A DNA stretch of 64,000 bases from a virus: the IMG/VR virus record IMGVR_UViG_3300034418_008158, positions 1 through 64,000 of that record; one strand, given 5' to 3'. Shown here piece by piece: positions 1 through 64,000 of this stretch (its first letter is position 1; each line of letters starts with the position of its first letter). The translations under genes and the position numbers were made by a program. Under the pieces are notes generated by a model. The model was not told the DNA's origin. It saw nothing but the letters and a program-made list of their open reading frames with translations, and searched no databases.

Positions 1-2
1 AA

Positions 3-3000
3 GGGTATAGAAGTGCTTTATTAAATAAGCCTTTTAGTCAGCATTCTTTCTTCTTAAAGTTAATAGATGAATCAGAGAATTTTAGGAATAAACTTTATGT
101 TGATCATATTGGTATTACAGCTTTGAAGGAACTTGGTAAAAGAGTCTTTGGAGATAATAACTCTATAACTGACCTATCTGATTCTGATCATGAATTAACT
201 AAGCTTGGTTTATTCCAAGATACAGAACAAGGAGAACTTAAAGAATACTTTGATGAGAAGAAATCTATCCCATTAAGAATGGCTAGAATGTTCTTTCCTA
301 CTATGTCTGATAAGTCTCAAATGTTATCTTTATATACTGCTGTACTTAATTTAAGAAGCAAGCACTTTAATATAGATAATGGTGCTGTATCTATGACTGA
401 TGGAATTGTAGAAGCTTTATATTCTCAGACAGTATTACCAGAGTTAGAAAGGATTACAAATTATATTGCAAAACATAAAGCCAAAGGAACTGATATTAAA
501 GGTTATGACTTTGCAGCTCAAATGTTCTTGATGATTCCAGAACTTAATAACATGGTAGATGAAGAAACAGGTAAATCTGTTCTTTCTCTAATGATTAATG
601 CTCCTGGAAAACATGATAAAGCCTGGTTTGAAAAGAATATGAAAGACAAGGTTAAAGAAATTATTAGTAGTGTAGTAGATAATGAGGTAACAACTAAGAT
701 GGCAGAATGGGAAGACTCTGGGATTACAGTTAAAAATGAGAAAGATGAACTTGTTCCTAAATACTTAAATGAAAAATATCTCAATGGCTTTAGAGGATCA
801 CCTGTAGAGAAAATAAAGATGTCTGCTTTTGATTTTGTCATCAATAGTTTAATTACTAATGCAAACATAAATATGACTGTTGCTGGGGATATAGCAATGT
901 ATTCTCAAGATAAAATTAAGAAGTATTTTGAGAATGGTAAACCTTATTTACCTAAAGCTGAATATGGAAGAAATGCTTATGCACTAGCAGTAAAAGAAAT
1001 TAGTACTAATGTCGGTAAGAGACTAGCATTATTACTGGCTCCAGGTAGTAAGATAGCCAATTCAATTGGTGAGAGATACAATCAAATCTTTTTAAATGAC
1101 CAATTTGCTTCAAGCAATAACTTAGATTTCTTAGCTGATCTCTTTGAGAATAAGAGATTAACTGATGCAGAAAAACAAGTTATAGCTGCATTTAATGAGC
1201 ATAAGTCTCTCAATACTGAAATGCCAAATAAAGTAAAAGAAGCTTTCTCTAATATTGAAAAGAAGTTTCCTAAAATAGCTCCTTACTTCAGTATAGAAGC
1301 TACTGATGCTCAAGAATACACAACTGTTAGAGAACACGTTGATATACTATGGAGACAAGGAAGATTACATTCTACTCACCATACTGCTATATTAGCAAAG
1401 ATTGCTTCAGGTAAAGATTTTACTGGTGAAGAAATGGAATTAATTCTGCAACCAATTAAGCCAGTACATACAGGCTTTAAAGAAGAGGATAGATTTGATG
1501 CTATGAGAATGATGTATATAAAGACTTCTTCTTTCCCTCTTATTCCTCAAATTACTAAAGGTTCAGAACTTGATAAAGTTAGACAGTTACTTGAGAAGAA
1601 AGAGAAAGATACAGGAATGAGTGTAAGAGCTTCTTACCAATCTGGTAATAAAGTGGGTGGTGTAACTAATCCACTAGCTATATTCAACCATGATGGTACT
1701 TTCAATGATAAGGTAACTGAGCAAGAAATTGCTGGTTCTACTCTTGTATTAGATAGAGATAACTTTAGAATCCAACAGGATGTTCCTTTTAAATCTGGAA
1801 AAAATAAAAAAGATCAAGTCTCTCTTGGTACTCAAACTCTAAAATTATTGTTTGGGGATGGGATGATGGACTTAGAAGGATTTGAATATAATGGGGAGAC
1901 TATTAATGGTAAAGACTTAGCTAAAAGATTTGCTGACAACTTTGATAACTATACTAAGTTACGTAGGAATATGCTATTCAAAGAGCTAGGTATGGATAAA
2001 GAAGGTAATCCTATTGATACTGAAAAGACAATGTTGAAACTTCAGGACTTACTGAAGAGAGAGGCTGAAGATAGAGGTTATCCTAGACAAGACATTGAAG
2101 CTTTGAGTCTTACTATGATGACTAACTTAAAAGATGAAAAAGGATTTACTGTTTCACTACCTATAGATAGAGTAAAAAAATTAAAGTCTGGAAATCTTAC
2201 TACTGTAGAAATTGAGGACTTGAAAAAAGAGGTAGGGGAAAAAGCTTTTAAAGCCATTGAAGAGGGTAACTATACTGCACAAGATGTTCAGTTTACTTTA
2301 CCTTTGTGGATGTCTCCTAATAGTAATAGGTATGAGTCTTTACTTAATGCTATTGTAACAAATAGATTAGTTAAGGTTAAAATGCCAGGTAACGCTTATG
2401 TCCTGGGTTCTGAAGGTGGCTTTAGATTCCAGAAAGACATGAAAGGTGTTGATGAATCAAAGATAATATACTTAGATAGTTGGGAAGGTCAACTAAAAGC
2501 TGCTGATTATCATGAGGGAGGTAAATTGAAAAAAACACAAGTTTTGTTACCTTCTAAATTTAGAGATAATAAAGGTAACTTAATTAATCTTTTAACTGAT
2601 GAATACACATATAGAGATGGAGAAGGGGTGTTGAGATTGAGAGAAGGAAAAATTGATCCTAGCTTACTCAACATCACTTCTTTCAGAATTCCTACATCAG
2701 GTCACGTTTCTATGTCTCAGGTAGAGATAGTAGGTATCTTACCTCCAGAGGTAGGAGACTTAATGATAGTTCCCAAGAACTTGTCTGTACAGAAAGGACT
2801 TGATTATGATGTAGATAAAGAAACTACTTATCATTTACATACTTATACAGATGATAATGGTAACATAAGACCCTTTGATGAAGCAGCAAGACAGGCTGTA
2901 TTAAAAGAGTCTGATAAATGGGGAGATAACCCAGAAGATAATTTGTTTAGAGGTATCTTTGGAGAAGATGTTGACTTTGATTTAAGTGAGCTTGAACCTG

Positions 3001-6000
3001 GAGAGAAATTAGATATGATTAATGATAAGCTTCAACAGAAAATATATGAGAATGAGTTTGTAAAAATTCATGGTTCTGTGTTATCTAATAATAGTCTTGA
3101 AGTTCAGCAAAAGATTAATAAGGTTTTATCTATGGAGTTTGCTGGAGACCAAGCTGAAATGGTAGATGCAGAGGTGACAGGTGCAGAAGACAACACTTAC
3201 TTTACTATGTTATCAGATACTTATCAAAAGAAAAAGATGGCTTTAGGAGCATCAGGTAAACTAGGGATTGGAGTATATTCTAATTATGTAGTGTTTCACT
3301 CTATGGTACAGCAATCTGATAAGAAGATACAATTGCAAACAAGAGATGAAGATGGAGATGTTATACCTTTTAAAATACAAATTGGAACACAAATATCTAC
3401 TGGTGAACTTGGTAGAACAGACTCTTTAGCTCCTATGGGAATCCGTAGAAGTATTGCTGATGTCTTTGCTGAAAGACAAAATACAGCAACAGATAATGAG
3501 AAAGAACAAATTATGGGTAGGCTGAATATTAATGGTGTTACCATAAATGTTGACTCTCTATTATCAGCTCTAGGTTTTGATAAGGACATGTGGGAAATTA
3601 CTAAGGAAGAGTTTGAAGCAAATAAAAAAGGAGCTTACGAAAAGAATGGCAGCTACTATAGAGTAGGTTCATTACCTTATATGATACTATCACAACCTAT
3701 CATTAGAGAGTATGTAGAAGCTATGAATAAAACTCAGTCTAATACTCAAGAATATGATAAGTTTGCTGAAGATAGAATTATTGAAAAATTGTATGCAGAT
3801 TATCAAGTTGGAGACGAATATGATGCTACTGCAATGCCTAGTATGCTTACAGGTAAAGAATTGTTTTCTAATCTTACTAAGCCTAGTCCAGCAATTCAAA
3901 CAGAAGTTCTTAGACTATTTTTAGATTTACATTCTTATGCTAAGAATGCAAGTTTCTTACAGTCAAGAATGAATATTAATGATAGTGGTCTTGGAAAGTC
4001 TTTCTTTGAAACTATTGAAAAGTATGAAGGTGTTCAAAGTATAATTTCAGATATTGAGCATAATAAGAAAGGCTTTATGATTAGTAATGTTAGTAGCTTA
4101 GTAGGTGAGTATGTAAAAATAGATAGAGAACTTAATCAAAATGCAGAAAGTGAGTTAAGAAATAAAGGTTGGACTTATAATATCTATACTCAAAGTTACC
4201 AGGGAGGCAAAGAATTGACTCCTATGACTCGTAATGAATTACTTATAAATGGTTTTGTTGAAGAGAATAATGGCTTTACTAATAAAGATAATGCTGAATT
4301 ACTTAAACAAGGGTATGTACCATTTGATAAATACCTTATAAAGCCTACTACTCCTGTTGGAAGTATGTTAGTTAATGCTGTTTCTACTGGCTATGATATG
4401 TGGAATAGTTATTTCCCTTATAATGATCAACATGTAATTGGAGTAACTAATGAAATTATGAATGAAATATCTGATGAATCTGCATCAAGTTCTAAAGTGC
4501 TTGAAAGACAACAACATGTTTTTCAAGAAATGAAAAAGTTCTTTGTTACTTCAGAGAGATTAGGTACTTTTGTTGGTGATCCTTCTACAGAAAGATTTAG
4601 ATTGTTTATGGATAAAGGAGAAACTAAGAAATCTCTTGCTAATTATCTAAGGAATTTAATGAAGGATAAAAGTGCTGTATATGAAATTCTAAAAAATAAT
4701 AATCTTTTATCAAGATTTCAATTTGATATAAATAGAAATGGTTTACCATCTACAATTAAATTTGATAATACTAAAGGGGAGAATTTTGATGAAGACTATT
4801 TGTACATGGCTTTGATTGAACTTATAGATGTTAATATTCCATTGCCTGCTTTTAATGGGCAAGAATATACAACTAGAGATTTAGCCCAAGACTTAATTGC
4901 TTATAATTACCTTGAGGGTGGAATACAACAAGCTGTTCAATTTACTAAGTACATACCTGTTTCTTATTTAAATACTATACCTTTTGGTAAAACTTTAAGG
5001 GAGTGGAATAACCAAGATAAACCTCAGATATTTTATCAAATACTAGGTAGAAGTCAAGGTGGAAGAACAAGTAAATTTGCTAGACAGTATTTCCAAAACA
5101 ATCCACAAAGATTGCCAAAGGTTGATACTGAAAGACAAACTGCAAATGAAAAATATTTTGGTGATAAAACTGATTTGGATAACTTAATTTCTTTTGAAGC
5201 TAATATAGAAACTATGTCAGATGCAGAGTTGAAAGTATTCAATAAGCTAAAATATGTTTCTATATATAACCCAGATGCTAAGAAAGGAACAAAAAAGTTT
5301 TTAGTCTTTGAGAAAGATGGAGATTCATTCAGAAGAATTTCTGCTTTAGGTGTTTTTGGTATGGCTGAATACTCTTTAAAAGAAAGTGATGCACAAAGTA
5401 TTGTTAATGATTCTTACATGAATCCTGCACCTGCTCAACCTACTATTAATCCTAAAAGAGAAAGTACTCTTGGTGATCCTTTCTTTTTAAGAAATGGTAC
5501 TGTAAAAGAAATTATAGATTCCTTAAAGGTATCTCAATTTTCAGAGCCACACTTAAAGCCTCTACTTGATGCTCTTCTTCCATATATGGGAGATGTAAAG
5601 ATTGAACTAAGAGATTTAAAGAGATTATCTAGGGGTAAATACGTAAGGAGTGAAAATACTATTGTTGTTGATGAAGAATACTATTCTACTTTTGATAAAG
5701 AAAGTATAGCTCAAACTATAGTTCATGAACTTATACATGCTTTGACTGTACAATTTATTTCTCAATATGTAGATTCTAATGGTAATCTTAAACCAGGAGT
5801 AGTTGCACCAAAAGAAATTCTTGATCTTGTCTTATTGTTTAGTGAGACCAGAAAAGTTTTGGGCCCAGAGTGGAAAGCTTATGTAGAGAAAAGAGCTAAA
5901 CAAAAAACTGGAGAAACTACAGAGGGTACAACTGAAAGGGAAAGAACAGTAGCTTATGCTGGATTTAATATCTATGAATTTGTAGCTATAGCTCTTAGTG

Positions 6001-6335
6001 AGCCTAATTTCCAAATGGAGATGAAAGATAAACAATATAAAGAAAGTTCTGATAGTATCATGGATAGGTTAGCTAAGATTGTTCAAAACATTCTTGTTAA
6101 AGTATTAGGAGATGCTTATGTTCCTGGTACGATAACAACTGATGCAGTTAGAGTTTCTCTTGAGATTGTTAAAGCTCAAGCTAATCAGAATAAAAAATTA
6201 GCTACTGAAGCAGAGATCATTGCAAAACAAAATGCTCAGGATGCTAAATTAGCAGGAGATGAAAATGAAGTGTTGTTCAAGTTGGATCAACCTTCAGAAA
6301 ACCCTACTTTTGTAATACCATTTAATTGTAAATAA
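3..6335 (+). CDS. Giant virion RNA polymerase (crAss-like, phi14:2 gp66-type) with C-terminal zincin-like domain; 5'-truncated by window
   Basis: Frame open from position 3. Catalytic DxDxD motif GLDYDVDK (2802-2816), preceded by RIPTSGH. HELIH zincin motif (5724-5738). Over 2100 aa. Confidence 0.9.
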   Translation, partial: GYRSALLNKPFSQHSFFLKLIDESENFRNKLYVDHIGITALKELGKRVFGDNNSITDLSDSDHELTKLGLFQDTEQGELKEYFDEKKSIPLRMARMFFPTMSDKSQMLSLYTAVLNLRSKHFNIDNGAVSMTDGIVEALYSQTVLPELERITNYIAKHKAKGTDIKGYDFAAQMFLMIPELNNMVDEETGKSVLSLMINAPGKHDKAWFEKNMKDKVKEIISSVVDNEVTTKMAEWEDSGITVKNEKDELVPKYLNEKYLNGFRGSPVEKIKMSAFDFVINSLITNANINMTVAGDIAMYSQDKIKKYFENGKPYLPKAEYGRNAYALAVKEISTNVGKRLALLLAPGSKIANSIGERYNQIFLNDQFASSNNLDFLADLFENKRLTDAEKQVIAAFNEHKSLNTEMPNKVKEAFSNIEKKFPKIAPYFSIEATDAQEYTTVREHVDILWRQGRLHSTHHTAILAKIASGKDFTGEEMELILQPIKPVHTGFKEEDRFDAMRMMYIKTSSFPLIPQITKGSELDKVRQLLEKKEKDTGMSVRASYQSGNKVGGVTNPLAIFNHDGTFNDKVTEQEIAGSTLVLDRDNFRIQQDVPFKSGKNKKDQVSLGTQTLKLLFGDGMMDLEGFEYNGETINGKDLAKRFADNFDNYTKLRRNMLFKELGMDKEGNPIDTEKTMLKLQDLLKREAEDRGYPRQDIEALSLTMMTNLKDEKGFTVSLPIDRVKKLKSGNLTTVEIEDLKKEVGEKAFKAIEEGNYTAQDVQFTLPLWMSPNSNRYESLLNAIVTNRLVKVKMPGNAYVLGSEGGFRFQKDMKGVDESKIIYLDSWEGQLKAADYHEGGKLKKTQVLLPSKFRDNKGNLINLLTDEYTYRDGEGVLRLREGKIDPSLLNITSFRIPTSGHVSMSQVEIVGILPPEVGDLMIVPKNLSVQKGLDYDVDKETTYHLHTYTDDNGNIRPFDEAARQAVLKESDKWGDNPEDNLFRGIFGEDVDFDLSELEPGEKLDMINDKLQQKIYENEFVKIHGSVLSNNSLEVQQKINKVLSMEFAGDQAEMVDAEVTGAEDNTYFTMLSDTYQKKKMALGASGKLGIGVYSNYVVFHSMVQQSDKKIQLQTRDEDGDVIPFKIQIGTQISTGELGRTDSLAPMGIRRSIADVFAERQNTATDNEKEQIMGRLNINGVTINVDSLLSALGFDKDMWEITKEEFEANKKGAYEKNGSYYRVGSLPYMILSQPIIREYVEAMNKTQSNTQEYDKFAEDRIIEKLYADYQVGDEYDATAMPSMLTGKELFSNLTKPSPAIQTEVLRLFLDLHSYAKNASFLQSRMNINDSGLGKSFFETIEKYEGVQSIISDIEHNKKGFMISNVSSLVGEYVKIDRELNQNAESELRNKGWTYNIYTQSYQGGKELTPMTRNELLINGFVEENNGFTNKDNAELLKQGYVPFDKYLIKPTTPVGSMLVNAVSTGYDMWNSYFPYNDQHVIGVTNEIMNEISDESASSSKVLERQQHVFQEMKKFFVTSERLGTFVGDPSTERFRLFMDKGETKKSLANYLRNLMKDKSAVYEILKNNNLLSRFQFDINRNGLPSTIKFDNTKGENFDEDYLYMALIELIDVNIPLPAFNGQEYTTRDLAQDLIAYNYLEGGIQQAVQFTKYIPVSYLNTIPFGKTLREWNNQDKPQIFYQILGRSQGGRTSKFARQYFQNNPQRLPKVDTERQTANEKYFGDKTDLDNLISFEANIETMSDAELKVFNKLKYVSIYNPDAKKGTKKFLVFEKDGDSFRRISALGVFGMAEYSLKESDAQSIVNDSYMNPAPAQPTINPKRESTLGDPFFLRNGTVKEIIDSLKVSQFSEPHLKPLLDALLPYMGDVKIELRDLKRLSRGKYVRSENTIVVDEEYYSTFDKESIAQTIVHELIHALTVQFISQYVDSNGNLKPGVVAPKEILDLVLLFSETRKVLGPEWKAYVEKRAKQKTGETTEGTTERERTVAYAGFNIYEFVAIALSEPNFQMEMKDKQYKESSDSIMDRLAKIVQNILVKVLGDAYVPGTITTDAVRVSLEIVKAQANQNKKLATEAEIIAKQNAQDAKLAGDENEVLFKLDQPSENPTFVIPFNCK

Positions 6336-6346
6336 ATCAAAATCAT

Positions 6347-9300
6347 ATGTCTTGTAATAGTCAACAAAATACAATCAGTCATTTAAAGGAACTTGGAGTT
6401 CTTGATGAATCAGGATTGATTACTGATACTTCCAGGTTAGATAAAATAAATAATCATTATCTGGATTATATAAATAATCAATTAGGTATAGAATCTAATG
6501 AATTGTTATTACCTTACAGAGAAGTTAAATACACTAATCCTGCTGGGCATAGCACTTTTAAATATGTGCTAGAACCTAATGTTAAACTTTTTGGAAAGAT
6601 TGATAATCTAATTAATGATACAGAGGTAGCAGAGTTAGATGTTTTTGATATGCCTGCTACAGGCTTTGCTGTTGCTCCTAAATTTGAAAAAGTAATTCAG
6701 TATAAGGAAAGTCTTGCAAATGCTATTGAAGCCAGATTAGCTAAAGTAAAAGCTGATAAAAGAAAGTTTTCTAATAATACTGTTAAGTTGAAAGAGCTAA
6801 CTGCATTACAAAATACTCTTGAAACTAGATTAGAAGGTTCAACTGAACTTGGCATTTCTGGACTTCGTGAAGAGATTTTAGATTTAAAAGCTGCTCCAGC
6901 TATTGATAAGTTGGCTTTCTACGCTGATGCAGACTTTGCCAGGCTTGACAGTCTCCTTGATTCAAGAAATCCAGAAGATATAAAAGAAGCTTATCAGATT
7001 ATAAATACTTATGAAGCTTTAGGTACTTTTGATCCTAGTAATATACATCCTCTATTTCATGAAACTCAGACTTCTACAGTTAATGGTAGGCCTGTAGTTC
7101 ATTATGTTAATACAGGATTTGATGATGTTACTGGTGAAGTCATTGTTTCTCAAGATGTTCAAGACTTACTTACAAGCTGGAAAGAACGAGTACAAATACC
7201 TAGAAACAAATTATACTTGCAATCAAAGCAGCTCTTTACTGGTGGAATAAACTCAAACAGAAAAGTACAAAAGATGTTTAATGAGCCATTGACTTATGAA
7301 GAGTTGACTCATAAAGGTACAGGCTTAAAAGATGCTAGTTGGGTTGATATGTTTATGATGGATATTACCAATGGTGTATTTAGTACTAATGGTATTGTAC
7401 CACAAGTGATGATGAATATGTTACAGAATTCTTTTCAAACTCATTTAGTTTTTGCTAAAGATGTTGAAGAAAAGATTGATGGCATGAAGGATAGATTGGA
7501 TGCTGCTATGAAAGGACTTAAAGCTTCTCATGGTTTAGATTATGATTTAGCTGGAAAAGCAGGTTGGTTAGGGATTAAAGGTATTTCTTATGATCTATTT
7601 AAGGCTGAAGATAAGAATGGTTTGTTTAAGGATGCTATAGTGCAAAGATATGATAGTAGTTATGCTGAAGAAAGAAATAAAATGTTTAATACTTTTAAAC
7701 AAGATTTAGATAATGCTTATCAAACTCCTGATCCTGTTAGAAGAGATCAGTTAGTTGCTGCTGCTCACAATAAAAAAAGAAATTGGTTTAAAAAACATAC
7801 AGTAGTTCTTGATATAAGAAAGATGCCTGAGATTACAGCTCCAGGATATAATTATACTCAAGCTGAACAAGATGCTTATAGACAAGAGCTTGTTGATATA
7901 CTTGGAGAACAAGGCTATAAAGAAGAGTTAGCTAAGCAAGAGAAATTAATTAAGGATTATGAGAGTATGCTTGATATTGTTACAGACAGTATTGCTGCTG
8001 AAGGAGGTACTGCTGCTGAGCAAGCTGCAAAAGTAGCAAAGTGGACAGAGAGAAATAACCCTTTTGCTTTAGTAAATGATTATTATGAGAATGCTTCTAC
8101 AGGTATGGGTAAGAATCCTAGTATGACTTATAACTATGCTGTACCAAGAAGAAAGAGAGTTAATATGACCATGGTAAATGGAGTATTAACTCCTGTACAA
8201 ACTACTTTTGATACAGGGTACTATGATAAGAAGTTTGAGATCATTGAAGAGAATGACACTTTAAAAGAGTTTCATGATCTATTAATGGGAGTTCAACAAA
8301 AGATGTTTGATGTTATGCCTCTTGATGTAAGGAGAAAGTTCAATGCTAACTCTTTACCTAGTTTAGCTAAGAATTTAATAGAGATATTAACTAGCCCTCA
8401 TACTACTTTCTTTGAAAAGATTTCTGAAGCTGCAAGATATATGTATGATAAGATTAGAGGTTTATTTGGAATCAATGTCCAAAATTCTTTGAGTCATGCT
8501 AAAGTTGATCCTATTACTGGAAGAGCTGAATATGAAATTAACACAGACTTTCTTAACTCCAATAAAGAAGAAATTAATTCTAGGTATCAAGTAGAAATCC
8601 TAAGATTAAAACAGGCTCTAGGTATTTCCTTGACCCAGCCTTTTACTCAATATAATGTTTATAATCTGAACACAATGAATCAGGATGCTTTAAATATCAT
8701 TGCTGAGAATTTGGGTACAGAAGCTAATGTTGCAGCTATAATGGCTAAACTTCCTGGAGAGAATGCTTTGGCATTTGAAGTAGGAAAAGTTATAAGGAGT
8801 GGTATTACAAATCAAATTGTCCAGGAAAAATCTTTTGATTTACCTAAGATTCTAAAATTATACTCTTATATGACTATGGAGTATGCAGCTAGGCAAGAGG
8901 TTCTTCCTATAATGGAAATGATGAAAGGACACTATGAAGAAATTAAAGAACCTACAGTCACTAATACTGGTGCTACTGTTACCAATGCTAGTACAAAAGA
9001 AACTGCTTTAGAAGGAGTAAGGGTAAATGCTAATAAGCAAATGGAATCCTGGTTTAATAGAGCTGTTCTTGGTAACTATGGTAGTAAGAATGAATTTGGA
9101 GATACAACTTTAAAAAGACATCTTCCTTTAGGCTTAACAAATAATCAAAGAATTAATAGTTTTACTTCTGCTTTAAGTACTACTATAACAGGTAGAATAC
9201 TCAATACAGATGAAAAGATAATGCAAGGAAAAATACCAGAATTGCTTTCTGCTTTAGAGTATGAAATGGCAAGTCCAGGTATAACTGCTGAAAATATGGC

Positions 9301-11020
9301 TAAAGCTCAGAAGCTTCATAATAGACTAACTAATCAAGAAGCTCAATTAGGTAAGACTTTTGCTTTTACTGCTTTCTTCGATGCTATGTTTAACTTTATA
9401 AGGCTTAAAGGTCTTGGTTGGAATCTTTCTTCCTATGTGACTAACTTTGCAGAAGGGCAGATAGCAAACTTAATTGTTGATGCTAGTGGGGATTACTTTA
9501 AACCTGGAAACATAAATAGAGCTAACAATATAGTAAAGGGCTCATGGCTCAAGAATATGACAGGTGGTAAGGTGGAAACTAAGGGAGCTAAATTGACTAG
9601 GGTTTTAATGGATAGATATAGGATTCTTCAAGATGCTTCAAATGAGCTTCAAAAAGCTTCTAATAAATCTGCTTTTTCTCAAGTCAATAAGTTAAACCCT
9701 TTCTATGGTACACATAGAACAGAGTATATGAATCAAGCTCCTTTAATGCTTGCAGTGTTAATGGATCAAGAAATTACAGATAAAGATGGTAATGTAAGTA
9801 ACGTCTTAGATGCTATGAATCCAGATGGTACTTTAAAGCCTGAGTTTCATTTACATGCTGATCCTGCTCAAGACTCTAATAGATTGAATTGGGAAAATGC
9901 TAATGGAGATGCTTACAATGATTTTTCATCTCATATGATAAAGACAATTGTAAATACTCATGGTGATTATGATCAACTTAGGGGTAATATGGCTAGTGAA
10001 AGATTAACTGGTAAAGCTTTGTTAATGTTTAAGAGGTGGATGGGTAGACAATTTTACCAGAGGTTTGCTATGGTTCCACAAACTGATTTAGAAGTTGGAG
10101 TAAAAGAGTACAAAGGTAGGTATTTGTCTCATACCAGAGGTTCAGGACTATTACATGGAGCTATTGTTGGCTTTGCTGGAGCTGGGCCTGTGGGAGCTTT
10201 AGCTTTGGGTACAGCAGGATTTGCTATGGGGCATTTCATGGGAGAAAATACTGGATTTAATTTTTTAAAGGAAATGGCTTTCGTTACTAAGAATTTATTC
10301 TTATCTTTGGCAGGTATTCCTGTTAATTGGATTGCAGGAAAAACTGTATTAAAACCTTTTAGTGGTGGTACAACAGCTTTAACCGAAAGAGGTCAAAGGA
10401 ATTTTCATGCTAATATGATTGATATGTCAATGCAATTATTCTGGATTGGATTCCTTTTAGCTACTAAAGCTATGCTCTGGGATGATGATGATGATAGTGA
10501 TGATGATAGAAGAAAGGCACATAATATCCTTGCAAATAGGTTTATACAGTTATCTTCTCAAGCCTCCATGTATGCTAATCCTGTAGAGGCTTATGAAGCT
10601 TTTTCTGATATACCTGTAAAAAGATTCTTTACCGATGTTATAAAGGTGGCAACTGAAGCTCAAGATTATTTTGAAGGAGAAGACACTCTTGCTGGGGGCC
10701 CTAATGCTGGACAATCTGCTTTAGGTAATCAGATAAAAAAGACTTTCTTTCCTGGAATAGCAAAAGGTGGATTAGGTTTTGAATCAGCAATGCAAAGACA
10801 ATTTGAACCACATGCTTTTGATACGTGGTTTCATGGTGAAGAGAAGAAAGCAAAGAAAGTTACTCAAGGGATAAGAGCCCAATATCTATTGGAAATGGTA
10901 GAGAATGGGTTGACAAAAGAGGAAGCTAAGAAGGCAGTGAAGAAGAAGTATAGAAATAAGAAGAGTGGAGACAAAGAGACTTATAAAGAACTTATTGAAG
11001 TTTATGAAAGTATAGATTAA
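6347..11020 (+). CDS. Large virion (probably ejected) protein adjacent to RNAP
   Basis: 1557 aa ORF directly after the RNAP, with a Gly/Ala-rich hydrophobic segment near the C-terminus. Position matches crAss-like giant virion proteins. Confidence 0.65.
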   Translation: MSCNSQQNTISHLKELGVLDESGLITDTSRLDKINNHYLDYINNQLGIESNELLLPYREVKYTNPAGHSTFKYVLEPNVKLFGKIDNLINDTEVAELDVFDMPATGFAVAPKFEKVIQYKESLANAIEARLAKVKADKRKFSNNTVKLKELTALQNTLETRLEGSTELGISGLREEILDLKAAPAIDKLAFYADADFARLDSLLDSRNPEDIKEAYQIINTYEALGTFDPSNIHPLFHETQTSTVNGRPVVHYVNTGFDDVTGEVIVSQDVQDLLTSWKERVQIPRNKLYLQSKQLFTGGINSNRKVQKMFNEPLTYEELTHKGTGLKDASWVDMFMMDITNGVFSTNGIVPQVMMNMLQNSFQTHLVFAKDVEEKIDGMKDRLDAAMKGLKASHGLDYDLAGKAGWLGIKGISYDLFKAEDKNGLFKDAIVQRYDSSYAEERNKMFNTFKQDLDNAYQTPDPVRRDQLVAAAHNKKRNWFKKHTVVLDIRKMPEITAPGYNYTQAEQDAYRQELVDILGEQGYKEELAKQEKLIKDYESMLDIVTDSIAAEGGTAAEQAAKVAKWTERNNPFALVNDYYENASTGMGKNPSMTYNYAVPRRKRVNMTMVNGVLTPVQTTFDTGYYDKKFEIIEENDTLKEFHDLLMGVQQKMFDVMPLDVRRKFNANSLPSLAKNLIEILTSPHTTFFEKISEAARYMYDKIRGLFGINVQNSLSHAKVDPITGRAEYEINTDFLNSNKEEINSRYQVEILRLKQALGISLTQPFTQYNVYNLNTMNQDALNIIAENLGTEANVAAIMAKLPGENALAFEVGKVIRSGITNQIVQEKSFDLPKILKLYSYMTMEYAARQEVLPIMEMMKGHYEEIKEPTVTNTGATVTNASTKETALEGVRVNANKQMESWFNRAVLGNYGSKNEFGDTTLKRHLPLGLTNNQRINSFTSALSTTITGRILNTDEKIMQGKIPELLSALEYEMASPGITAENMAKAQKLHNRLTNQEAQLGKTFAFTAFFDAMFNFIRLKGLGWNLSSYVTNFAEGQIANLIVDASGDYFKPGNINRANNIVKGSWLKNMTGGKVETKGAKLTRVLMDRYRILQDASNELQKASNKSAFSQVNKLNPFYGTHRTEYMNQAPLMLAVLMDQEITDKDGNVSNVLDAMNPDGTLKPEFHLHADPAQDSNRLNWENANGDAYNDFSSHMIKTIVNTHGDYDQLRGNMASERLTGKALLMFKRWMGRQFYQRFAMVPQTDLEVGVKEYKGRYLSHTRGSGLLHGAIVGFAGAGPVGALALGTAGFAMGHFMGENTGFNFLKEMAFVTKNLFLSLAGIPVNWIAGKTVLKPFSGGTTALTERGQRNFHANMIDMSMQLFWIGFLLATKAMLWDDDDDSDDDRRKAHNILANRFIQLSSQASMYANPVEAYEAFSDIPVKRFFTDVIKVATEAQDYFEGEDTLAGGPNAGQSALGNQIKKTFFPGIAKGGLGFESAMQRQFEPHAFDTWFHGEEKKAKKVTQGIRAQYLLEMVENGLTKEEAKKAVKKKYRNKKSGDKETYKELIEVYESID

Positions 11021-11088
11021 GGTCAGACAAATAAAAAAGTAGACCTAAGTTTTATTTTAAACGTTTAAAATTAATTAAATCAGTAATT

Positions 11089-11379
11089 ATGAATTTATTT
11101 ATTGCAATTTTGTTAACAATTGTTGGTGGTGTAGGAATGTATTTTACACTAAAGAATTTGACAAAAATTTATGACATCATGGAAAGTAACATGTTGTCCA
11201 GAGTGGGATGGCTACTTAGAGTAGGTATTTTGCTTGATGTGTTGATTACAACAGCAGGATTAGGAATGTTGTTTACAGGAGTTCCTGTATTAGAAATAGT
11301 GATGCCTTTTGCATCTTTTGGGTTAGGGTCTTGGTTTTTAATCATTAATCCTACTAGAACTAAAGGTAAAAAAGCATGA
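11089..11379 (+). CDS. Small multi-pass membrane protein (holin candidate)
   Basis: 96 aa, three hydrophobic segments, basic C-terminus (RTKGKKA). Confidence 0.5.
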   Translation: MNLFIAILLTIVGGVGMYFTLKNLTKIYDIMESNMLSRVGWLLRVGILLDVLITTAGLGMLFTGVPVLEIVMPFASFGLGSWFLIINPTRTKGKKA

Positions 11380-11804
11380 TGTATTTCTTTCTGAGTTCTG
11401 TAATTATCTTTCTAGGTAAGAGCTTTGCTGATGTATTTGGCAATGAAGCTGCCTGGAATAGGTCATGGTTTAAAAAGTTTAAAAAAACTTCTTTCTTGGG
11501 CCCTAAAGATTACACTTCAGAAAGAAAAGATAGTATGGGAGCTTGGATTAGCTCCCATACTTTTCTCTCTTTTAAAATAAGTAACTATTTATCTCACACA
11601 ATTCTTGTACCTTTGACTGATGCTTGGCATTTTTCAAACACTATAAGAAGAGTAGGTATATATTTAGCTGTTTTCTTTGCATTGAAATGCGCCTTTCCAA
11701 CACTAGAAGCTGCTAAATACACTGCTATCTTCATAGCTATAAATCAAACAGGTTTCTGGTTATTCTACAATTATATTATTCAGAAATCAGCAATAAAAGC
11801 TTAG
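11376..11804 (+). CDS. Membrane protein
   Basis: Hydrophobic segments; TDAWH motif; ATGA overlap with upstream gene. Confidence 0.55.
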   Translation: MMYFFLSSVIIFLGKSFADVFGNEAAWNRSWFKKFKKTSFLGPKDYTSERKDSMGAWISSHTFLSFKISNYLSHTILVPLTDAWHFSNTIRRVGIYLAVFFALKCAFPTLEAAKYTAIFIAINQTGFWLFYNYIIQKSAIKA

Positions 11805-12177
11805 AGTATTTCTTCTCTACAGTAAATCCTTGCTTTAGCATAGCTTGATCAAAAGTGTCTGGAAGTTGATTTGGGTCAACTAAAACACTTCCTAAGAGTT
11901 GTCCATCTTGCCCTACTTCATAATACTTTTGTATTTTTTCTACTTCTGCAAGACAGGCTTCCAAAAATTCCTTATCAGTTTTTAATAAATCTTTAGGTAT
12001 AATTTCTGTTTTCTCTATCCCTAGGGTAAAATACTTTTTAAAATGTACTAAGTAATATGTCCCACCTCTATGTATTCTTACATGAGTTGAAAAATGAGTC
12101 TTTCTTATTACATTGTCCCATGTATCATCATTCCCAAAAGTGTAAGAGTCCATATAAAACTTTGGATAAATCTTCAT
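11776..12177 (-). CDS. Hypothetical protein
   Basis: 133 aa ORF, last gene of the minus-strand block; ends KLLLLISE. Confidence 0.6.
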   Translation of the reverse strand: MKIYPKFYMDSYTFGNDDTWDNVIRKTHFSTHVRIHRGGTYYLVHFKKYFTLGIEKTEIIPKDLLKTDKEFLEACLAEVEKIQKYYEVGQDGQLLGSVLVDPNQLPDTFDQAMLKQGFTVEKKYSKLLLLISE

Positions 12178-12186
12178 AATTATAAA

Positions 12187-12945
12187 TTAAAAGGTAAATG
12201 AATAGGTTAGACCAACACCAAATTGAAGACCTGTCTGTATAGTCCCATCTCTGATCCTAGTAGCACCATAACCAGTATATACCCCCATACCAAACCTTTT
12301 CTTCTTAGCTGTTGAAACTTTGTATGATCTTACTGCTGTTGTTTCAGAGTAAGGACTATCATTAGAGATTTCAACAAAAGGTATAGGCTTTTTAAACCAA
12401 CCTTGTTTTTCTTCACCAATTACTACAGAGTAAGAGTTTTTAAGTTTAAGGGAATCAATGATAAGTTCTTGTCTATTCATTGTTACTTTCCCTTTTACCC
12501 AATCATTAAGGTTAAAACTTTTAGAGTATTCAGGATAAATGTACCAAGTACCATCTTCACTTGCCGATATAGTATCGTGATGCGTTACTACTATGTCATG
12601 AAGTATAGTGTCAATTAATGTTTCAGTTTGAAAGACTGTAACATTTCCTGAATTCTTTAATTGTTTCTGGAACTCATTAACTTTAGTTTGAAGAGCCATG
12701 ATTAAAGAGTCTGTAGTCTTTAATCTCAGGAAAGTTTTTGTCTCCTGAGACTCGAAGACACTAATTCTCGCTCTATTGATACCATCTTTATCTTTCCAGG
12801 TCTTGAGAGAATCAGTGAGTACTTCATTAAAGGCAATTTGTTCTCCAAGTTGTGAAGCTTTTTCCCTACCTCTCCACCAAAAGAAGAGAAGTAGGATAGC
12901 AAGGGCTATAATGATTATAGTTTTTAGATCAAAGAATTTTTTCAT
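12187..12945 (-). CDS. Membrane-anchored coiled-coil protein with C-terminal beta-signal (spanin-like candidate)
   Basis: Likely start MKKFFDLK at 12945. N-terminal TM helix, coiled coil, C-terminal GVGLTYSFTF ending in Phe. Confidence 0.55.
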   Translation of the reverse strand: MKKFFDLKTIIIIALAILLLFFWWRGREKASQLGEQIAFNEVLTDSLKTWKDKDGINRARISVFESQETKTFLRLKTTDSLIMALQTKVNEFQKQLKNSGNVTVFQTETLIDTILHDIVVTHHDTISASEDGTWYIYPEYSKSFNLNDWVKGKVTMNRQELIIDSLKLKNSYSVVIGEEKQGWFKKPIPFVEISNDSPYSETTAVRSYKVSTAKKKRFGMGVYTGYGATRIRDGTIQTGLQFGVGLTYSFTF

Positions 12946-12949
12946 AATT

Positions 12950-13201
12950 TTAAATTTTAAGATGTTCAGCAAATTTCTCAATTTCCATGTTAGTAAAACC
13001 TGGACTACTTTTAACTCTGAACCCAGCACGATCTAAAAGAGTTATATTCTTATATCTAAGATCAACTCTAATCTGCGCACCATTCCCATTTGTAAAATAT
13101 AGCTTTCTAGTTTTAGCTACATGTTGATGATTGAAGCCAATCATCTTAATATAATTGATGAAGTTTTGATCACCAATAAAATTTATAACTTTCTTTACCA
13201 T
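12950..13201 (-). CDS. Hypothetical protein
   Basis: 83 aa ORF in operon orientation. Confidence 0.55.
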   Translation of the reverse strand: MVKKVINFIGDQNFINYIKMIGFNHQHVAKTRKLYFTNGNGAQIRVDLRYKNITLLDRAGFRVKSSPGFTNMEIEKFAEHLKI

Positions 13202-13258
13202 TTTAAAATGATTTTAAAGATAAATAAATAGAAAACTTATTGTGGTTCTTCACAATGT

Positions 13259-13783
13259 TCACTTAGAATTTTCTTCTTCTCGATCTGAACCAGAGCCACC
13301 AATCATACCCTTGGCTTTTCTAGCTTGAAGTTTTTCATAATTAGCTTGAAGAGCTTCTTCGATGTCAATACTATAGATATTTGCCAAAAGGCATAAATTC
13401 ATAGCAAAGACATGGTATTCAGTGTTCAAATCAATAGCATTGAAAGAACCATCTCGATAATACTTCTTAACTATTTCAGCTATTCTCCCTAAAGCTTTGT
13501 TAGCATTAGCTTTCACTGAAGATTCCATTAAGAAGTTTTTGTCCAAAGTATGAACATCAGCAGGAAAAACATCAAGTATTTGTAATCCAGCTTCTTGACA
13601 ACTAGCAGTAAGATACCAACAGACATCACCAAACTCTTTTTTCTGATCATGTTCTCCTTCTCCAAGGACTTCACAGAACTCTTGAAATTCTCCCATTAGT
13701 CCTAAAGTAGTGTAAGCTAAACCTATCTCTTTTGGATAGATAGCAGTTGATTGAATTGTTTCTTGATAAGTTTCTAAATTCAT
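13259..13783 (-). CDS. MazG-like nucleotide pyrophosphohydrolase
   Basis: Likely start MNLETYQ at 13783. YTTLGLMGE..E and KEFGDVCWY motifs; C-terminal NYEKLQARK...GSGSDR typical of phage MazG. Confidence 0.8.
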   Translation of the reverse strand: MNLETYQETIQSTAIYPKEIGLAYTTLGLMGEFQEFCEVLGEGEHDQKKEFGDVCWYLTASCQEAGLQILDVFPADVHTLDKNFLMESSVKANANKALGRIAEIVKKYYRDGSFNAIDLNTEYHVFAMNLCLLANIYSIDIEEALQANYEKLQARKAKGMIGGSGSDREEENSK

Positions 13784-13877
13784 TTTAATTGATTTTGTAG
13801 GCCAAGAGGAGTAGAGGGGTTTGAATTCCCCTACCCTTTCTTCTAGCCATAGTTGTTTAATCCAACATTCCATCTTA

Positions 13878-14075
13878 TTAGCTTTTGATACCAAAGTGAA
13901 TTGCATATAGAACTTTTGAATGCCCTATAGGCATCTTCTGATAGAACTGAAGTATCTTAGCTTCCAGAATTTGATTCTGATGTTCTAAGTTATTAGTTCT
14001 TTCAGTGATGACTTTCTCAATTTCTTCAGCAAGGTTAAAAGCAAAAGCTGAAATGGGTTGATCAGATTTTGACAT
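13878..14075 (-). CDS. Hypothetical protein
   Basis: Likely start MSKSDQ just after the RNR stop; short coiled coil. Confidence 0.5.
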   Translation of the reverse strand: MSKSDQPISAFAFNLAEEIEKVITERTNNLEHQNQILEAKILQFYQKMPIGHSKVLYAIHFGIKS

Positions 14076-14077
14076 AG

Positions 14078-16162
14078 TTATAAAATTTCGCACCCACTTG
14101 GGCCACAAGCTACTGAATCTTTCTGAGTAGTGTTATCTTCTTCTTCAATGATTTCAGTAAGATTAATATCAGTATTAAGTACGTAATCTAGTTTAGCCTT
14201 AAATACTTCTGGTGAAACTTCTTCAAAAGGTGCATCTCTATAAGTGCCACCATCATAAGGTAAGACAGATAAACCATTGAAAGTGTGCTTGTACTTCCAC
14301 ATCCAAGCTCCTACTGCATCCCATTCATTTACAACTAAATCTCCATCTTGAATATCAGCATTATACGTTAATCCCACATTGTCATCTAGTCCTAATGAAT
14401 ACACCATATCCTTATCTACACTTACAGTAGCAGAAACATTGTTAGTGTTTGGCCCCCTATTGTGCCCTACTTGAACCCATTCAACATTGAACTTTTTAAC
14501 TCTTTCTAGCATTTCAAGAGCATTTTCATTATCTCTTATTAATGCAGTTTGAGGAGCTACTTGAGGAATCCCAATAACAGCAGACATAGGATCATAATCC
14601 ATCTCTTTTATCAATAATGGATGATTTTTTTTAAAGAAATTATAAAGATGATCTCCAATTCTACATTGCATATTTCTAATATACATGGCTGAGTGCCAAG
14701 CATGTATGCCTGAAGAAGTACCCACTACACAAGAGGTTGTTCCTGATGGTTTAATAGTAGTAGTTCTTGCAGCTTTGTTAATACCAATAAGATTAGCAAC
14801 TCTTTCGTTCTCTTTTTTAACTAGTAAAGCAGTTTCTCTAAGATTTAAATCATCAATATTCCCATTACAAATACCAGTAATTCCAACACCAATTAAAGCA
14901 TCTTTTTCAGTATTAGTTTTCCAAATAGTACGAAGATAATGAAAGTCTGAGAATCCTGCTTGAAGAGTCCCAAAGAAGGCAGCTACTCTAGCTCTTTCAT
15001 TAAAGTCATTTTGGAATTTAACCCATAATTGCATACCTTCATCCATACTCTTTCCATCATACTCAGGACTATCTATTTTTCCTACTAACCCTTCTCCAAT
15101 AGTTCCAGCATTGATTTCAGTAAGATTACAAAATGTGTAAGGTCTTAGACTGATCTCACAACATGGATTAGTACCATATTCAGGATCATTAGTAAAGTAA
15201 ATACCAGGTTCTCCAGAATTTGATTCTACAGTTGTTTGCCATAGAGTTTGAAACTCTTCTTCCTTTACTCGATTTCTCAAGATGACAGCAGAGTTATTAG
15301 CTCTACCTCTTTGAGGGTTGAGTTCCCACCAGTTACCAGCTTTGGCAGTAGCCATCTCTTTATCATCCATAGAGAATAAAGCAATAAGAGCAGCTCTTCT
15401 TATACCACCAGCAAGCACTGCATCAGCTATATAACAACAAATATCATGTACTTCAACAGTGGTAAGTTTAGAACCATTTTCTTTTTCGTTTAGAATTGCC
15501 TCTATATTTGTTAAACAAATCCTTAAAGGTTCTGGCCCTGGAGCTTTACCACCAGCAGTTACTAGTCTTTCTCCTTTCTTTCTAATATCAGAATAATCAA
15601 ATCTAGGTCTTACTTTAGTGATTCCAAAATGTGATTTCATTAATTGTTTTACTGCATCAGCCCAGCCTTCAATAGAATCACCTATAAGGTATTTTGCTTC
15701 TTTAGTTGGTTGAATAACCTCTGGCAATTCCCTTACATGATGATATTGTATTGAATAGCCAACACCAGTTCCACCTAAAAGTAAAAACATCAGTTCTGAA
15801 AAACCTCTGTAATCATTTATTGGCATGTAAGAACAATTGTAGATACGTGCTTCATTCTTCTCTATTGCTGGGCCTGCAAATTGTAGGGCTCTCATTGAAG
15901 GTAAAACTTTTTTGTCGTAGAGGTATTGGCTATTGTCGAGAATTTCTTGTACTAAAGGAGTAAATTCTCCTTCTAAAAATTGAGCTTCAGGCCATGTATT
16001 AAAAGCCTCATTATCAAATTGGTTGCCATACTTCTTGATCATCATGGTAAGATAACGATTAATGATTTCATTCCAATCTTCTCTACGCTTTTCTTCAGGT
16101 AGGTACTTAGCATACTTATTATAGGTGACAATGTTACCTAGGATTTCTTGCGTTTTATCCAT
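14078..16162 (-). CDS. nrdJ: Class II (B12-dependent) ribonucleotide reductase
   Basis: PSMR, YNC, GGTGVG, GGIRRAA, TNPCCE and TTIKPSGT motifs; C-terminal CGPSGC pair; no beta subunit gene nearby. Confidence 0.9.
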   Translation of the reverse strand: MDKTQEILGNIVTYNKYAKYLPEEKRREDWNEIINRYLTMMIKKYGNQFDNEAFNTWPEAQFLEGEFTPLVQEILDNSQYLYDKKVLPSMRALQFAGPAIEKNEARIYNCSYMPINDYRGFSELMFLLLGGTGVGYSIQYHHVRELPEVIQPTKEAKYLIGDSIEGWADAVKQLMKSHFGITKVRPRFDYSDIRKKGERLVTAGGKAPGPEPLRICLTNIEAILNEKENGSKLTTVEVHDICCYIADAVLAGGIRRAALIALFSMDDKEMATAKAGNWWELNPQRGRANNSAVILRNRVKEEEFQTLWQTTVESNSGEPGIYFTNDPEYGTNPCCEISLRPYTFCNLTEINAGTIGEGLVGKIDSPEYDGKSMDEGMQLWVKFQNDFNERARVAAFFGTLQAGFSDFHYLRTIWKTNTEKDALIGVGITGICNGNIDDLNLRETALLVKKENERVANLIGINKAARTTTIKPSGTTSCVVGTSSGIHAWHSAMYIRNMQCRIGDHLYNFFKKNHPLLIKEMDYDPMSAVIGIPQVAPQTALIRDNENALEMLERVKKFNVEWVQVGHNRGPNTNNVSATVSVDKDMVYSLGLDDNVGLTYNADIQDGDLVVNEWDAVGAWMWKYKHTFNGLSVLPYDGGTYRDAPFEEVSPEVFKAKLDYVLNTDINLTEIIEEEDNTTQKDSVACGPSGCEIL

Positions 16163-16251
16163 TTTATTGAATTTTAAAATTAAATTATGTATTAGAAAAA
16201 TTACCAGGAGCAGAATATACCCCTGGCTTTGGATTCATAAGATACAAAAAA

Positions 16252-16578
16252 TTATACTATTATGTCAACTTTTGTCTCTTCTTCTTTCTCCTCTTTATTG
16301 TCAATAGCAATAATATCATCATAAGGCACAATTACATGAATGATCATTCCCTTATCATTTTTCTCAATTAATTTTGTCCCTTGAAACTGGACATACTGAG
16401 AAAAAACAGGAGTGTCTCCTATATTAATTCTTCCTTCTGGACATTCATCACCAACTTGGAGAACCTTGAATTTAAAATCAAACTTATCGCTATCTGAAGC
16501 GTTGTCAGGCAAAATTAATCCAGATTTTTTCTCTTTCATTTTTTGCTCAATTAAAACTCTTTTCCCTAATACTTTCAT
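16252..16578 (-). CDS. groES: GroES-like co-chaperonin
   Basis: MKVLGKRVLIE...SGLILP...VLQVG...DDIIAI Cpn10 pattern. Confidence 0.85.
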   Translation of the reverse strand: MKVLGKRVLIEQKMKEKKSGLILPDNASDSDKFDFKFKVLQVGDECPEGRINIGDTPVFSQYVQFQGTKLIEKNDKGMIIHVIVPYDDIIAIDNKEEKEEETKVDIIV

Positions 16579-16580
16579 AT

Positions 16581-17108
16581 TTACTTTTTTGTTTTAGTAC
16601 GTGTTAAAATACAATTATTTAAATAAAAACCATCCCCTTTAAGGGTAAAAGTGAAGACATTATAGTACATAGTCATTGTGTACTCCCACCTTGATTCTTC
16701 AGAAACAAACACATAAGGTTTAACAGGTGTTCCATAAATATTATAAAGGGCTCTCATTACTTGAACTGGTCTCGCATTGTATAAAATAACTGCTGAACCT
16801 TCTTTATAGTATTTTATTTCTTCTTCTATTAAAGCTTGTATGAAATCTTCGTTTGCAAAGTCTTCCATAGTAAAGTAGCCTGAGTCTTCTTTAGGTACTT
16901 CGACTTTTATACTTATATCATTAAGTCTTTTTTCCCAAGTTTCAAACTTTTTAGTAAGTAATAACTCGGCTTGTGCTACATCTTTATCTCTTTCAACTTC
17001 AGACAATATGGAGTATTTACTACCAAAGTACGAAGCTAAGAGAAAATTCTGGACTAAGCTAATAATTCCTAGGATAATTCCTAGAATAATAAATTCTAAT
17101 AAACTCAT
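16581..17108 (-). CDS. Hypothetical membrane-anchored protein
   Basis: N-terminal TM segment; 175 aa. Confidence 0.55.
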   Translation of the reverse strand: MSLLEFIILGIILGIISLVQNFLLASYFGSKYSILSEVERDKDVAQAELLLTKKFETWEKRLNDISIKVEVPKEDSGYFTMEDFANEDFIQALIEEEIKYYKEGSAVILYNARPVQVMRALYNIYGTPVKPYVFVSEESRWEYTMTMYYNVFTFTLKGDGFYLNNCILTRTKTKK

Positions 17109-17119
17109 AATTATTTTAT

Positions 17120-18589
17120 TTAAACATTTAAAAAATAAAGTTCGTGTCTGGCTCTAGTTCTAGCCACGTATTTAAGATTCTCTTCCTGCTGTAATTGATC
17201 AGGTGTAGTTGCAAACTTAGAAGGTATCAAATTCTCATTAAGTATATACACAACATCAGCTTCTAATCCTTTTGCTTTATGTATAGTGCATAATTTAATA
17301 GAGTCTTCTTTACCTTTAAAGATCACTTTCATTAGTATTGAAAGTTTACTAACTAGTTCATGGTCAGAAAGGTTAAAGCCTTGTACTAAACGCTTAAAAT
17401 TTATAGAATTCTCTAAAAAAATATGATACAACATCTTACTTCTTTCACTTCCTTCTATTGCAAGGTCAAAGAGCTTACCTTCAATCTTAGCTTTTGCACT
17501 TTTAATAGTCAACTTATCATATGGTTTTAAGAAACGTGTTACAGAGTTAAGAATATCTGTCCCTTCAATGTAGCAAGATTTACCTTGAGCAAAAAGTATA
17601 AAGTATAGATTTATGATAGGAGCAGAATTTCTGCAAACCACCATTGATCTGTCTTTAATTTGATTATAATTGTTTATCTCTTCAACTACTCCAGGTTTTT
17701 CACTGAAGGCTTGCATTACATCGTAAACCTCATTTGCTGATTCAATGATACCTGTATCACATCTATAGCAAATATCAAGAGTACATTCTTTTACGTTGTC
17801 TTTACCCTTAAATAAATTAAAAGAATCTGCATAAGCCCCACTAAATCCATAGATACTTTGATTTCTATCTCCAACTGCAATCCATTTTTCAAGAGAAGGT
17901 TGTGCAATTATTTTATCAATTAAAGCATGTTGGCATAAGTTTAAGTCTTGAGCTTCATCAACCATCAAATAAGTAGGATAAATAGGAATTTCAAGATCAT
18001 ACCTTACAGGCACATAAATCATGTCATTAAAATCAACCACAATTTTATTACCTTCATAACTAGCATCTCTTAACTCCTTAAACATCTCCCATAAGTTTTC
18101 CATATCGGGTGCAGTATATAGGTATTTGCCTATACTAACACCATAGTCCACTATTTGTTTATAGTCTCCTGTCAAGAATAACCTGGAGATGTCATTCATA
18201 TCCATAAGTGTATAAGTAATTCTCAATTTATCTTCCCAGGAAAGGTATTTAAAAAATTTCCTGTTTTGATTTTGGAATTCTCTCACTAGATCATAATTCT
18301 TTCCTTTGTTTACTACAACTTGTTTCCAATTTCTAATTGAAGATAAACCAAGACTATGTATAGTCAAAGATTTACCTTGTTCCAAGCCTTTGTTTTCAAT
18401 TTTCTCTTGTATTTCCTTTTGAACTGAAGAGTTAAAAGCTAAAAATAAAGTCCTATGTTTACATAAAGCAAGCAATTCAAGAAGAGTGGTAGTTTTACCA
18501 CTCCCTGCAACTGCATTAATAAGGATATTATGTTTTGTGTCAGTCCAAGTTTCAAAAATTTTTTCTTGTCTTGTGCTGGCTTTTAACAT
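17120..18589 (-). CDS. UvrD/Rep-like SF1 helicase
   Basis: AVAGSGKT, DEAQD, GDRNQSIYGF, HKAKGLE, YVARTRA motifs. Confidence 0.9.
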   Translation of the reverse strand: MLKASTRQEKIFETWTDTKHNILINAVAGSGKTTTLLELLALCKHRTLFLAFNSSVQKEIQEKIENKGLEQGKSLTIHSLGLSSIRNWKQVVVNKGKNYDLVREFQNQNRKFFKYLSWEDKLRITYTLMDMNDISRLFLTGDYKQIVDYGVSIGKYLYTAPDMENLWEMFKELRDASYEGNKIVVDFNDMIYVPVRYDLEIPIYPTYLMVDEAQDLNLCQHALIDKIIAQPSLEKWIAVGDRNQSIYGFSGAYADSFNLFKGKDNVKECTLDICYRCDTGIIESANEVYDVMQAFSEKPGVVEEINNYNQIKDRSMVVCRNSAPIINLYFILFAQGKSCYIEGTDILNSVTRFLKPYDKLTIKSAKAKIEGKLFDLAIEGSERSKMLYHIFLENSINFKRLVQGFNLSDHELVSKLSILMKVIFKGKEDSIKLCTIHKAKGLEADVVYILNENLIPSKFATTPDQLQQEENLKYVARTRARHELYFLNV

Positions 18590-18975
18590 ATGTCACTATT
18601 GTTTTCTTTAGTAGCCCAATGAACTTTATCTTCAGTCTCATCTTCAATAAAGGAAAGGAAACTTTCATAATCAAATCTGTCATCCATCTCTGGTCTATGT
18701 TTCATCATCCAAGCTAAAAATAAAGTGTTGCACTGCATGTGTCCTATATGAGATAGTCCACTTTCAGGGCAGTTATCTTCACCTTCCAAAAAAGCATGTA
18801 CATGCCTTAATAATGATTCACATATTTCTTGAATAGATAAACCTTTCATCCAATTGTAAGCAGCATACTTTTCAGCTCCAAATTCTAAAACTCTAACCAT
18901 GGGTTCAAGTGCAGAAAAAGGTACAAGCCCCCATTGAGGCTTGTCAGTATTATATCTATCTCCTTTAGTCTTCAT
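18583..18975 (-). CDS. DUF5664-like dATP/dGTP diphosphohydrolase domain protein
   Basis: GDRYNTDKPQW.L, GAEKY..NW.KG, SLLRH, ESGLSH motifs. Confidence 0.8.
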   Translation of the reverse strand: MKTKGDRYNTDKPQWGLVPFSALEPMVRVLEFGAEKYAAYNWMKGLSIQEICESLLRHVHAFLEGEDNCPESGLSHIGHMQCNTLFLAWMMKHRPEMDDRFDYESFLSFIEDETEDKVHWATKENNSDIC

Positions 18976-19540
18976 AATTAAAAATTTCTTCTTTGTGATT
19001 TAATGGAAACTCATACTCTTCAGGCATTGTTACTAGTTCATTAGCTTTTACTTTAGTGCCATAAACTTTGTTTTGATTTTTAACAAATTCTTCAAGAGCT
19101 TTTGATTTCTTTAATAAAATGTTAGCAGCTTTTGTATCTGTTTGTAGAAATAAAGTTTTTATTTCTTCTTCAGTGTACATCTTGCTATACTTACCTTCTA
19201 AGAAATACTCATAAGTTTTTAAATAAGCTTTTGGTATTGCAATTACTACCATATGTCTTCTAGCATCTTTAAGATCAGGAGTAAATGGGTAATCAGCAAG
19301 ATAGTATTTTTCATACTTAATCCATTCTAAAAATTTTATGAAATTTCTTGGTTGGTACTTTGCATCACAGAGTAAATAAATACTTGGTGTAGGATTAAAA
19401 TGGTTGTCATCACCTATTCCTGCTGCCAATTTAAAAACTGTATTAATTTTGTCTGTAAACGTTGATCCGTAGAAAGAGAGACAAGGGCTCAGAAACTTCC
19501 AAGTTTTGTTCTCTAACATTTTTCCAATTTTAATATCCAT
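18965..19540 (-). CDS. Conserved phage hypothetical protein
   Basis: 191 aa; F.EGKYSKMY motif. Confidence 0.6.
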   Translation of the reverse strand: MDIKIGKMLENKTWKFLSPCLSFYGSTFTDKINTVFKLAAGIGDDNHFNPTPSIYLLCDAKYQPRNFIKFLEWIKYEKYYLADYPFTPDLKDARRHMVVIAIPKAYLKTYEYFLEGKYSKMYTEEEIKTLFLQTDTKAANILLKKSKALEEFVKNQNKVYGTKVKANELVTMPEEYEFPLNHKEEIFNYED

Positions 19541-20375
19541 GCGTAGGTAGTTTCATACATTTAGAGAAAGTGAGGGAATCATAATACTCTTTAGCTTTTT
19601 TTAGTCTTGATTCTAAGAACATAATATCTTCTTGAATATCTCCTTGAAGTTTGTAGGTTTTAATCCTATACTCAATAGGGAGATTATTAATTGATTTTTG
19701 TTCTTTTTCAAAACGTAACATCTCTTTCTCTGAGAAATTTTTAGCATAAGTATTAAGCATTTCTTCTGGAATAGGCATAAGTACATAGTCAAGATAAGCA
19801 CTAGTACAATTATAAAGAAGACAATATGCTATAAGTTGCCAATGGTACTGAAGAGGAATTCCTTTTTTCTTTTTAAAAGTTTTCCAGGTTTCAGGTACTT
19901 TTACATCTCTTACAATCTCTTGAGATGAAACAATAATATCAGCTTCTCCAGTTAAAAAGTCAAGAGACATTCTTGTTCCATTTTTCTCAAAAGACATCTT
20001 ATAATACTTAGCCAGAAGCTCAATAGCACCATCTTCGCATAAATTCCCTTTCATAATTTTAAATAAACCATCTCCTATTGAGAAATCATAGAAGCTATAG
20101 TTTAACTCTAACCATCTTTCTTCAAGATAGGTTTTAGCACCATCAGGTAAAGGGTCATGTTCTGCATTATACTTCTGAGTCATTTGACTTTTTAAACTCT
20201 TTGCATCTGTTGCTATTCCTGGTGTCATGCAGTAATCGTCAATCTTAGCAAGAGAAAAAGTCTCTTTTTTCTTTTGAACTTTTGTTTTGACTTTCTCTAG
20301 GATTTGAAAGTATGCACCCTCATCAAAGTTTGGTCTATTTGTGCATATACTGTATGCACTCGATGATCTTATCAT
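19530..20375 (-). CDS. YqaJ/lambda-exonuclease-like PD-(D/E)xK nuclease
   Basis: KGNLCE, TGEADI, DVK, YHWQLIAY motifs. Confidence 0.8.
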   Translation of the reverse strand: MIRSSSAYSICTNRPNFDEGAYFQILEKVKTKVQKKKETFSLAKIDDYCMTPGIATDAKSLKSQMTQKYNAEHDPLPDGAKTYLEERWLELNYSFYDFSIGDGLFKIMKGNLCEDGAIELLAKYYKMSFEKNGTRMSLDFLTGEADIIVSSQEIVRDVKVPETWKTFKKKKGIPLQYHWQLIAYCLLYNCTSAYLDYVLMPIPEEMLNTYAKNFSEKEMLRFEKEQKSINNLPIEYRIKTYKLQGDIQEDIMFLESRLKKAKEYYDSLTFSKCMKLPTHGY

Positions 20376-20440
20376 AATTTTTTAGGTTAAAAGAAAAAGA
20401 AGACAATGCCATACAGCACCATCTTCTTGTTTCCAGGTGA

Positions 20441-21628
20441 TTATTTTACTTTATTTAAACTTTTAGAAATGTCTGATAATCTTAGAAGCATCTTACTTCT
20501 TGAAATCTCAGGAATTTCAGGAATATCTAAAGTATAGTCAAAACTCTGATCTGTACTAATATCTCCATCGTAAAGAATTTCACTCATAAAATCGTCTTCA
20601 AACCCATCTCCAAAGGTTTCACTGTATTCATCCAACTTAGATTTATCTTCAATGACTTTTATTGGAAAATAACGACAAGTCCTCATTTTACCATAGTTGT
20701 CAGAAGGTGGTACAGCTACTACATCAGCAGGATTAACAAGCACCATAATAGAAGTTGTACCAAAAGAGCCACTATTGACTAGCCATTCTTTACCAGCAAC
20801 ATGAAGACCATGACTACAGGTATAATCTTGTCTTGCATCACACTCTGTTCTAGGTATAGAAACAGCTTTACCAATAGTAATTTGCATTGTTTTTGTATAA
20901 CTGTCTGTATAGACTGTACCTTTTTCTTCAGAAAGTCCTTTGTACAACTCATCAAGATTTCCTTCAACTGTATAGTTTTCACTTTGAAATTCAGGAGAAT
21001 AAACTTTACCACTTTTAGTAGATTTATAATTTCCTTTATCATCAAGGTAAAGAGTATAGTTTTTAGGAGATTTTTTATGCTTAAATTTAACTTTAGCATA
21101 CTCATGAGTGATTACTTTTGTCATTTCACAATCATACAAATTCCCTTCTGATTTAATCTCTACATTACGATAAGCAACGAATAATCCACTCTTTGATATT
21201 GTCATACCATACTTGTTAAGAAACCAAAATAAATTAGTTCTAGCTCTTGAATCTGGATTTAAACAACATAGAGTCCAAAAATTAATATAGGTCTGTAATA
21301 ACTCAGTATTTCCTGCTTTTTCTGCATCATAAATAGCAATAGCAAGAGATTCAGGCAAAGTAAGTTCTGATACAGATTTTAAGTACAGGCTGTTACCAAA
21401 AGAAGTAAGAACTTTAGAACTTTTTATATCAGAATAAAGAGTTTCTTTTTCTTCAATTTCAATTTCTAATTCTACTTTCTTTGGTGTCATTAGAAGTTTT
21501 ATTTTATCTTCATCTTCTAAATTGTCTTTGATTTCTTTAAAAAAGAGATCATCACAATTAGATTTAGATAAAAATGTACCATCATTTAAGATGATAGTTA
21601 GGTTAGAACCAATTTTACTAATCTTCAT
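20441..21628 (-). CDS. rIIB: rIIB-like protein
   Basis: GLFVAYR, CSHGLHV, VNPADVVAVP.D.YGKMRTCRY motifs; follows rIIA. Confidence 0.85.
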   Translation of the reverse strand: MKISKIGSNLTIILNDGTFLSKSNCDDLFFKEIKDNLEDEDKIKLLMTPKKVELEIEIEEKETLYSDIKSSKVLTSFGNSLYLKSVSELTLPESLAIAIYDAEKAGNTELLQTYINFWTLCCLNPDSRARTNLFWFLNKYGMTISKSGLFVAYRNVEIKSEGNLYDCEMTKVITHEYAKVKFKHKKSPKNYTLYLDDKGNYKSTKSGKVYSPEFQSENYTVEGNLDELYKGLSEEKGTVYTDSYTKTMQITIGKAVSIPRTECDARQDYTCSHGLHVAGKEWLVNSGSFGTTSIMVLVNPADVVAVPPSDNYGKMRTCRYFPIKVIEDKSKLDEYSETFGDGFEDDFMSEILYDGDISTDQSFDYTLDIPEIPEISRSKMLLRLSDISKSLNKVK

Positions 21629-23888
21629 TTTCTATAGGTTTTAAATTTAAAATAGTTTCTTTCTTTAATTTTTTCCAGGCATCTAGGTTTGGTCTGAATA
21701 ACTTTCTAGCTAAAACATAGTCAACAACTAAATTAACACAATTTAATGGAATTTTACTACTTGAATAATAGTCGTTTGGTGCTATATTTTTGATAAATAA
21801 AGCTTTTTTCATAAGGTCTTGATTAGTCCTTGCCAAACTTACAATTTCTTCATCAAAATAATTCTTATCTTTACATAATTGATAAATTTCTTCTTTAAGT
21901 TTAGACTCAACCTTACTTAAATGCAGAATTTTATACTTATGTAATTTTATAACTACATCTCTTAAATGTGTAGAAACTAAATCAAGATTACTTATAGAGT
22001 AAAGCTCATCTAATTCAGGATACTCTTTTTCAAGATGGAATGCTGTTGCAATTCTTCTTAGCGGTTTATACTTAACACTCATAAATTTATCAATTTTTAT
22101 ACAATTAGGAATATCTTTTAATTTTTTAACTCTTGTTGGAGCCATTTCAATTAAAAATAAAGATTTATTTATATTTTTACTCCTATCATGAAAAAGAAGT
22201 CTAAATAAACCCCTTAATAACTCATTGTCTTTAGGTGCATAAATATAGATTCCCTTACTTTGTGCCATTTTCTCTGCTGTAACTGTAGTAGATTCAGTAG
22301 TCACACTTGTACCATGATAAGAATATCTTAATAAATGAATTGTAAATTCTTCTTTTGAAAAAGTTTTACGAGAAGTTAAAGCTCTTGCAGCTAGTTGCTT
22401 CGCCTTTCTTTCTTTTATCCAACTACTAGGAATTCCTCCAGGTGAAAACTTTTTAATCTTTTTCCAAGCAGGAAATACTCTATCAGTCAAGACAAGCTTT
22501 GCCTCTTTCCAGGAGTAATCTACTCTTGTATTAGTTCTAAAAAGTTTCATGGACGTTTTTGTAAGTTCTTCCCAATATGCTAAATTAGGTTTTACAAAAA
22601 TTGCACCATGAAAACAATGATCTTTTAAGTAAACTTTTTCTAAAGAAGTCAAATTAGAAATATCAGCAAAATAAACTTCATTACTACCTGATATAATCTC
22701 AAACATTGATATTGTTTGGTGACTATAAAATTTACCATGTTTAAGCTTATAAACAGACATAGTTTGTTTTGATAAACTATGTCCCATATAAGATTTAATC
22801 TTTTGAATATCATATTTTTCACCTTTATAAGTAAAAGCTTTAGATAATCCAGGAACATGAATATTTATAATTTTATTTGGTGTGTCAAGCAAGATAAATT
22901 TTGAATTCTCACAAGCTTTTATATACTCTTGTAAATCATCGAAATCATTGTCTTGTGCTAGTATTAAATCTTCAATTTCCTGTATTGCTTCTTGCATTTT
23001 AAACTCAATTGCTTCTATGTTTTCTTTAGTGTAAAGAATTTCTTCTCTATTAGGAGTCACTTTTAGGTCTCCTATTTCAAAATTTAAAGCAATTGGCAAT
23101 CTTTGTTCTTCATGAGAAAAACGATGATTTAAGCTTTCAAATCTTATAGGATATGTTACTTTTCCTAAAGTTAGTCTAGGAATTGCTTCATCACTACAAA
23201 CAGAAAAGCTTTTATACCTTTTTATAGCAATGTTATTAAAATCATTACTAAAAAACGTAGAATTAGTTCCCTCAGTAAAATCCTGAATATAAAGATTCTC
23301 AAAATAAGCTAATTGTTGAGTTATTGCTCTTTTAAAAACTGAAATATCAGACCATTGTACAGGCACATAAACTTTAAATCCATTTCTTTCTTCTGTTGGT
23401 TCACTATGTAATAAATCAATAGAAATTGACCCTTCATCTTTATACATGACATACTTATACATTACTCCATCATAGTGAGAAGTTAAATAAGTTACATCAG
23501 AGTATGCAAGAACAGAAAATCTTCCTATACCAAACCCACCTATTAAAGTGTTAGAATCTCTTTTTGTAGAACTTCCAATGTTTCTGTATATTTCATTAAA
23601 ACGTTCTTCAGATAAACCCACACCAAAGTCTTCAATAGAAAAATAATAAGCTCCTTCAGTATCTTTCCCAAGAGTTAGTACTACAGGATCATCAACTCCA
23701 GCTTCTACATGAGAATCCCAAGCATTACTAACTGTTTCTCTTACTAAAGATTTAACAGGTTGAGAGTATAAGTTTGTTGATAAAATAGAAACAATAAAAT
23801 CAACATTAGCCATATCAATAGATATGTTATTGTTTTTAATATCACCTATTTGTTCAACCTTACTTTCTTTTTGTGTATCAAATTTCAT
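21618..23888 (-). CDS. rIIA: rIIA-like protein (N-terminal GHKL ATPase)
   Basis: LYS..RETVSNAWDSH, DFGVGLS, STKR, GGFGIG motifs; TPNREEI. Confidence 0.85.
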   Translation of the reverse strand: MKFDTQKESKVEQIGDIKNNNISIDMANVDFIVSILSTNLYSQPVKSLVRETVSNAWDSHVEAGVDDPVVLTLGKDTEGAYYFSIEDFGVGLSEERFNEIYRNIGSSTKRDSNTLIGGFGIGRFSVLAYSDVTYLTSHYDGVMYKYVMYKDEGSISIDLLHSEPTEERNGFKVYVPVQWSDISVFKRAITQQLAYFENLYIQDFTEGTNSTFFSNDFNNIAIKRYKSFSVCSDEAIPRLTLGKVTYPIRFESLNHRFSHEEQRLPIALNFEIGDLKVTPNREEILYTKENIEAIEFKMQEAIQEIEDLILAQDNDFDDLQEYIKACENSKFILLDTPNKIINIHVPGLSKAFTYKGEKYDIQKIKSYMGHSLSKQTMSVYKLKHGKFYSHQTISMFEIISGSNEVYFADISNLTSLEKVYLKDHCFHGAIFVKPNLAYWEELTKTSMKLFRTNTRVDYSWKEAKLVLTDRVFPAWKKIKKFSPGGIPSSWIKERKAKQLAARALTSRKTFSKEEFTIHLLRYSYHGTSVTTESTTVTAEKMAQSKGIYIYAPKDNELLRGLFRLLFHDRSKNINKSLFLIEMAPTRVKKLKDIPNCIKIDKFMSVKYKPLRRIATAFHLEKEYPELDELYSISNLDLVSTHLRDVVIKLHKYKILHLSKVESKLKEEIYQLCKDKNYFDEEIVSLARTNQDLMKKALFIKNIAPNDYYSSSKIPLNCVNLVVDYVLARKLFRPNLDAWKKLKKETILNLKPIENED

Positions 23889-23893
23889 AAAAT

Positions 23894-24355
23894 TTATTTT
23901 TTAAATTCAACAATAGTTACAATCATGTCTTTTAATTCTCTGTTTATAAGAGCTTCAACGATACTCCATTCTCCACCACCAATACCACAACCAATCATAG
24001 GAAGACCAATATGTTTTCCAGGATACAATTGATTCACTTTTCGTAAAGCAAGTCTCAATGCAGTATAATCTAAATTAACTCCACCAAAATACTGAGTATA
24101 TAAATTCATTGCCATAAAAGTATTTCCTTCTCCATCAACAGGTACTTCAACTTGAGTAAAATCACCAAGCCTACTTATTGGAAGTCTAGTGTCTTTTTGA
24201 TCAATATCATATAGTTCAGGAATTTGTATTCTTATTTGTCCAGCAATTCCAGCATTCATAAATTTTTGACAATTAGCTCCATGAGCTATGACATCAAAGA
24301 TACCTTGATAGGCAAGAGTAATAAGATTTCCTTCAATTTTTGAAAAAGTTACCAT
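23894..24355 (-). CDS. Macrodomain (ADP-ribose processing) protein
   Basis: IAHGANC...MNAGIAGQI, NLYTQ, PMIGCGIGGGEW motifs. Confidence 0.85.
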   Translation of the reverse strand: MVTFSKIEGNLITLAYQGIFDVIAHGANCQKFMNAGIAGQIRIQIPELYDIDQKDTRLPISRLGDFTQVEVPVDGEGNTFMAMNLYTQYFGGVNLDYTALRLALRKVNQLYPGKHIGLPMIGCGIGGGEWSIVEALINRELKDMIVTIVEFKK

Positions 24356-25044
24356 AAGATTTTAGTATTTTTAGTTTTAGATAATATTTCGTTAGCAAAA
24401 ATAAAATGATTATTTCCATAGAAGTTTGCTGGATTTAATGCAGGATTTGTTGAAGTCAAAACATAGTTAAAGTCCTCATTTATTGGGACTTTTTTAATCG
24501 TTTCTTCATCATACCCCCTTACCTGGAACTGATTATGAATGTAAGGTATAAATGACTGAGCATTTTTTCCCCAAAGCAACCAAATACAAGGATTCTTGTG
24601 AGAAATAAGACTTACTATAGCTTGTGTAAATTCTCTCCAATAAGTCAAATGGCTTCCTGGTCTCCCTGTTTCTACTGTTAAAGCTGTATTTAACAGTAAA
24701 ACTCCTTGGTCTTTCCACAAACTAAGATCAGTTTGAAACTGATCCCTTGAAGGAAATTGAGCATTTACTTCTGTGTTTATTACTTTCAGTTCAAAGGAAT
24801 TTAGTTTTCCTAAAGGCACTCTAAAAGCATAACCTAAACTGTAGTTAGGAGAAGAATAAGGTTCTGTACCAAGTATAACCACTTTTATGTCTTTAATGGC
24901 CATGCTTAGTGTATTAAATATATCTTTTCCTTGTGGTTGAAAAGATATATCAGGTAGTATGTTCAATAAATCTACCAAAGGTTCTTGATATAATTTATTT
25001 AATACTGGATTCCAACTACTATCAATATTTCTTTTTGAATTCAT
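24349..25044 (-). CDS. ung: Uracil-DNA glycosylase family protein (divergent active site)
   Basis: KVVILGTEPY (cf. GQDPY), GYAF, QGVLLLNTALTV, WLLWGKNAQ. Confidence 0.8.
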   Translation of the reverse strand: MNSKRNIDSSWNPVLNKLYQEPLVDLLNILPDISFQPQGKDIFNTLSMAIKDIKVVILGTEPYSSPNYSLGYAFRVPLGKLNSFELKVINTEVNAQFPSRDQFQTDLSLWKDQGVLLLNTALTVETGRPGSHLTYWREFTQAIVSLISHKNPCIWLLWGKNAQSFIPYIHNQFQVRGYDEETIKKVPINEDFNYVLTSTNPALNPANFYGNNHFIFANEILSKTKNTKILW

Positions 25045-25214
25045 GATTTTTTAGTATTAAAGTTAGCTTCTTTAATTATACAATTAGACATTAAAATCCA
25101 ACCAAATCTTTCAGACTTAACTATATGCAAACCAGATTCAGGTCTTAGTTCAATGTTAGTTGCATCTTCCCATTTATGTTGTTTTCTCCAATCTTTATTA
25201 TATTTGATTTTCAT
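25041..25214 (-). CDS. Small hypothetical protein (57 aa, not in ORF track)
   Basis: MKIKYNKDWRK...; overlaps both neighbours by 4 nt. Confidence 0.5.
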   Translation of the reverse strand: MKIKYNKDWRKQHKWEDATNIELRPESGLHIVKSERFGWILMSNCIIKEANFNTKKS

Positions 25215-26281
25215 AGTAACAGTAATTTTTTCTCGTTAAGAAATGAAGTTAAATGCTTTTTTCCTCTTCTGTGTATTAAGTCAGCAGGATCAGATACTTG
25301 ATATTTTATCAAGTCCTCTGGTAAATATAAAAAAGTAGACTTATTTTGAGTGAATAGAGAGTTAATTTTATCTGAAACATCTTTTGAAGCTCTTATTCCA
25401 GTATCATCATTGTCAAAGAAAACTAAAATTCTATCAAATCTTTGGGCTAAACTATGAAGTAACTTATCATTAGGTGTTTGACCTTCATTTTGAAACCAAA
25501 CAGTATTAAGATTTAGATTTCTTAGTACTCTACAATCTTTATAAGATTTTGATATAATTAGTTGTCTTCCAAAAGGGACAAGTTTATTTAACTCTCCAAT
25601 ATCATCATTGGTACAATTAGTCATGAAACGGAGATTCTTACCCTCATAAGGTCTATACACCTTTTTAGCTCCTGATTCAAAATTGGTAAAGACATATCCT
25701 TTTCCTGTTACAGTGAAGTTAAAAGTTCCTCTTTTTGACCCTTTTACTTTGAATCTATTTATAGGAAATACTTTATCTTCCTGTAAATTTGATTTTGATA
25801 TACCATATTTTCCCCAAAAGGCTTTATCTCTATTTTCCCATCCTCTTGTTGCTACAAAAAACTGTGTAGGTGTATCTTTCCCTTTTGTTATAGTACGGGA
25901 ATAGGATTTCTTTTCTCTAACCTCTCTCTTCTTAAATCCTTCCAGGTTTATCAATTTAGCTTCAATAAAAGATAAGGTCTCAAAGAAATTGGCTAACTTA
26001 AAAAAAACATAAACCGCATCAAAGCAATCCATATTTCTTAACTTAACATGTCCATAAGTTCTAGGATCACCAAAGTCCTTAAAACGTAAAGTATCATTAT
26101 AATATTCAAAATAGCAACCTGGAGACATATCTACTCTAAATGGGGAAACAACAAATTGATATTCAACTGGCTCATAACCAAAGACTAAAGCAAAGATTTC
26201 TTCTTGAGAAACTCTATCTAAGATATAGTCTTTACTTATAAATCCCATTTGATCTAGTTCATCAGTATTATGATTTATCAT
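25211..26281 (-). CDS. DNA primase (crAss-type TOPRIM)
   Basis: SPFR.D..P.C, KSYKD, QNEG, FFDNDDTG, SDPAD motifs. Confidence 0.85.
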   Translation of the reverse strand: MINHNTDELDQMGFISKDYILDRVSQEEIFALVFGYEPVEYQFVVSPFRVDMSPGCYFEYYNDTLRFKDFGDPRTYGHVKLRNMDCFDAVYVFFKLANFFETLSFIEAKLINLEGFKKREVREKKSYSRTITKGKDTPTQFFVATRGWENRDKAFWGKYGISKSNLQEDKVFPINRFKVKGSKRGTFNFTVTGKGYVFTNFESGAKKVYRPYEGKNLRFMTNCTNDDIGELNKLVPFGRQLIISKSYKDCRVLRNLNLNTVWFQNEGQTPNDKLLHSLAQRFDRILVFFDNDDTGIRASKDVSDKINSLFTQNKSTFLYLPEDLIKYQVSDPADLIHRRGKKHLTSFLNEKKLLLL

Positions 26282-26292
26282 ATAAAGTAGTT

Positions 26293-26323
26293 AAAAAAGA
26301 GGGTAAGTTTCCTTACCCTCTTT
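26293..26323. terminator. Intrinsic terminator (potentially bidirectional)
   Basis: AAAGAGGGTAAG-TTTC-CTTACCCTCTTT hairpin with A tract, downstream of the SSB-like gene. Confidence 0.8.
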
Positions 26324-26341
26324 ATGTCATCAATTAAAATA

Positions 26342-27112
26342 CTACCAAGCTGCTTTCTTCGCAGCATCAGCATTAGCTTCAGCAAAGTTGCTGTTAGTAC
26401 TAACACCTTCTGGCCCTCTATCTTCACCTTCAACTTGAAGATAAGCTTTAGGAGACTTCATGAAATTTGCATTTCTTGTAAAAGGGTGTTCTTTGTTAGC
26501 ACCATCTATATAACGAAGCCCATTTGCATCATTTATTGCAGTCCACTCACCAACAGAGACATCAGCAGGACAGAAGAAATAACCTCCTTTCATGTTCTTA
26601 GCCAATTCAAGAAAAGTTCTTTCCTGGCCTTCTTTTATGTTCCATTGGTACTGTAAGAAAGCATCAATAGGTCTTGTAGTATAATCTACAGGTAGAAGGG
26701 CACAAACTACATTAGCCCAAGCAGCAAAATTTGCTTGTGGTGTAGCCAAAGCAGTATTGATTGTCTCTTGTGTCACACCTGTAGCTTTAATAGCATGAAT
26801 AACAACAGCCATTTTTTGCTTCATCTCTGCCTTATACAAAGCAGCATATTCTGGGTTGTCGGGGCCAATTAAATTGTTTTTAGAATCATACAAATCACCA
26901 GTTACATCATAGATGCGGTTATTGTATTCTCTATCTCCAATTTTGATATTAATATCAACTGCATTTCCAGCAGACCCATCTTTTCCAGCATTTGCATTAT
27001 ATGCAATTCTTGTAAAATTTACACTTGGGTTTAACCCAAAGACTCCACCTACTTTGCTTTTCAGCGTGTTGTCATTATCATTGACTGTTCCAAATATTGA
27101 CTCTTGACTCAT
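26342..27112 (-). CDS. Putative single-stranded DNA-binding protein
   Basis: Lies between primase and AAA ATPase; low-complexity tail ending in W; followed by a terminator. Confidence 0.5.
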   Translation of the reverse strand: MSQESIFGTVNDNDNTLKSKVGGVFGLNPSVNFTRIAYNANAGKDGSAGNAVDINIKIGDREYNNRIYDVTGDLYDSKNNLIGPDNPEYAALYKAEMKQKMAVVIHAIKATGVTQETINTALATPQANFAAWANVVCALLPVDYTTRPIDAFLQYQWNIKEGQERTFLELAKNMKGGYFFCPADVSVGEWTAINDANGLRYIDGANKEHPFTRNANFMKSPKAYLQVEGEDRGPEGVSTNSNFAEANADAAKKAAW

Positions 27113-27172
27113 AATAAAATAATTTTTAAAAAGTTAAATTTAACTACTAATAAAACGTAACTCATTAGAGTT

Positions 27173-27502
27173 TTAGATGTTTGACCAAGGATCATTATCT
27201 CCTTCTTCTTCTGTTAGAACTTCTACCATTTCTTGATGTCCTGCTTCTGCTTCAGCATTTTCTATTTCTTGCTGTACCTCAGTAGGGACTTCAACTTCGT
27301 CTTGACTTACTGTATCATCAATTAAGATGAAAGGGTCTTCAACTTTAGGCATGGTTCTTCTTCCTTTTAATTCAGGATGTGTGAACACTTTTTTCATGGC
27401 AGCTTGTGTGATGCCATAATGATCTGCAAGGTCTTTGCGTGTGTAACCTTCTTTTAACATTCTTAGAATGTCGCTGATTTTGATTTGAACTTTGTTGTCC
27501 AT
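27173..27502 (-). CDS. HTH DNA-binding protein with acidic tail
   Basis: GYTRKDLADHYGITQAAMKKVF helix-turn-helix; acidic C-terminus. Confidence 0.6.
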   Translation of the reverse strand: MDNKVQIKISDILRMLKEGYTRKDLADHYGITQAAMKKVFTHPELKGRRTMPKVEDPFILIDDTVSQDEVEVPTEVQQEIENAEAEAGHQEMVEVLTEEEGDNDPWSNI

Positions 27503-27545
27503 AATAATAAAATTTTTAAATTTAAAAAAGTATAGAATATAAAAC

Positions 27546-28226
27546 TTAACCTGCCATTAGTATGTCAATGACAAATTGATAATCATTTTCAATAATACCA
27601 TCAAAAGCTCCCATAGGGCTTCTTGCAGTATTTAAGCCACTATTCTCTGTTTCAAGAATATACCTGGTTTCTCCAGCTTCTTTTATAACATCAGAATACA
27701 GTACAGTTTCAAGTTTACCTTCAATCTGCATGTTAGTAGCCATATTACCAAGAGTTTTAAGTCTCATCTTGGTTTGGACTCCTGATTTGTAATCTTCAAT
27801 ATGACCTGTAAGAATAGCATACTTTTCTTCTTCAAACATGCCTCTTGCTTCTACCTCTTCAATATGATCCATAATATCCTTATAACTTCTAGGGATTACA
27901 TGATAGGGTAAAATTGGATTAAATTTCTTCCCATATTCTGCTTTTCCCCCTGTCCATACAGGATTCTTATTATCAGCATTGAACCAGATATTAGTCTTTG
28001 GTTTTAAGGTTCTCATACCAGAAGATTTACCTGTTCCTGGCTCTCCTAGAATAAGAACTATCTCAAACCCTTTGTTTTGAAGAGCTGTTATCAATCTCCA
28101 AATGTCTTGACCATAATCTTTCCACTTATCGTGGTTAGCTTTCTTTTTGTCAAGCATATACAATTCAGTCTGAATACCTGTTAAGGTATCAATGCAAACA
28201 GTACGAATTTTTGGTGTTTCTTCCAT
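27546..28226 (-). CDS. AAA_24/Sak4-like P-loop ATPase
   Basis: GEPGTGKS Walker A; VCIDT Walker-B-like segment placed N-terminally; TARSPMG.F. Confidence 0.75.
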   Translation of the reverse strand: MEETPKIRTVCIDTLTGIQTELYMLDKKKANHDKWKDYGQDIWRLITALQNKGFEIVLILGEPGTGKSSGMRTLKPKTNIWFNADNKNPVWTGGKAEYGKKFNPILPYHVIPRSYKDIMDHIEEVEARGMFEEEKYAILTGHIEDYKSGVQTKMRLKTLGNMATNMQIEGKLETVLYSDVIKEAGETRYILETENSGLNTARSPMGAFDGIIENDYQFVIDILMAG

Positions 28227-29350
28227 TAAATTTCTAATTTTTCAAAGTTTTTATAAGTCCCTTTCATGTTTACTCTCCAATGTTTAGGAAACTCGCAATG
28301 CCTAGCTTCTACTAAATGTACAGTACGCATATCAGGGTATAATTCATTTCCATCACTATCTTTAATTACTTTACCAAAATGCTTAGAAAGATTATATCTT
28401 TCATCATTAGGGTTAAACAAAGTAAAAACATAATCTGCATCTTCAGCTAAATTACCAGTATCCTTAATATCATCAGAATTAGGATAAAGTAAGTCGCTGA
28501 AGCTTTTTAGTCTGTCCATTTGAGTCATGTTTCTATTCAAGTGTATGATGTGTACAAAAGTGTACTTACACCAATTACGAATATCAACAGTGTACTCAAT
28601 GTACTTGTCAACAGTTTGTTTTCTTTGCCAACCTCTTTCATTCATTAGCTTTCTTAAATGGTCAGTAATAACAATAGTAAATTTGTCTGGATTCTTTGGC
28701 TCATACCCAACTATTCTTTTGGAGTTACCCATTTGAATCTTATTAAATTTACCATTTTGCTCTGCATGATGGAGTAAATACTTGTATAATCCTGTTGGAT
28801 TATTTTTCTCATCTATAAAAGTTATAACACCTGGAGTGATACATATACCTTTTTCAGAGTATTCTCCAAACAAAGGTATAATTCTTTTTTCATAGACTTG
28901 TTTTAGTGCTTCTAAAATTTTAGGCTTCATTAAGATGGTTTTGTGTTCATCATCTTGAAGTCTACCCCTTAAATAGTTAGGCACAAGTGGGATGATATTT
29001 TTACCACCAAAAAGTTGACCATCTTCTAATTCTATATGAGTAATCCCATAGTCATAGAATAAAAAGAAAGTTGCAAAGTCAAATTCTTTCTCTACTCTAT
29101 CTATCTCAAAAGAGAAATAGATAATTTCAATAGGAATATTATTTTCCATTGCATATAAGATTGGCATAATCACAAACCCATGGTCTACAAAAGTAGACTT
29201 ACCAGCTTTAGGGGCAGCAGCAACTCCATACATTCTTGCTCTCTGCACTCCATTAATGGAACTAGATATGTGACTAAGACCTTCACCCATAGGTAAACCT
29301 TTGTTTTTCCCAGCTTGTCCTTTTTTAAACTCTAAGATAAAATTACTCAT
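28226..29350 (-). CDS. DnaB-like replicative helicase
   Basis: AAPKAGKS, YFSFEI, ITDH, HLNR, DIKDTGNLAEDAD motifs. Confidence 0.8.
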   Translation of the reverse strand: MSNFILEFKKGQAGKNKGLPMGEGLSHISSSINGVQRARMYGVAAAPKAGKSTFVDHGFVIMPILYAMENNIPIEIIYFSFEIDRVEKEFDFATFFLFYDYGITHIELEDGQLFGGKNIIPLVPNYLRGRLQDDEHKTILMKPKILEALKQVYEKRIIPLFGEYSEKGICITPGVITFIDEKNNPTGLYKYLLHHAEQNGKFNKIQMGNSKRIVGYEPKNPDKFTIVITDHLRKLMNERGWQRKQTVDKYIEYTVDIRNWCKYTFVHIIHLNRNMTQMDRLKSFSDLLYPNSDDIKDTGNLAEDADYVFTLFNPNDERYNLSKHFGKVIKDSDGNELYPDMRTVHLVEARHCEFPKHWRVNMKGTYKNFEKLEI

Positions 29351-29363
29351 TTGTGTTCATAGG

Positions 29364-29939
29364 TTACTTCATTGTGATAGAAGGACTTTGCCTCCCTTTG
29401 CTACTTAGTTTGTTTTCCTTTACTAAGTCAACATATGTAAGTATAGGATTAGTCATATTTACCCCTTTATCTTTTTGAATAAAGTAGTGTGGGTTACTCA
29501 CATATTTAGCTTGTCTTCTTTCGTGGAGACAAGTTTCTATATAGAGTCTTGTTGCTTGTAAGACTAATTCTTTTGACACATCAGGATGAGCATACATTAA
29601 TGCTTCCATCCTAGCAGTACATTCTCTTTTAAATTTATTGTCTTTGCCAAAAGGCTTAAACAAAGGTAAGTATTCAGTAATAACCCAATCTAATCTGATT
29701 TCTTCTTCAGCAAATAAAGGTTGTAGCCAGGTATAACTATATGTATCTCTGTTATATACAACAATGCTGAGAGCATTTACTTTTTGTTTTAAGGAATCTG
29801 GTATATAGCTTGGTTCACAGCTGAAATACAAAGATAACAAATAAGCAACGCAATCGGAAGTATCTAGGTTATTATTTTGAAATAATTCAATCAATTTTAG
29901 ATTTATCGGTTTTTTCATTTTCTCTTTTTTTAACTCCAT
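29364..29939 (-). CDS. Putative replication protein
   Basis: 191 aa between helicases; AT.LY...YV..PHYFI.K pattern. Confidence 0.5.
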   Translation of the reverse strand: MELKKEKMKKPINLKLIELFQNNNLDTSDCVAYLLSLYFSCEPSYIPDSLKQKVNALSIVVYNRDTYSYTWLQPLFAEEEIRLDWVITEYLPLFKPFGKDNKFKRECTARMEALMYAHPDVSKELVLQATRLYIETCLHERRQAKYVSNPHYFIQKDKGVNMTNPILTYVDLVKENKLSSKGRQSPSITMK

Positions 29940-30017
29940 CTAATAATTTGTCAACAACTTTTTGATCTTCGACATCGAAGAGACTTAGTTGTTTGCCTGG
30001 TTTAACTTCTTTCTTTT

Positions 30018-31289
30018 TCATTCAAAAGTTTTATAAGTTATTTTACTAGGGTCAAAACTTTCAAGAGTAAGTTTTGTCCAAACTTCATCTTGAGTACCCT
30101 CAATACATAAAACCCACACCTTTGCTGCGTACTGTTTCTGACTTAATAAAGTCCTACATATCTTTTGAGATGTAGAGCCATTTCTATCAGAATCACACTG
30201 TACAATAATAAGATGATCCAATCTTTTAAAGGTGAAACCTGTACCACCCATATTTACCATTGCAATTGTATCTTCAAAGCCATCTAAAAACCCATCTAGA
30301 TTTGTTCTGGTAGTTTTGCTATGGAATGTGCATTCAGGAGATAATATCTCTGCTTGTTCAATACTATTACAAAAGATAATTTTTCTTTCCCCCTCAAGTC
30401 TTTGAAGAAGAGTTTTTGCTACATCTGTTTTTAATTGTGAATCTCCTATGTAGCGTTTTCTAGCGATTAACATACTCTTGTGATAAGGTAAGTGTACCTT
30501 ATCATCTGTAAATCTATACTCTGTACCTTCAATAACTACCTTGCCAGTATATGTACCATCCTCTTTTACTACAAAGTAGCCCATAGTTCTTTCATCTTTA
30601 CCAATAATGGCAAAAAGTCTTCCCCCATGTTTAGGTTCTCTTTCAGATAGACCAAGACCACCTTCTAATTGTCCTTTTAGAGTCAGATGTGTTTCATGAT
30701 ATTCAAATGTAGCCACTGTTTTGCTTTCAATGGCAGCTTGTACTTGACTATACTTTTTCATCTTTTCTCTGTTGTAAGGAATTTTTAAAACGGTAACTTC
30801 ATAGTTAGCCAAAATACCTAAATCTACAGCAGTATTGATTTTCATTTCATAAAGAGTGCCTAGATTCAAGGCTTTATAAAGATTCAATTTGTTTTTATGT
30901 TTAGTTGGTGTACCAGTCATAGATAAAATAGAATCATAGTTGCCATTCTGAATCAATTTTTGAGAATTTAACTCTGTAAGATGCTGTTCTTCATCCAATA
31001 TAATGAGATCAAATTTCTCTTTTATCTTTGGTAAAGAACTATAAGTTACAGTAGTAAGTCTTTTAAGGTACTTCTTAGCCCCCCATGTTATAAACTCTTC
31101 TGGTATTTCCTTCTTAACTAAATTAGCTGAAGGAGATACCCAAAGAATAGACTGAGGCTTAAATTTCTTTATTAACTGTATTGCAATTCGAGATTTACCT
31201 ACTCTAGGGGCAAGTAATAATCTCCCATGCAACTCTTCTACAGAATTAACAATTTCATTTTGGATTCTAGTCTTTTCTTTGTTTGTCAT
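30018..31289 (-). CDS. SF2 (DExH-like) helicase
   Basis: APRVGKS, LDEEQH, SMTGTP, IIFC, QKICR motifs. Confidence 0.85.
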   Translation of the reverse strand: MTNKEKTRIQNEIVNSVEELHGRLLLAPRVGKSRIAIQLIKKFKPQSILWVSPSANLVKKEIPEEFITWGAKKYLKRLTTVTYSSLPKIKEKFDLIILDEEQHLTELNSQKLIQNGNYDSILSMTGTPTKHKNKLNLYKALNLGTLYEMKINTAVDLGILANYEVTVLKIPYNREKMKKYSQVQAAIESKTVATFEYHETHLTLKGQLEGGLGLSEREPKHGGRLFAIIGKDERTMGYFVVKEDGTYTGKVVIEGTEYRFTDDKVHLPYHKSMLIARKRYIGDSQLKTDVAKTLLQRLEGERKIIFCNSIEQAEILSPECTFHSKTTRTNLDGFLDGFEDTIAMVNMGGTGFTFKRLDHLIIVQCDSDRNGSTSQKICRTLLSQKQYAAKVWVLCIEGTQDEVWTKLTLESFDPSKITYKTFE

Positions 31290-31313
31290 AAAACTTGATT
31301 TAAAGTGTATAAG

Positions 31314-31333
31314 AATTAGTGGGGGTTTTGAAG
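31314..31333 (-). promoter_or_regulatory. Repeated phage promoter-like motif, copy 1
   Basis: Plus strand AATTAGTGGGGGTTTTGAAG; about 25 nt upstream of the SF2 helicase ATG. Confidence 0.75.
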
Positions 31334-31350
31334 AGAGAGATAGTAACTAA

Positions 31351-31632
31351 TCAATCACACCCTTTTCTGTAAGTTTTAATAATGTCTTTAATTACTTCTG
31401 GAATTTGTAAATTATAAGGGCTCCCTTCTGGAGATAGTCTCCACACTATTTTTTCATTAATATCTACAGATAATAGATTTTTAATTAATGATGAAAGAGC
31501 TTCAACAGTCACCTCTATGTCCATTGTGTAGTGCATTGTATTTCCCCCTTCCACTAGTTCATAGCCCATAGTATCAAATAAAGTTTGTCTAACAATATTA
31601 TCTAAATTAGCTCTTGTTTGCTCATTTTCCAT
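31351..31632 (-). CDS. Hypothetical protein
   Basis: 93 aa ORF in operon. Confidence 0.55.
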   Translation of the reverse strand: MENEQTRANLDNIVRQTLFDTMGYELVEGGNTMHYTMDIEVTVEALSSLIKNLLSVDINEKIVWRLSPEGSPYNLQIPEVIKDIIKTYRKGCD

Positions 31633-31634
31633 AA

Positions 31635-31838
31635 TTAAGGTGTCTTTTTTGCTTTTAAATAACTAGGCCATTCAATTTTACCTGTTTCAGTGTTAGTGAT
31701 TTTCGCTTTTTTAACTCTAGCTCCATCACCAGAGTTAAGATAAACACTAGCAAGTTGTTCTGCTTTAGGTAGAGTATCCAATTCTTTTACTGGAGTCCAA
31801 TCAAATTCTCTATTCCAAACTATTTCTACTAGGTACAT
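31635..31838 (-). CDS. Hypothetical protein
   Basis: 67 aa ORF in operon. Confidence 0.55.
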   Translation of the reverse strand: MYLVEIVWNREFDWTPVKELDTLPKAEQLASVYLNSGDGARVKKAKITNTETGKIEWPSYLKAKKTP

Positions 31839-31855
31839 AATTAAATTTTAAAGGT

Positions 31856-32038
31856 TTACGTTAAAGGAGTGCTGGCTACAACTTTAGCATAACCAGCAGT
31901 CAAAGTCTTTTCATTTTTAAGACGAGATTCATAAAGTGCTTTAGCCCCATCTTCATTTTCTGTAACATAATAGTCACTTTCAAGTCTTGAATAGCCACTA
32001 ACATCTTTCTTTTTTACAGTCCAATATATTACCCACAT
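31856..32038 (-). CDS. Hypothetical protein
   Basis: 60 aa ORF in operon. Confidence 0.5.
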   Translation of the reverse strand: MWVIYWTVKKKDVSGYSRLESDYYVTENEDGAKALYESRLKNEKTLTAGYAKVVASTPLT

Positions 32039-32040
32039 AA

Positions 32041-32220
32041 TTAATCAACTATTTCGGATTCTATATTAACAAGAAGACCTTTGCCAACAAGGATGTTAGC
32101 AACTTCTCTAGCTGCTCTATCATTTGCATGAGTTCCTATGTTTCTCCATTCTTTAAAGTCTGAAGGGTCTTCTTCGTTTAGCCTATTGGCTGGAATAAAA
32201 ATAACGATATAACTTTTCAT
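32041..32220 (-). CDS. Small hypothetical protein (59 aa, not in ORF track)
   Basis: MKSYIVIFIPANR...; fills the gap between polA and the next ORF. Confidence 0.5.
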   Translation of the reverse strand: MKSYIVIFIPANRLNEEDPSDFKEWRNIGTHANDRAAREVANILVGKGLLVNIESEIVD

Positions 32221-32230
32221 AATTTAATTT

Positions 32231-34126
32231 TTAGTGGCATTCTGCATAGTTGGTTCCCCAATCTACAGAGATGCCGATTTCAACATTAAGATTTAAATCA
32301 ACATTAGTTTCTCCCATTGCTTGTTTTAACAATGGCTCTACAATAGTTTTTTGTTCTGCTTTACAGTATAAAAGTATTTCATCATGATATTGCATACATA
32401 TCTTAATGTTATACTCTTTCAAGAATTCTCTACATTTACGTACCCAAGTATCAAAGACATATACACCAGTAGATTGATTAAGAGTTGAGAACTTATCTTT
32501 ATCCTCTTTTAAAAACATCCAAAAACCAGATACAGGATTGTATAACCATTTCTGCTTGTAAAAAGTCTTAACTACACAAGCATCAGCAGTTTTCTTAATT
32601 GCTGCATTACGTTTCCAATAAGTTTCATGTAACAATTTACCAGCCTCTAAAGGTTTCTTTAAAGTCTCAGCAATCTTTGCAGGCCCAGCACCATAAGTAG
32701 CACTAAAGTTAACTGTTTTTGCATCTGTTCTGATGTTCTTGATCTCCTTATACCTTACTTTATCTGCATGAGAAGCTGTGCTTTCATCATAAGCTTTAAA
32801 AAATTCTGCATCTTCTTCAGTAATCATTTCTCCAACTAAAGCAATATCAATATGAGGATCAAAGTTTGGAACTCTCATTTCTGTCACATACTGTGGATCA
32901 AAGAAATAGATGTAATGCTGCTTAGTATTATCTTCAAGACCAGATATATCAGAACCACACATTAAATACTCTTCACTAGGCACTTTTAAACACCCCCTTA
33001 CTTCCTTACCATAAGGTTTATAAACACCTGGCAAATTAGCAATAGGTTTCATGTGTTGTAACCTAAGAGTATTTGTAAAACCATGTGCAGTACTATATAC
33101 ATATCCATTCTTATCCACTACCTTTAAGAAAGATTTCATGAGTCCAAGTCTATGCCTTGCCATATAAAGATTCTCTAACTCTTCGAGCCCAGGATTATCT
33201 TCATATAAGGCTTGTACACTAGGACAAATACCTTGACCAAAAGGTAAAGATACTTGTGGTACTTCTTTCTTAGTTGCTTTAGAAATCTTAAAAGTCTGAG
33301 GTTCCCAATTTAAAGTCTTTAACCACTCTTTTAATTGAGTAGGTGATGCAGGATTAGGTAATTCTCTGATAACTTCTGTCTCAAGAGGTAAGCCATATTC
33401 AGTTAAAGCACTATACCACCTAAGAGCCAAAATAGATGGAGTACCATCTTTCTTAGTCATCTTAGCAGGTTTGGTTTTAATAACTTTTCCTAAAGACTCT
33501 GGCATAATGTTGATAAGACTATCCATCTTCTCCTCTAATACCCACTCCAGGTGTAACTTAGTCTCTTCTGCAAGTTGTGTATCAAGTTTAATCTTTACTT
33601 CTTCCTGATCACGTAAACATTCAAGTTTAAAGTTTAGATAACCTATTAGTCTTTGTATTCTATAATCATTCCCTGAATAAATAGCTGATAAGTAGCTATA
33701 CTGCTTATGAAAAAGTGTAGAGTTAATCTTGACATCTTCTTCACACCTATGTATATACTCTTCAATTGATAGATTATTCCAATCTTCAATTTCAGGCTTA
33801 GATATTCCAAAATCTTCTCCCCACCATTCTAGTCCATGCTTTTTTCTATAAGGATATAAATACCAGGATAATCCAAGAGTATCAATGTATTGATTCTTAA
33901 TAGTTATACCTAGTATAGTTTCAATAGCAGGAATATCATACCTTATGATATTGTGACCTATGAAAAATAAATTTTGTTTAAAATAGTCTACTATGTCTTC
34001 ATATTTTGTTAAAGTTCTCTTTTCAGAAAATTCTCCATCAATATAAGTTTCATAACTTAAACAATGTATCTTAGTTATCGTATCAAGAAGTCCATCAGCC
34101 TCAATATCAAATATGCTATATTTCAT
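32231..34126 (-). CDS. polA: Family A DNA polymerase with 3'-5' exonuclease
   Basis: DIEADG and GHNIIRYD exonuclease motifs; DISGLE (A), RTDAKTVNFSATYG (B), YHDE (C). Confidence 0.92.
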   Translation of the reverse strand: MKYSIFDIEADGLLDTITKIHCLSYETYIDGEFSEKRTLTKYEDIVDYFKQNLFFIGHNIIRYDIPAIETILGITIKNQYIDTLGLSWYLYPYRKKHGLEWWGEDFGISKPEIEDWNNLSIEEYIHRCEEDVKINSTLFHKQYSYLSAIYSGNDYRIQRLIGYLNFKLECLRDQEEVKIKLDTQLAEETKLHLEWVLEEKMDSLINIMPESLGKVIKTKPAKMTKKDGTPSILALRWYSALTEYGLPLETEVIRELPNPASPTQLKEWLKTLNWEPQTFKISKATKKEVPQVSLPFGQGICPSVQALYEDNPGLEELENLYMARHRLGLMKSFLKVVDKNGYVYSTAHGFTNTLRLQHMKPIANLPGVYKPYGKEVRGCLKVPSEEYLMCGSDISGLEDNTKQHYIYFFDPQYVTEMRVPNFDPHIDIALVGEMITEEDAEFFKAYDESTASHADKVRYKEIKNIRTDAKTVNFSATYGAGPAKIAETLKKPLEAGKLLHETYWKRNAAIKKTADACVVKTFYKQKWLYNPVSGFWMFLKEDKDKFSTLNQSTGVYVFDTWVRKCREFLKEYNIKICMQYHDEILLYCKAEQKTIVEPLLKQAMGETNVDLNLNVEIGISVDWGTNYAECH

Positions 34127-34132
34127 GGTATT

Positions 34133-34417
34133 TTAGATTGAATTTATAGAATAAATAAAGATATTGTTATACCTCTTACCATTCTTTTCACTCCCTTCAA
34201 AAGAAAATTCAATAGTGATAAAATCACCAATAGCAATATGCTCTAATGCTGCTAAGTTGTGATTCCTAAGTTCAGGAAATAATTTCTGATTGTCTGGTGA
34301 AACAATAGTTAGGACTCTTTTGTACAAATCTTTATTTCTTCTGGGTAATTGAACTAAGTCTCCTATATGTTCTAGTGTTCCACTAATAGTAAAATATTGC
34401 TTTTTCATAAAATTCAT
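34133..34417 (-). CDS. DUF3127-like OB-fold protein
   Basis: ISG.L..IG...KR.L.I...IGD.ITIEF..EG...NGKRYNNI pattern. Confidence 0.65.
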   Translation of the reverse strand: MNFMKKQYFTISGTLEHIGDLVQLPRRNKDLYKRVLTIVSPDNQKLFPELRNHNLAALEHIAIGDFITIEFSFEGSEKNGKRYNNIFIYSINSI

Positions 34418-34418
34418 T

Positions 34419-35711
34419 TTAAGTGTTATAAAGTACTAATACTTCTGCTGCTCTAGTTACTGCTGTATAAAGAAGTCTTTGTTTTTCTTCTTTTGTTCTA
34501 TTTCTACGAATATCTCCTACATTGACAATGGTTTTAGTAAAGGTACTGCCTTGGCTTTTATGAACAGTTAAAGCATGATTATATTTCAAATCCGCAAATT
34601 GTTCAATAAAAGTATAGTATTCAACCCATTCAATTATTCTATCTTTACAAAGTTTTTTCAGTCTGTATTCAAGAGCTTTAATTGTGGTTTCTGAATCTTC
34701 ATGTACAACAAGAATTCCAAAAGGAGCTTTCTCGTTAACTTTAGTCTTTTCAGACACATTTATACAATACAACTTTATGTCAAAGTCTTCATACCCTTTG
34801 TAGCCTGTAAAAACTCTAAATTTATGAGTTAAAATTTCCAGTTCTTTTACTATAATTTCTTCATTAGTAAAAAACTGAGAAGCATAAGGAGTATTGAATA
34901 TTAATGATTCTCCAAGTTCCACTTTTTTAGGATTCTTGTAGATTTCTTTTCTGACAAAGAAATTAATATTATCAACTTCCTTATTAGTCCAAGCTAAATA
35001 CTTTAAAGCATCTGTGCCATTAGCTTCAGCTAAAGCTTTAATGATTCTTTCTCTATCTTGTGTATGAGAATACCCTATATATTTATCATCTTCCCCCTCT
35101 ACTAAATTACTAGACTTTCTGGAAATCCAATTAAGGTTTCTACTAAGATCAATTATTGGGTTTCCAAGACCTTGACGAATAATTTCAGTCAATTCTACTT
35201 CAGGATAGTTTCGTTTAAATACTGGTGAATCTAGTTCTCCTACAGGATTGATTTGTTTATCATCCCCTAAGAAAACAATGAGACAATCCTTTTCAGCATA
35301 TCTTTCAATGTAGTTGATGAGTTCAGTATTAAGCATAGAACTTTCATCAATAAAAAATCTTTTCACACCTTTTAAAGGTGGGTAATTAGGACTGAAATTA
35401 GGCTTAAAACTAATCTTTCCTGTCCTTCTATGAATACTTCTTTTCAGCTTTAAAGCTGAATGTGCAGTAATAAAAGTAATGTGTTTTCTTCCTTCTATGT
35501 CTATTTTCCTTCTAAGGATAGACAAAGCCTTATGTGTTGGAGCTGAAATATAAGTAGGTTGTGGCCCAAATCTTTCAGTCAACATCATTTCTAAATAGTC
35601 TGCACCAAAAGTTTTACCCACACCAGCACTACCTTTTAGTACTAGTTTATTAAAACGAAGCAATAAATTCAGACCATCAGTAAGGACTTCCCTTTGATGC
35701 AATGTTAACAT
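34419..35711 (-). CDS. Dda/RecD-like SF1B helicase
   Basis: GSAGVGKT, APTHKA, IDESSM, GDDKQINPV, HKSQGST, YTAVTRA motifs. Confidence 0.9.
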   Translation of the reverse strand: MLTLHQREVLTDGLNLLLRFNKLVLKGSAGVGKTFGADYLEMMLTERFGPQPTYISAPTHKALSILRRKIDIEGRKHITFITAHSALKLKRSIHRRTGKISFKPNFSPNYPPLKGVKRFFIDESSMLNTELINYIERYAEKDCLIVFLGDDKQINPVGELDSPVFKRNYPEVELTEIIRQGLGNPIIDLSRNLNWISRKSSNLVEGEDDKYIGYSHTQDRERIIKALAEANGTDALKYLAWTNKEVDNINFFVRKEIYKNPKKVELGESLIFNTPYASQFFTNEEIIVKELEILTHKFRVFTGYKGYEDFDIKLYCINVSEKTKVNEKAPFGILVVHEDSETTIKALEYRLKKLCKDRIIEWVEYYTFIEQFADLKYNHALTVHKSQGSTFTKTIVNVGDIRRNRTKEEKQRLLYTAVTRAAEVLVLYNT

Positions 35712-35778
35712 TTTGTTATAATTTAGATAATAAAAAAAGAAAAGAAAGTCAACCTATTATAGGCTAACTTTCTTTTTG

Positions 35779-36270
35779 TTAAAGAGTTTTAAGTGCTTGA
35801 TCAATTATGACTAACACTTTTCCATTGACTTCTGCTTCTATTTCAGGAGACATATAAGTATGCTCCTTACTTGCCTGTCTTAAATCCTCATCTTGACTTT
35901 CTCCATAATGGACAGAGTTTCGATAGTATTGGACTTTGCCATTTATATCTAGGACTAATTGTCCATGTAAGGGATGATCTTTAGGAAAGCGTATAGCTTG
36001 ATTATTAGCTATGAAGTCAAGAGTTACAGGGCAATCTGGGTTTTCTATTGCTTTGACATCAGTTACATTTAATAATGGCTGATTATCAATTGTCATAGAA
36101 ATCTCTGAATCAAGACTGTTTAATTCATCTTCAAATTCCTGCATATCTGGAAAAGGCTCCTGTAGAACCATAGTGGCTTTTCTTTTTTCATTAGATACTT
36201 CAACTGAAATAGTGTTTTCAGGTTGATACACATCTATGAAATATTTAACCACTTTCAATTTTTTATTCAT
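35779..36270 (-). CDS. Hypothetical protein
   Basis: 163 aa; followed by a terminator-like hairpin at about 35735-35778. Confidence 0.6.
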   Translation of the reverse strand: MNKKLKVVKYFIDVYQPENTISVEVSNEKRKATMVLQEPFPDMQEFEDELNSLDSEISMTIDNQPLLNVTDVKAIENPDCPVTLDFIANNQAIRFPKDHPLHGQLVLDINGKVQYYRNSVHYGESQDEDLRQASKEHTYMSPEIEAEVNGKVLVIIDQALKTL

Positions 36271-36279
36271 AATTTAAAT

Positions 36280-36843
36280 TTATGAATTATTTACTAGTAA
36301 TAAAAGTTTTAAAGATGAATTTTTTACACAAAAATCATGTAAAATTTTTCTCTCCGTACTCATATTACCACTCACAAAATCCGAAAACTCTGCTCCCCAA
36401 CTTCCATAGTATTTAGAAGTTAGATAAGCATACCCTTGCCCCCAATAAGCTTCGCCTTTATTACTTACTTTTGAATTTTTAGTTTCATAGATGTATAATA
36501 CTTCATCTTTAAAACAACCAAAAGTAATGCAAAGTTTATTAGCTTTACTAGCAACTCCAAACTCTGTATGCTGGCCTCTACCTATTTCTTCAATAACCCT
36601 TTTAAATCCAAAAGAGTTGTCCTCTTCAAGAATAGGAGTCATATCATTGGATAGAAATAGTACCACATCTGCTTTTAATAAGTCATTCACAGTATATGGT
36701 GTTGTTTTATCCCAAGTATCAACTATATAGTTTTTATATTCTATATAGTTCTTAATCTCTTGATATAACACCTCTGGGTAATCCAGAGGTTTACTGATAT
36801 AGATTTTTACCCTACGCCTCTTCTTCTGAGAACAGCTCATCAT
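36280..36843 (-). CDS. Nucleoside 2-deoxyribosyltransferase/TIR-like fold protein
   Basis: KIYIS.P...LLKADVVLF...GRGQHTEFGVA..ANK pattern; start uncertain. Confidence 0.5.
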   Translation of the reverse strand: MMSCSQKKRRRVKIYISKPLDYPEVLYQEIKNYIEYKNYIVDTWDKTTPYTVNDLLKADVVLFLSNDMTPILEEDNSFGFKRVIEEIGRGQHTEFGVASKANKLCITFGCFKDEVLYIYETKNSKVSNKGEAYWGQGYAYLTSKYYGSWGAEFSDFVSGNMSTERKILHDFCVKNSSLKLLLLVNNS

Positions 36844-37108
36844 AAGTTTCTTTAGCTATTTGGATTTGTGCATCCAGCATTTTCATTTCCACTTGACAAG
36901 CTTGGTATTCTTCATTCCAAGTGTCTTCATTAACATTTTCTAATGTTATTGAAAGTAGTTGTTCTTTTTTTGAGATTTGTTCATCTCTTTTTTCCTCTAA
37001 TTTGTCCATTAGAGTTCCTTGCTTACGATATAATGCTTTTGCTTTACGTAATGCTTTGTTTTTTTCTACACTCTTTTTTGACTGTGTTAAGATTGCTAAA
37101 ATTTTCAT
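36812..37108 (-). CDS. Coiled-coil hypothetical protein
   Basis: 98 aa, heptad-rich. Confidence 0.6.
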   Translation of the reverse strand: MKILAILTQSKKSVEKNKALRKAKALYRKQGTLMDKLEEKRDEQISKKEQLLSITLENVNEDTWNEEYQACQVEMKMLDAQIQIAKETYDELFSEEEA

Positions 37109-37126
37109 AATTTTAAGATTTAATAG

Positions 37127-37459
37127 TTAAGAAATTAATAATAATAAAGAACAGCGATAATTCTTGGGAGAATTTTGATTCAGCATATAATGTTTATGTC
37201 GATCATGAATCTGCCAAAATACAATTTTACCTTGATAATCGTTAAGCTTATTCATTGGAAACTCACAGAAAAAACGATTAACATCAGTAGGATGATCTCT
37301 TACAAAGTTATATTCCTGTGTTGATTCCTTGCTAAGTCTGTACATTGTACCATTGTAGTTGATTATGTACCAATGAGTACCTCCATCGCTATAAACTAAG
37401 CTAAGATAACCATTGGTATTTTCAAATATATTCCAAAGTTTGAAATCTTTTGGTAACAT
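37127..37459 (-). CDS. Hypothetical protein
   Basis: Likely start MLPKDF at 37459, about 40 nt below promoter motif copy 2. Confidence 0.55.
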   Translation of the reverse strand: MLPKDFKLWNIFENTNGYLSLVYSDGGTHWYIINYNGTMYRLSKESTQEYNFVRDHPTDVNRFFCEFPMNKLNDYQGKIVFWQIHDRHKHYMLNQNSPKNYRCSLLLLIS

Positions 37460-37498
37460 AGAAAACGCATTTATATAAAGTGAGAAAATAGATATAAA

Positions 37499-37518
37499 AA
37501 TTAGTGGGGGTTTTGAAG
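37499..37518 (-). promoter_or_regulatory. Repeated phage promoter-like motif, copy 2
   Basis: Exact AATTAGTGGGGGTTTTGAAG. Confidence 0.75.
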
Positions 37519-37539
37519 AGAAATTCTTCACCTGAAATA

Positions 37540-37870
37540 AAGAAAATAGCATCTAAGTGGCTTGCACATTCTCCAACGCTGCACACCCTAAAGTGCTTGG
37601 CCCTTGATTGCTAAGTTGGACAGCCTACGCCTAACATCTGTCCTGTTATCCTCTTATGATAGTCTTCACGATAGGGAAGTTATATATCACTGAGTCAAAA
37701 TATTCCTAGAAGCTGACGCTGGTTATCTACCCTCCTCACACCATGTAATCATGGATAACGTCCTTCAGAGTGGGTCAATGAAACCTTTTACGCATAGGAA
37801 TAATTCTTTTCCATCACCACCTCTCCCCAAACACTAGTTCATTTGGATCATAAAGGTGGGTCAAGACTTC
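37540..37870 (-). ncRNA. Putative structured ncRNA downstream of tmRNA
   Basis: ORF-free. Minus-strand helices CCACCT/AGGTGG, TATTCCTA/TAGGAATA, GACG..GTTATC/GATAAC..CGTC, GGACAG/CTGTCC, CCAAC/GTTGG. U-rich 3' end. Confidence 0.45.
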
Positions 37871-37877
37871 TTAATTG

Positions 37878-38381
37878 TGGAGGTGAAGGGATTTGAACCC
37901 TTGTCCAGACATAGCTGCAAAATACAGATTATACAAGCTTTTGTAGCTGTTCATGTACATTTAACTGGTAGCAATTACAATCTCAAAGAGATAGTCACTA
38001 GCACTACTGAGTTTCTTCATTATTTGATTCCTTTATAAACTCTAAGATAGGAATAGGACTAACCGAAGTTAATCTCCACCATTTACTTTTGAAAAAAGTA
38101 ACAAAACAAATTAAGAGAGTGTGACACGCCAAACAGTCACATTTATGAGGTTGATTTAGCCTAATCCTCCTCTCTAAAAAACTACGCTGCTACCAAAGAA
38201 TTAACTTTAGGAGAAACATAGATTGCAGTCAGCATATTATGCTCGTAAGCATTCTTCACCTCTGCGGTATTAATTGATTTGCCAATTAACGGTTCAGTGT
38301 ATTTTATATAAGTTAGGATAACACCATCCTTCTGCTTGTCTATAAGTTACACTCTACCCTGTCGATGCCAAGTTCACCCCC
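37878..38381 (-). ncRNA. ssrA: tmRNA
   Basis: 5' GGGGGTGAACTTGGCATCGACAGG; 3' GACAAGGGTTCAAATCCCTTCACCTCCA. Acceptor stem GGGGGTG/CACCTCC has the G3:U alanine determinant. Internal tag frame 38283-38182 ends LVAA*. Confidence 0.9.
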
Positions 38382-38382
38382 T

Positions 38383-38545
38383 TGCAACCTAGTAATCAGT
38401 ACTGATTTGCAGAGCCTAGGCTAAACTTATTTTTGCTTTAAAAATAAGGTCATGTTGTACCTCCCACTTCAACAACACATAAAGCTCCTGGTCTTCTGAA
38501 CTGCCTAATGTTTAATTAGTGTTCAGTCATGGGCCAGGATTGCAC
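38383..38545 (-). ncRNA. Putative structured RNA immediately upstream of tmRNA
   Basis: Possible closing stem TGCAA.CCT/AGGTTGCA; internal helices CCTGG/CCAGG, CTGAAC/GTTCAG, TGTTG/CAACA, CTTATTTTT/AAAAATAAG. Confidence 0.35.
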
Positions 38546-38554
38546 CCTAATTTT

Positions 38555-39097
38555 TTATCTTCTAGCATATCTTAATGCCTTTGCATTTTGATAGCCATTG
38601 TATATTCCACCATTCCACATGGCTTGTACTTCAATCTTTGTGGGAATTCTATTGTACTTCTTTAAGTACAGTATTATTCCTTTTTCCAGGTATAGGTGAT
38701 AGATTTCAATACTCTTTTGAACATTTAATCTATCTTCAGAAGTATAGTTAGTACCGTATGTTTTATTAACATCACGAACACAACACATTCTTATCTGAAT
38801 AATACCTAGAGCAAAATCAACTAGATGAGTATCTCCTTTAGCAGAAGGATTACGATTAGGAGTCTCCTTATCCATAATCTTCTCTAAGACACTCTTAGTT
38901 AATTTAATAAAAGGTTGATGTCTTGCTGTAACTACCACTTCTGGTAGTGCAGCAATGTAAATAATTTTTTGTGTCTTCTCAAGTGCAGTAATTGAAGGGA
39001 ATAAAACTACTGAGAATAATAGGAAAAATATACTACCTATGATTCTTTTTATCATAATATCTATTTTGTTTATCTTCAAACAAATACCTAAAGACAT
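38555..39097 (-). CDS. Lysozyme/lytic transglycosylase-like protein with N-terminal signal
   Basis: Hydrophobic N-terminus; KET....SAKGD...ALGIIQI, DRLN..KS, WNGG motifs. Confidence 0.7.
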   Translation of the reverse strand: MSLGICLKINKIDIMIKRIIGSIFFLLFSVVLFPSITALEKTQKIIYIAALPEVVVTARHQPFIKLTKSVLEKIMDKETPNRNPSAKGDTHLVDFALGIIQIRMCCVRDVNKTYGTNYTSEDRLNVQKSIEIYHLYLEKGIILYLKKYNRIPTKIEVQAMWNGGIYNGYQNAKALRYARR

Positions 39098-39154
39098 GCT
39101 TTTTGCATTGTCTAGCTACTTGTCTGGCAATTTTTAAAAACGTAGTTTTCTTCT

Positions 39155-39385
39155 TCATTCTTTTCTCAAGTGTTTATTGTTGTCTAACAATTGTATATGA
39201 AATGGTACTCCACAATTATTGCTGGAGTAACTATTCATAAGCCTGTACACTTTAAGTTCTGTCCTTTGAAAAGGGCTCAAACTTCTATACGTATTGTCAC
39301 TTATTTTTAAGACTTTTCTACATTCTTTGACTGTTAGCCCTTCTTTGACTAACTTAGCTATTTTATTATACAAATCCTTTTTCAT
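39155..39385 (-). CDS. Small HTH protein
   Basis: GLTVKECRKVLKISDNTY helix-turn-helix-like pattern. Confidence 0.55.
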   Translation of the reverse strand: MKKDLYNKIAKLVKEGLTVKECRKVLKISDNTYRSLSPFQRTELKVYRLMNSYSSNNCGVPFHIQLLDNNKHLRKE

Positions 39386-39405
39386 AAGTTTATGAATTTA
39401 GTTAG

Positions 39406-39479
39406 TGACCCTGCCAGGACTCGAACCTGGAACCTGCTCATCAGAAGTGAGCTGCTCTATCCAGTTGAGCTACAAAGCC
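39406..39479 (-). tRNA. tRNA-Arg (anticodon UCU)
   Basis: GGCTTTG-TA-GCTC AACTGGATA GAGC-A-GCTCA CTTCTGA TGAGC-AGGTT-CCAGG TTCGAGT CCTGG-CAGGGTC-A cloverleaf; CCA not encoded. Confidence 0.9.
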
Positions 39480-39578
39480 ATAAAAAAGAAGAAAGAAGTG
39501 TAACCATAACCAGGACTATTTACAGGAATCGAACCCTATTGGTCTACCAAATCATAGGTTACACCCCTCTTCTTATTA

Positions 39579-40412
39579 TTAATTAACTAACACCTTAAAA
39601 GACTTTACTTCATCCTCATTTAATAAGGATACAATATAGAGACCAGAAGTGTTAAACAATATATCTAGCTCATCCTGCCCCTCTCCTATCCAGTTTCTAA
39701 TAAATATTAGTTTCCCCTCCAGGGTAAAGACATAGACAATATAGTTGAATTGTCCACCCTTGGCTTTAAAGGTGTGAGTACTATTACCTTGTGCAGTAGC
39801 ATGTGTTACCTCATTAAAAGCTGTAAATTCTACAGCAATTAAACTTGAGTACATTTTGCTGTTATCGTAGTCTACAAACTCTAAGTCGTAATAGTTTACC
39901 CCTTTTTCAGGAGTTGTATCAGTAAAAGACCAAGACATTTGATTCTTATCAGTATTCTGAATAGACCCAATAACTTCTTCACCTCTCCTTACTATGATTT
40001 TTGCTAAGTTTTCTTGGCTGGCTAAGACCCAACTTAGTGTAATATCTGTATCTGCTTTACCTCTAAAAGAGATTAATTCTACTGGCAATGCAGCACAATC
40101 AATACTCCAAGTCCAGTTAAGATTTGGGCCTGTTATGTCAACTGTTTGAAGTAACTCATCATTGACAGAAAATATATTGAAGTATGTATTTTCTGTACAA
40201 CTCCCTGTCTCAAATGTTAATATAACATTTTCTGGCAAGTCAATATAAGTATCTTCAGTTACAATAATACATGTTTCACCACCATCATTAAAGCATATTG
40301 TTAAATCCTCACTACATGACCATGTAGGAGAAAATTCAACATAGATTTCACAAGCCCATACTTGGGCTGTAAATGTTAATATCATTATTAACGTGTTCAA
40401 TAAATTTTTCAT
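39579..40412 (-). CDS. Secreted protein with T9SS-substrate-like C-terminal region
   Basis: Signal peptide MKNLLNTLIMILTFTAQVWA; ALPVELISF..LSW..NYY.L..VDYD...YS; tail GLYIVSL...VKSFKVLVN. Confidence 0.7.
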   Translation of the reverse strand: MKNLLNTLIMILTFTAQVWACEIYVEFSPTWSCSEDLTICFNDGGETCIIVTEDTYIDLPENVILTFETGSCTENTYFNIFSVNDELLQTVDITGPNLNWTWSIDCAALPVELISFRGKADTDITLSWVLASQENLAKIIVRRGEEVIGSIQNTDKNQMSWSFTDTTPEKGVNYYDLEFVDYDNSKMYSSLIAVEFTAFNEVTHATAQGNSTHTFKAKGGQFNYIVYVFTLEGKLIFIRNWIGEGQDELDILFNTSGLYIVSLLNEDEVKSFKVLVN

Positions 40413-40428
40413 TTTTATTTTTATTTTT

Positions 40429-40749
40429 TTAAATAAAGCGTATGTTTCTTGCAGGGTCAAAAGTAGCTTTATAAACTACATCACCCTTTTTATTTATTCC
40501 TTTCAATGCTGGCCCATAAGATACAGCACCAACTGCTGTTTTCGTACCAAATTCATTAGCATTTGATAATATCATCTTACTTATGTAAGATAGCTTACCA
40601 AGTAATTTTTTAGTCCTTTTTATCTCCATTATTATCTTCTCCAGGTAGATAGGATGGAATCCATCTCTTTCCTTTCTGTAATGTCTTCTCTCAAGAGAAT
40701 CTAGTTTTCTCTGAGTTTTGACTAAATTTAAATTAGAAATACTCCTCAT
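40429..40749 (-). CDS. Basic hypothetical protein
   Basis: 106 aa, downstream of promoter motif copy 3. Confidence 0.55.
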   Translation of the reverse strand: MRSISNLNLVKTQRKLDSLERRHYRKERDGFHPIYLEKIIMEIKRTKKLLGKLSYISKMILSNANEFGTKTAVGAVSYGPALKGINKKGDVVYKATFDPARNIRFI

Positions 40750-40816
40750 TTTTGTGTATTTTAAAGGTTGTTAAATAATAATAATAGGGCCCCAAATCTA
40801 AAAGAGAGACACTAAT

Positions 40817-40836
40817 AATTAGTGGGGGTTTTGAAG
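40817..40836 (-). promoter_or_regulatory. Repeated phage promoter-like motif, copy 3
   Basis: Exact AATTAGTGGGGGTTTTGAAG. Confidence 0.75.
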
Positions 40837-40885
40837 TTGGGTAATAGATCAAAAAGGGCACAGCCATAAGCCATACCCTAATTGT

Positions 40886-41293
40886 TTATTCATAGTCTAG
40901 CACAACTTGAGTGCTGTTGTTTGAGTTATTTAATATATAATCACCAGACAATTCCCACCAACCTTGGCTAGTGTCATCTTTCTGGTAAATAGTATAATGA
41001 ATACCCTCAAAAGGGTCTAAATTAAAACGAAGGTTATTTCCCCCTGTAATATTTAATTCATATATATCTTTATCCTCAATATAGGAATAGAGTAGATTGT
41101 CCTGAAAATAGCAACTAACTTCTTTACTCCCTGATGAGACAAGTCTTAATTTGAATTCAATAGAACTCACATTAAGATTTGTTGGGTCTTCAATTGTAGG
41201 CATATCAACAGTTTCTAAAGTCACTGAAGAGTCTGGGCTACATGATGTAAAGACTAAAAACAATAAAATAAAGCCAAATAATAAATTTCTCAT
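40886..41293 (-). CDS. Lipoprotein
   Basis: MRNLLFGFILLFLVFTS-C lipobox followed by acidic residues. Confidence 0.7.
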   Translation of the reverse strand: MRNLLFGFILLFLVFTSCSPDSSVTLETVDMPTIEDPTNLNVSSIEFKLRLVSSGSKEVSCYFQDNLLYSYIEDKDIYELNITGGNNLRFNLDPFEGIHYTIYQKDDTSQGWWELSGDYILNNSNNSTQVVLDYE

Positions 41294-41319
41294 AAGTATA
41301 TTTTTAAGTTAAAACACAA

Positions 41320-41350
41320 CAAAGATATAATAATCTTTGAATAAAACAAA
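41320..41350 (-). promoter_or_regulatory. Bacteroidota sigma-type promoter
   Basis: Minus strand TTTG-N19-TATCTTTG upstream of the lipoprotein gene. Confidence 0.7.
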
Positions 41351-41551
41351 GGCCAGAGAGTCTTTAAACTCTCCAGCCATTCCTAAACCTATCTTTCACA
41401 CTATTTCTTCAACTTTATATAAGGTTTTTTCCCATTTATTTTTACAATATCTTCAATAGGAATACCTAGATAAACTTGATTTTCTTTTTGTGCTAGTATG
41501 AGAGATTTGTCATCACCTTTCTCTTTCTTACCTTTTATAATTTTCATTATT

Positions 41552-41953
41552 TTAGTTTAAAAGAAATGAAGAAATATCAACTGATGCTGAAGGTAAACTT
41601 TGTAGCTTTATTTCTACAATTTTTAATGAATCTTGCAGAAATTTAAGATCACCTCCGTTTGCTTCAGGAATTGCTACTCTTAGTTCATTTCTTTTAGTTT
41701 CTAAGCTTTTTTGATAGTTTGCTTGTTTAGAAGCATAATATTTCCTTGTGCTGTAGTATTTAGCCACTGAAGATTTCTCCAGTATTACAGATTTGAATAA
41801 GTTTTGCTCTTTTTTAAAGGTTTCAGCTCCTATACGAGTCTGAAAACTTTCAGGGTATTTATTATATTTATTCCCAACTAATTGGAAGATAAGAAACTCT
41901 TTACCTGTTTTTGGGTTTACACCCTTTTTTAAATTACTTAAATTGCTCATCAT
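41552..41953 (-). CDS. Hypothetical protein
   Basis: 133 aa basic ORF. Confidence 0.55.
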   Translation of the reverse strand: MMSNLSNLKKGVNPKTGKEFLIFQLVGNKYNKYPESFQTRIGAETFKKEQNLFKSVILEKSSVAKYYSTRKYYASKQANYQKSLETKRNELRVAIPEANGGDLKFLQDSLKIVEIKLQSLPSASVDISSFLLN

Positions 41954-41968
41954 GATTGATTTTAAATG

Positions 41969-42310
41969 TTATAAATTGTCTAATAATATTATGTCTTGAA
42001 CTGAGATACTATCACCCCAAGGTATCTGATAATGTTTTGTCTGTCCTTCCTCAATACCTGGAGAAGTAATATACAGGCTATCATTATCAATATTGATAAT
42101 GTAATCCGCTTCCTGATAAATTACTGAGGGTTCAGATGTATAGTTCATACTGATGAAGAATAGTGTCCAAATAAAAGAAATGCCTAGAAGGAAAGTCCAA
42201 GAAACTTTAGTTTTATACTTATTATGTTTAAGAGTGTCAACAGCAATGATAATGTCTCCAAGAGTAACATAAATAGCAAGAAAGAAAAGAATAGTTTGAA
42301 TATAAATCAT
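41969..42310 (-). CDS. Membrane protein
   Basis: Two TM segments. Confidence 0.55.
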   Translation of the reverse strand: MIYIQTILFFLAIYVTLGDIIIAVDTLKHNKYKTKVSWTFLLGISFIWTLFFISMNYTSEPSVIYQEADYIINIDNDSLYITSPGIEEGQTKHYQIPWGDSISVQDIILLDNL

Positions 42311-42576
42311 AATTGGTTATTTTGAGGTTGATAAATTACTACTTTTTCTAGTTCAAAGAGTCTAGTCCATGCCTCTCCATTAGTGTCTTGTGCCTCTATT
42401 TCTATTTCCATTCCCATTTGGTCAACATTTGTACCAAGGAGTTTTATAGGAGACAAAAGAGGAAGATAATAATGTTCTCTAATTGCTGTAAACAATAGAA
42501 AATAAAACTCAGAAATAGGTGCATCATAGATAACCGCAATAGTTTCACCGTAAGATTTTAATATGAATCCTTTCAT
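42307..42576 (-). CDS. Hypothetical protein
   Basis: 89 aa; ATGA overlap with downstream gene. Confidence 0.55.
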   Translation of the reverse strand: MKGFILKSYGETIAVIYDAPISEFYFLLFTAIREHYYLPLLSPIKLLGTNVDQMGMEIEIEAQDTNGEAWTRLFELEKVVIYQPQNNQL

Positions 42577-42644
42577 AAAGTTTAAATTTAAAGCGTTAAA
42601 AAGAATAGCAAACTAATAATAATACCAGTTTGCTATTTATTCAA

Positions 42645-42782
42645 TTAAAAGTTACCACCGAAATTGTCATTCATATCTTGTGAATTTCTAATACCAGTAG
42701 TATTGTAATTAATCTTTGGGACAACAATTTTATTTGATGCTGTCTTTTTAATAGTTACAATAGGTTTTGCATTCTTTGCCAT
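42645..42782 (-). CDS. Small basic peptide (45 aa, not in ORF track)
   Basis: MAKNAKPIVTIKKTASNKIVVPKINYNTTGIRNSQDMNDNFGGNF; flanked by terminator-like hairpins. Confidence 0.45.
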   Translation of the reverse strand: MAKNAKPIVTIKKTASNKIVVPKINYNTTGIRNSQDMNDNFGGNF

Positions 42783-43021
42783 GTGTGGTGTTTTTAAAAG
42801 GTGAACTATAAAGATATTAAATTTATTATTATCAATCCACTAAAAAATGGGAAACATAATAGGAGACTCTCCTACCATGCTTTCCCATATCTAATAACCA
42901 ATTGTCCTTATTGTGTATTACTTAAAATAATCTGGATCGCCATCAGGTTTACCAGGACTACCTGGGCCTAAAGTAAACATTATACAAATAAGTATAAGGC
43001 CCACTAATATAAAAGCATCCA

Positions 43022-43393
43022 TTAATGAGAAATTTTTAAGTACTTACAATAAGGATTATTGGTATTTTTCGACTTGATTAGTACAAAGTATGTGCCTTTC
43101 TTCGATACTCTCACAGGCTTGCTGTCATATGTCTCTGAAGTAGGGCTACCAATCCATACAGGGTAATCATTACCTGTTTTTGGACTGTTGCATATTATGT
43201 ACAAAGAACCACCATTTGTGGCAAATACATCATAAGATGTGCCATCAATCATAATGGTTTCACTTTGATCAATACCAGTTGATACATCAAACCCACCACC
43301 TGAAGAGGTAGAAGCTTCAAACTGTACGTTCTGACTATGCAATGAAGAAGAAATACATATGAATAAAGATAGAATAGGGATTAATTTTTTCAT
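43022..43393 (-). CDS. Secreted protein
   Basis: Signal peptide MKKLIPILSLFICISSSLHS-Q (Bacteroidota-like Q after the cleavage site). Confidence 0.65.
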   Translation of the reverse strand: MKKLIPILSLFICISSSLHSQNVQFEASTSSGGGFDVSTGIDQSETIMIDGTSYDVFATNGGSLYIICNSPKTGNDYPVWIGSPTSETYDSKPVRVSKKGTYFVLIKSKNTNNPYCKYLKISH

Positions 43394-43440
43394 GGTTATT
43401 AAGTTTTACTAAAAGGTTATTAAATAATATGGTAAGATAA

Positions 43441-44679
43441 AAAGAAAGACACAAGCCATCATCAGTTAAGCATCTTACGCCTAACCTCAAGCTGTATCTA
43501 TCTCTTTGGGCCTTAGACCACTTCCAAATTAATGGCTGTTAAATATCTTAATGTGCCATTGAACTACACATTTATCCTGTGCTAGTCTGAGGTCGTTAAC
43601 CCTCAGTTACTCCCCTGGCAAGGGTGTTTACTGGATTATCATAATACAAATTGTTGTGTCACACTCAAGTTATGTGGTAATTAATCACAAAGAGCTTGTT
43701 AATATGGTATGAGCCACTGGGTTAAAAATAATGATAGTTTTATAGCTCTCAGACTAAGGGGCTAATACGACCCAAGATATTGCTATCTAGTTATTTTTAT
43801 TAAACCTTGTGTTCTCTCACTGCCTTTAGGGAGTTTGTTGGGTTTAATAAATAAAATGGACTGAGTGCTTTGTCCATTTTGTAAGCGTTAATATCAGCTT
43901 TCGCTTCATACACACACTCCCATTACTGGAAGTAGCTTACATAGTCAGATATAAAGGTTCCCACCTTACTACATTAGCTTTTATAAGATACTTGCTTTCC
44001 TACAGTCTCCCCTGGACAGGGATAAACCAACATTCCCATGCTAGTAAACCAGTAGTAATCCCGTTCTCTTCTCTCTCATAGCTTGAGGCTACTTGAGGTC
44101 ATCATATTGCAGATGAATAAGACCATTTTCAGGCTAATGTGTTGACACGTTTTTTCAGTTTCTTTTAGTTGTCTTGCATGACAATTAACAAAAAATTGGT
44201 GCAAGGTGAATAAAGAATGTCCATTGTGAAGAGTGTAGTGTCAACTTTATACCATGCTATCCGTTTGAGATAGTTTAAGTATGACACCCTTCTGCGTTCC
44301 CCCTGTCAAAGGGTACAATAAGACCATCGCTGGTCTATAACTGTTAACTATTCAAATAAGCACGATTTTCATCAGAGCTTAACGGAATATAACTGTACTT
44401 AGCTTCATTGGCGACAACCAACTACTACATAGTACTATTTAATCTTCCCTGTTCCTCTTTCGAGGTCAACTCTCCCTTGGACAAAGGAGAATACATCATA
44501 CTTAGAGCTAACCAGTTGGCCTTGCTCATACCATACAATGTGTGATTAAATACCTTTCCATCCACAACTAGTCTAAAGACTAATTGCACAAATCACTTAT
44601 CTTTATGTGATTCATCTTATACCTATCACTAGGTTTATGGTTAAGGACATGAAGGCTGCCCTAGTACAAGAGTACTCAA
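43441..44679 (-). ncRNA. Putative giant structured ncRNA (~1.24 kb)
   Basis: No ORF of 60 aa or more on either strand. Starts directly below promoter motif copy 4. Long-range helices 44524-44535/43703-43714 and 44541-44549/43681-43689; GAAA tetraloops; U-rich end. Confidence 0.6.
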
Positions 44680-44699
44680 AATTAGTGGGGGTTTTGAAG
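44680..44699 (-). promoter_or_regulatory. Repeated phage promoter-like motif, copy 4
   Basis: Exact AATTAGTGGGGGTTTTGAAG; an upstream terminator-like hairpin lies at about 44715-44751. Confidence 0.75.
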
Positions 44700-44765
44700 G
44701 TAGGTCAGATAAATAAAAAAGAGTAGCCTAATCCTAAGATTAAACTACTCTCAACTATCACATCA

Positions 44766-45170
44766 CTATTTCATATCCCTATAATACCTTATTAAGGCAT
44801 TAAGGTATTTTATTTTTTGCTTATGGATGATTTTTCTATTCCTATTTATCATGTCTTCATCAGGCAAAAAAGTAGAATTATCCAGATTGTAGTGGTAGTC
44901 CCACCATCCCCAATATAAGTATTTCATTGTTCTCTCATCACCCTGATACATAAGATGATTGTATCTTTTATGAAATAATGTAGAAGAGGGTTTGACAAGG
45001 ATATCGTCTGCTGTAAAATCCTTGTATTCTTTATACCCCTTCATACTATCCATGTACCTCCTTAAATGAATGCACAGATAGTAGTTTGCTGTTGGTTTAG
45101 CAAGTAAATCTCTTTTTAGACAAGATAATAGTAGTATTATCTTGTCTATTTGTTTCTCTTTTAGTTTCAT
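44766..45170 (-). CDS. Hypothetical protein
   Basis: 134 aa ORF. Confidence 0.6.
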   Translation of the reverse strand: MKLKEKQIDKIILLLSCLKRDLLAKPTANYYLCIHLRRYMDSMKGYKEYKDFTADDILVKPSSTLFHKRYNHLMYQGDERTMKYLYWGWWDYHYNLDNSTFLPDEDMINRNRKIIHKQKIKYLNALIRYYRDMK

Positions 45171-45317
45171 TGGATATTAGGTTTAAAGATAAAATATGCA
45201 CTAACTTGTATTCCCATTAATAGGAAAAACAAGAAAGGTTTAATATCATGCCTATAAATCATAAATGATTGGAGTGCAAAGCATCCAAAGACAATAATTA
45301 AGGCAAATATAGTAACA

Positions 45318-45512
45318 TTAAGATTTGATCTTTTCATTTTCATTAGGTTTTAATGGGTTATCAGGACAATATGTTATGGCATCTTCTAGTCTGCCTTCTA
45401 GCACACATTTAATGGCTAAGATGCAATCTAAAGTATGCTGGTCATTGTTGTCTATAAAGTGATTACTTAAAAACGTAGACAGCTTGTGTCTCTGCATATA
45501 GGATATTACCAT
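45318..45512 (-). CDS. Hypothetical protein
   Basis: 64 aa ORF. Confidence 0.45.
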   Translation of the reverse strand: MVISYMQRHKLSTFLSNHFIDNNDQHTLDCILAIKCVLEGRLEDAITYCPDNPLKPNENEKIKS

Positions 45513-45615
45513 GATTTATGTTTTAGCTATTAACAATATTAGTTGAATTCATCCTTATGAGGATTGCCTAATGAGTATATTAGGCAACCAATCATTATCA
45601 TTGTGAAGAAGACTG

Positions 45616-45861
45616 TCATTTGCAATTATTTACTTTGTGAACAATAGTGTCATACCTCCACACCTCGTATTTACAGGCACATCCATTTTGTGTACCTGTA
45701 ACTACAACTTTATATATGGGTTCAAAGAAGGCATGTTTAACTGCAACAATAGTCCCCATCAATATTATTGATAGGATTAATATGGCAATGATTAGGTTTA
45801 AACACCCATCATTTTTATCTGGATCACAGGTCTCCATGCCATTTTGGTAGGAATATTTCAT
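45616..45861 (-). CDS. Small membrane protein
   Basis: Likely start MKYSYQNG at 45861; one TM helix; Cys-containing. Confidence 0.5.
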   Translation of the reverse strand: MKYSYQNGMETCDPDKNDGCLNLIIAILILSIILMGTIVAVKHAFFEPIYKVVVTGTQNGCACKYEVWRYDTIVHKVNNCK

Positions 45862-45940
45862 AAGATATGATAGTTTAAAGGTAAATAAATAAAAAAGAAC
45901 TAAACCAAGTGCATTACACACTTGGCTTAGTATCAAGGTC

Positions 45941-46207
45941 TTAAAGGCTAAAGATATTCTCTGCGCCTTTACTTGGATCAATGTTGATTAAGCAAGAATT
46001 TGCCAAATCTGTAACACCATCCACAACAGGAACTAATACCCTTATGGGTAAAGACTCGTCAATGTTGCCTTGAACTCGGAAATTTTGGTCTCCAATGTTC
46101 ATGAACAATTTGTCTGTGGCTTTATTTCTAAGTACTTCAATTGAAGCACTTGGATAACCAATAGCAGACTTAAATTCGCTAATACTCATAAATTGACTCG
46201 TTTGCAT
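45941..46207 (-). CDS. Early protein, paralog A
   Basis: 59/88 residues identical to 47103-47372; follows promoter motif copy 5. Confidence 0.8.
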   Translation of the reverse strand: MQTSQFMSISEFKSAIGYPSASIEVLRNKATDKLFMNIGDQNFRVQGNIDESLPIRVLVPVVDGVTDLANSCLINIDPSKGAENIFSL

Positions 46208-46242
46208 AATAAAGATTTTAAATGTGAAAAATTAATACTCAA

Positions 46243-46262
46243 AATTAGTGGGGGTTTTGCAG
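46243..46262 (-). promoter_or_regulatory. Repeated phage promoter-like motif, copy 5
   Basis: AATTAGTGGGGGTTTTGCAG (1 mismatch); shares flanking TACTCAA with copy 4. Confidence 0.75.
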
Positions 46263-46550
46263 TCAGGTGTAAGGCGTAATAAAAAGGCTATAATAATGAT
46301 GATCCTGAAAAAAGAGAAAATATTTGAGGTTTGTATTTGGGGGAATGGGTATAAGGCCTCACTTACTTGACTGAGTATCAAGGAGTTATGCTTCCCAAAA
46401 GGGATAATTTGTGAGAGATTGTCCCTAAAATTTCACCCTCTCTCCCCCAATTAAGAGGTTTGATAACATAATACTTACACTGTTTCCCTAATACCTAGAG
46501 ACTAATTAATAAGGGCTAAGTCAAGTCTTGCCCTCTAAGGAATTAGGTTA

Positions 46551-46593
46551 AAGAAAAAAGAAGAGAGACACCTAATATGGCATCTCTCTTCTT
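46551..46593 (-). terminator. Intrinsic terminator
   Basis: AAGAAGAGAGA...TCTCTCTTCTT hairpin with A tract on the plus strand. Confidence 0.7.
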
Positions 46594-46594
46594 A

Positions 46595-46780
46595 TTACCA
46601 ACGTAGCAAGTCTTCCATGACTTTTACTTTGGCTTCAGCTTTCTTTAACTTCTTGAATACTTCTTTTAGGAACAAGGCTTTTTCAGAATCTTTCTCCAAA
46701 TCTTTGAAGTGAGCTAATGAATCACTAAGTTTCTTATTGTCTAAAGCCTGTTTAGCTTTAGTGAAGGAATATGATTTCAT
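46595..46780 (-). CDS. Small early protein
   Basis: 61 aa, Lys-rich helical. Confidence 0.55.
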   Translation of the reverse strand: MKSYSFTKAKQALDNKKLSDSLAHFKDLEKDSEKALFLKEVFKKLKKAEAKVKVMEDLLRW

Positions 46781-46815
46781 GTTACTTGGTTTTAATGATG
46801 AAGAAATGATGAAGC

Positions 46816-46986
46816 CTAAACTTCATCTCTTATACTCTTAGCATTTGCCAAGGCTCTCTTAGCTTTGAGTAGCTCTTGGCAATATCTGATCTTCTTGGGA
46901 ACTATTCCCCAATAATCAGTATTGTGATTAGGAAGATTGGCTGATATCTCTATTGAGATAGCTTCAAGCATTGATTCATATGTCAT
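46816..46986 (-). CDS. Small early protein
   Basis: Likely start MTYESML at 46986, about 37 nt below promoter motif copy 6. Confidence 0.55.
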   Translation of the reverse strand: MTYESMLEAISIEISANLPNHNTDYWGIVPKKIRYCQELLKAKRALANAKSIRDEV

Positions 46987-47022
46987 AACTAGGAATTTAT
47001 TGGTTATAGAGTTAGTACTAAG

Positions 47023-47042
47023 ACCTAGTGGGGGTTTTGACA
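47023..47042 (-). promoter_or_regulatory. Repeated phage promoter-like motif, copy 6
   Basis: ACCTAGTGGGGGTTTTGACA; core TAGTGGGGGTTTTGA intact. Confidence 0.7.
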
Positions 47043-47048
47043 TTAGGT

Positions 47049-47093
47049 AAAAGAAAAAAGTGAGTACACCAGACATTACATCTGGTGTACTCA
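47049..47093 (-). terminator. Intrinsic terminator
   Basis: 13-bp perfect stem TGAGTACACCAGA/TCTGGTGTACTCA with A tract. Confidence 0.85.
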
Positions 47094-47102
47094 TTAGATA
47101 GG

Positions 47103-47372
47103 CTACAGGGAGAATACACTCTCTGCACCCTTGCTTGGGTCTACGTTTATCAAGCAAGCATTGGCGTAGTCTGATACACCATCTACTACAGGAACCAATA
47201 CCTTGATTGGTAATGCGTTAGTAATAGAGGCCTGAACTCTGTAGTTATCATCGCCTAATGACATGAAGAGTTTGTCAGTAGCCTTGTTGCGTAGCACCGT
47301 AATGGTACTATCAACGTTGTTAGTAGCAGATTTGAATTCAGAGACAGAAAGGAATCTTGATGTGTTTAACAT
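47103..47372 (-). CDS. Early protein, paralog B
   Basis: Likely start MLNTSRF at 47372; paralog of 45941-46207. Confidence 0.8.
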   Translation of the reverse strand: MLNTSRFLSVSEFKSATNNVDSTITVLRNKATDKLFMSLGDDNYRVQASITNALPIKVLVPVVDGVSDYANACLINVDPSKGAESVFSL

Positions 47373-47411
47373 GATAGAAGATTTAGAAATGATGTACAAT
47401 ATTGTACTAGG

Positions 47412-47431
47412 AATCAGAGGGGGTTTTCAAC
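47412..47431 (-). promoter_or_regulatory. Repeated phage promoter-like motif, degenerate copy 7
   Basis: AATCAGAGGGGGTTTTCAAC, about 40 nt upstream of paralog B start. Confidence 0.55.
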
Positions 47432-47647
47432 AGGATCACCACCACTGAGCAGCATCTTTGTACATGATATTATTCACGCCAGAGATTTCCTTTACTGCTG
47501 AAAATTGGTGGGGGTATTTAAAGTGGGAAGTTTCGAGGGCCTATTTTATAGGGTGGCTCACACTCTCACTATTTCTCACCCTCACTATTTCTTTCAAATT
47601 TTTCCCAAAAAAAATTTTACCAAAAAAATTGGAAACATAATAGGGTG

Positions 47648-47679
47648 TTTGTTATTAGTCTTAAACTTTTGTATCTTTG
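47648..47679 (+). promoter_or_regulatory. Bacteroidota sigma-type promoter
   Basis: TTTG (47648)-N20-TATCTTTG (47672). Confidence 0.75.
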
Positions 47680-47705
47680 TAGCTAACCTTTTAAATCTTT
47701 ATATT

Positions 47706-48047
47706 ATGTTAAAACAAGTTATTTTAGCGTTTTTAGTAGTTATTGGCCTTGGAGCTATCACTATGAATTTTATGCCTTCTACTTCTTTAGAATCTACTTC
47801 TGAAGTTACTTCTAGGTATTCTGTAGTTACTACTGCAAACTTCAATGGTACTTATACTATTGTAGTTGATGACATCATTGATGGTGCTATCTCTGAAGGA
47901 GAAGTTACTGCTATAGCTGGTGGATCAATTGTAGTTGAAGACATCATTGATGGAAACCTAGTAGTTATTGTTACAAAGCCTAGCCCTGCTGATGTTGTAG
48001 TTACAATGGATGTAGATGGTATAGTAATTATAGAAACTGTATCTTAG
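47706..48047 (+). CDS. Secreted/membrane-anchored beta-rich protein
   Basis: Start MLKQVIL at 47706; N-terminal hydrophobic segment; repeats IVVDDIIDG/IVVEDIIDG. Confidence 0.65.
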   Translation: MLKQVILAFLVVIGLGAITMNFMPSTSLESTSEVTSRYSVVTTANFNGTYTIVVDDIIDGAISEGEVTAIAGGSIVVEDIIDGNLVVIVTKPSPADVVVTMDVDGIVIIETVS

Positions 48048-48064
48048 AAGATAAGATTTATTAC

Positions 48065-48098
48065 AAAGCCCTTTGAATTAGTTTCAAAGGGCTTTTTT
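48065..48098. terminator. Intrinsic terminator between convergent genes
   Basis: AAAGCCCTTTGAA-TTAGT-TTCAAAGGGCTTT followed by T tract. Confidence 0.85.
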
Positions 48099-48100
48099 AT

Positions 48101-48283
48101 TTAGGATAGGGTTATTGCAGAATAAGGTGTACCATTGATGGTAACTTCATACCCATTAAGAGATATTGTAGTTATAAGAGTTAATACTCCATTAATTTTT
48201 ACACTGTTTCCTGGAGATAGAGTTTGAGCCAGGTTTAGCCCTTTTAGTAATGAATTTCTTTTTGAACATCTTGAACAAGCCAT
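48101..48283 (-). CDS. Small CxxC protein
   Basis: MACSRC N-terminus; 60 aa. Confidence 0.5.
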   Translation of the reverse strand: MACSRCSKRNSLLKGLNLAQTLSPGNSVKINGVLTLITTISLNGYEVTINGTPYSAITLS

Positions 48284-48495
48284 TATGTTTTACCTTTTTG
48301 ATTAGTTACATTCATTGTAGACCAACTTCCTATGTTAGGTACTCCTTCAGTTATGTTTGATGTTAAGGCTTCACTTTGACATTCAGGACATTGTACTAGT
48401 TTCCAATTCTGATCATAGAAGTTTATATCTCCAATCTTCTGCCTTAATACTCTAGGAGTAAAGGCATGGTTGTTTTCACATTTAAGTTTCCTCAT
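48283..48495 (-). CDS. Zinc-ribbon protein
   Basis: CENNH...CPECQS; likely start MRKLKC. Confidence 0.6.
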   Translation of the reverse strand: MRKLKCENNHAFTPRVLRQKIGDINFYDQNWKLVQCPECQSEALTSNITEGVPNIGSWSTMNVTNQKGKT

Positions 48496-48664
48496 CTGTT
48501 TTCCAATCTTCAGGTTTACCATACCACATCTTTCTTTCCATCTCTAAGCGAGACTTGATGAATGCTTCTTCAGCTTCTTTGTTCTCCTTTATTTTTGCAC
48601 ATCTCTTAACATCCCAAGGAATAGAAGGATAGCACATCTTGTGGTAATTAGATAATTCACTCAT
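48482..48664 (-). CDS. Hypothetical protein
   Basis: 60 aa ORF. Confidence 0.45.
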   Translation of the reverse strand: MSELSNYHKMCYPSIPWDVKRCAKIKENKEAEEAFIKSRLEMERKMWYGKPEDWKTDEET

Positions 48665-49022
48665 AATTCTGATTGTTGTTGTAGCCTATCTCTTAGGAGA
48701 AGGCAGATGAAGATAAAAATTAAAGTTTTAAGAATCATAATCTATTGATTTTCAAGGTGTTAAGGGGATTATGAATGACAAAAGAAAAAGAACCAAAAAG
48801 AAAACCTTATACTTATTCTCTTTATCAACTCGTTGTGACTTCGTTCTCGCAGGATTATCTCTTCTTTGAAGAGTCAACCTTCGGTGACAAGTTACACTTT
48901 TTTTTTGACAATTGGTGCATTTTCATAAATTATTTTTAAATTATTTTTCAGAGCCTTGTAGCAGCAGATTATTTTGGCTCTAGGTATTTTATATTTTGTT
49001 AAGAAAAAAATTAAAAGAAAGG

Positions 49023-49053
49023 TTTGTTATTGTTAAATATATTCTTAACTTTG
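49023..49053 (+). promoter_or_regulatory. Bacteroidota sigma-type promoter of late operon
   Basis: TTTG (49023)-N19-TAACTTTG (49046). Confidence 0.75.
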
Positions 49054-49076
49054 TTTCAGATTAAAATGTATCTATA

Positions 49077-49439
49077 ATGATAAACAAAATTCAAAAAGGA
49101 CTTATGCTAGATAAGGATGAATACTATAAGAAGCATCTTAGTATTATTAATCCTATGTTTCCTGTACAGCTAGTGAAGAAAGAGATAGAAGTCCTCGCTG
49201 CTTTCTTAGCTCTTGACGAAGCTTTGGTGGAAGACGATTATTTTAATACAGTAGCAAGAAAGAAAGTGAGAGAGACTCTTAACTTGACAGCAGGGAATCT
49301 GAGTAACTATTTAAGGTCTATGATTACTAAAGGCTTTTTAGATAAGTCAGAGATTTCAGGAAGAATTACTATTAAGGAATTTTTAATACCAGAGACAGAA
49401 GCTCAGGGTTATATGTTTAAGATTGTAAATAAAGGGTAG
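49077..49439 (+). CDS. Winged-helix DNA-binding protein
   Basis: KKEIEVLA...VRETLNLTAGNLSNYLRSMITKGFL wHTH pattern. Confidence 0.65.
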   Translation: MINKIQKGLMLDKDEYYKKHLSIINPMFPVQLVKKEIEVLAAFLALDEALVEDDYFNTVARKKVRETLNLTAGNLSNYLRSMITKGFLDKSEISGRITIKEFLIPETEAQGYMFKIVNKG

Positions 49440-49772
49440 ATGCGAATAAAACAAAAGAGTCAAGATAGTAGGGAGTTGATTACAGAGTTTCATCAGGAGT
49501 TATTAGAGAAATACCCTGATATAACTTATGAAGAAGTAAGAGATATTTGTTATGCACCTTTTACTTTTACTAGGAAACAAATGGAAAGTGGCGAATGTAA
49601 GACAGTTAGATTAAAATACTTCGGTACGTTTAGAGTATATCCAGGAAGAGCGAAAGGGTTATTAGTTAGACTAAAAGATAAATTTGAGGCAAAGCTAGTC
49701 GAGCCCTCTGAGTATTTTAGAATCAAAGCAATGATAGAAACTTATCTACAAGACAATGAAAGTAAAGATTAA
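49440..49772 (+). CDS. IHF/HU-like DNA-binding protein
   Basis: KTVRLKYFGTF motif; position upstream of terminase as in crAss-like phages. Confidence 0.65.
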   Translation: MRIKQKSQDSRELITEFHQELLEKYPDITYEEVRDICYAPFTFTRKQMESGECKTVRLKYFGTFRVYPGRAKGLLVRLKDKFEAKLVEPSEYFRIKAMIETYLQDNESKD

Positions 49773-49953
49773 ATTAAAAGATACTACAACACCTGTATTT
49801 TATGACAAGGTATTGTCTCACTTCTTAGAAGGGCCGACTTTGGCTTTGCTCTTTGAAGATGGAAGTGTAAGAAATTTTCCTCTAGTACATATATGGTACT
49901 ACGAAACAACTCAAGCAAGAGAAAAAACCAAAGTACCAAATGAAATTATTTGA
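49756..49953 (+). CDS. Hypothetical protein
   Basis: 65 aa ORF in operon. Confidence 0.5.
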   Translation: MKVKIKLKDTTTPVFYDKVLSHFLEGPTLALLFEDGSVRNFPLVHIWYYETTQAREKTKVPNEII

Positions 49954-50374
49954 TCCTTACCACTGGCTACTTGGAAATTTACGCTACCAGCTTTTTTATT
50001 CTCCTAGGTTTAATTGGTTGATTAGAAAGCATATCATGCAACAAATAGTTTGGAGGATAGAAATGATGAATCCTACATGTTTTAATACAGGAAGTTGTGT
50101 AGAGTGTGGTTGTAAAACGACAGCATTGCAGATGGCTAATAAAGCTTGTGATGGTAAATGTTATCCTCCAATGATGTCAAGAAGGAAGCTAAAAAGATTT
50201 CTTGAAGGAGAAGAAATAAATGGCTGGTTACTATTAATAGATAGACAAAAAGTTTATACTTACAGTATCTATGAGGATAGAGAGAATTATATGATGAAGG
50301 AATCTCATTACCTTTATCATTATGGTACAATTGTGAATGAGAAAGATTTTAAAAAACAATTGAATAATGGATAA
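49940..50374 (+). CDS. Cys-rich zinc-binding protein
   Basis: C...GSCVECGC...KAC...CYP.MM. Confidence 0.6.
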   Translation: MKLFDPYHWLLGNLRYQLFYSPRFNWLIRKHIMQQIVWRIEMMNPTCFNTGSCVECGCKTTALQMANKACDGKCYPPMMSRRKLKRFLEGEEINGWLLLIDRQKVYTYSIYEDRENYMMKESHYLYHYGTIVNEKDFKKQLNNG

Positions 50375-50681
50375 ATGGGCAGCGACAAGTATTAAAAAGC
50401 TTACAGGGGTTGAGACTGGTACAGTAGTCACATTGACTTATCAAGCGTTAGAACCTTTACGAATTGAAGAGATTAAACCTGGATGTGGTTGTACTACAGT
50501 AAAGTACGATGAAAATACTATGCAGCTTACAGTAGATTATAAAGCTGAGACAATCCCTAAGCATTTGAAAGGGCAAGGTTGGTTTTATGCAGCAAAAGTT
50601 ATAGTAGTTAAATATGTAGATGGTGATCCTGATAGATTAACTTTTACATTAAAAGTAATAGATAATGGCATTTCTATTTAA
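50367..50681 (+). CDS. DUF1573-like Ig-fold protein
   Basis: IKPGCGCTT motif. Confidence 0.6.
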   Translation: MDKWAATSIKKLTGVETGTVVTLTYQALEPLRIEEIKPGCGCTTVKYDENTMQLTVDYKAETIPKHLKGQGWFYAAKVIVVKYVDGDPDRLTFTLKVIDNGISI

Positions 50682-51243
50682 AGTAGAAGAAAAACTAGTG
50701 TTTCCTAATACGGAAACTTTATTGATCTCTCCTTTCAAAGATATATGGGAAAGAGATACAAGTAAGAATAAATCAAATGCTCTTGAAGAGTTTGCTTATA
50801 TAGAGTTTATGACTTCAATGAAGAAGTCAAATCCTTATCGTCAATATGATGACTCAAGAAAAGAGCAAGTGGTAAAGGAAGCAGTCATTACACAAGAGAA
50901 CTGGAAACCAGATCAATTAGTTAGAGAAGCTCTTATTCAGATGGAAGAGTTTCAGACAAATGGTTCTAGTACATATTCATATTACTTGGCAACAAAAACT
51001 GCTGCTGAGAATTTGAAAGAGTTTTTCCTAAATGTAGATGTTAACGAAAGAAATGAAAAGGGTGTTCCTGTATATAAGCCAAGAGAAATTACAGCAGCTT
51101 TAAATGATACAGAGAAAGTCCTTACTAATCTCAAAGCTCTTGAGAAAAAAGTAGAAGAGGAACTTTATGAAACTACTAAAAATAGAGCAGATAAAGAGAT
51201 TTCACCTTTTGCTAACCCTAGAAGTCTTACTAAAAAACGTTAG
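50665..51243 (+). CDS. Conserved crAss-like protein upstream of terminase (small terminase candidate)
   Basis: ERDTSKNK..A..EFAYI..M...KSNPY; G.PVYKP motifs. Confidence 0.55.
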   Translation: MAFLFKVEEKLVFPNTETLLISPFKDIWERDTSKNKSNALEEFAYIEFMTSMKKSNPYRQYDDSRKEQVVKEAVITQENWKPDQLVREALIQMEEFQTNGSSTYSYYLATKTAAENLKEFFLNVDVNERNEKGVPVYKPREITAALNDTEKVLTNLKALEKKVEEELYETTKNRADKEISPFANPRSLTKKR

Positions 51244-51369
51244 TTATGATTAACCGAATTAAACATGCTATTTGGAAATTGTACACAGGGAGAACATTGT
51301 CTCTACATGAATTCACACTTCTTGAACAAGAGAAGAGAGAATTGAGAAGAGCAGGAAGCCTGCACCACG

Positions 51370-51810
51370 ATGATAAGAAAAGGTATGGAAGGTAGTTTAC
51401 CACAATGGAAGTTCGCTTCTGGCAAAGAGGCGAACTTTATTCAAGCTTTTAATAAAGAGGCTTTAGGATTTATTTATGAAGTTGAGTTTAACAACGGAAA
51501 GAAATATTTAGGAAGGAAAGCCCTTTATCATACACGTACTCTTAAACCTTTAAAAGGTAAAAAGAAAAAGAGAATTAAAGTAGTAGAATCAGATTGGCTA
51601 AAATATATTGGTTCTTTTAAAGACGAAGAACTAAAAGAGCAAATGAAAAGTGGACATCTAACTGTAGTTAAAAGAACTATCCTTAGAGAATGTTTAAGTA
51701 AGTGGGAAATGTCTTACTATGAAACTAAGCATCTTTTTGAAAAGGATTGTCTTTTGTCTAATGAGTATTACAATAATAACATCTTAGGAAAATTCTATAA
51801 ACCAAAGTAA
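51370..51810 (+). CDS. GIY-YIG-like nuclease
   Basis: GFIYEV...GKKYLGRK...ESDW..Y.GS...YYE...YNNNI. Confidence 0.7.
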   Translation: MIRKGMEGSLPQWKFASGKEANFIQAFNKEALGFIYEVEFNNGKKYLGRKALYHTRTLKPLKGKKKKRIKVVESDWLKYIGSFKDEELKEQMKSGHLTVVKRTILRECLSKWEMSYYETKHLFEKDCLLSNEYYNNNILGKFYKPK

Positions 51811-51951
51811 AATGCAAAAATTGTATAAAAATAAAGAAGGTCACTTATTTTTTGAATGTCTTATAGCAGAAATGCAAATTGTAATAATGTACACACCTAT
51901 TTTATATGGTGAGGAAGAAAATTATCAAATCGTAGAAAAAGAAATGTTTGT

Positions 51952-52434
51952 ATGAAATATATATCAGTAGTAGTTTTTTGTTTTATTACCATGTTAGGTT
52001 TCAGTCAGAAATCTGATCATATTGTGAAACCTAGCATTGGTCTTTACCTGGAGCATATACAATTCTTTAATCCTGAACTCGCTTATGGTAGTAATTTATA
52101 TCCAGGATTAGAATTAAATTTTAAACACTCTGTAAGGGGGATAAATTGGATTGGGACTGACTTTGGTATATTATATAATACTGATGAAGAGTTGCCTACT
52201 TTTTATCTTGGTATTGCTATTAGAAAATCTTTTTTTGAAGATAAAATGGCTGTACACTTTTTATTACCAAGGATGTCTATGCCTTTTGATGGTTGGAGAC
52301 CAATAGGATATAATACACCTTTTGGGTTTGAGTTTAGATTTGGAAAAGAAAAAGTTAGAGTTAAAATAAGTACTTTATTTTATAACAACGGTGTTGTTAA
52401 TAGACTTACAGTGTTCTACAAAATATTAAAATAA
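51952..52434 (+). CDS. Putative outer-membrane beta-barrel protein
   Basis: Signal peptide ending GFS-Q; alternating aromatic/hydrophobic beta strands. Confidence 0.5.
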   Translation: MKYISVVVFCFITMLGFSQKSDHIVKPSIGLYLEHIQFFNPELAYGSNLYPGLELNFKHSVRGINWIGTDFGILYNTDEELPTFYLGIAIRKSFFEDKMAVHFLLPRMSMPFDGWRPIGYNTPFGFEFRFGKEKVRVKISTLFYNNGVVNRLTVFYKILK

Positions 52435-52452
52435 TGTTTAGACTATTTAAGA

Positions 52453-54630
52453 ATGACTATAACTACTGATATATACGAAGAAGGGAAAGCTGCTTCGGTT
52501 AGGAATCCTCAAGGTATTTGGATTAATAGTCAAGTGTTTAGGGAAGAGGGTACTCATTTTATGAAACATGGATATTATTGTCCTGACCCTTGGGAATCCC
52601 CTGCATGGTTTGATTATTGGTTTGAACAGAGAAGAAGATGTATAGAAGGATATTCTGTTGGAGGAACTAAGATAACAGGTGATCATTATTTTTACCTAAA
52701 CTTTTGTCCTATTCAAAAGGCTCAAGATGCTCAAGCTTTATCAAGAACAATTAAGATTGAAGGCTTTCCTGATTTTTGGGATGGTGATTTTAATTATTTT
52801 TGGATTAGAGAAATTGCTAGGTATGGTGTACTTGATACTTTAGCTGATGATGACACTAAACATGCAATACTAGAGTTAGACAGTATTGAGCAAGCAATTA
52901 AACTAAAGGAGCTATTTGAGTCATTGCACTTGGAAGTTAAATTAGAGGCTGACTGCTTAACTGGTGGTTGGAATCTTATAGTAGGTAAGGCAAGAAGAAG
53001 GGGCTACTCTTATAAGTCTGCTGCTGCTGCGGTAAGAAATTACTACACAAAACCTAAATCATTAACTATTTTTGCAGCCTATGAAAAGAAGTACCTTTAT
53101 CCAGGGGGACTTATGACTATGGCTACAAACTATATCAACTTCATCAATAAGAATACAGGATGGGCAATGCCTTCTGATGTTATACAAAAACAAGATCACA
53201 TTAGAGCATCTTATATTCAGTATAGGAAAGGTATTAAAATTGAAGATGGATTTATGTCTCAACTTCAAGGTCTTACTTTTAAAGATAATGCAGATGCAGC
53301 AAGGGGAAAAGATGCTGAAGAAGTTTACTTTGAAGAGTCAGGTGCATTTGGTACACCTGGATTATTGAAGAAATCATATAAAGCAACTGAAGATTGTGTA
53401 ATGGCTGGAGCAATTAAAACAGGTATGATAACTATCTTTGGTACATCTGGAGATATGGAAGGTGGTACTGCGGATTATGCTGATATGCACTCAAGACCTA
53501 AAGCCTTTGGTCTTTTACCTTTTAAGAATGTTTGGGATGCAGGAATGGAAGAAACTACATCAGGATTTTTTCATCCTATCACTTGGAATATGGAGGGGGG
53601 ATTTTATGATGAACAAGGTAACTCTGATGTTGCTGCTGCAACTGCTGCTGAGCTTTTAACAAGAAAAGAACTTATTAAACATGGTGCAACTTCAACAGAG
53701 ATTCAACAAAGGATGCAAGAGAAACCTCTGGGCCCAAGTGAAGCTTTCTCTGCTGTATCAGTTAATAATTTTCCTGTTGTTGAGTTAAAGAGACAATTAA
53801 GATTAGTAAAAGGTCGTGATTTACAAAGGTATAAAGGTACTCCTGTAGAACTTAGTTATGGTAAAGAGGGTGAAGTAATTGCTAAACCAATCATAGATGG
53901 TTCAGCAGAACCTATTTGGTCATATTATAATGTACCAACAAACAAAAGAGGTGTTCCTACTATATATGAATACCCTGTAGAATTACCACAAAAAGGCCTA
54001 TATAAAATTGGATATGACCCTGTTAGGCAAGATATAGGTACATCTTTGGCAGCTATTATTGTTTATAAAAGTTTTCATGTAGGGAGTATGTATCATAATA
54101 TTATTGTAGCTGAATATGTAGGAAGAAAGGAGTCTCCTGAAGATATGGATAGAATAGCTGAGATGTTTGCAGTCTTATATAATACTAAGGTAATGTATGA
54201 GAATGAAGTAACAGGAGTTAAAAACTATTTCAGAAGAGCGAAGAAATTACATTTACTGGCAGCTCAGCCTGATGCAGTTATTAGTAAAAACATCAAAAAA
54301 TCAAAAGTAGCTAGAGTTTTTGGGTGTCATATGAATGAGCAACTTAAAGATGCAGGAGAAAGGTATGTCAAAGATTGGCTGTTAACTATATTGGATTATG
54401 ATGAAAATGGTAATCCTGTAACAGTTATTGATAGGATTTATTCTGTTAGGTTATTAGAAGAATTAATAGCTTATAATAGAAAAGGAAACTTTGATTTAGT
54501 ATCTGCGTTGTTTATGTGTATGTTCCAAGTACAAGAAGAAACCCTTGATAAAGAGTACGGAGAAGACAAGGGAAATAAAAATGCTAAGAAATTACTTGCA
54601 TTAATGGATAAAATGCACAGAAAGAACTAA
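52453..54630 (+). CDS. terL: Terminase large subunit
   Basis: KARRRGYSYK Walker A, FEESG Walker B, GTSGD, GYDP nuclease, GNFD.VSA motifs. Confidence 0.92.
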   Translation: MTITTDIYEEGKAASVRNPQGIWINSQVFREEGTHFMKHGYYCPDPWESPAWFDYWFEQRRRCIEGYSVGGTKITGDHYFYLNFCPIQKAQDAQALSRTIKIEGFPDFWDGDFNYFWIREIARYGVLDTLADDDTKHAILELDSIEQAIKLKELFESLHLEVKLEADCLTGGWNLIVGKARRRGYSYKSAAAAVRNYYTKPKSLTIFAAYEKKYLYPGGLMTMATNYINFINKNTGWAMPSDVIQKQDHIRASYIQYRKGIKIEDGFMSQLQGLTFKDNADAARGKDAEEVYFEESGAFGTPGLLKKSYKATEDCVMAGAIKTGMITIFGTSGDMEGGTADYADMHSRPKAFGLLPFKNVWDAGMEETTSGFFHPITWNMEGGFYDEQGNSDVAAATAAELLTRKELIKHGATSTEIQQRMQEKPLGPSEAFSAVSVNNFPVVELKRQLRLVKGRDLQRYKGTPVELSYGKEGEVIAKPIIDGSAEPIWSYYNVPTNKRGVPTIYEYPVELPQKGLYKIGYDPVRQDIGTSLAAIIVYKSFHVGSMYHNIIVAEYVGRKESPEDMDRIAEMFAVLYNTKVMYENEVTGVKNYFRRAKKLHLLAAQPDAVISKNIKKSKVARVFGCHMNEQLKDAGERYVKDWLLTILDYDENGNPVTVIDRIYSVRLLEELIAYNRKGNFDLVSALFMCMFQVQEETLDKEYGEDKGNKNAKKLLALMDKMHRKN

Positions 54631-54649
54631 CTTTGTAAAAATTTACCTT

Positions 54650-57052
54650 ATGGAAAAAGTAACCCGAAATCAACGATTATCTTTAGCTCAAAAGAATGCA
54701 CATGATAAACGTTGGTATAAAGAAGAAGCAGATAGACTAGATGCTCAAGGAACAGGATCAGTTGGATATGGTGGAATCCTGGACTACAAAAGAATGAAAG
54801 TCAATTATGATCTTTTTAATAACATATTAAACTTAACAGACTTTGAATATGTTTTTCAACCTTATGGAGCAGAAGTAGGAGAACTTCCTGCTTCGATGGT
54901 GAATAGAGATATATCATCAGGAAAGATTAAAGCTATTCTTGGCATGGAAATGAAGAGATCATTTTCCTGGAGAGCTATAGCTACTAATCCTGAAGCCACA
55001 ACTAGAAGAGAACAAGAAGAGTTTGGAAGAGTAAGAGAATGGGTGATAAACTCTATCATGGAACCTATTCGTCAACAAATTGAAATGGAAAGCCAACAAG
55101 AGATGGCTGGTGGGGAAGAACTTACAGAAGAGCAGAAGAAGCAAATACAAGCACAAATTGCTGAACAAACTAAATCTCAAACTCCTGCTGAAGTTCATAA
55201 ATACATGGAAAGGGAACATCAAGACCCTGCTGAAGTCATGTCTCATCAATTACTTGAATACCTTATTCAAAAATGTGAATTGAAAAGAAAGTTCAATGAA
55301 GCGTTTAAGCATGGTTTATTATCTGCAAAAGGAGTTATGTATGTAGGAGTGATGAATGGTGAGCCCCAAGCTTGGAATGTAAACTCTCTAAGATTTAGAT
55401 GTGATAAGTCAGCAGATACCCCTTTTACTCAGAATGGAGAATGGGCTACTTGTGAATATAGAATGACACCTTCAGAAGTTGTTGCACATTTTGGAGACGA
55501 AATGTCAGGAAAAGAGATTGATGATCTTTATAGCAACTACTCTCATCACAGAGAAAGTAAACTTAGAGACAGTCTTTTTAGCTTTGATAACTATGATGAC
55601 GATGATAATAGCACAGTAAGAGTGCTTCATTGTGTCTGGAAATCTTTGAGAAAGATAGGTTTCTTGCAATACCTGGATGAGGATAAGATGCCTCAAGAAA
55701 TGATAGTGGATGAACATTATAAGTTAGATGTTGATTCAGGGGATATAGAAATTGAATGGCAATGGATTCCAGAAGTCTATGAGACATGGAAAATTGGTGC
55801 TGATATTTATAAGCAGATGCAACCTATTCCAGGTCAATTTAAAGATATTGATAATTTATATCAGTGTGATTTACCTTATTATGGTGTTATTTATGACAAC
55901 ATGAACTCAGAAGAAACATCTTTAATGGATCGTCTTAAACCGTATCAATACTATTATAACATAGTAATGTATAGGTTAGAGTTGCTTTTAGCTTCTGATA
56001 AAGGTAAAAAAGTTCTTATGAATATTAATGCTATTCCTGATAGTGCTGGTATTGATATTGAGAAATGGAAATACTTTATGGATGCCTCTCCTGTAATGTG
56101 GTATGACCCTAATGAAGAAGGTACAGAATATAATGATGTGAACACTTTGGCTAAGACTATTGATTTATCTTTAGCTTCAGATATAGGTAAGTACATTGAA
56201 CTTGCTGAGTATCTAAAAACACAAGCTGGTTTATCAGTTGGTATTCCAGCTAATGTAGAAGGGCAATCTAGTCCTTATGAAGGTAAAGCTACAGGTCAAC
56301 AAAAGCTTATTCAATCTTCTCACATCTTAGAACCTTATTATGATTTACATGCTCACATGAAAAGAAGTGTCTTACAAGCTCTTCTTGAGACTGCTAAAAT
56401 AGCATATGCTAACTCTGGTAAAACTAAGCTTACTTATATTTTAGATGATATGTCAAGAAAGATTATTGATTTAGACTTGGCATTACTTGAAAACTCTACT
56501 TTAGGCATCTTTGTTCAAGACAGTGCTAAAGCAGAAGAAGTACAGGAGCTTATTAGAAACCTTGCACATGCAGCTATGCAGTCACAGAAAGTTGAATTTT
56601 CTGATGTTATTGCAGTTGTTAAACAAAAAGGTATCGTTGAAGCTGAAGAAGCCCTTAAAGCTGCTGAAGCACAAAGAAGAGAATTTGAACAAGGTATGCA
56701 AGAACAACAGTCTCAAGCTGCTGCTCAAGAGGCAGAGAAGCAAAGAGACTTTCAAAGAGAAGTATGGGAGCATGAAAAAGATATGGCTATCCTTAAAGAG
56801 GAAGAGAAGAGAAAAACAGAAGTTGTTAAAGGTGGTATAATGGGTGCATCTTTTAACCCTGAGTCAGACAGAGATCAAGATGGTGTAAATGACTTTATTG
56901 AAATAGCAAGAGATGGTTTAGATGCAGATATTAAAGTCAGTAAGCAGCAGTTAGAAAAAGAGAAATTTGAGCATCAAAAAGAGATGGACAAGGAAAAAGT
57001 AGACTTAGAGAAGAAAAAGCTAAAAGCTTCTTCGGCTAAAAGTTCTAAATAA
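54650..57052 (+). CDS. Portal protein
   Basis: 800 aa directly after terL; SLMDRLKPYQY.YN motif; coiled-coil tail typical of crAss-like portals. Confidence 0.85.
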   Translation: MEKVTRNQRLSLAQKNAHDKRWYKEEADRLDAQGTGSVGYGGILDYKRMKVNYDLFNNILNLTDFEYVFQPYGAEVGELPASMVNRDISSGKIKAILGMEMKRSFSWRAIATNPEATTRREQEEFGRVREWVINSIMEPIRQQIEMESQQEMAGGEELTEEQKKQIQAQIAEQTKSQTPAEVHKYMEREHQDPAEVMSHQLLEYLIQKCELKRKFNEAFKHGLLSAKGVMYVGVMNGEPQAWNVNSLRFRCDKSADTPFTQNGEWATCEYRMTPSEVVAHFGDEMSGKEIDDLYSNYSHHRESKLRDSLFSFDNYDDDDNSTVRVLHCVWKSLRKIGFLQYLDEDKMPQEMIVDEHYKLDVDSGDIEIEWQWIPEVYETWKIGADIYKQMQPIPGQFKDIDNLYQCDLPYYGVIYDNMNSEETSLMDRLKPYQYYYNIVMYRLELLLASDKGKKVLMNINAIPDSAGIDIEKWKYFMDASPVMWYDPNEEGTEYNDVNTLAKTIDLSLASDIGKYIELAEYLKTQAGLSVGIPANVEGQSSPYEGKATGQQKLIQSSHILEPYYDLHAHMKRSVLQALLETAKIAYANSGKTKLTYILDDMSRKIIDLDLALLENSTLGIFVQDSAKAEEVQELIRNLAHAAMQSQKVEFSDVIAVVKQKGIVEAEEALKAAEAQRREFEQGMQEQQSQAAAQEAEKQRDFQREVWEHEKDMAILKEEEKRKTEVVKGGIMGASFNPESDRDQDGVNDFIEIARDGLDADIKVSKQQLEKEKFEHQKEMDKEKVDLEKKKLKASSAKSSK

Positions 57053-57136
57053 TAAGAATTAGCTATTAGTGTTTGAAAATAGATAATTAAGTTTTATACT
57101 TGAAAAACGTTAAGTTTAATATTAAATTTGTACTGT

Positions 57137-58312
57137 ATGAGCAATCAAAATCAAAGTAAGGAGTTAGACACATCTTTTATAGGATGGGAACAACAAACAG
57201 AAGAGGTGGATTTTTTCGGAACAACAACTGAAGTAAGTACGCTTATTCCAGAAGACGAAGTACCAGCAAAACTAGATGCTGAGGAAAAAGAGCCTTCTGA
57301 AAAACCAAAATCTGAAACACCAGAAGAAGATTCATTCTTTGGTGTAGAAGAAGAACCAGAAAAACCTTTTTCACATGCTGAAGAGGAGGAAGAGGAGGAG
57401 AGAGAGGAAGAGATTCCTGATGAAGAAGAGGAAGAAGGAAGTTCTGGACACATTGGAGCATTAAACCTTTTAAAAGAAAAAGGTCTTTTAGATTACGAGT
57501 TAGAAGAAGGAGAAGAGCTGACTGAAGAAAAAGCTGCTGCTTTTATTGAAGATAACTATGAAGCTAGTATTGAAGAGAGAGTAGGAGAGCTATTTCAAGA
57601 ACTGCCCCAGGTAGTTAAAGACCTGAATAAGTTTGTTTTAGATGGTGGTGATATTCGATCTTTTCTTGGTTCTTTTGTAAAAGATTCTGGAGTTAGTTCT
57701 GACATGGACATATCTCAAGAAGCTAATCAAGAACTTGTAATGAGAAATGCTTTGAAAGAAGAAGAGTACGATGATGACTACATTGAGACTCATATTGAAT
57801 TCCTTAAAGACACTAAAAAACTTGAGAAGTTTGCAAAGGCAAAGCTTGAGAAGAAAAAAAAGGAAGAAGATAAAGCAAGGGAAGCTATGGTTAAACAGCA
57901 AGAAGCTGCTAAGCAAGCTCAAAAAGAAACCCTTAGAAAGTTAAAATCCTCTGTAACAAGTAATCTAAAAGAGATTAATGATGTAGAGGGCATACCTTTA
58001 ACTAAAGCTGACAAGAAAGATTTACCATCTTATATGGTAGATAGAAACGTTAAACTAGATAATGGTGGTAGTATTACTGCTATGCAAATGGATTTGATGG
58101 AAGCTTTAAAGGATGAAAAGAAAGCCTTATTTATTGCTAAACTACTTAAAACTGATTTTGATTTGTCCACTATACAGGCCAAAGCTCAAACTGAAGTTAC
58201 TAAGAAAGTTAAGGATGGGATAAGACGAAATAAGAAAGACACGAAGAATGTGAGATCAACAGGTAGTGGGGCAACCTCTGCTGGCAAGAAATCACTTTCT
58301 GATTATTTTTAG
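57137..58312 (+). CDS. Acidic capsid scaffolding-like protein
   Basis: Glu-rich N-half, coiled-coil C-half, between portal and MCP; CTTG-N20-TAAATTTG promoter-like site upstream. Confidence 0.65.
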   Translation: MSNQNQSKELDTSFIGWEQQTEEVDFFGTTTEVSTLIPEDEVPAKLDAEEKEPSEKPKSETPEEDSFFGVEEEPEKPFSHAEEEEEEEREEEIPDEEEEEGSSGHIGALNLLKEKGLLDYELEEGEELTEEKAAAFIEDNYEASIEERVGELFQELPQVVKDLNKFVLDGGDIRSFLGSFVKDSGVSSDMDISQEANQELVMRNALKEEEYDDDYIETHIEFLKDTKKLEKFAKAKLEKKKKEEDKAREAMVKQQEAAKQAQKETLRKLKSSVTSNLKEINDVEGIPLTKADKKDLPSYMVDRNVKLDNGGSITAMQMDLMEALKDEKKALFIAKLLKTDFDLSTIQAKAQTEVTKKVKDGIRRNKKDTKNVRSTGSGATSAGKKSLSDYF

Positions 58313-58352
58313 AATATATTAACACTTAAATTTTTAAATCTTAAATTAAATT

Positions 58353-59810
58353 ATGGCAACTCTTGGAAGTAGATTAATTACAAAGGAAATGGAATGGAGT
58401 GCTAACATGACAGAGCAATCCCACTTGGGAAGAGCTTTGCTTGCCAAGCCCCACAAATTCCTAGACAAGATGGATCAGTTATTTTCTGCATCAAACTACT
58501 ACTCTGACAATCCAATGTCAAGTATGTTGATGGGTAACAAGAAAACTGAAGAAACCATTGCAGCTACAGAATGGGAATGGGATTTGAAAGGAGCTAACAC
58601 TAGACCACTTGTAGTGGTAGAGAATGTTGTTCCTGTTTCAGATACAACCCCAGGCGCATTTCGTAGAAATTTTAAAATCAAATTGGATGAAAACTGGTAC
58701 GTAGCTGGTGATGTTATCACTCCTGGTACATCAAGCAAAAGATACCAGTGTAGAATTATGGAAGAGCCACGAAGACATGGTGATGGATGGTTATATACTG
58801 TTCGATTAATGTCTGATGACAGTTCTTTTTCTTTACCTGTAACTTACTTAACTCCTGGAACTCAGTGGGCTAAGTTGTTCTCACAGTACGAAGAAGCTGC
58901 TGAACAGTCAGGTTCTACTCAGTACAGCTTACCAATCTCTCTTAGAAATAAGATGGGTAAATTCCGTAAGAAGTACAAAGTAACTGACTATGCTTCAACT
59001 GAAGTACTTGCAGTAAAAGTACCTGATTCAAAAGGAGCTTTTCACGATTCTTGGATTCGTTACGCTGAAGTTGAATATTGGCAACAGTGGTACAGAGAAT
59101 TAGAAAGAGGATATTGGTATTCTCGTTCTACTGATACTGTAATTGGAGCCAATGGAAGACCTGTTAGATCAGGCCCAGGTATTCAAGAGCAACTTGAAGA
59201 CTCACACATCCACCGTTATTCTCACTTGACTACTAAACTTATTGAGGAGTATCTTATGGATATTTTTTACTCAAGAGTTAAGCCAGGTCAAGGAAGAAGT
59301 ATCAAAGGCTTTACTGGTGAATATGGAATGTTACAATTCCACAGAGCTATCCAAAATTGGGTAAACAGTTCAGGGTTCATTAAGAACGTTGAGGTTTATA
59401 CTAATAAGGTTAAATCTGAGTACCACTCAAATGCACTAGAAGCAGGAATGCAGTATGTAAGATACAACATGGCTAATGGTTCAAGCTTAGAGCTTATCCA
59501 TAACCCATTGTATGATGACAGAGAGATCAACTTTGAGATTGATCCTGTAACAGGTTTCCCTGTTGAGTCACAACGTATCACTTTCATGGACTTCTCTGGT
59601 GATGGAAACAAATCAAACATCAAACTTATCAATAAGAAAGATGGTTTTGCTTTCACTTACATTGAAGGTCTTTATGGCCCATATGGCCCTAAGAATGGAG
59701 GTAGCTCTGCACACTCTGGTTCTTACTATGAGATGCACGTTGAGAAGTCTTGTGGACTTCATATACAAGACATCACTAAATGTGGTGAATTGATCTTATC
59801 TCGAAATTAA
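58353..59810 (+). CDS. Major capsid protein
   Basis: 485 aa in portal-scaffold-MCP synteny; SGPGIQEQL and HNPLYDD motifs; hairpin after stop. Confidence 0.85.
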   Translation: MATLGSRLITKEMEWSANMTEQSHLGRALLAKPHKFLDKMDQLFSASNYYSDNPMSSMLMGNKKTEETIAATEWEWDLKGANTRPLVVVENVVPVSDTTPGAFRRNFKIKLDENWYVAGDVITPGTSSKRYQCRIMEEPRRHGDGWLYTVRLMSDDSSFSLPVTYLTPGTQWAKLFSQYEEAAEQSGSTQYSLPISLRNKMGKFRKKYKVTDYASTEVLAVKVPDSKGAFHDSWIRYAEVEYWQQWYRELERGYWYSRSTDTVIGANGRPVRSGPGIQEQLEDSHIHRYSHLTTKLIEEYLMDIFYSRVKPGQGRSIKGFTGEYGMLQFHRAIQNWVNSSGFIKNVEVYTNKVKSEYHSNALEAGMQYVRYNMANGSSLELIHNPLYDDREINFEIDPVTGFPVESQRITFMDFSGDGNKSNIKLINKKDGFAFTYIEGLYGPYGPKNGGSSAHSGSYYEMHVEKSCGLHIQDITKCGELILSRN

Positions 59811-59819
59811 TACTTTGGA

Positions 59820-59850
59820 ATGTGGGTAAGTTTTCGTAACTTGCCCACAT
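59820..59850 (+). terminator. Hairpin/terminator after MCP
   Basis: ATGTGGGTAAGTT-TTCGT-AACTTGCCCACAT. Confidence 0.65.
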
Positions 59851-59895
59851 CTAAGTTTTCTGAATTTTTATCATCAAAATCAAAAAAGAAATATT

Positions 59896-60687
59896 ATGAA
59901 AGTAGAAGTAAGGCCAATAGAAAGAAAGACTTGGCATGGAAAAACAGGAGCAGAGAATTTTAAGAGACCAATCAAAATAAAAGCTTTGGTTGATGCTGCC
60001 AATATGGAATATGCTTCAGGATTAAGTCCTGAAGAAGTTGAAAAATATGGCAAACTTTTAAATCAGAATTTAAACCCAAGTTATAATCCTGGAGAACCAC
60101 ATGAATTTTGGGACTCCTCACTTGGTACAATTAGTCTTGAAAATGCAACTATGTTCTTTGATAGTACAAAGACTATGGATTTTATTAAAGTTAGAATTAT
60201 GAAAGCAAGTAAATATGTTGCTAATTCTATGAGTGAGTACGAAAAAGGTTTATGGCCTGAAGCTACTCATGTTATCTTTGATGAATCAGAAGAGGTTGCT
60301 GTTAAGGCGAAGAAAGTAGAACTAAAGAAACAAGCAGTAATTCAATCTGCAAACTTATCAAAGGATAAGAAGATTGAATTAATCTTAATTTTATCTGGTA
60401 AAAATCTAAAAGGTAAGTCAGACAATTTTGTAGAAGTTGAACTTGATAAACTTGTAGATAAACAAGCCAGAGAAGTAGTAAGACACATTGGTATGGATTC
60501 TGAAGATGCAACGCTACATGCTGTTGTTATAGAAGCTTTACAAAAAAGTGTACTTAGAAAAGTAGGACATAAAGTACTTTATCATGACCATGTAATAGGT
60601 AGTGATGAATTAGATGTAGTTGCCTACTTAAAAGACTCAGAAAACCAAGACTTAAAGTTGAGGATTATGAGTGCAATTAATAACTAA
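59896..60687 (+). CDS. Conserved crAss-like protein following MCP
   Basis: 263 aa; synteny. Confidence 0.65.
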   Translation: MKVEVRPIERKTWHGKTGAENFKRPIKIKALVDAANMEYASGLSPEEVEKYGKLLNQNLNPSYNPGEPHEFWDSSLGTISLENATMFFDSTKTMDFIKVRIMKASKYVANSMSEYEKGLWPEATHVIFDESEEVAVKAKKVELKKQAVIQSANLSKDKKIELILILSGKNLKGKSDNFVEVELDKLVDKQAREVVRHIGMDSEDATLHAVVIEALQKSVLRKVGHKVLYHDHVIGSDELDVVAYLKDSENQDLKLRIMSAINN

Positions 60688-61388
60688 TGACTTCAAGAGA
60701 CATGGCTTATGATGTTAAGACGAAACTTAACAAAGTAGATAGCCAACAGTATCGTAACCTTAGAGTACCAGAAATAGATTGGGCTTTAAACGCAGGGCAG
60801 GAAATCTTTATCAAGATGGTAGCTTTCCCTCGTTATGCAACACGCTTAGGTTTTGAAAGAGTTCAAAGAAACACTGACGATATTAGAACTCTTGTAGTAC
60901 CAAGTGGTGATTTAGTTCCAGTGAGTAATGTAGCAACATTGCCTGGAGACTATTGGCATTACCTGGGAGGTACAGTTAAGATGACAAAACAAAACTGTAC
61001 TAATATACAAGCAAACATTAAGATTAGACAACATGATGATGAATTTGAGTCTAGTCCTTTTGATAAATCTTCCTTTGAATGGAGAACTGTTAATGCAGTT
61101 TTTGATGCACAAGGATTGCGTTTTTACACTGATGGTACATTTACTATTGATACTTGCAACTTTGACTATGTTAGGCATCCAGCCTATATTCATAATGCTC
61201 AAGATGTTGTAGGTGGAAATTATAATTTACCTTCGGGTGTGAATCTTACTGGATTTCAAAACTGCGAATTACCAGAGGAGACACATCGAGAAATTGTAGA
61301 TATTGCAGTTTTATTGGTAACGGGTCAATTACAAATTCCTGATTATCAAGTTAAACTACAGAATCTAAATTTAAATAATTTAAACTAA
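60687..61388 (+). CDS. Virion ring/head-tail connector-like protein
   Basis: LNKVDS...PEID..LN..Q and CELPEETHREIVDIAV motifs. Confidence 0.7.
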   Translation: MTSRDMAYDVKTKLNKVDSQQYRNLRVPEIDWALNAGQEIFIKMVAFPRYATRLGFERVQRNTDDIRTLVVPSGDLVPVSNVATLPGDYWHYLGGTVKMTKQNCTNIQANIKIRQHDDEFESSPFDKSSFEWRTVNAVFDAQGLRFYTDGTFTIDTCNFDYVRHPAYIHNAQDVVGGNYNLPSGVNLTGFQNCELPEETHREIVDIAVLLVTGQLQIPDYQVKLQNLNLNNLN

Positions 61389-61395
61389 AAGAATT

Positions 61396-62616
61396 ATGTC
61401 ACAAAACAATGATGTATTCAAAGTCCTGGTTTCAAGTGGGAATCAAGCGATTCTTCCAGCAGGACAAGCCATCAGCACTATAGCTGTTGGTCAAATTGGT
61501 TTCTTCGATGCAGAGACTAACCTCTCTATTCAAACCGCTACTAGAAATTGGTTTCTAGCTGTAGGTTTAGATACAGATGGTGATGCTGTAATGGATGCTG
61601 TTGGGGTATCAGCAGGTCAAAACATCCAAACAAGAAACATTAGAGCAGTAAGCTTTAGAGGCCACACTGCACCTCAGCCTATGATAGTCGAAGTTACTGA
61701 CTACTCTGCTGATTGTGATACTGACTATGCAGTTAAAGTAGAATTCCGTAATCAGGAAATTTACCGAAGACAAGGGTATAATCAGTTCACTAAAACTTAC
61801 ACTGTAAGAACTGCTTGCTGTGAAGATTGTGCAACTTGCCCTAGTGGTGATGCCAATGAAATCACAAGCTTGTTAGTCACTGAAATCGAAAACGATGAAA
61901 GTGGAATCTTAACTGTGGATAGAATTGCAAGACAAACTCTTACAATTGTTACTCATGGTACTGTTGCAGATTACGCTGCTGGTGATGTTATCACTGAAGC
62001 AGATTTAACTGCAATGATTGCTTTTAACGCTGTACAGCCAGATGAAACCACTAAAGTATTTAGTGATCTTCGTTTGACTACTGTTGAGCTTGCAATCAGA
62101 AACTTCTGTAATGTGAACTTGAAATACTACAAGCCACGCCAAACTGTTGCTATCGTTTCTCTAGTAGAAGGATTTGACTGTAATGGCACTGTTACTGTAA
62201 CTCAAGAAGTTGCATATGAAGAAGGTAGTGGATATGACATCAAGCAAAAAGAGTTTCACTCTGGAGGTTGGGATAATAACCCTGGCCCTTACGTATTATC
62301 TGAAGCTACAGGTATGGCTAAAGACATTAACTACAATGCTGTAGCAGCTACTCCTTATGATCAATTTATTTTGACTTATGGACATAGTTACCAAGCAGGG
62401 TGGGCTGAAGGTCAACTTGATGACTTATGTACTATTGTTGCAATCCCTGAAGCTAGTACTGTTACAAGAGATGCCTTTGTTGGTGTTCTTGACTTAATGG
62501 TAGCTGGTTTAGGATTTGATGAACTTACATCTGATGTTGCCGTTGTTAGTGCAGTATCTACTGTTGTTGAACCTACTACTGATTTTGATGATGTTGATAA
62601 TGATGGTATAGCCTAA
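61396..62616 (+). CDS. Virion structural protein
   Basis: 406 aa, acidic and Thr/Val-rich, CCEDCATC; position in the structural block. Confidence 0.65.
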   Translation: MSQNNDVFKVLVSSGNQAILPAGQAISTIAVGQIGFFDAETNLSIQTATRNWFLAVGLDTDGDAVMDAVGVSAGQNIQTRNIRAVSFRGHTAPQPMIVEVTDYSADCDTDYAVKVEFRNQEIYRRQGYNQFTKTYTVRTACCEDCATCPSGDANEITSLLVTEIENDESGILTVDRIARQTLTIVTHGTVADYAAGDVITEADLTAMIAFNAVQPDETTKVFSDLRLTTVELAIRNFCNVNLKYYKPRQTVAIVSLVEGFDCNGTVTVTQEVAYEEGSGYDIKQKEFHSGGWDNNPGPYVLSEATGMAKDINYNAVAATPYDQFILTYGHSYQAGWAEGQLDDLCTIVAIPEASTVTRDAFVGVLDLMVAGLGFDELTSDVAVVSAVSTVVEPTTDFDDVDNDGIA

Positions 62617-62648
62617 AGGCTTGCCATCTTATCTTTTAATCTAATCAA

Positions 62649-63263
62649 ATGATTGTATTAAACAATATAGGACTAAATGGTGATGCTACCTCAATAGAGG
62701 TAGCAATCACTATTCCTTTTGGAGAGAGTTATTCTACTGCAAGGCTTTGGACTTCTGATAAGTATAAAACAACTTCAGGGGCTATTGATATTATATCTTA
62801 CTTCCCAGGAGGGGCTCAGTTTGCTACAAATAATCTTAGCATACCTGTCTCTGCTATTGGTGAGACTACTTTTAATGGTGTTTTTTATATTGAAATCACA
62901 ACTGCAATAGGGGAGCTTGAAGGGTCAACTACTGAGTTTGCAATAAGCAACTTAACAGTTTACAATACTTGTATCTTAGATAAGGTACTTCAGGTTGATA
63001 TTATTAACTGTGTACCTACTGTAACTACGGATTGTCAAAATCTGGTTAGTTCACAAATAACTTTTATAAACACAATGCTTGAAAGTTTAGAGTATGCTCT
63101 ATTACAGGGAGACTTATTATCTGCCCAATACATAGAGTTACAACTACAAAAACTTTGTACAGATGATTGTGGATGTACTCAAACAGAAAATGCTGTATAT
63201 CTAACTGGTACTTATCTCGAAGATGATGTAGTAGTAAGTGGAATATTCCCAATTATACCTTAA
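62649..63263 (+). CDS. Putative virion protein
   Basis: 204 aa; Cys motifs LC.DDCGC. Confidence 0.55.
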   Translation: MIVLNNIGLNGDATSIEVAITIPFGESYSTARLWTSDKYKTTSGAIDIISYFPGGAQFATNNLSIPVSAIGETTFNGVFYIEITTAIGELEGSTTEFAISNLTVYNTCILDKVLQVDIINCVPTVTTDCQNLVSSQITFINTMLESLEYALLQGDLLSAQYIELQLQKLCTDDCGCTQTENAVYLTGTYLEDDVVVSGIFPIIP

Positions 63264-63273
63264 ATAAGTAATA

Positions 63274-63483
63274 ATGGAAACTACCTTAAAAAATGTACTC
63301 TGCGAGATTACAAGGATGAAAATACTTGGATCAAATATTGACTCAGAAGCAATAAATTTCTTATCTTTGTTGAAGAAGTATGAGACCTATATATTAGATA
63401 ATTCTTTGACTGATACTTATGGAGATAAAATAAATAAGCTGATCTTCCAAATGGAAAGTAAATGCTGTAAAATAACTACTTAA
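63274..63483 (+). CDS. Hypothetical protein
   Basis: 69 aa in operon. Confidence 0.5.
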   Translation: METTLKNVLCEITRMKILGSNIDSEAINFLSLLKKYETYILDNSLTDTYGDKINKLIFQMESKCCKITT

Positions 63484-63495
63484 AATAAAACTATT

Positions 63496-64000
63496 ATGAA
63501 TATTAAAAATATGAGCTTATTAGGTAAAATTGATTGGCTCATTAAACAAATTAATGGGCTATCTAATCAAGTCTTTCCTCCTGCTTATTATCCAACAGCA
63601 TCCTTTGCAGGGACAGTATCTACTGTTGGCGGTACTAAAAATGTTGTAGGTGTAGGAACTGCTTTTTCACCAGCACACGTAGATACTAGAGTTATGATTG
63701 AGGGAGAATTACACAGAATAAAGACAGTTACAGATGCCACTAACTTGGCTACTTATGATAATATTGTAGGAACATATAGTGGAGTTCCTATGTTAAAAAA
63801 TGCTCCTCCATTAGTAGTTTATGAAGGTAGAGTTGGTATAGCTAATCCTACTCCTGGAGCTAGTTTAGTATTGGATGTAGTTGGTAATTCACAATTTTCA
63901 GGAAATACTTCCTTTAATGGTGGTGTGGCATTTTTCCTAAGCACAGGTGCATCATTTTTAAATGGTGCTTATACAACATTGATACGAGTTGATGGAACTA
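63496..64000 (+). CDS. Tail fibre/spike-like protein, 3'-truncated by window
   Basis: Open frame to the window end; GTVST..G...VVGVGTAF and GRVGIANPTP...LDV.G motifs typical of fibre proteins. Confidence 0.55.
   Translation, partial: MNIKNMSLLGKIDWLIKQINGLSNQVFPPAYYPTASFAGTVSTVGGTKNVVGVGTAFSPAHVDTRVMIEGELHRIKTVTDATNLATYDNIVGTYSGVPMLKNAPPLVVYEGRVGIANPTPGASLVLDVVGNSQFSGNTSFNGGVAFFLSTGASFLNGAYTTLIRVDGT

Follow-up and report, generated by a model that had tools for sequence, protein, structure and literature searches.

A probable, highly divergent GOLLD-type RNA in a gene-free region of a freshwater crAss-like phage

Introduction

GOLLD RNAs usually lie beside or around tRNA genes in phages or prophages. 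ROOL, another large ornate RNA, forms an 8-mer or 6-mer cage and likewise occurs in phages and prophages, near tRNA islands. To our knowledge, GOLLD is among the very few natural RNAs that build cages free of protein, and we know of no function for any GOLLD RNA. Cryo-EM structures are reportedly available for an env-38 14-mer (PDB 9MEE), a Streptococcus agalactiae 12-mer (9L0R), and a 10-mer of the 3' domain (9LMF).

GOLLD was described by Weinberg et al. 2009 (cited in PMC12286853) and is Rfam family RF02032. In the env-38 RNA, its two domains comprise residues 1-420 and 421-833 (10.1101/2024.12.08.627333). The Rfam model represents the conserved 3' domain and carries a gathering score of 150 bits. 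In the solved GOLLDs, loop L14 makes an A-minor contact between subunits (10.1101/2024.12.08.627333; PMC12990946). Self-complementary L21a/L21b kissing loops join two half-cages. P21b is absent from the S. agalactiae RNA, in whose structure the L24 tetraloop docks onto P21 of a different subunit (PMC12990946).

Here, we analyze a gene-free stretch of ~1.24 kb (positions 43441-44679) in a freshwater crAss-like phage, within a window of 64 kb that represents the whole stretch of DNA analyzed. A sequence-only reading of this window had proposed that the region encodes a large structured RNA on the minus strand. We conclude that it probably encodes a highly divergent RNA of the GOLLD type.

Results and Discussion

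The gene-free region and its transcription signals

The genome carries recognizable phage genes, including those for terminase, portal, and major head protein. Under code 11, the longest ORF in 43441-44679 has 54 aa, in agreement with the earlier statement that no ORF reaches 60 aa, and several ORFs have 37-54 aa. Recoding of stop codons lengthened the longest ORF to 81 aa (TAG read as Q) or 76 aa (TGA read as W). None of the seven small ORFs of the region matched a PHROG family, and a homologous protein search with the 54-aa ORF returned no relatives. The GC content is 0.35-0.39, vs ~0.30 in the flanks. We found no paralogue of the RNA elsewhere in the 64-kb window.

Directly upstream of the RNA, at 44680-44699 on the minus strand, is the promoter-like 20-mer CTTCAAAACCCCCACTAATT, which is indeed an exact copy of a repeated motif. 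Other exact copies are at 31314, 37499, and 40817, and a one-mismatch copy is at 46243, all on the minus strand (0 expected by chance in the 64-kb window). These remaining copies stand 25-68 nt 5' of minus-strand start codons, and the 20-mer is present in related phages as well. Transcription of the RNA would start between a few bases and ~25 nt below the motif. The upstream terminator that the sequence-only reading had described was also recovered, as a hairpin and T run at 44752-44719 (minus strand; 15-pair stem, 4-nt loop, then TTTTATTTAT). This terminator-like element would end the upstream gene (44766-45170) and insulate the RNA unit. At the other end, the U-rich tract previously taken as the 3' end amounts to CUUUCUUUUUAUCUU, and no terminator was called within 43441-44679.

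The layout of these signals raises the question of whether the region is a long structured 5' leader for cis regulation of the downstream secreted-protein gene (43393-43022) instead of a free RNA. No terminator was called between the two, the gene lacks a dedicated promoter motif, and in the closest complete relative the same motif is found ~1.2 kb upstream of the homologous gene. However, that interval in the relative holds small protein genes in the same slot and no RNA, and a 1.2-kb leader with a GOLLD-like core is without precedent. The junction between RNA and gene (43303-43570) has moreover been swapped in a strain variant, X4, that kept the RNA. We consider a leader very unlikely.

A core that aligns with the GOLLD 3' domain

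A focused scan of the region for known Rfam families, which had been suggested as a check, returned GOLLD (RF02032) with a score of 51.7 bits and an E value of 3.6e-12, on the minus strand alone. All of the model, positions 1-416 of 416, aligned to a 435-nt core spanning P14 to P27 (43858-44292, minus strand), and the E value was 3.7e-14 in a whole-genome search. At E <= 10, the same scan otherwise gave three chance-level matches (two miRNA families and one sRNA family), with no match to OLE, raiA, HEARO, group I or II introns, RNase P, or the other families of Rfam 15. ROOL was absent too from these matches, and both the sequence and the helix order of the core follow GOLLD. The earlier suggestion of a possibly new class thus fared poorly; the RNA is probably a real large RNA but unlikely to be a new class, since its core aligns end to end with the Rfam GOLLD model and the closest kind is therefore known.

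Helices P14, P15, P16, P17, and P24-P27 form in the alignment, in which ~11 of ~85 aligned pairs are noncanonical (~87% canonical). Put through the same pipeline, 38 other phage records (28 related crAss-like phages of similar composition and 10 unrelated phages) gave no RF02032 match at E <= 0.01. The score is nevertheless a third of the gathering score and below this cut-off, and in a scan of the whole 64-kb window the match was dropped by speed filters; similarity at the sequence level is therefore weak. The gathering score serves as an operational cut-off and is not in itself a biological feature. It is also conservative, as the GOLLDs of CcrBL9 (119 bits) and Bajun (104 bits) fall under it too, yet the published alignment of the family (supplement of PMC12286853) includes both.

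Several elements of the core have counterparts in GOLLD. The hairpin at the tip of P14, CUAUC-UCAAACG-GAUAG (44257-44273, minus strand), has an A-rich loop that is the counterpart of GOLLD L14 (consensus UCAAAAG). A long-range helix equivalent to P15 (43971-44140, minus strand) pairs ACAUUAGC (44140-44133) with GCUAAUGU (43978-43971) and encloses a multi-helix junction. Its 8 pairs are perfect, and thermodynamic folding alone gives it a probability of 0.05; the values for the P14 outer helix and P15 are low in general (0.05-0.13). Hairpin CUUCC-AGUAAU-GGGAG (43917-43932, minus strand), with a GUAA loop of the GNRA type, aligned to a GOLLD hairpin with consensus loop gaAAA and would, by our own mapping, be the equivalent of L24. 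At the end of the core, the hairpin equivalent to P27 is extended to 9 bp (43853-43880, minus strand; AAAAUGGAC / GUCCAUUUU, then AUUUAUUA) and keeps CUCAG in its loop. The terminator scan passes over this hairpin because its loop has 10 nt. It could nonetheless be a weak terminator or the 3' end of an RNA of ~0.83 kb, the size of a GOLLD.

We compared the core with a list of 3'-domain signatures (J13/15 AAAGCAAAAGUCU, GAAAG..CUAAU, GAGUA, GGGGAA...AUAAUCC, and UCUCAG). UCAAACG of L14, GAAAAUGGUCUUAU, GUGG..CCUUUA, and ACUCAG represent partial retention; the J13/15 box, GAGUA, and the GGGGAA...AUAAUCC hairpin are missing, the latter with AGC-GAAA-GCU in its place. A palindromic L21a/L21b kissing loop was not found in the core. 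The loop at the P21a position, GUCCA, is non-palindromic, and the second P21 hairpin is deleted, with helix names following our inferred mapping.

The 5' domain and the repeated hairpins

Upstream of the core are ~387 nt (44293-44679, minus strand) that in position and size are the equivalent of GOLLD's variable 5' “cap” domain, the terms in which the two can be compared, as no covariance model exists for the GOLLD 5' domain. This domain folds with a minimum free energy of -118.6 kcal/mol vs -92.6 +/- 5.1 for shuffled sequences (z -5.1), and its centroid structure is close to the minimum. It contains the hairpin CCUC-GAAA-GAGG at 44454-44465 (minus strand), one of two GAAA hairpins noted from the letters alone and located again here, the other at 43896-43905. 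The 5' domain also carries two of the repeated hairpins described below and the 5' arms of a long-range helix.

The minus strand of the region carries four near-identical hairpins with a CCCU-loop-GGGG plan, which occur nowhere else in the window. Copy 1, CUCCUU-UGUCCA-AGGGAG (44472-44489), was read from the sequence and is a variant of the motif. Copy 2, CCCU-UUGACA-GGGG(G) (44299-44313), is just 5' of P14. Copy 3, UCCCU-GUCCA-GGGGA (44008-44022), aligned with model positions 236-248, a GOLLD hairpin that is P21a by our own mapping. Copy 4, CCCU-UGCCA-GGGG (43612-43624), is in the 3' extension. The pattern CCCTN{3,4}CAGGGG has three matches in 64 kb, all of them in this region and on the minus strand, where 0.06 would be expected. 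A scheme in which the hairpin loops kiss complementary segments is unsupported: UGGACA complements to the loops showed no enrichment (4 found vs 1.9 expected).

A strain variant and RNA-library contigs

Variant X4 is identical to the reference over 43976-44548 (0 differences in 573 nt) and has only 11 differing positions in the 350 nt of 43571-43920. The segment 43303-43570 is replaced by 169 unrelated letters, and the neighbour genes at 43149-43302 and 45595-45776 differ by 12-18%. The conserved block extends over the upstream gene too (4 differences in 304 nt), so that recombination of a block, instead of selection specific to the RNA, may account for it.

The region is present in RNA libraries. 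Contigs from two metatranscriptome studies, four in total, all fall in 44223-44654, with none elsewhere in 42000-46000, and they extend up to 44654 and 44639, not past the promoter motif. They are low-depth 151-nt pieces from runs picked for holding this stretch, in which DNA carry-over is possible. As they are sparse, the missing cover at 43441-44222 and in the flanking genes proves nothing.

The central proposal of the sequence-only reading is supported, namely that the minus strand encodes, under a promoter motif of the phage, a non-coding RNA that is large and structured. The grounds are the absence of coding potential, the raised GC, the folding of the 5' domain, the near-identity in X4, and the RNA-library contigs. 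All of the sequence features that it had listed are present. The region might instead be spacer DNA without function, the remains of decayed genes, or several tiny protein genes in a cluster, as the ORFs of 37-54 aa and the lack of homologues to show RNA-level selection would allow. This is hard to reconcile with the raised GC, the z of -5.1, the significant covariance-model match, and a region nearly unchanged in X4 next to genes that differ by 12-18%; no ORF has a family or a homologue, and stop recoding opens nothing. We give this explanation the least credence.

The 3' extension and the clamp helix

Beyond the GOLLD model, ~290 nt (43571-43857, minus strand) form a 3' extension that matched no Rfam family and folds, for the tail as a whole, at z -2.0. 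Its segment 43676-43714 pairs with 44524-44554 in the 5' domain (both minus strand) to form a clamp helix, which encloses ~810 nt, including the whole GOLLD-like core, and leaves hairpin copy 4 outside. The two long-range helices previously described are both there: a perfect 12-bp helix (43703-43714 with 44524-44535) and an adjacent 14-nt pairing at 93% (43676-43689 with 44541-44554). The composite duplex of ~26 bp has an energy of -34.4 kcal/mol vs a best-in-shuffle mean of -28.2 +/- 3.1, and its pair probability in the ensemble of the full 1239 nt is 0.9-1.0. A perfect 12-bp helix arises anywhere in the region in 6% of dinucleotide shuffles, and between the 5' domain and the 3' flank in 0 of 100, a search space chosen post hoc; the significance of the long-range helix is moderate. 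Among the three strain SNPs in the clamp, 43706 G>A and 43708 T>C turn a G-C and a U-A pair into G-U pairs, and 43684 A>G breaks a pair, leaving an A-C mismatch. In three canonical GOLLD loci, we found no helix like it.

The last 130 nt (43441-43570, minus strand) are a variable tail or spacer before the downstream gene, replaced in X4 and probably outside the functional RNA. A pseudoknot had been proposed between this tail and the enclosed domain, and its pairing does exist (44080-44091 with 43482-43493; 12 nt, 92%). As a conserved feature we rejected it, given that its 3' arm is in the segment 43303-43570 that X4 has exchanged; its ensemble probability is 0, although the folding model cannot represent pseudoknots.

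It is uncertain whether the region encodes a single RNA of 1.24 kb, as had been supposed, with a GOLLD-equivalent part of ~0.83 kb and a tail that X4 does not conserve. There could be two or more separate RNAs, namely a GOLLD-like RNA of ~0.83 kb ending at the P27 hairpin and a U-rich run (~43841-43853), and, further downstream, a 280-400-nt structured element or leader that is independent of it, with a fortuitous clamp. Canonical GOLLDs end at P27, here AUUUAUUA comes after a P27 helix that reaches 9 bp, the RNA-library contigs are confined to the 5' part, and the 12-bp helix taken alone is found in those 6% of shuffles. The composite clamp, with its 26 bp, its energy, its probability, and its absence from 100 shuffles in the restricted space, argues for one molecule, as do the two wobble-compatible SNPs. 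Hairpin copy 4 in the tail also has the same motif as the three copies upstream, and neither a promoter motif nor a called terminator occurs between the GOLLD-like part and the 3' extension. We regard separate RNAs as possible, though on balance unlikely.

Relatives and comparison with known cage RNAs

No search found a homologue of the RNA body. A blastn search with the region against 50,697 GenBank phage records gave no match, and in 23 + 5 related crAss-like records, RF02032 and blastn searches recovered the promoter motif alone. An exact 20-mer from the core had 0 matches in IMG/VR, and stop-free frames of the RNA, used there as pseudo-proteins to scan degenerate patterns, returned nothing. 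The same frames did match one JGI metagenome locus (L096), which we discarded as chance, as it falls within a genuine ORF of 284 aa and gave no match to GOLLD. The hairpin 15-mer CCCTGTCCAGGGGAG hit 11 IMG/VR loci, and none of the 10 searched had a GOLLD match, indicating chance matches. Turning to the neighbouring genes, IMG/VR yielded no relatives for either of the two small proteins that flank the region, the upstream gene has relatives in one near-identical cluster only, and Pfam and PHROGs gave nothing useful. A protein search for RNR in genome contigs found only a phage-like contig binned as Saccharibacteria and no Flavobacteriales lead. The structure presented here is that of one sequence threaded on the GOLLD model.

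The likeness to GOLLD extends beyond the model. GOLLDs are phage-encoded, as is this RNA, and join a variable 5' domain of ~400 nt to a conserved 3' domain of ~430 nt for a total of about 700-850 nt; here, ~387 nt and the core up to the end of P27 make ~0.83 kb. This RNA keeps the A-rich L14-type loop, the GNRA loop on the hairpin equivalent to L24, and CUCAG in its final loop, and its 5' domain still has a GAAA hairpin. The canonical GOLLDs of phiCbK and Bajun adjoin tmRNA and tRNAs, and this phage has both kinds of gene in the same genome region, with tRNA-Arg 4 kb and tmRNA 5 kb downstream of the RNA. Neither is adjacent, however, and no tRNA is found inside the RNA, including its linker, or directly beside it, the nearest being those 4 kb away. 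Other differences are the score (51.7 bits vs 104-165 for three canonical phage GOLLDs), the loss of the J13/15 AAAGCAAAAGUCU box, the GGGGAA...AUAAUCC hairpin, P21b, and the palindromic kissing loop, and the gain of four CCCU/GGGG hairpins and a ~290-nt 3' extension that clamps the 5' domain. The lineage also differs, being that of a crAss-like phage of the Flavobacterium type, for which we found no published report of GOLLD; phages of the FpV4 type grow on Flavobacterium. With ROOL, the RNA has in common its large ornate form, its phage origin, and the bringing together of 5' and 3' regions, and the clamp recalls the intertwined ends of ROOL.

Divergence of this extent invites the view that the RNA belongs to a new class after all and that its likeness to the GOLLD 3' domain is convergent or a scoring artefact of AU-rich linkers and generic hairpins. 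The score far under 150, the match lost in the whole-window scan, the missing signature boxes, a clamp and repeated hairpins not seen in three canonical GOLLDs, and the lack of intermediate sequences bridging to the family all fit this view. It does not easily account for an E value of 3.6e-12 with end-to-end coverage and ~87% canonical pairs, for the lack of comparable matches in the other 38 phage records, including 28 from relatives with a similar composition, or for the two-domain size and order and the retained L14, GNRA loop, and CUCAG. We consider it improbable and favour the highly divergent GOLLD-type RNA, with reasonable though not full confidence.

Proposed architecture and significance

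The favoured GOLLD-type RNA would begin with a 5' domain of ~387 nt, followed by the 435-nt domain homologous to GOLLD P14-P27, for ~0.83 kb. It probably runs ~290 nt further, where the extension would pair back on the 5' domain through the ~26-bp clamp helix, for ~1.1 kb in all. By analogy with the solved GOLLD structures, we would expect it to assemble on its own, with no protein involved, into a cage or other symmetric multimer. Its contacts would be made by loops docking onto helices, in which the A-rich L14 and the GNRA loops (GUAA and the two GAAA) meet G-C-rich helices, and the four CCCU/GGGG hairpins are good candidates for the receptor helices.

We can also imagine a more radical history, which we hold to be doubtful. 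The RNA would be a re-engineered GOLLD descendant of ~1.1 kb, whose 3' ring domain lost the self-pairing kissing loops and gained four identical receptor hairpins, along with a 3' extension clamping the 5' cap. Its assembly would then be unlike the known 10-, 12-, and 14-mer cages, or it would be a protein-binding scaffold, and it would represent a separate branch of cage RNAs in Bacteroidota phages.

This copy is invisible both to the Rfam gathering threshold and to the speed filters of a whole-window scan, and routine annotation therefore misses part of the GOLLD family when copies are this far from consensus. In this crAss-like lake phage of the Flavobacterium type, the RNA takes up an accessory slot that holds small protein genes in the closest relative. 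The locus also amounts to a natural experiment, as the ring domain persists without the published kissing loops of the half-cages, and repeated hairpins and a clamp helix are added; the oligomeric state of this RNA would reveal which contacts a GOLLD needs in order to form a cage. Finally, the tmRNA and tRNA of this phage would fit a function linked, during infection, to the translation apparatus of the host. GOLLD recurs together with tmRNA and tRNA genes of phages, here and in phiCbK and Bajun, which is a lead to such a translation-related role.

Match to a known RNA family

The region 43441-44679, read on the minus strand, very probably encodes a real structured RNA, and its kind is already known. 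In a focused Rfam scan, the single meaningful match was GOLLD, a giant phage RNA. All 416 positions of RF02032, which represents the conserved 3′ domain, aligned to 43858-44292 (minus strand; 51.7 bits, E = 3.6e-12; per-genome E-value 3.7e-14), with about 11 of the roughly 85 aligned pairs being non-canonical. The sequence-only reading had proposed that this was possibly a new class, a suggestion this match does not bear out.

The score falls far under the Rfam gathering score of 150, and the match, found in a 1.7-kb scan and in the search of the genome record, was absent from the cmscan of the whole 64-kb window at E ≤ 0.1 owing to the stricter speed filters applied at that length. This core would thus escape routine annotation, and divergent GOLLDs are easily overlooked by long-window scans with such filters. 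Three controls support the match: the same genome-record search returned no GOLLD at E ≤ 0.01 in either 28 related phages with a comparable composition or 10 unrelated phages; three canonical phage GOLLDs scored here gave 165, 119, and 104 bits; and both of the latter, although below the cut-off, are included in the GOLLD alignment published with PMC12286853 (supplement). We consider a relationship to GOLLD likely.

Within 43858-44292, the minus-strand alignment forms the long helix P14 with an A-rich loop (UCAAACG), the 8-bp P15 that encloses the central junction (44140-44133 with 43978-43971), and a GUAA-loop hairpin (43932-43917), as well as several further hairpins, the final one retaining CUCAG.

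The 5′ domain and departures from canonical GOLLD

A 5′ domain of 387 nt separates the core from the promoter motif. It folds far better than shuffled sequences (z = −5.1), its centroid nearly equals the minimum free energy structure, and it carries a minus-strand CCUC-GAAA-GAGG hairpin. Both GAAA hairpins proposed earlier, at 44454-44465 and 43896-43905, were found. In the env-38 GOLLD, residues 1-420 form the 5′ domain, which carries a conserved GAAA loop, and 421-833 the 3′ domain (10.1101/2024.12.08.627333); the size and order seen here thus correspond to those of a GOLLD of about 0.83 kb ending at the P27 hairpin, which is lengthened to 9 bp in this RNA and followed by AUUUAUUA.

Unlike canonical GOLLD, the window RNA lacks the J13/15 box, the second P21 hairpin, and the palindromic kissing loop, and it has AGC-GAAA-GCU in place of the GGGGAA...AUAAUCC hairpin. 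It also contains four near-identical hairpins (CCCU, a UGUCCA-like loop, GGGG) at about 44489, 44313, 44022, and 43624; the repeat pattern matched three times in 64 kb, always within the RNA region, against 0.06 expected. One copy aligns at the GOLLD position that our own mapping assigns to P21, the helix that takes up L14 and the L24 tetraloop of neighboring subunits in solved GOLLDs (PMC12990946). On this basis, and by inference only, the repeats may serve as docking helices for the many GNRA and A-rich loops of the RNA.

Clamp helix, possible 3′ extension, and strain variation

The RNA seems to run on past P27. Both long-range helices of the sequence-only reading (44524-44535 with 43703-43714 and 44541-44554 with 43676-43689) held up, together forming a clamp helix of about 26 bp between 44554-44524 and 43714-43676 (−34.4 kcal/mol; pair probability 0.9-1.0 in the full-length ensemble). 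Its significance is moderate region-wide, as 12 bp was reached in 6% of shuffles and the composite exceeds the null by about 2 sd; between the 5′ domain and the 3′ flank, a search space chosen post hoc, 0 of 100 shuffles matched it. Nothing like it joins these parts in the three canonical GOLLDs. The fourth hairpin copy, beyond the clamp helix, connects the tail with the remainder of the RNA, and we regard an extended 1.1-kb form as an evenly balanced proposition.

A strain variant, X4, from another study's sequencing run is identical to the window over 43976-44548 and differs at 11 positions across 43571-43920 and at 4 of 304 over 44683-44986, while genes at 43149-43302 and 45595-45776 diverge by 12-18%. 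The RNA is about 99% identical, and the start of the adjoining gene only about 82%. Because the conserved block also takes in the upstream gene, past recombination may account for it no less than selection on the RNA. Of three X4 substitutions in the clamp helix, two keep pairing through G-U and one creates an A-C mismatch. At the RNA-gene junction (43303-43570), X4 has 169 unrelated letters instead. The last 130 nt of the interval are therefore not conserved, including the 3′ arm of the proposed pseudoknot (44080-44088 with 43485-43493), whose pairing is present in the window.

Metatranscriptome contigs from two studies all lie at 44223-44654, with none elsewhere in 42000-46000, and end on the upper side at 44654 and 44639, as would fit transcription beginning just below the promoter motif; they are weak evidence, given low depth, runs picked by this stretch, and possible DNA carry-over.

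Phage, probable promoter, and coding potential

The IMG/VR record containing the window is 74 kb and 78% complete. The terminase, portal, and major head protein belong to crAss-type PHROG families, the last with 72% identity to the Flavobacterium phage FpV4 group and 70-89% to many uncultured relatives. Sequencing runs holding the stretch come mainly from freshwater. The ribonucleotide reductase of the window phage has a counterpart with 76% identity on a 20-kb contig that was binned as 'Candidatus Saccharibacteria' (CAZNER010000035.1) and is probably a phage contig mis-binned into a MAG.

Code 11 reads the large genes normally. As proposed earlier, 43441-44679 appears gene-free: its longest ORF is 54 aa (at most 81 aa with TAG or TGA recoded), and none of its small ORFs could be assigned to a PHROG family or matched to a homologue among 5.8 billion proteins. 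GC content is 0.36-0.39 vs about 0.30 in the flanks. Directly upstream lies the minus-strand 20-mer CTTCAAAACCCCCACTAATT (44680-44699), with the expected terminator-like hairpin just above it. The 20-mer recurs on the same strand at 31314, 37499, 40817, and 46243 (none expected by chance), usually with a start codon 25-68 nt past it. Since it also occurs in related IMG/VR phages (G001, G014, and others), its earlier reading as the phage's own promoter is fair and probably correct.

Distribution and possible role

Searches for homologues of the RNA body in GenBank phages, IMG/VR, JGI metagenomes, and 28 related phages found none. G001, the closest complete relative, carries the promoter motif together with a homologue (59% identity) of the downstream gene (43022-43393), the motif being about 1.2 kb upstream of that homologue; the slot between them holds no such RNA and no Rfam match. 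Instead, it encodes minus-strand ORFs of 48, 132, and 72 aa (positions 383-1500 of G001:27467-30486). The slot is a cassette-swapping hot spot. From this distribution, we conclude that the RNA is an accessory cassette, which is what the patchy occurrence of GOLLD would predict. We found no published report of GOLLD in this phage lineage, and the window copy is unusually divergent and, apparently, extended.

GOLLD has been shown to self-assemble into 10-, 12-, and 14-mers (PMC12990946, PMC12286853). By homology, this RNA would be expected to self-assemble protein-free into a symmetric multimer, with contacts that would be partly rewired relative to GOLLD; cage formation is possible, though we lean slightly against it.

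The window phage has a tmRNA about 5 kb downstream of the GOLLD-like RNA (37875-38381, minus strand; RF00023, 67.3 bits, E = 4.8e-24; no ARAGORN call) and, as the sole tRNA found in the window, tRNA-Arg(TCT) (39405-39479, minus strand). The stretch just after the tmRNA (37540-37870) matched no Rfam family in the whole-window scan. Canonical GOLLDs of Caulobacter phage phiCbK and Brevundimonas phage Bajun adjoin (permuted) tmRNA and tRNAs. Together, these arrangements suggest a recurring GOLLD-tmRNA-tRNA association in phages and, with it, a link between GOLLD and translation.
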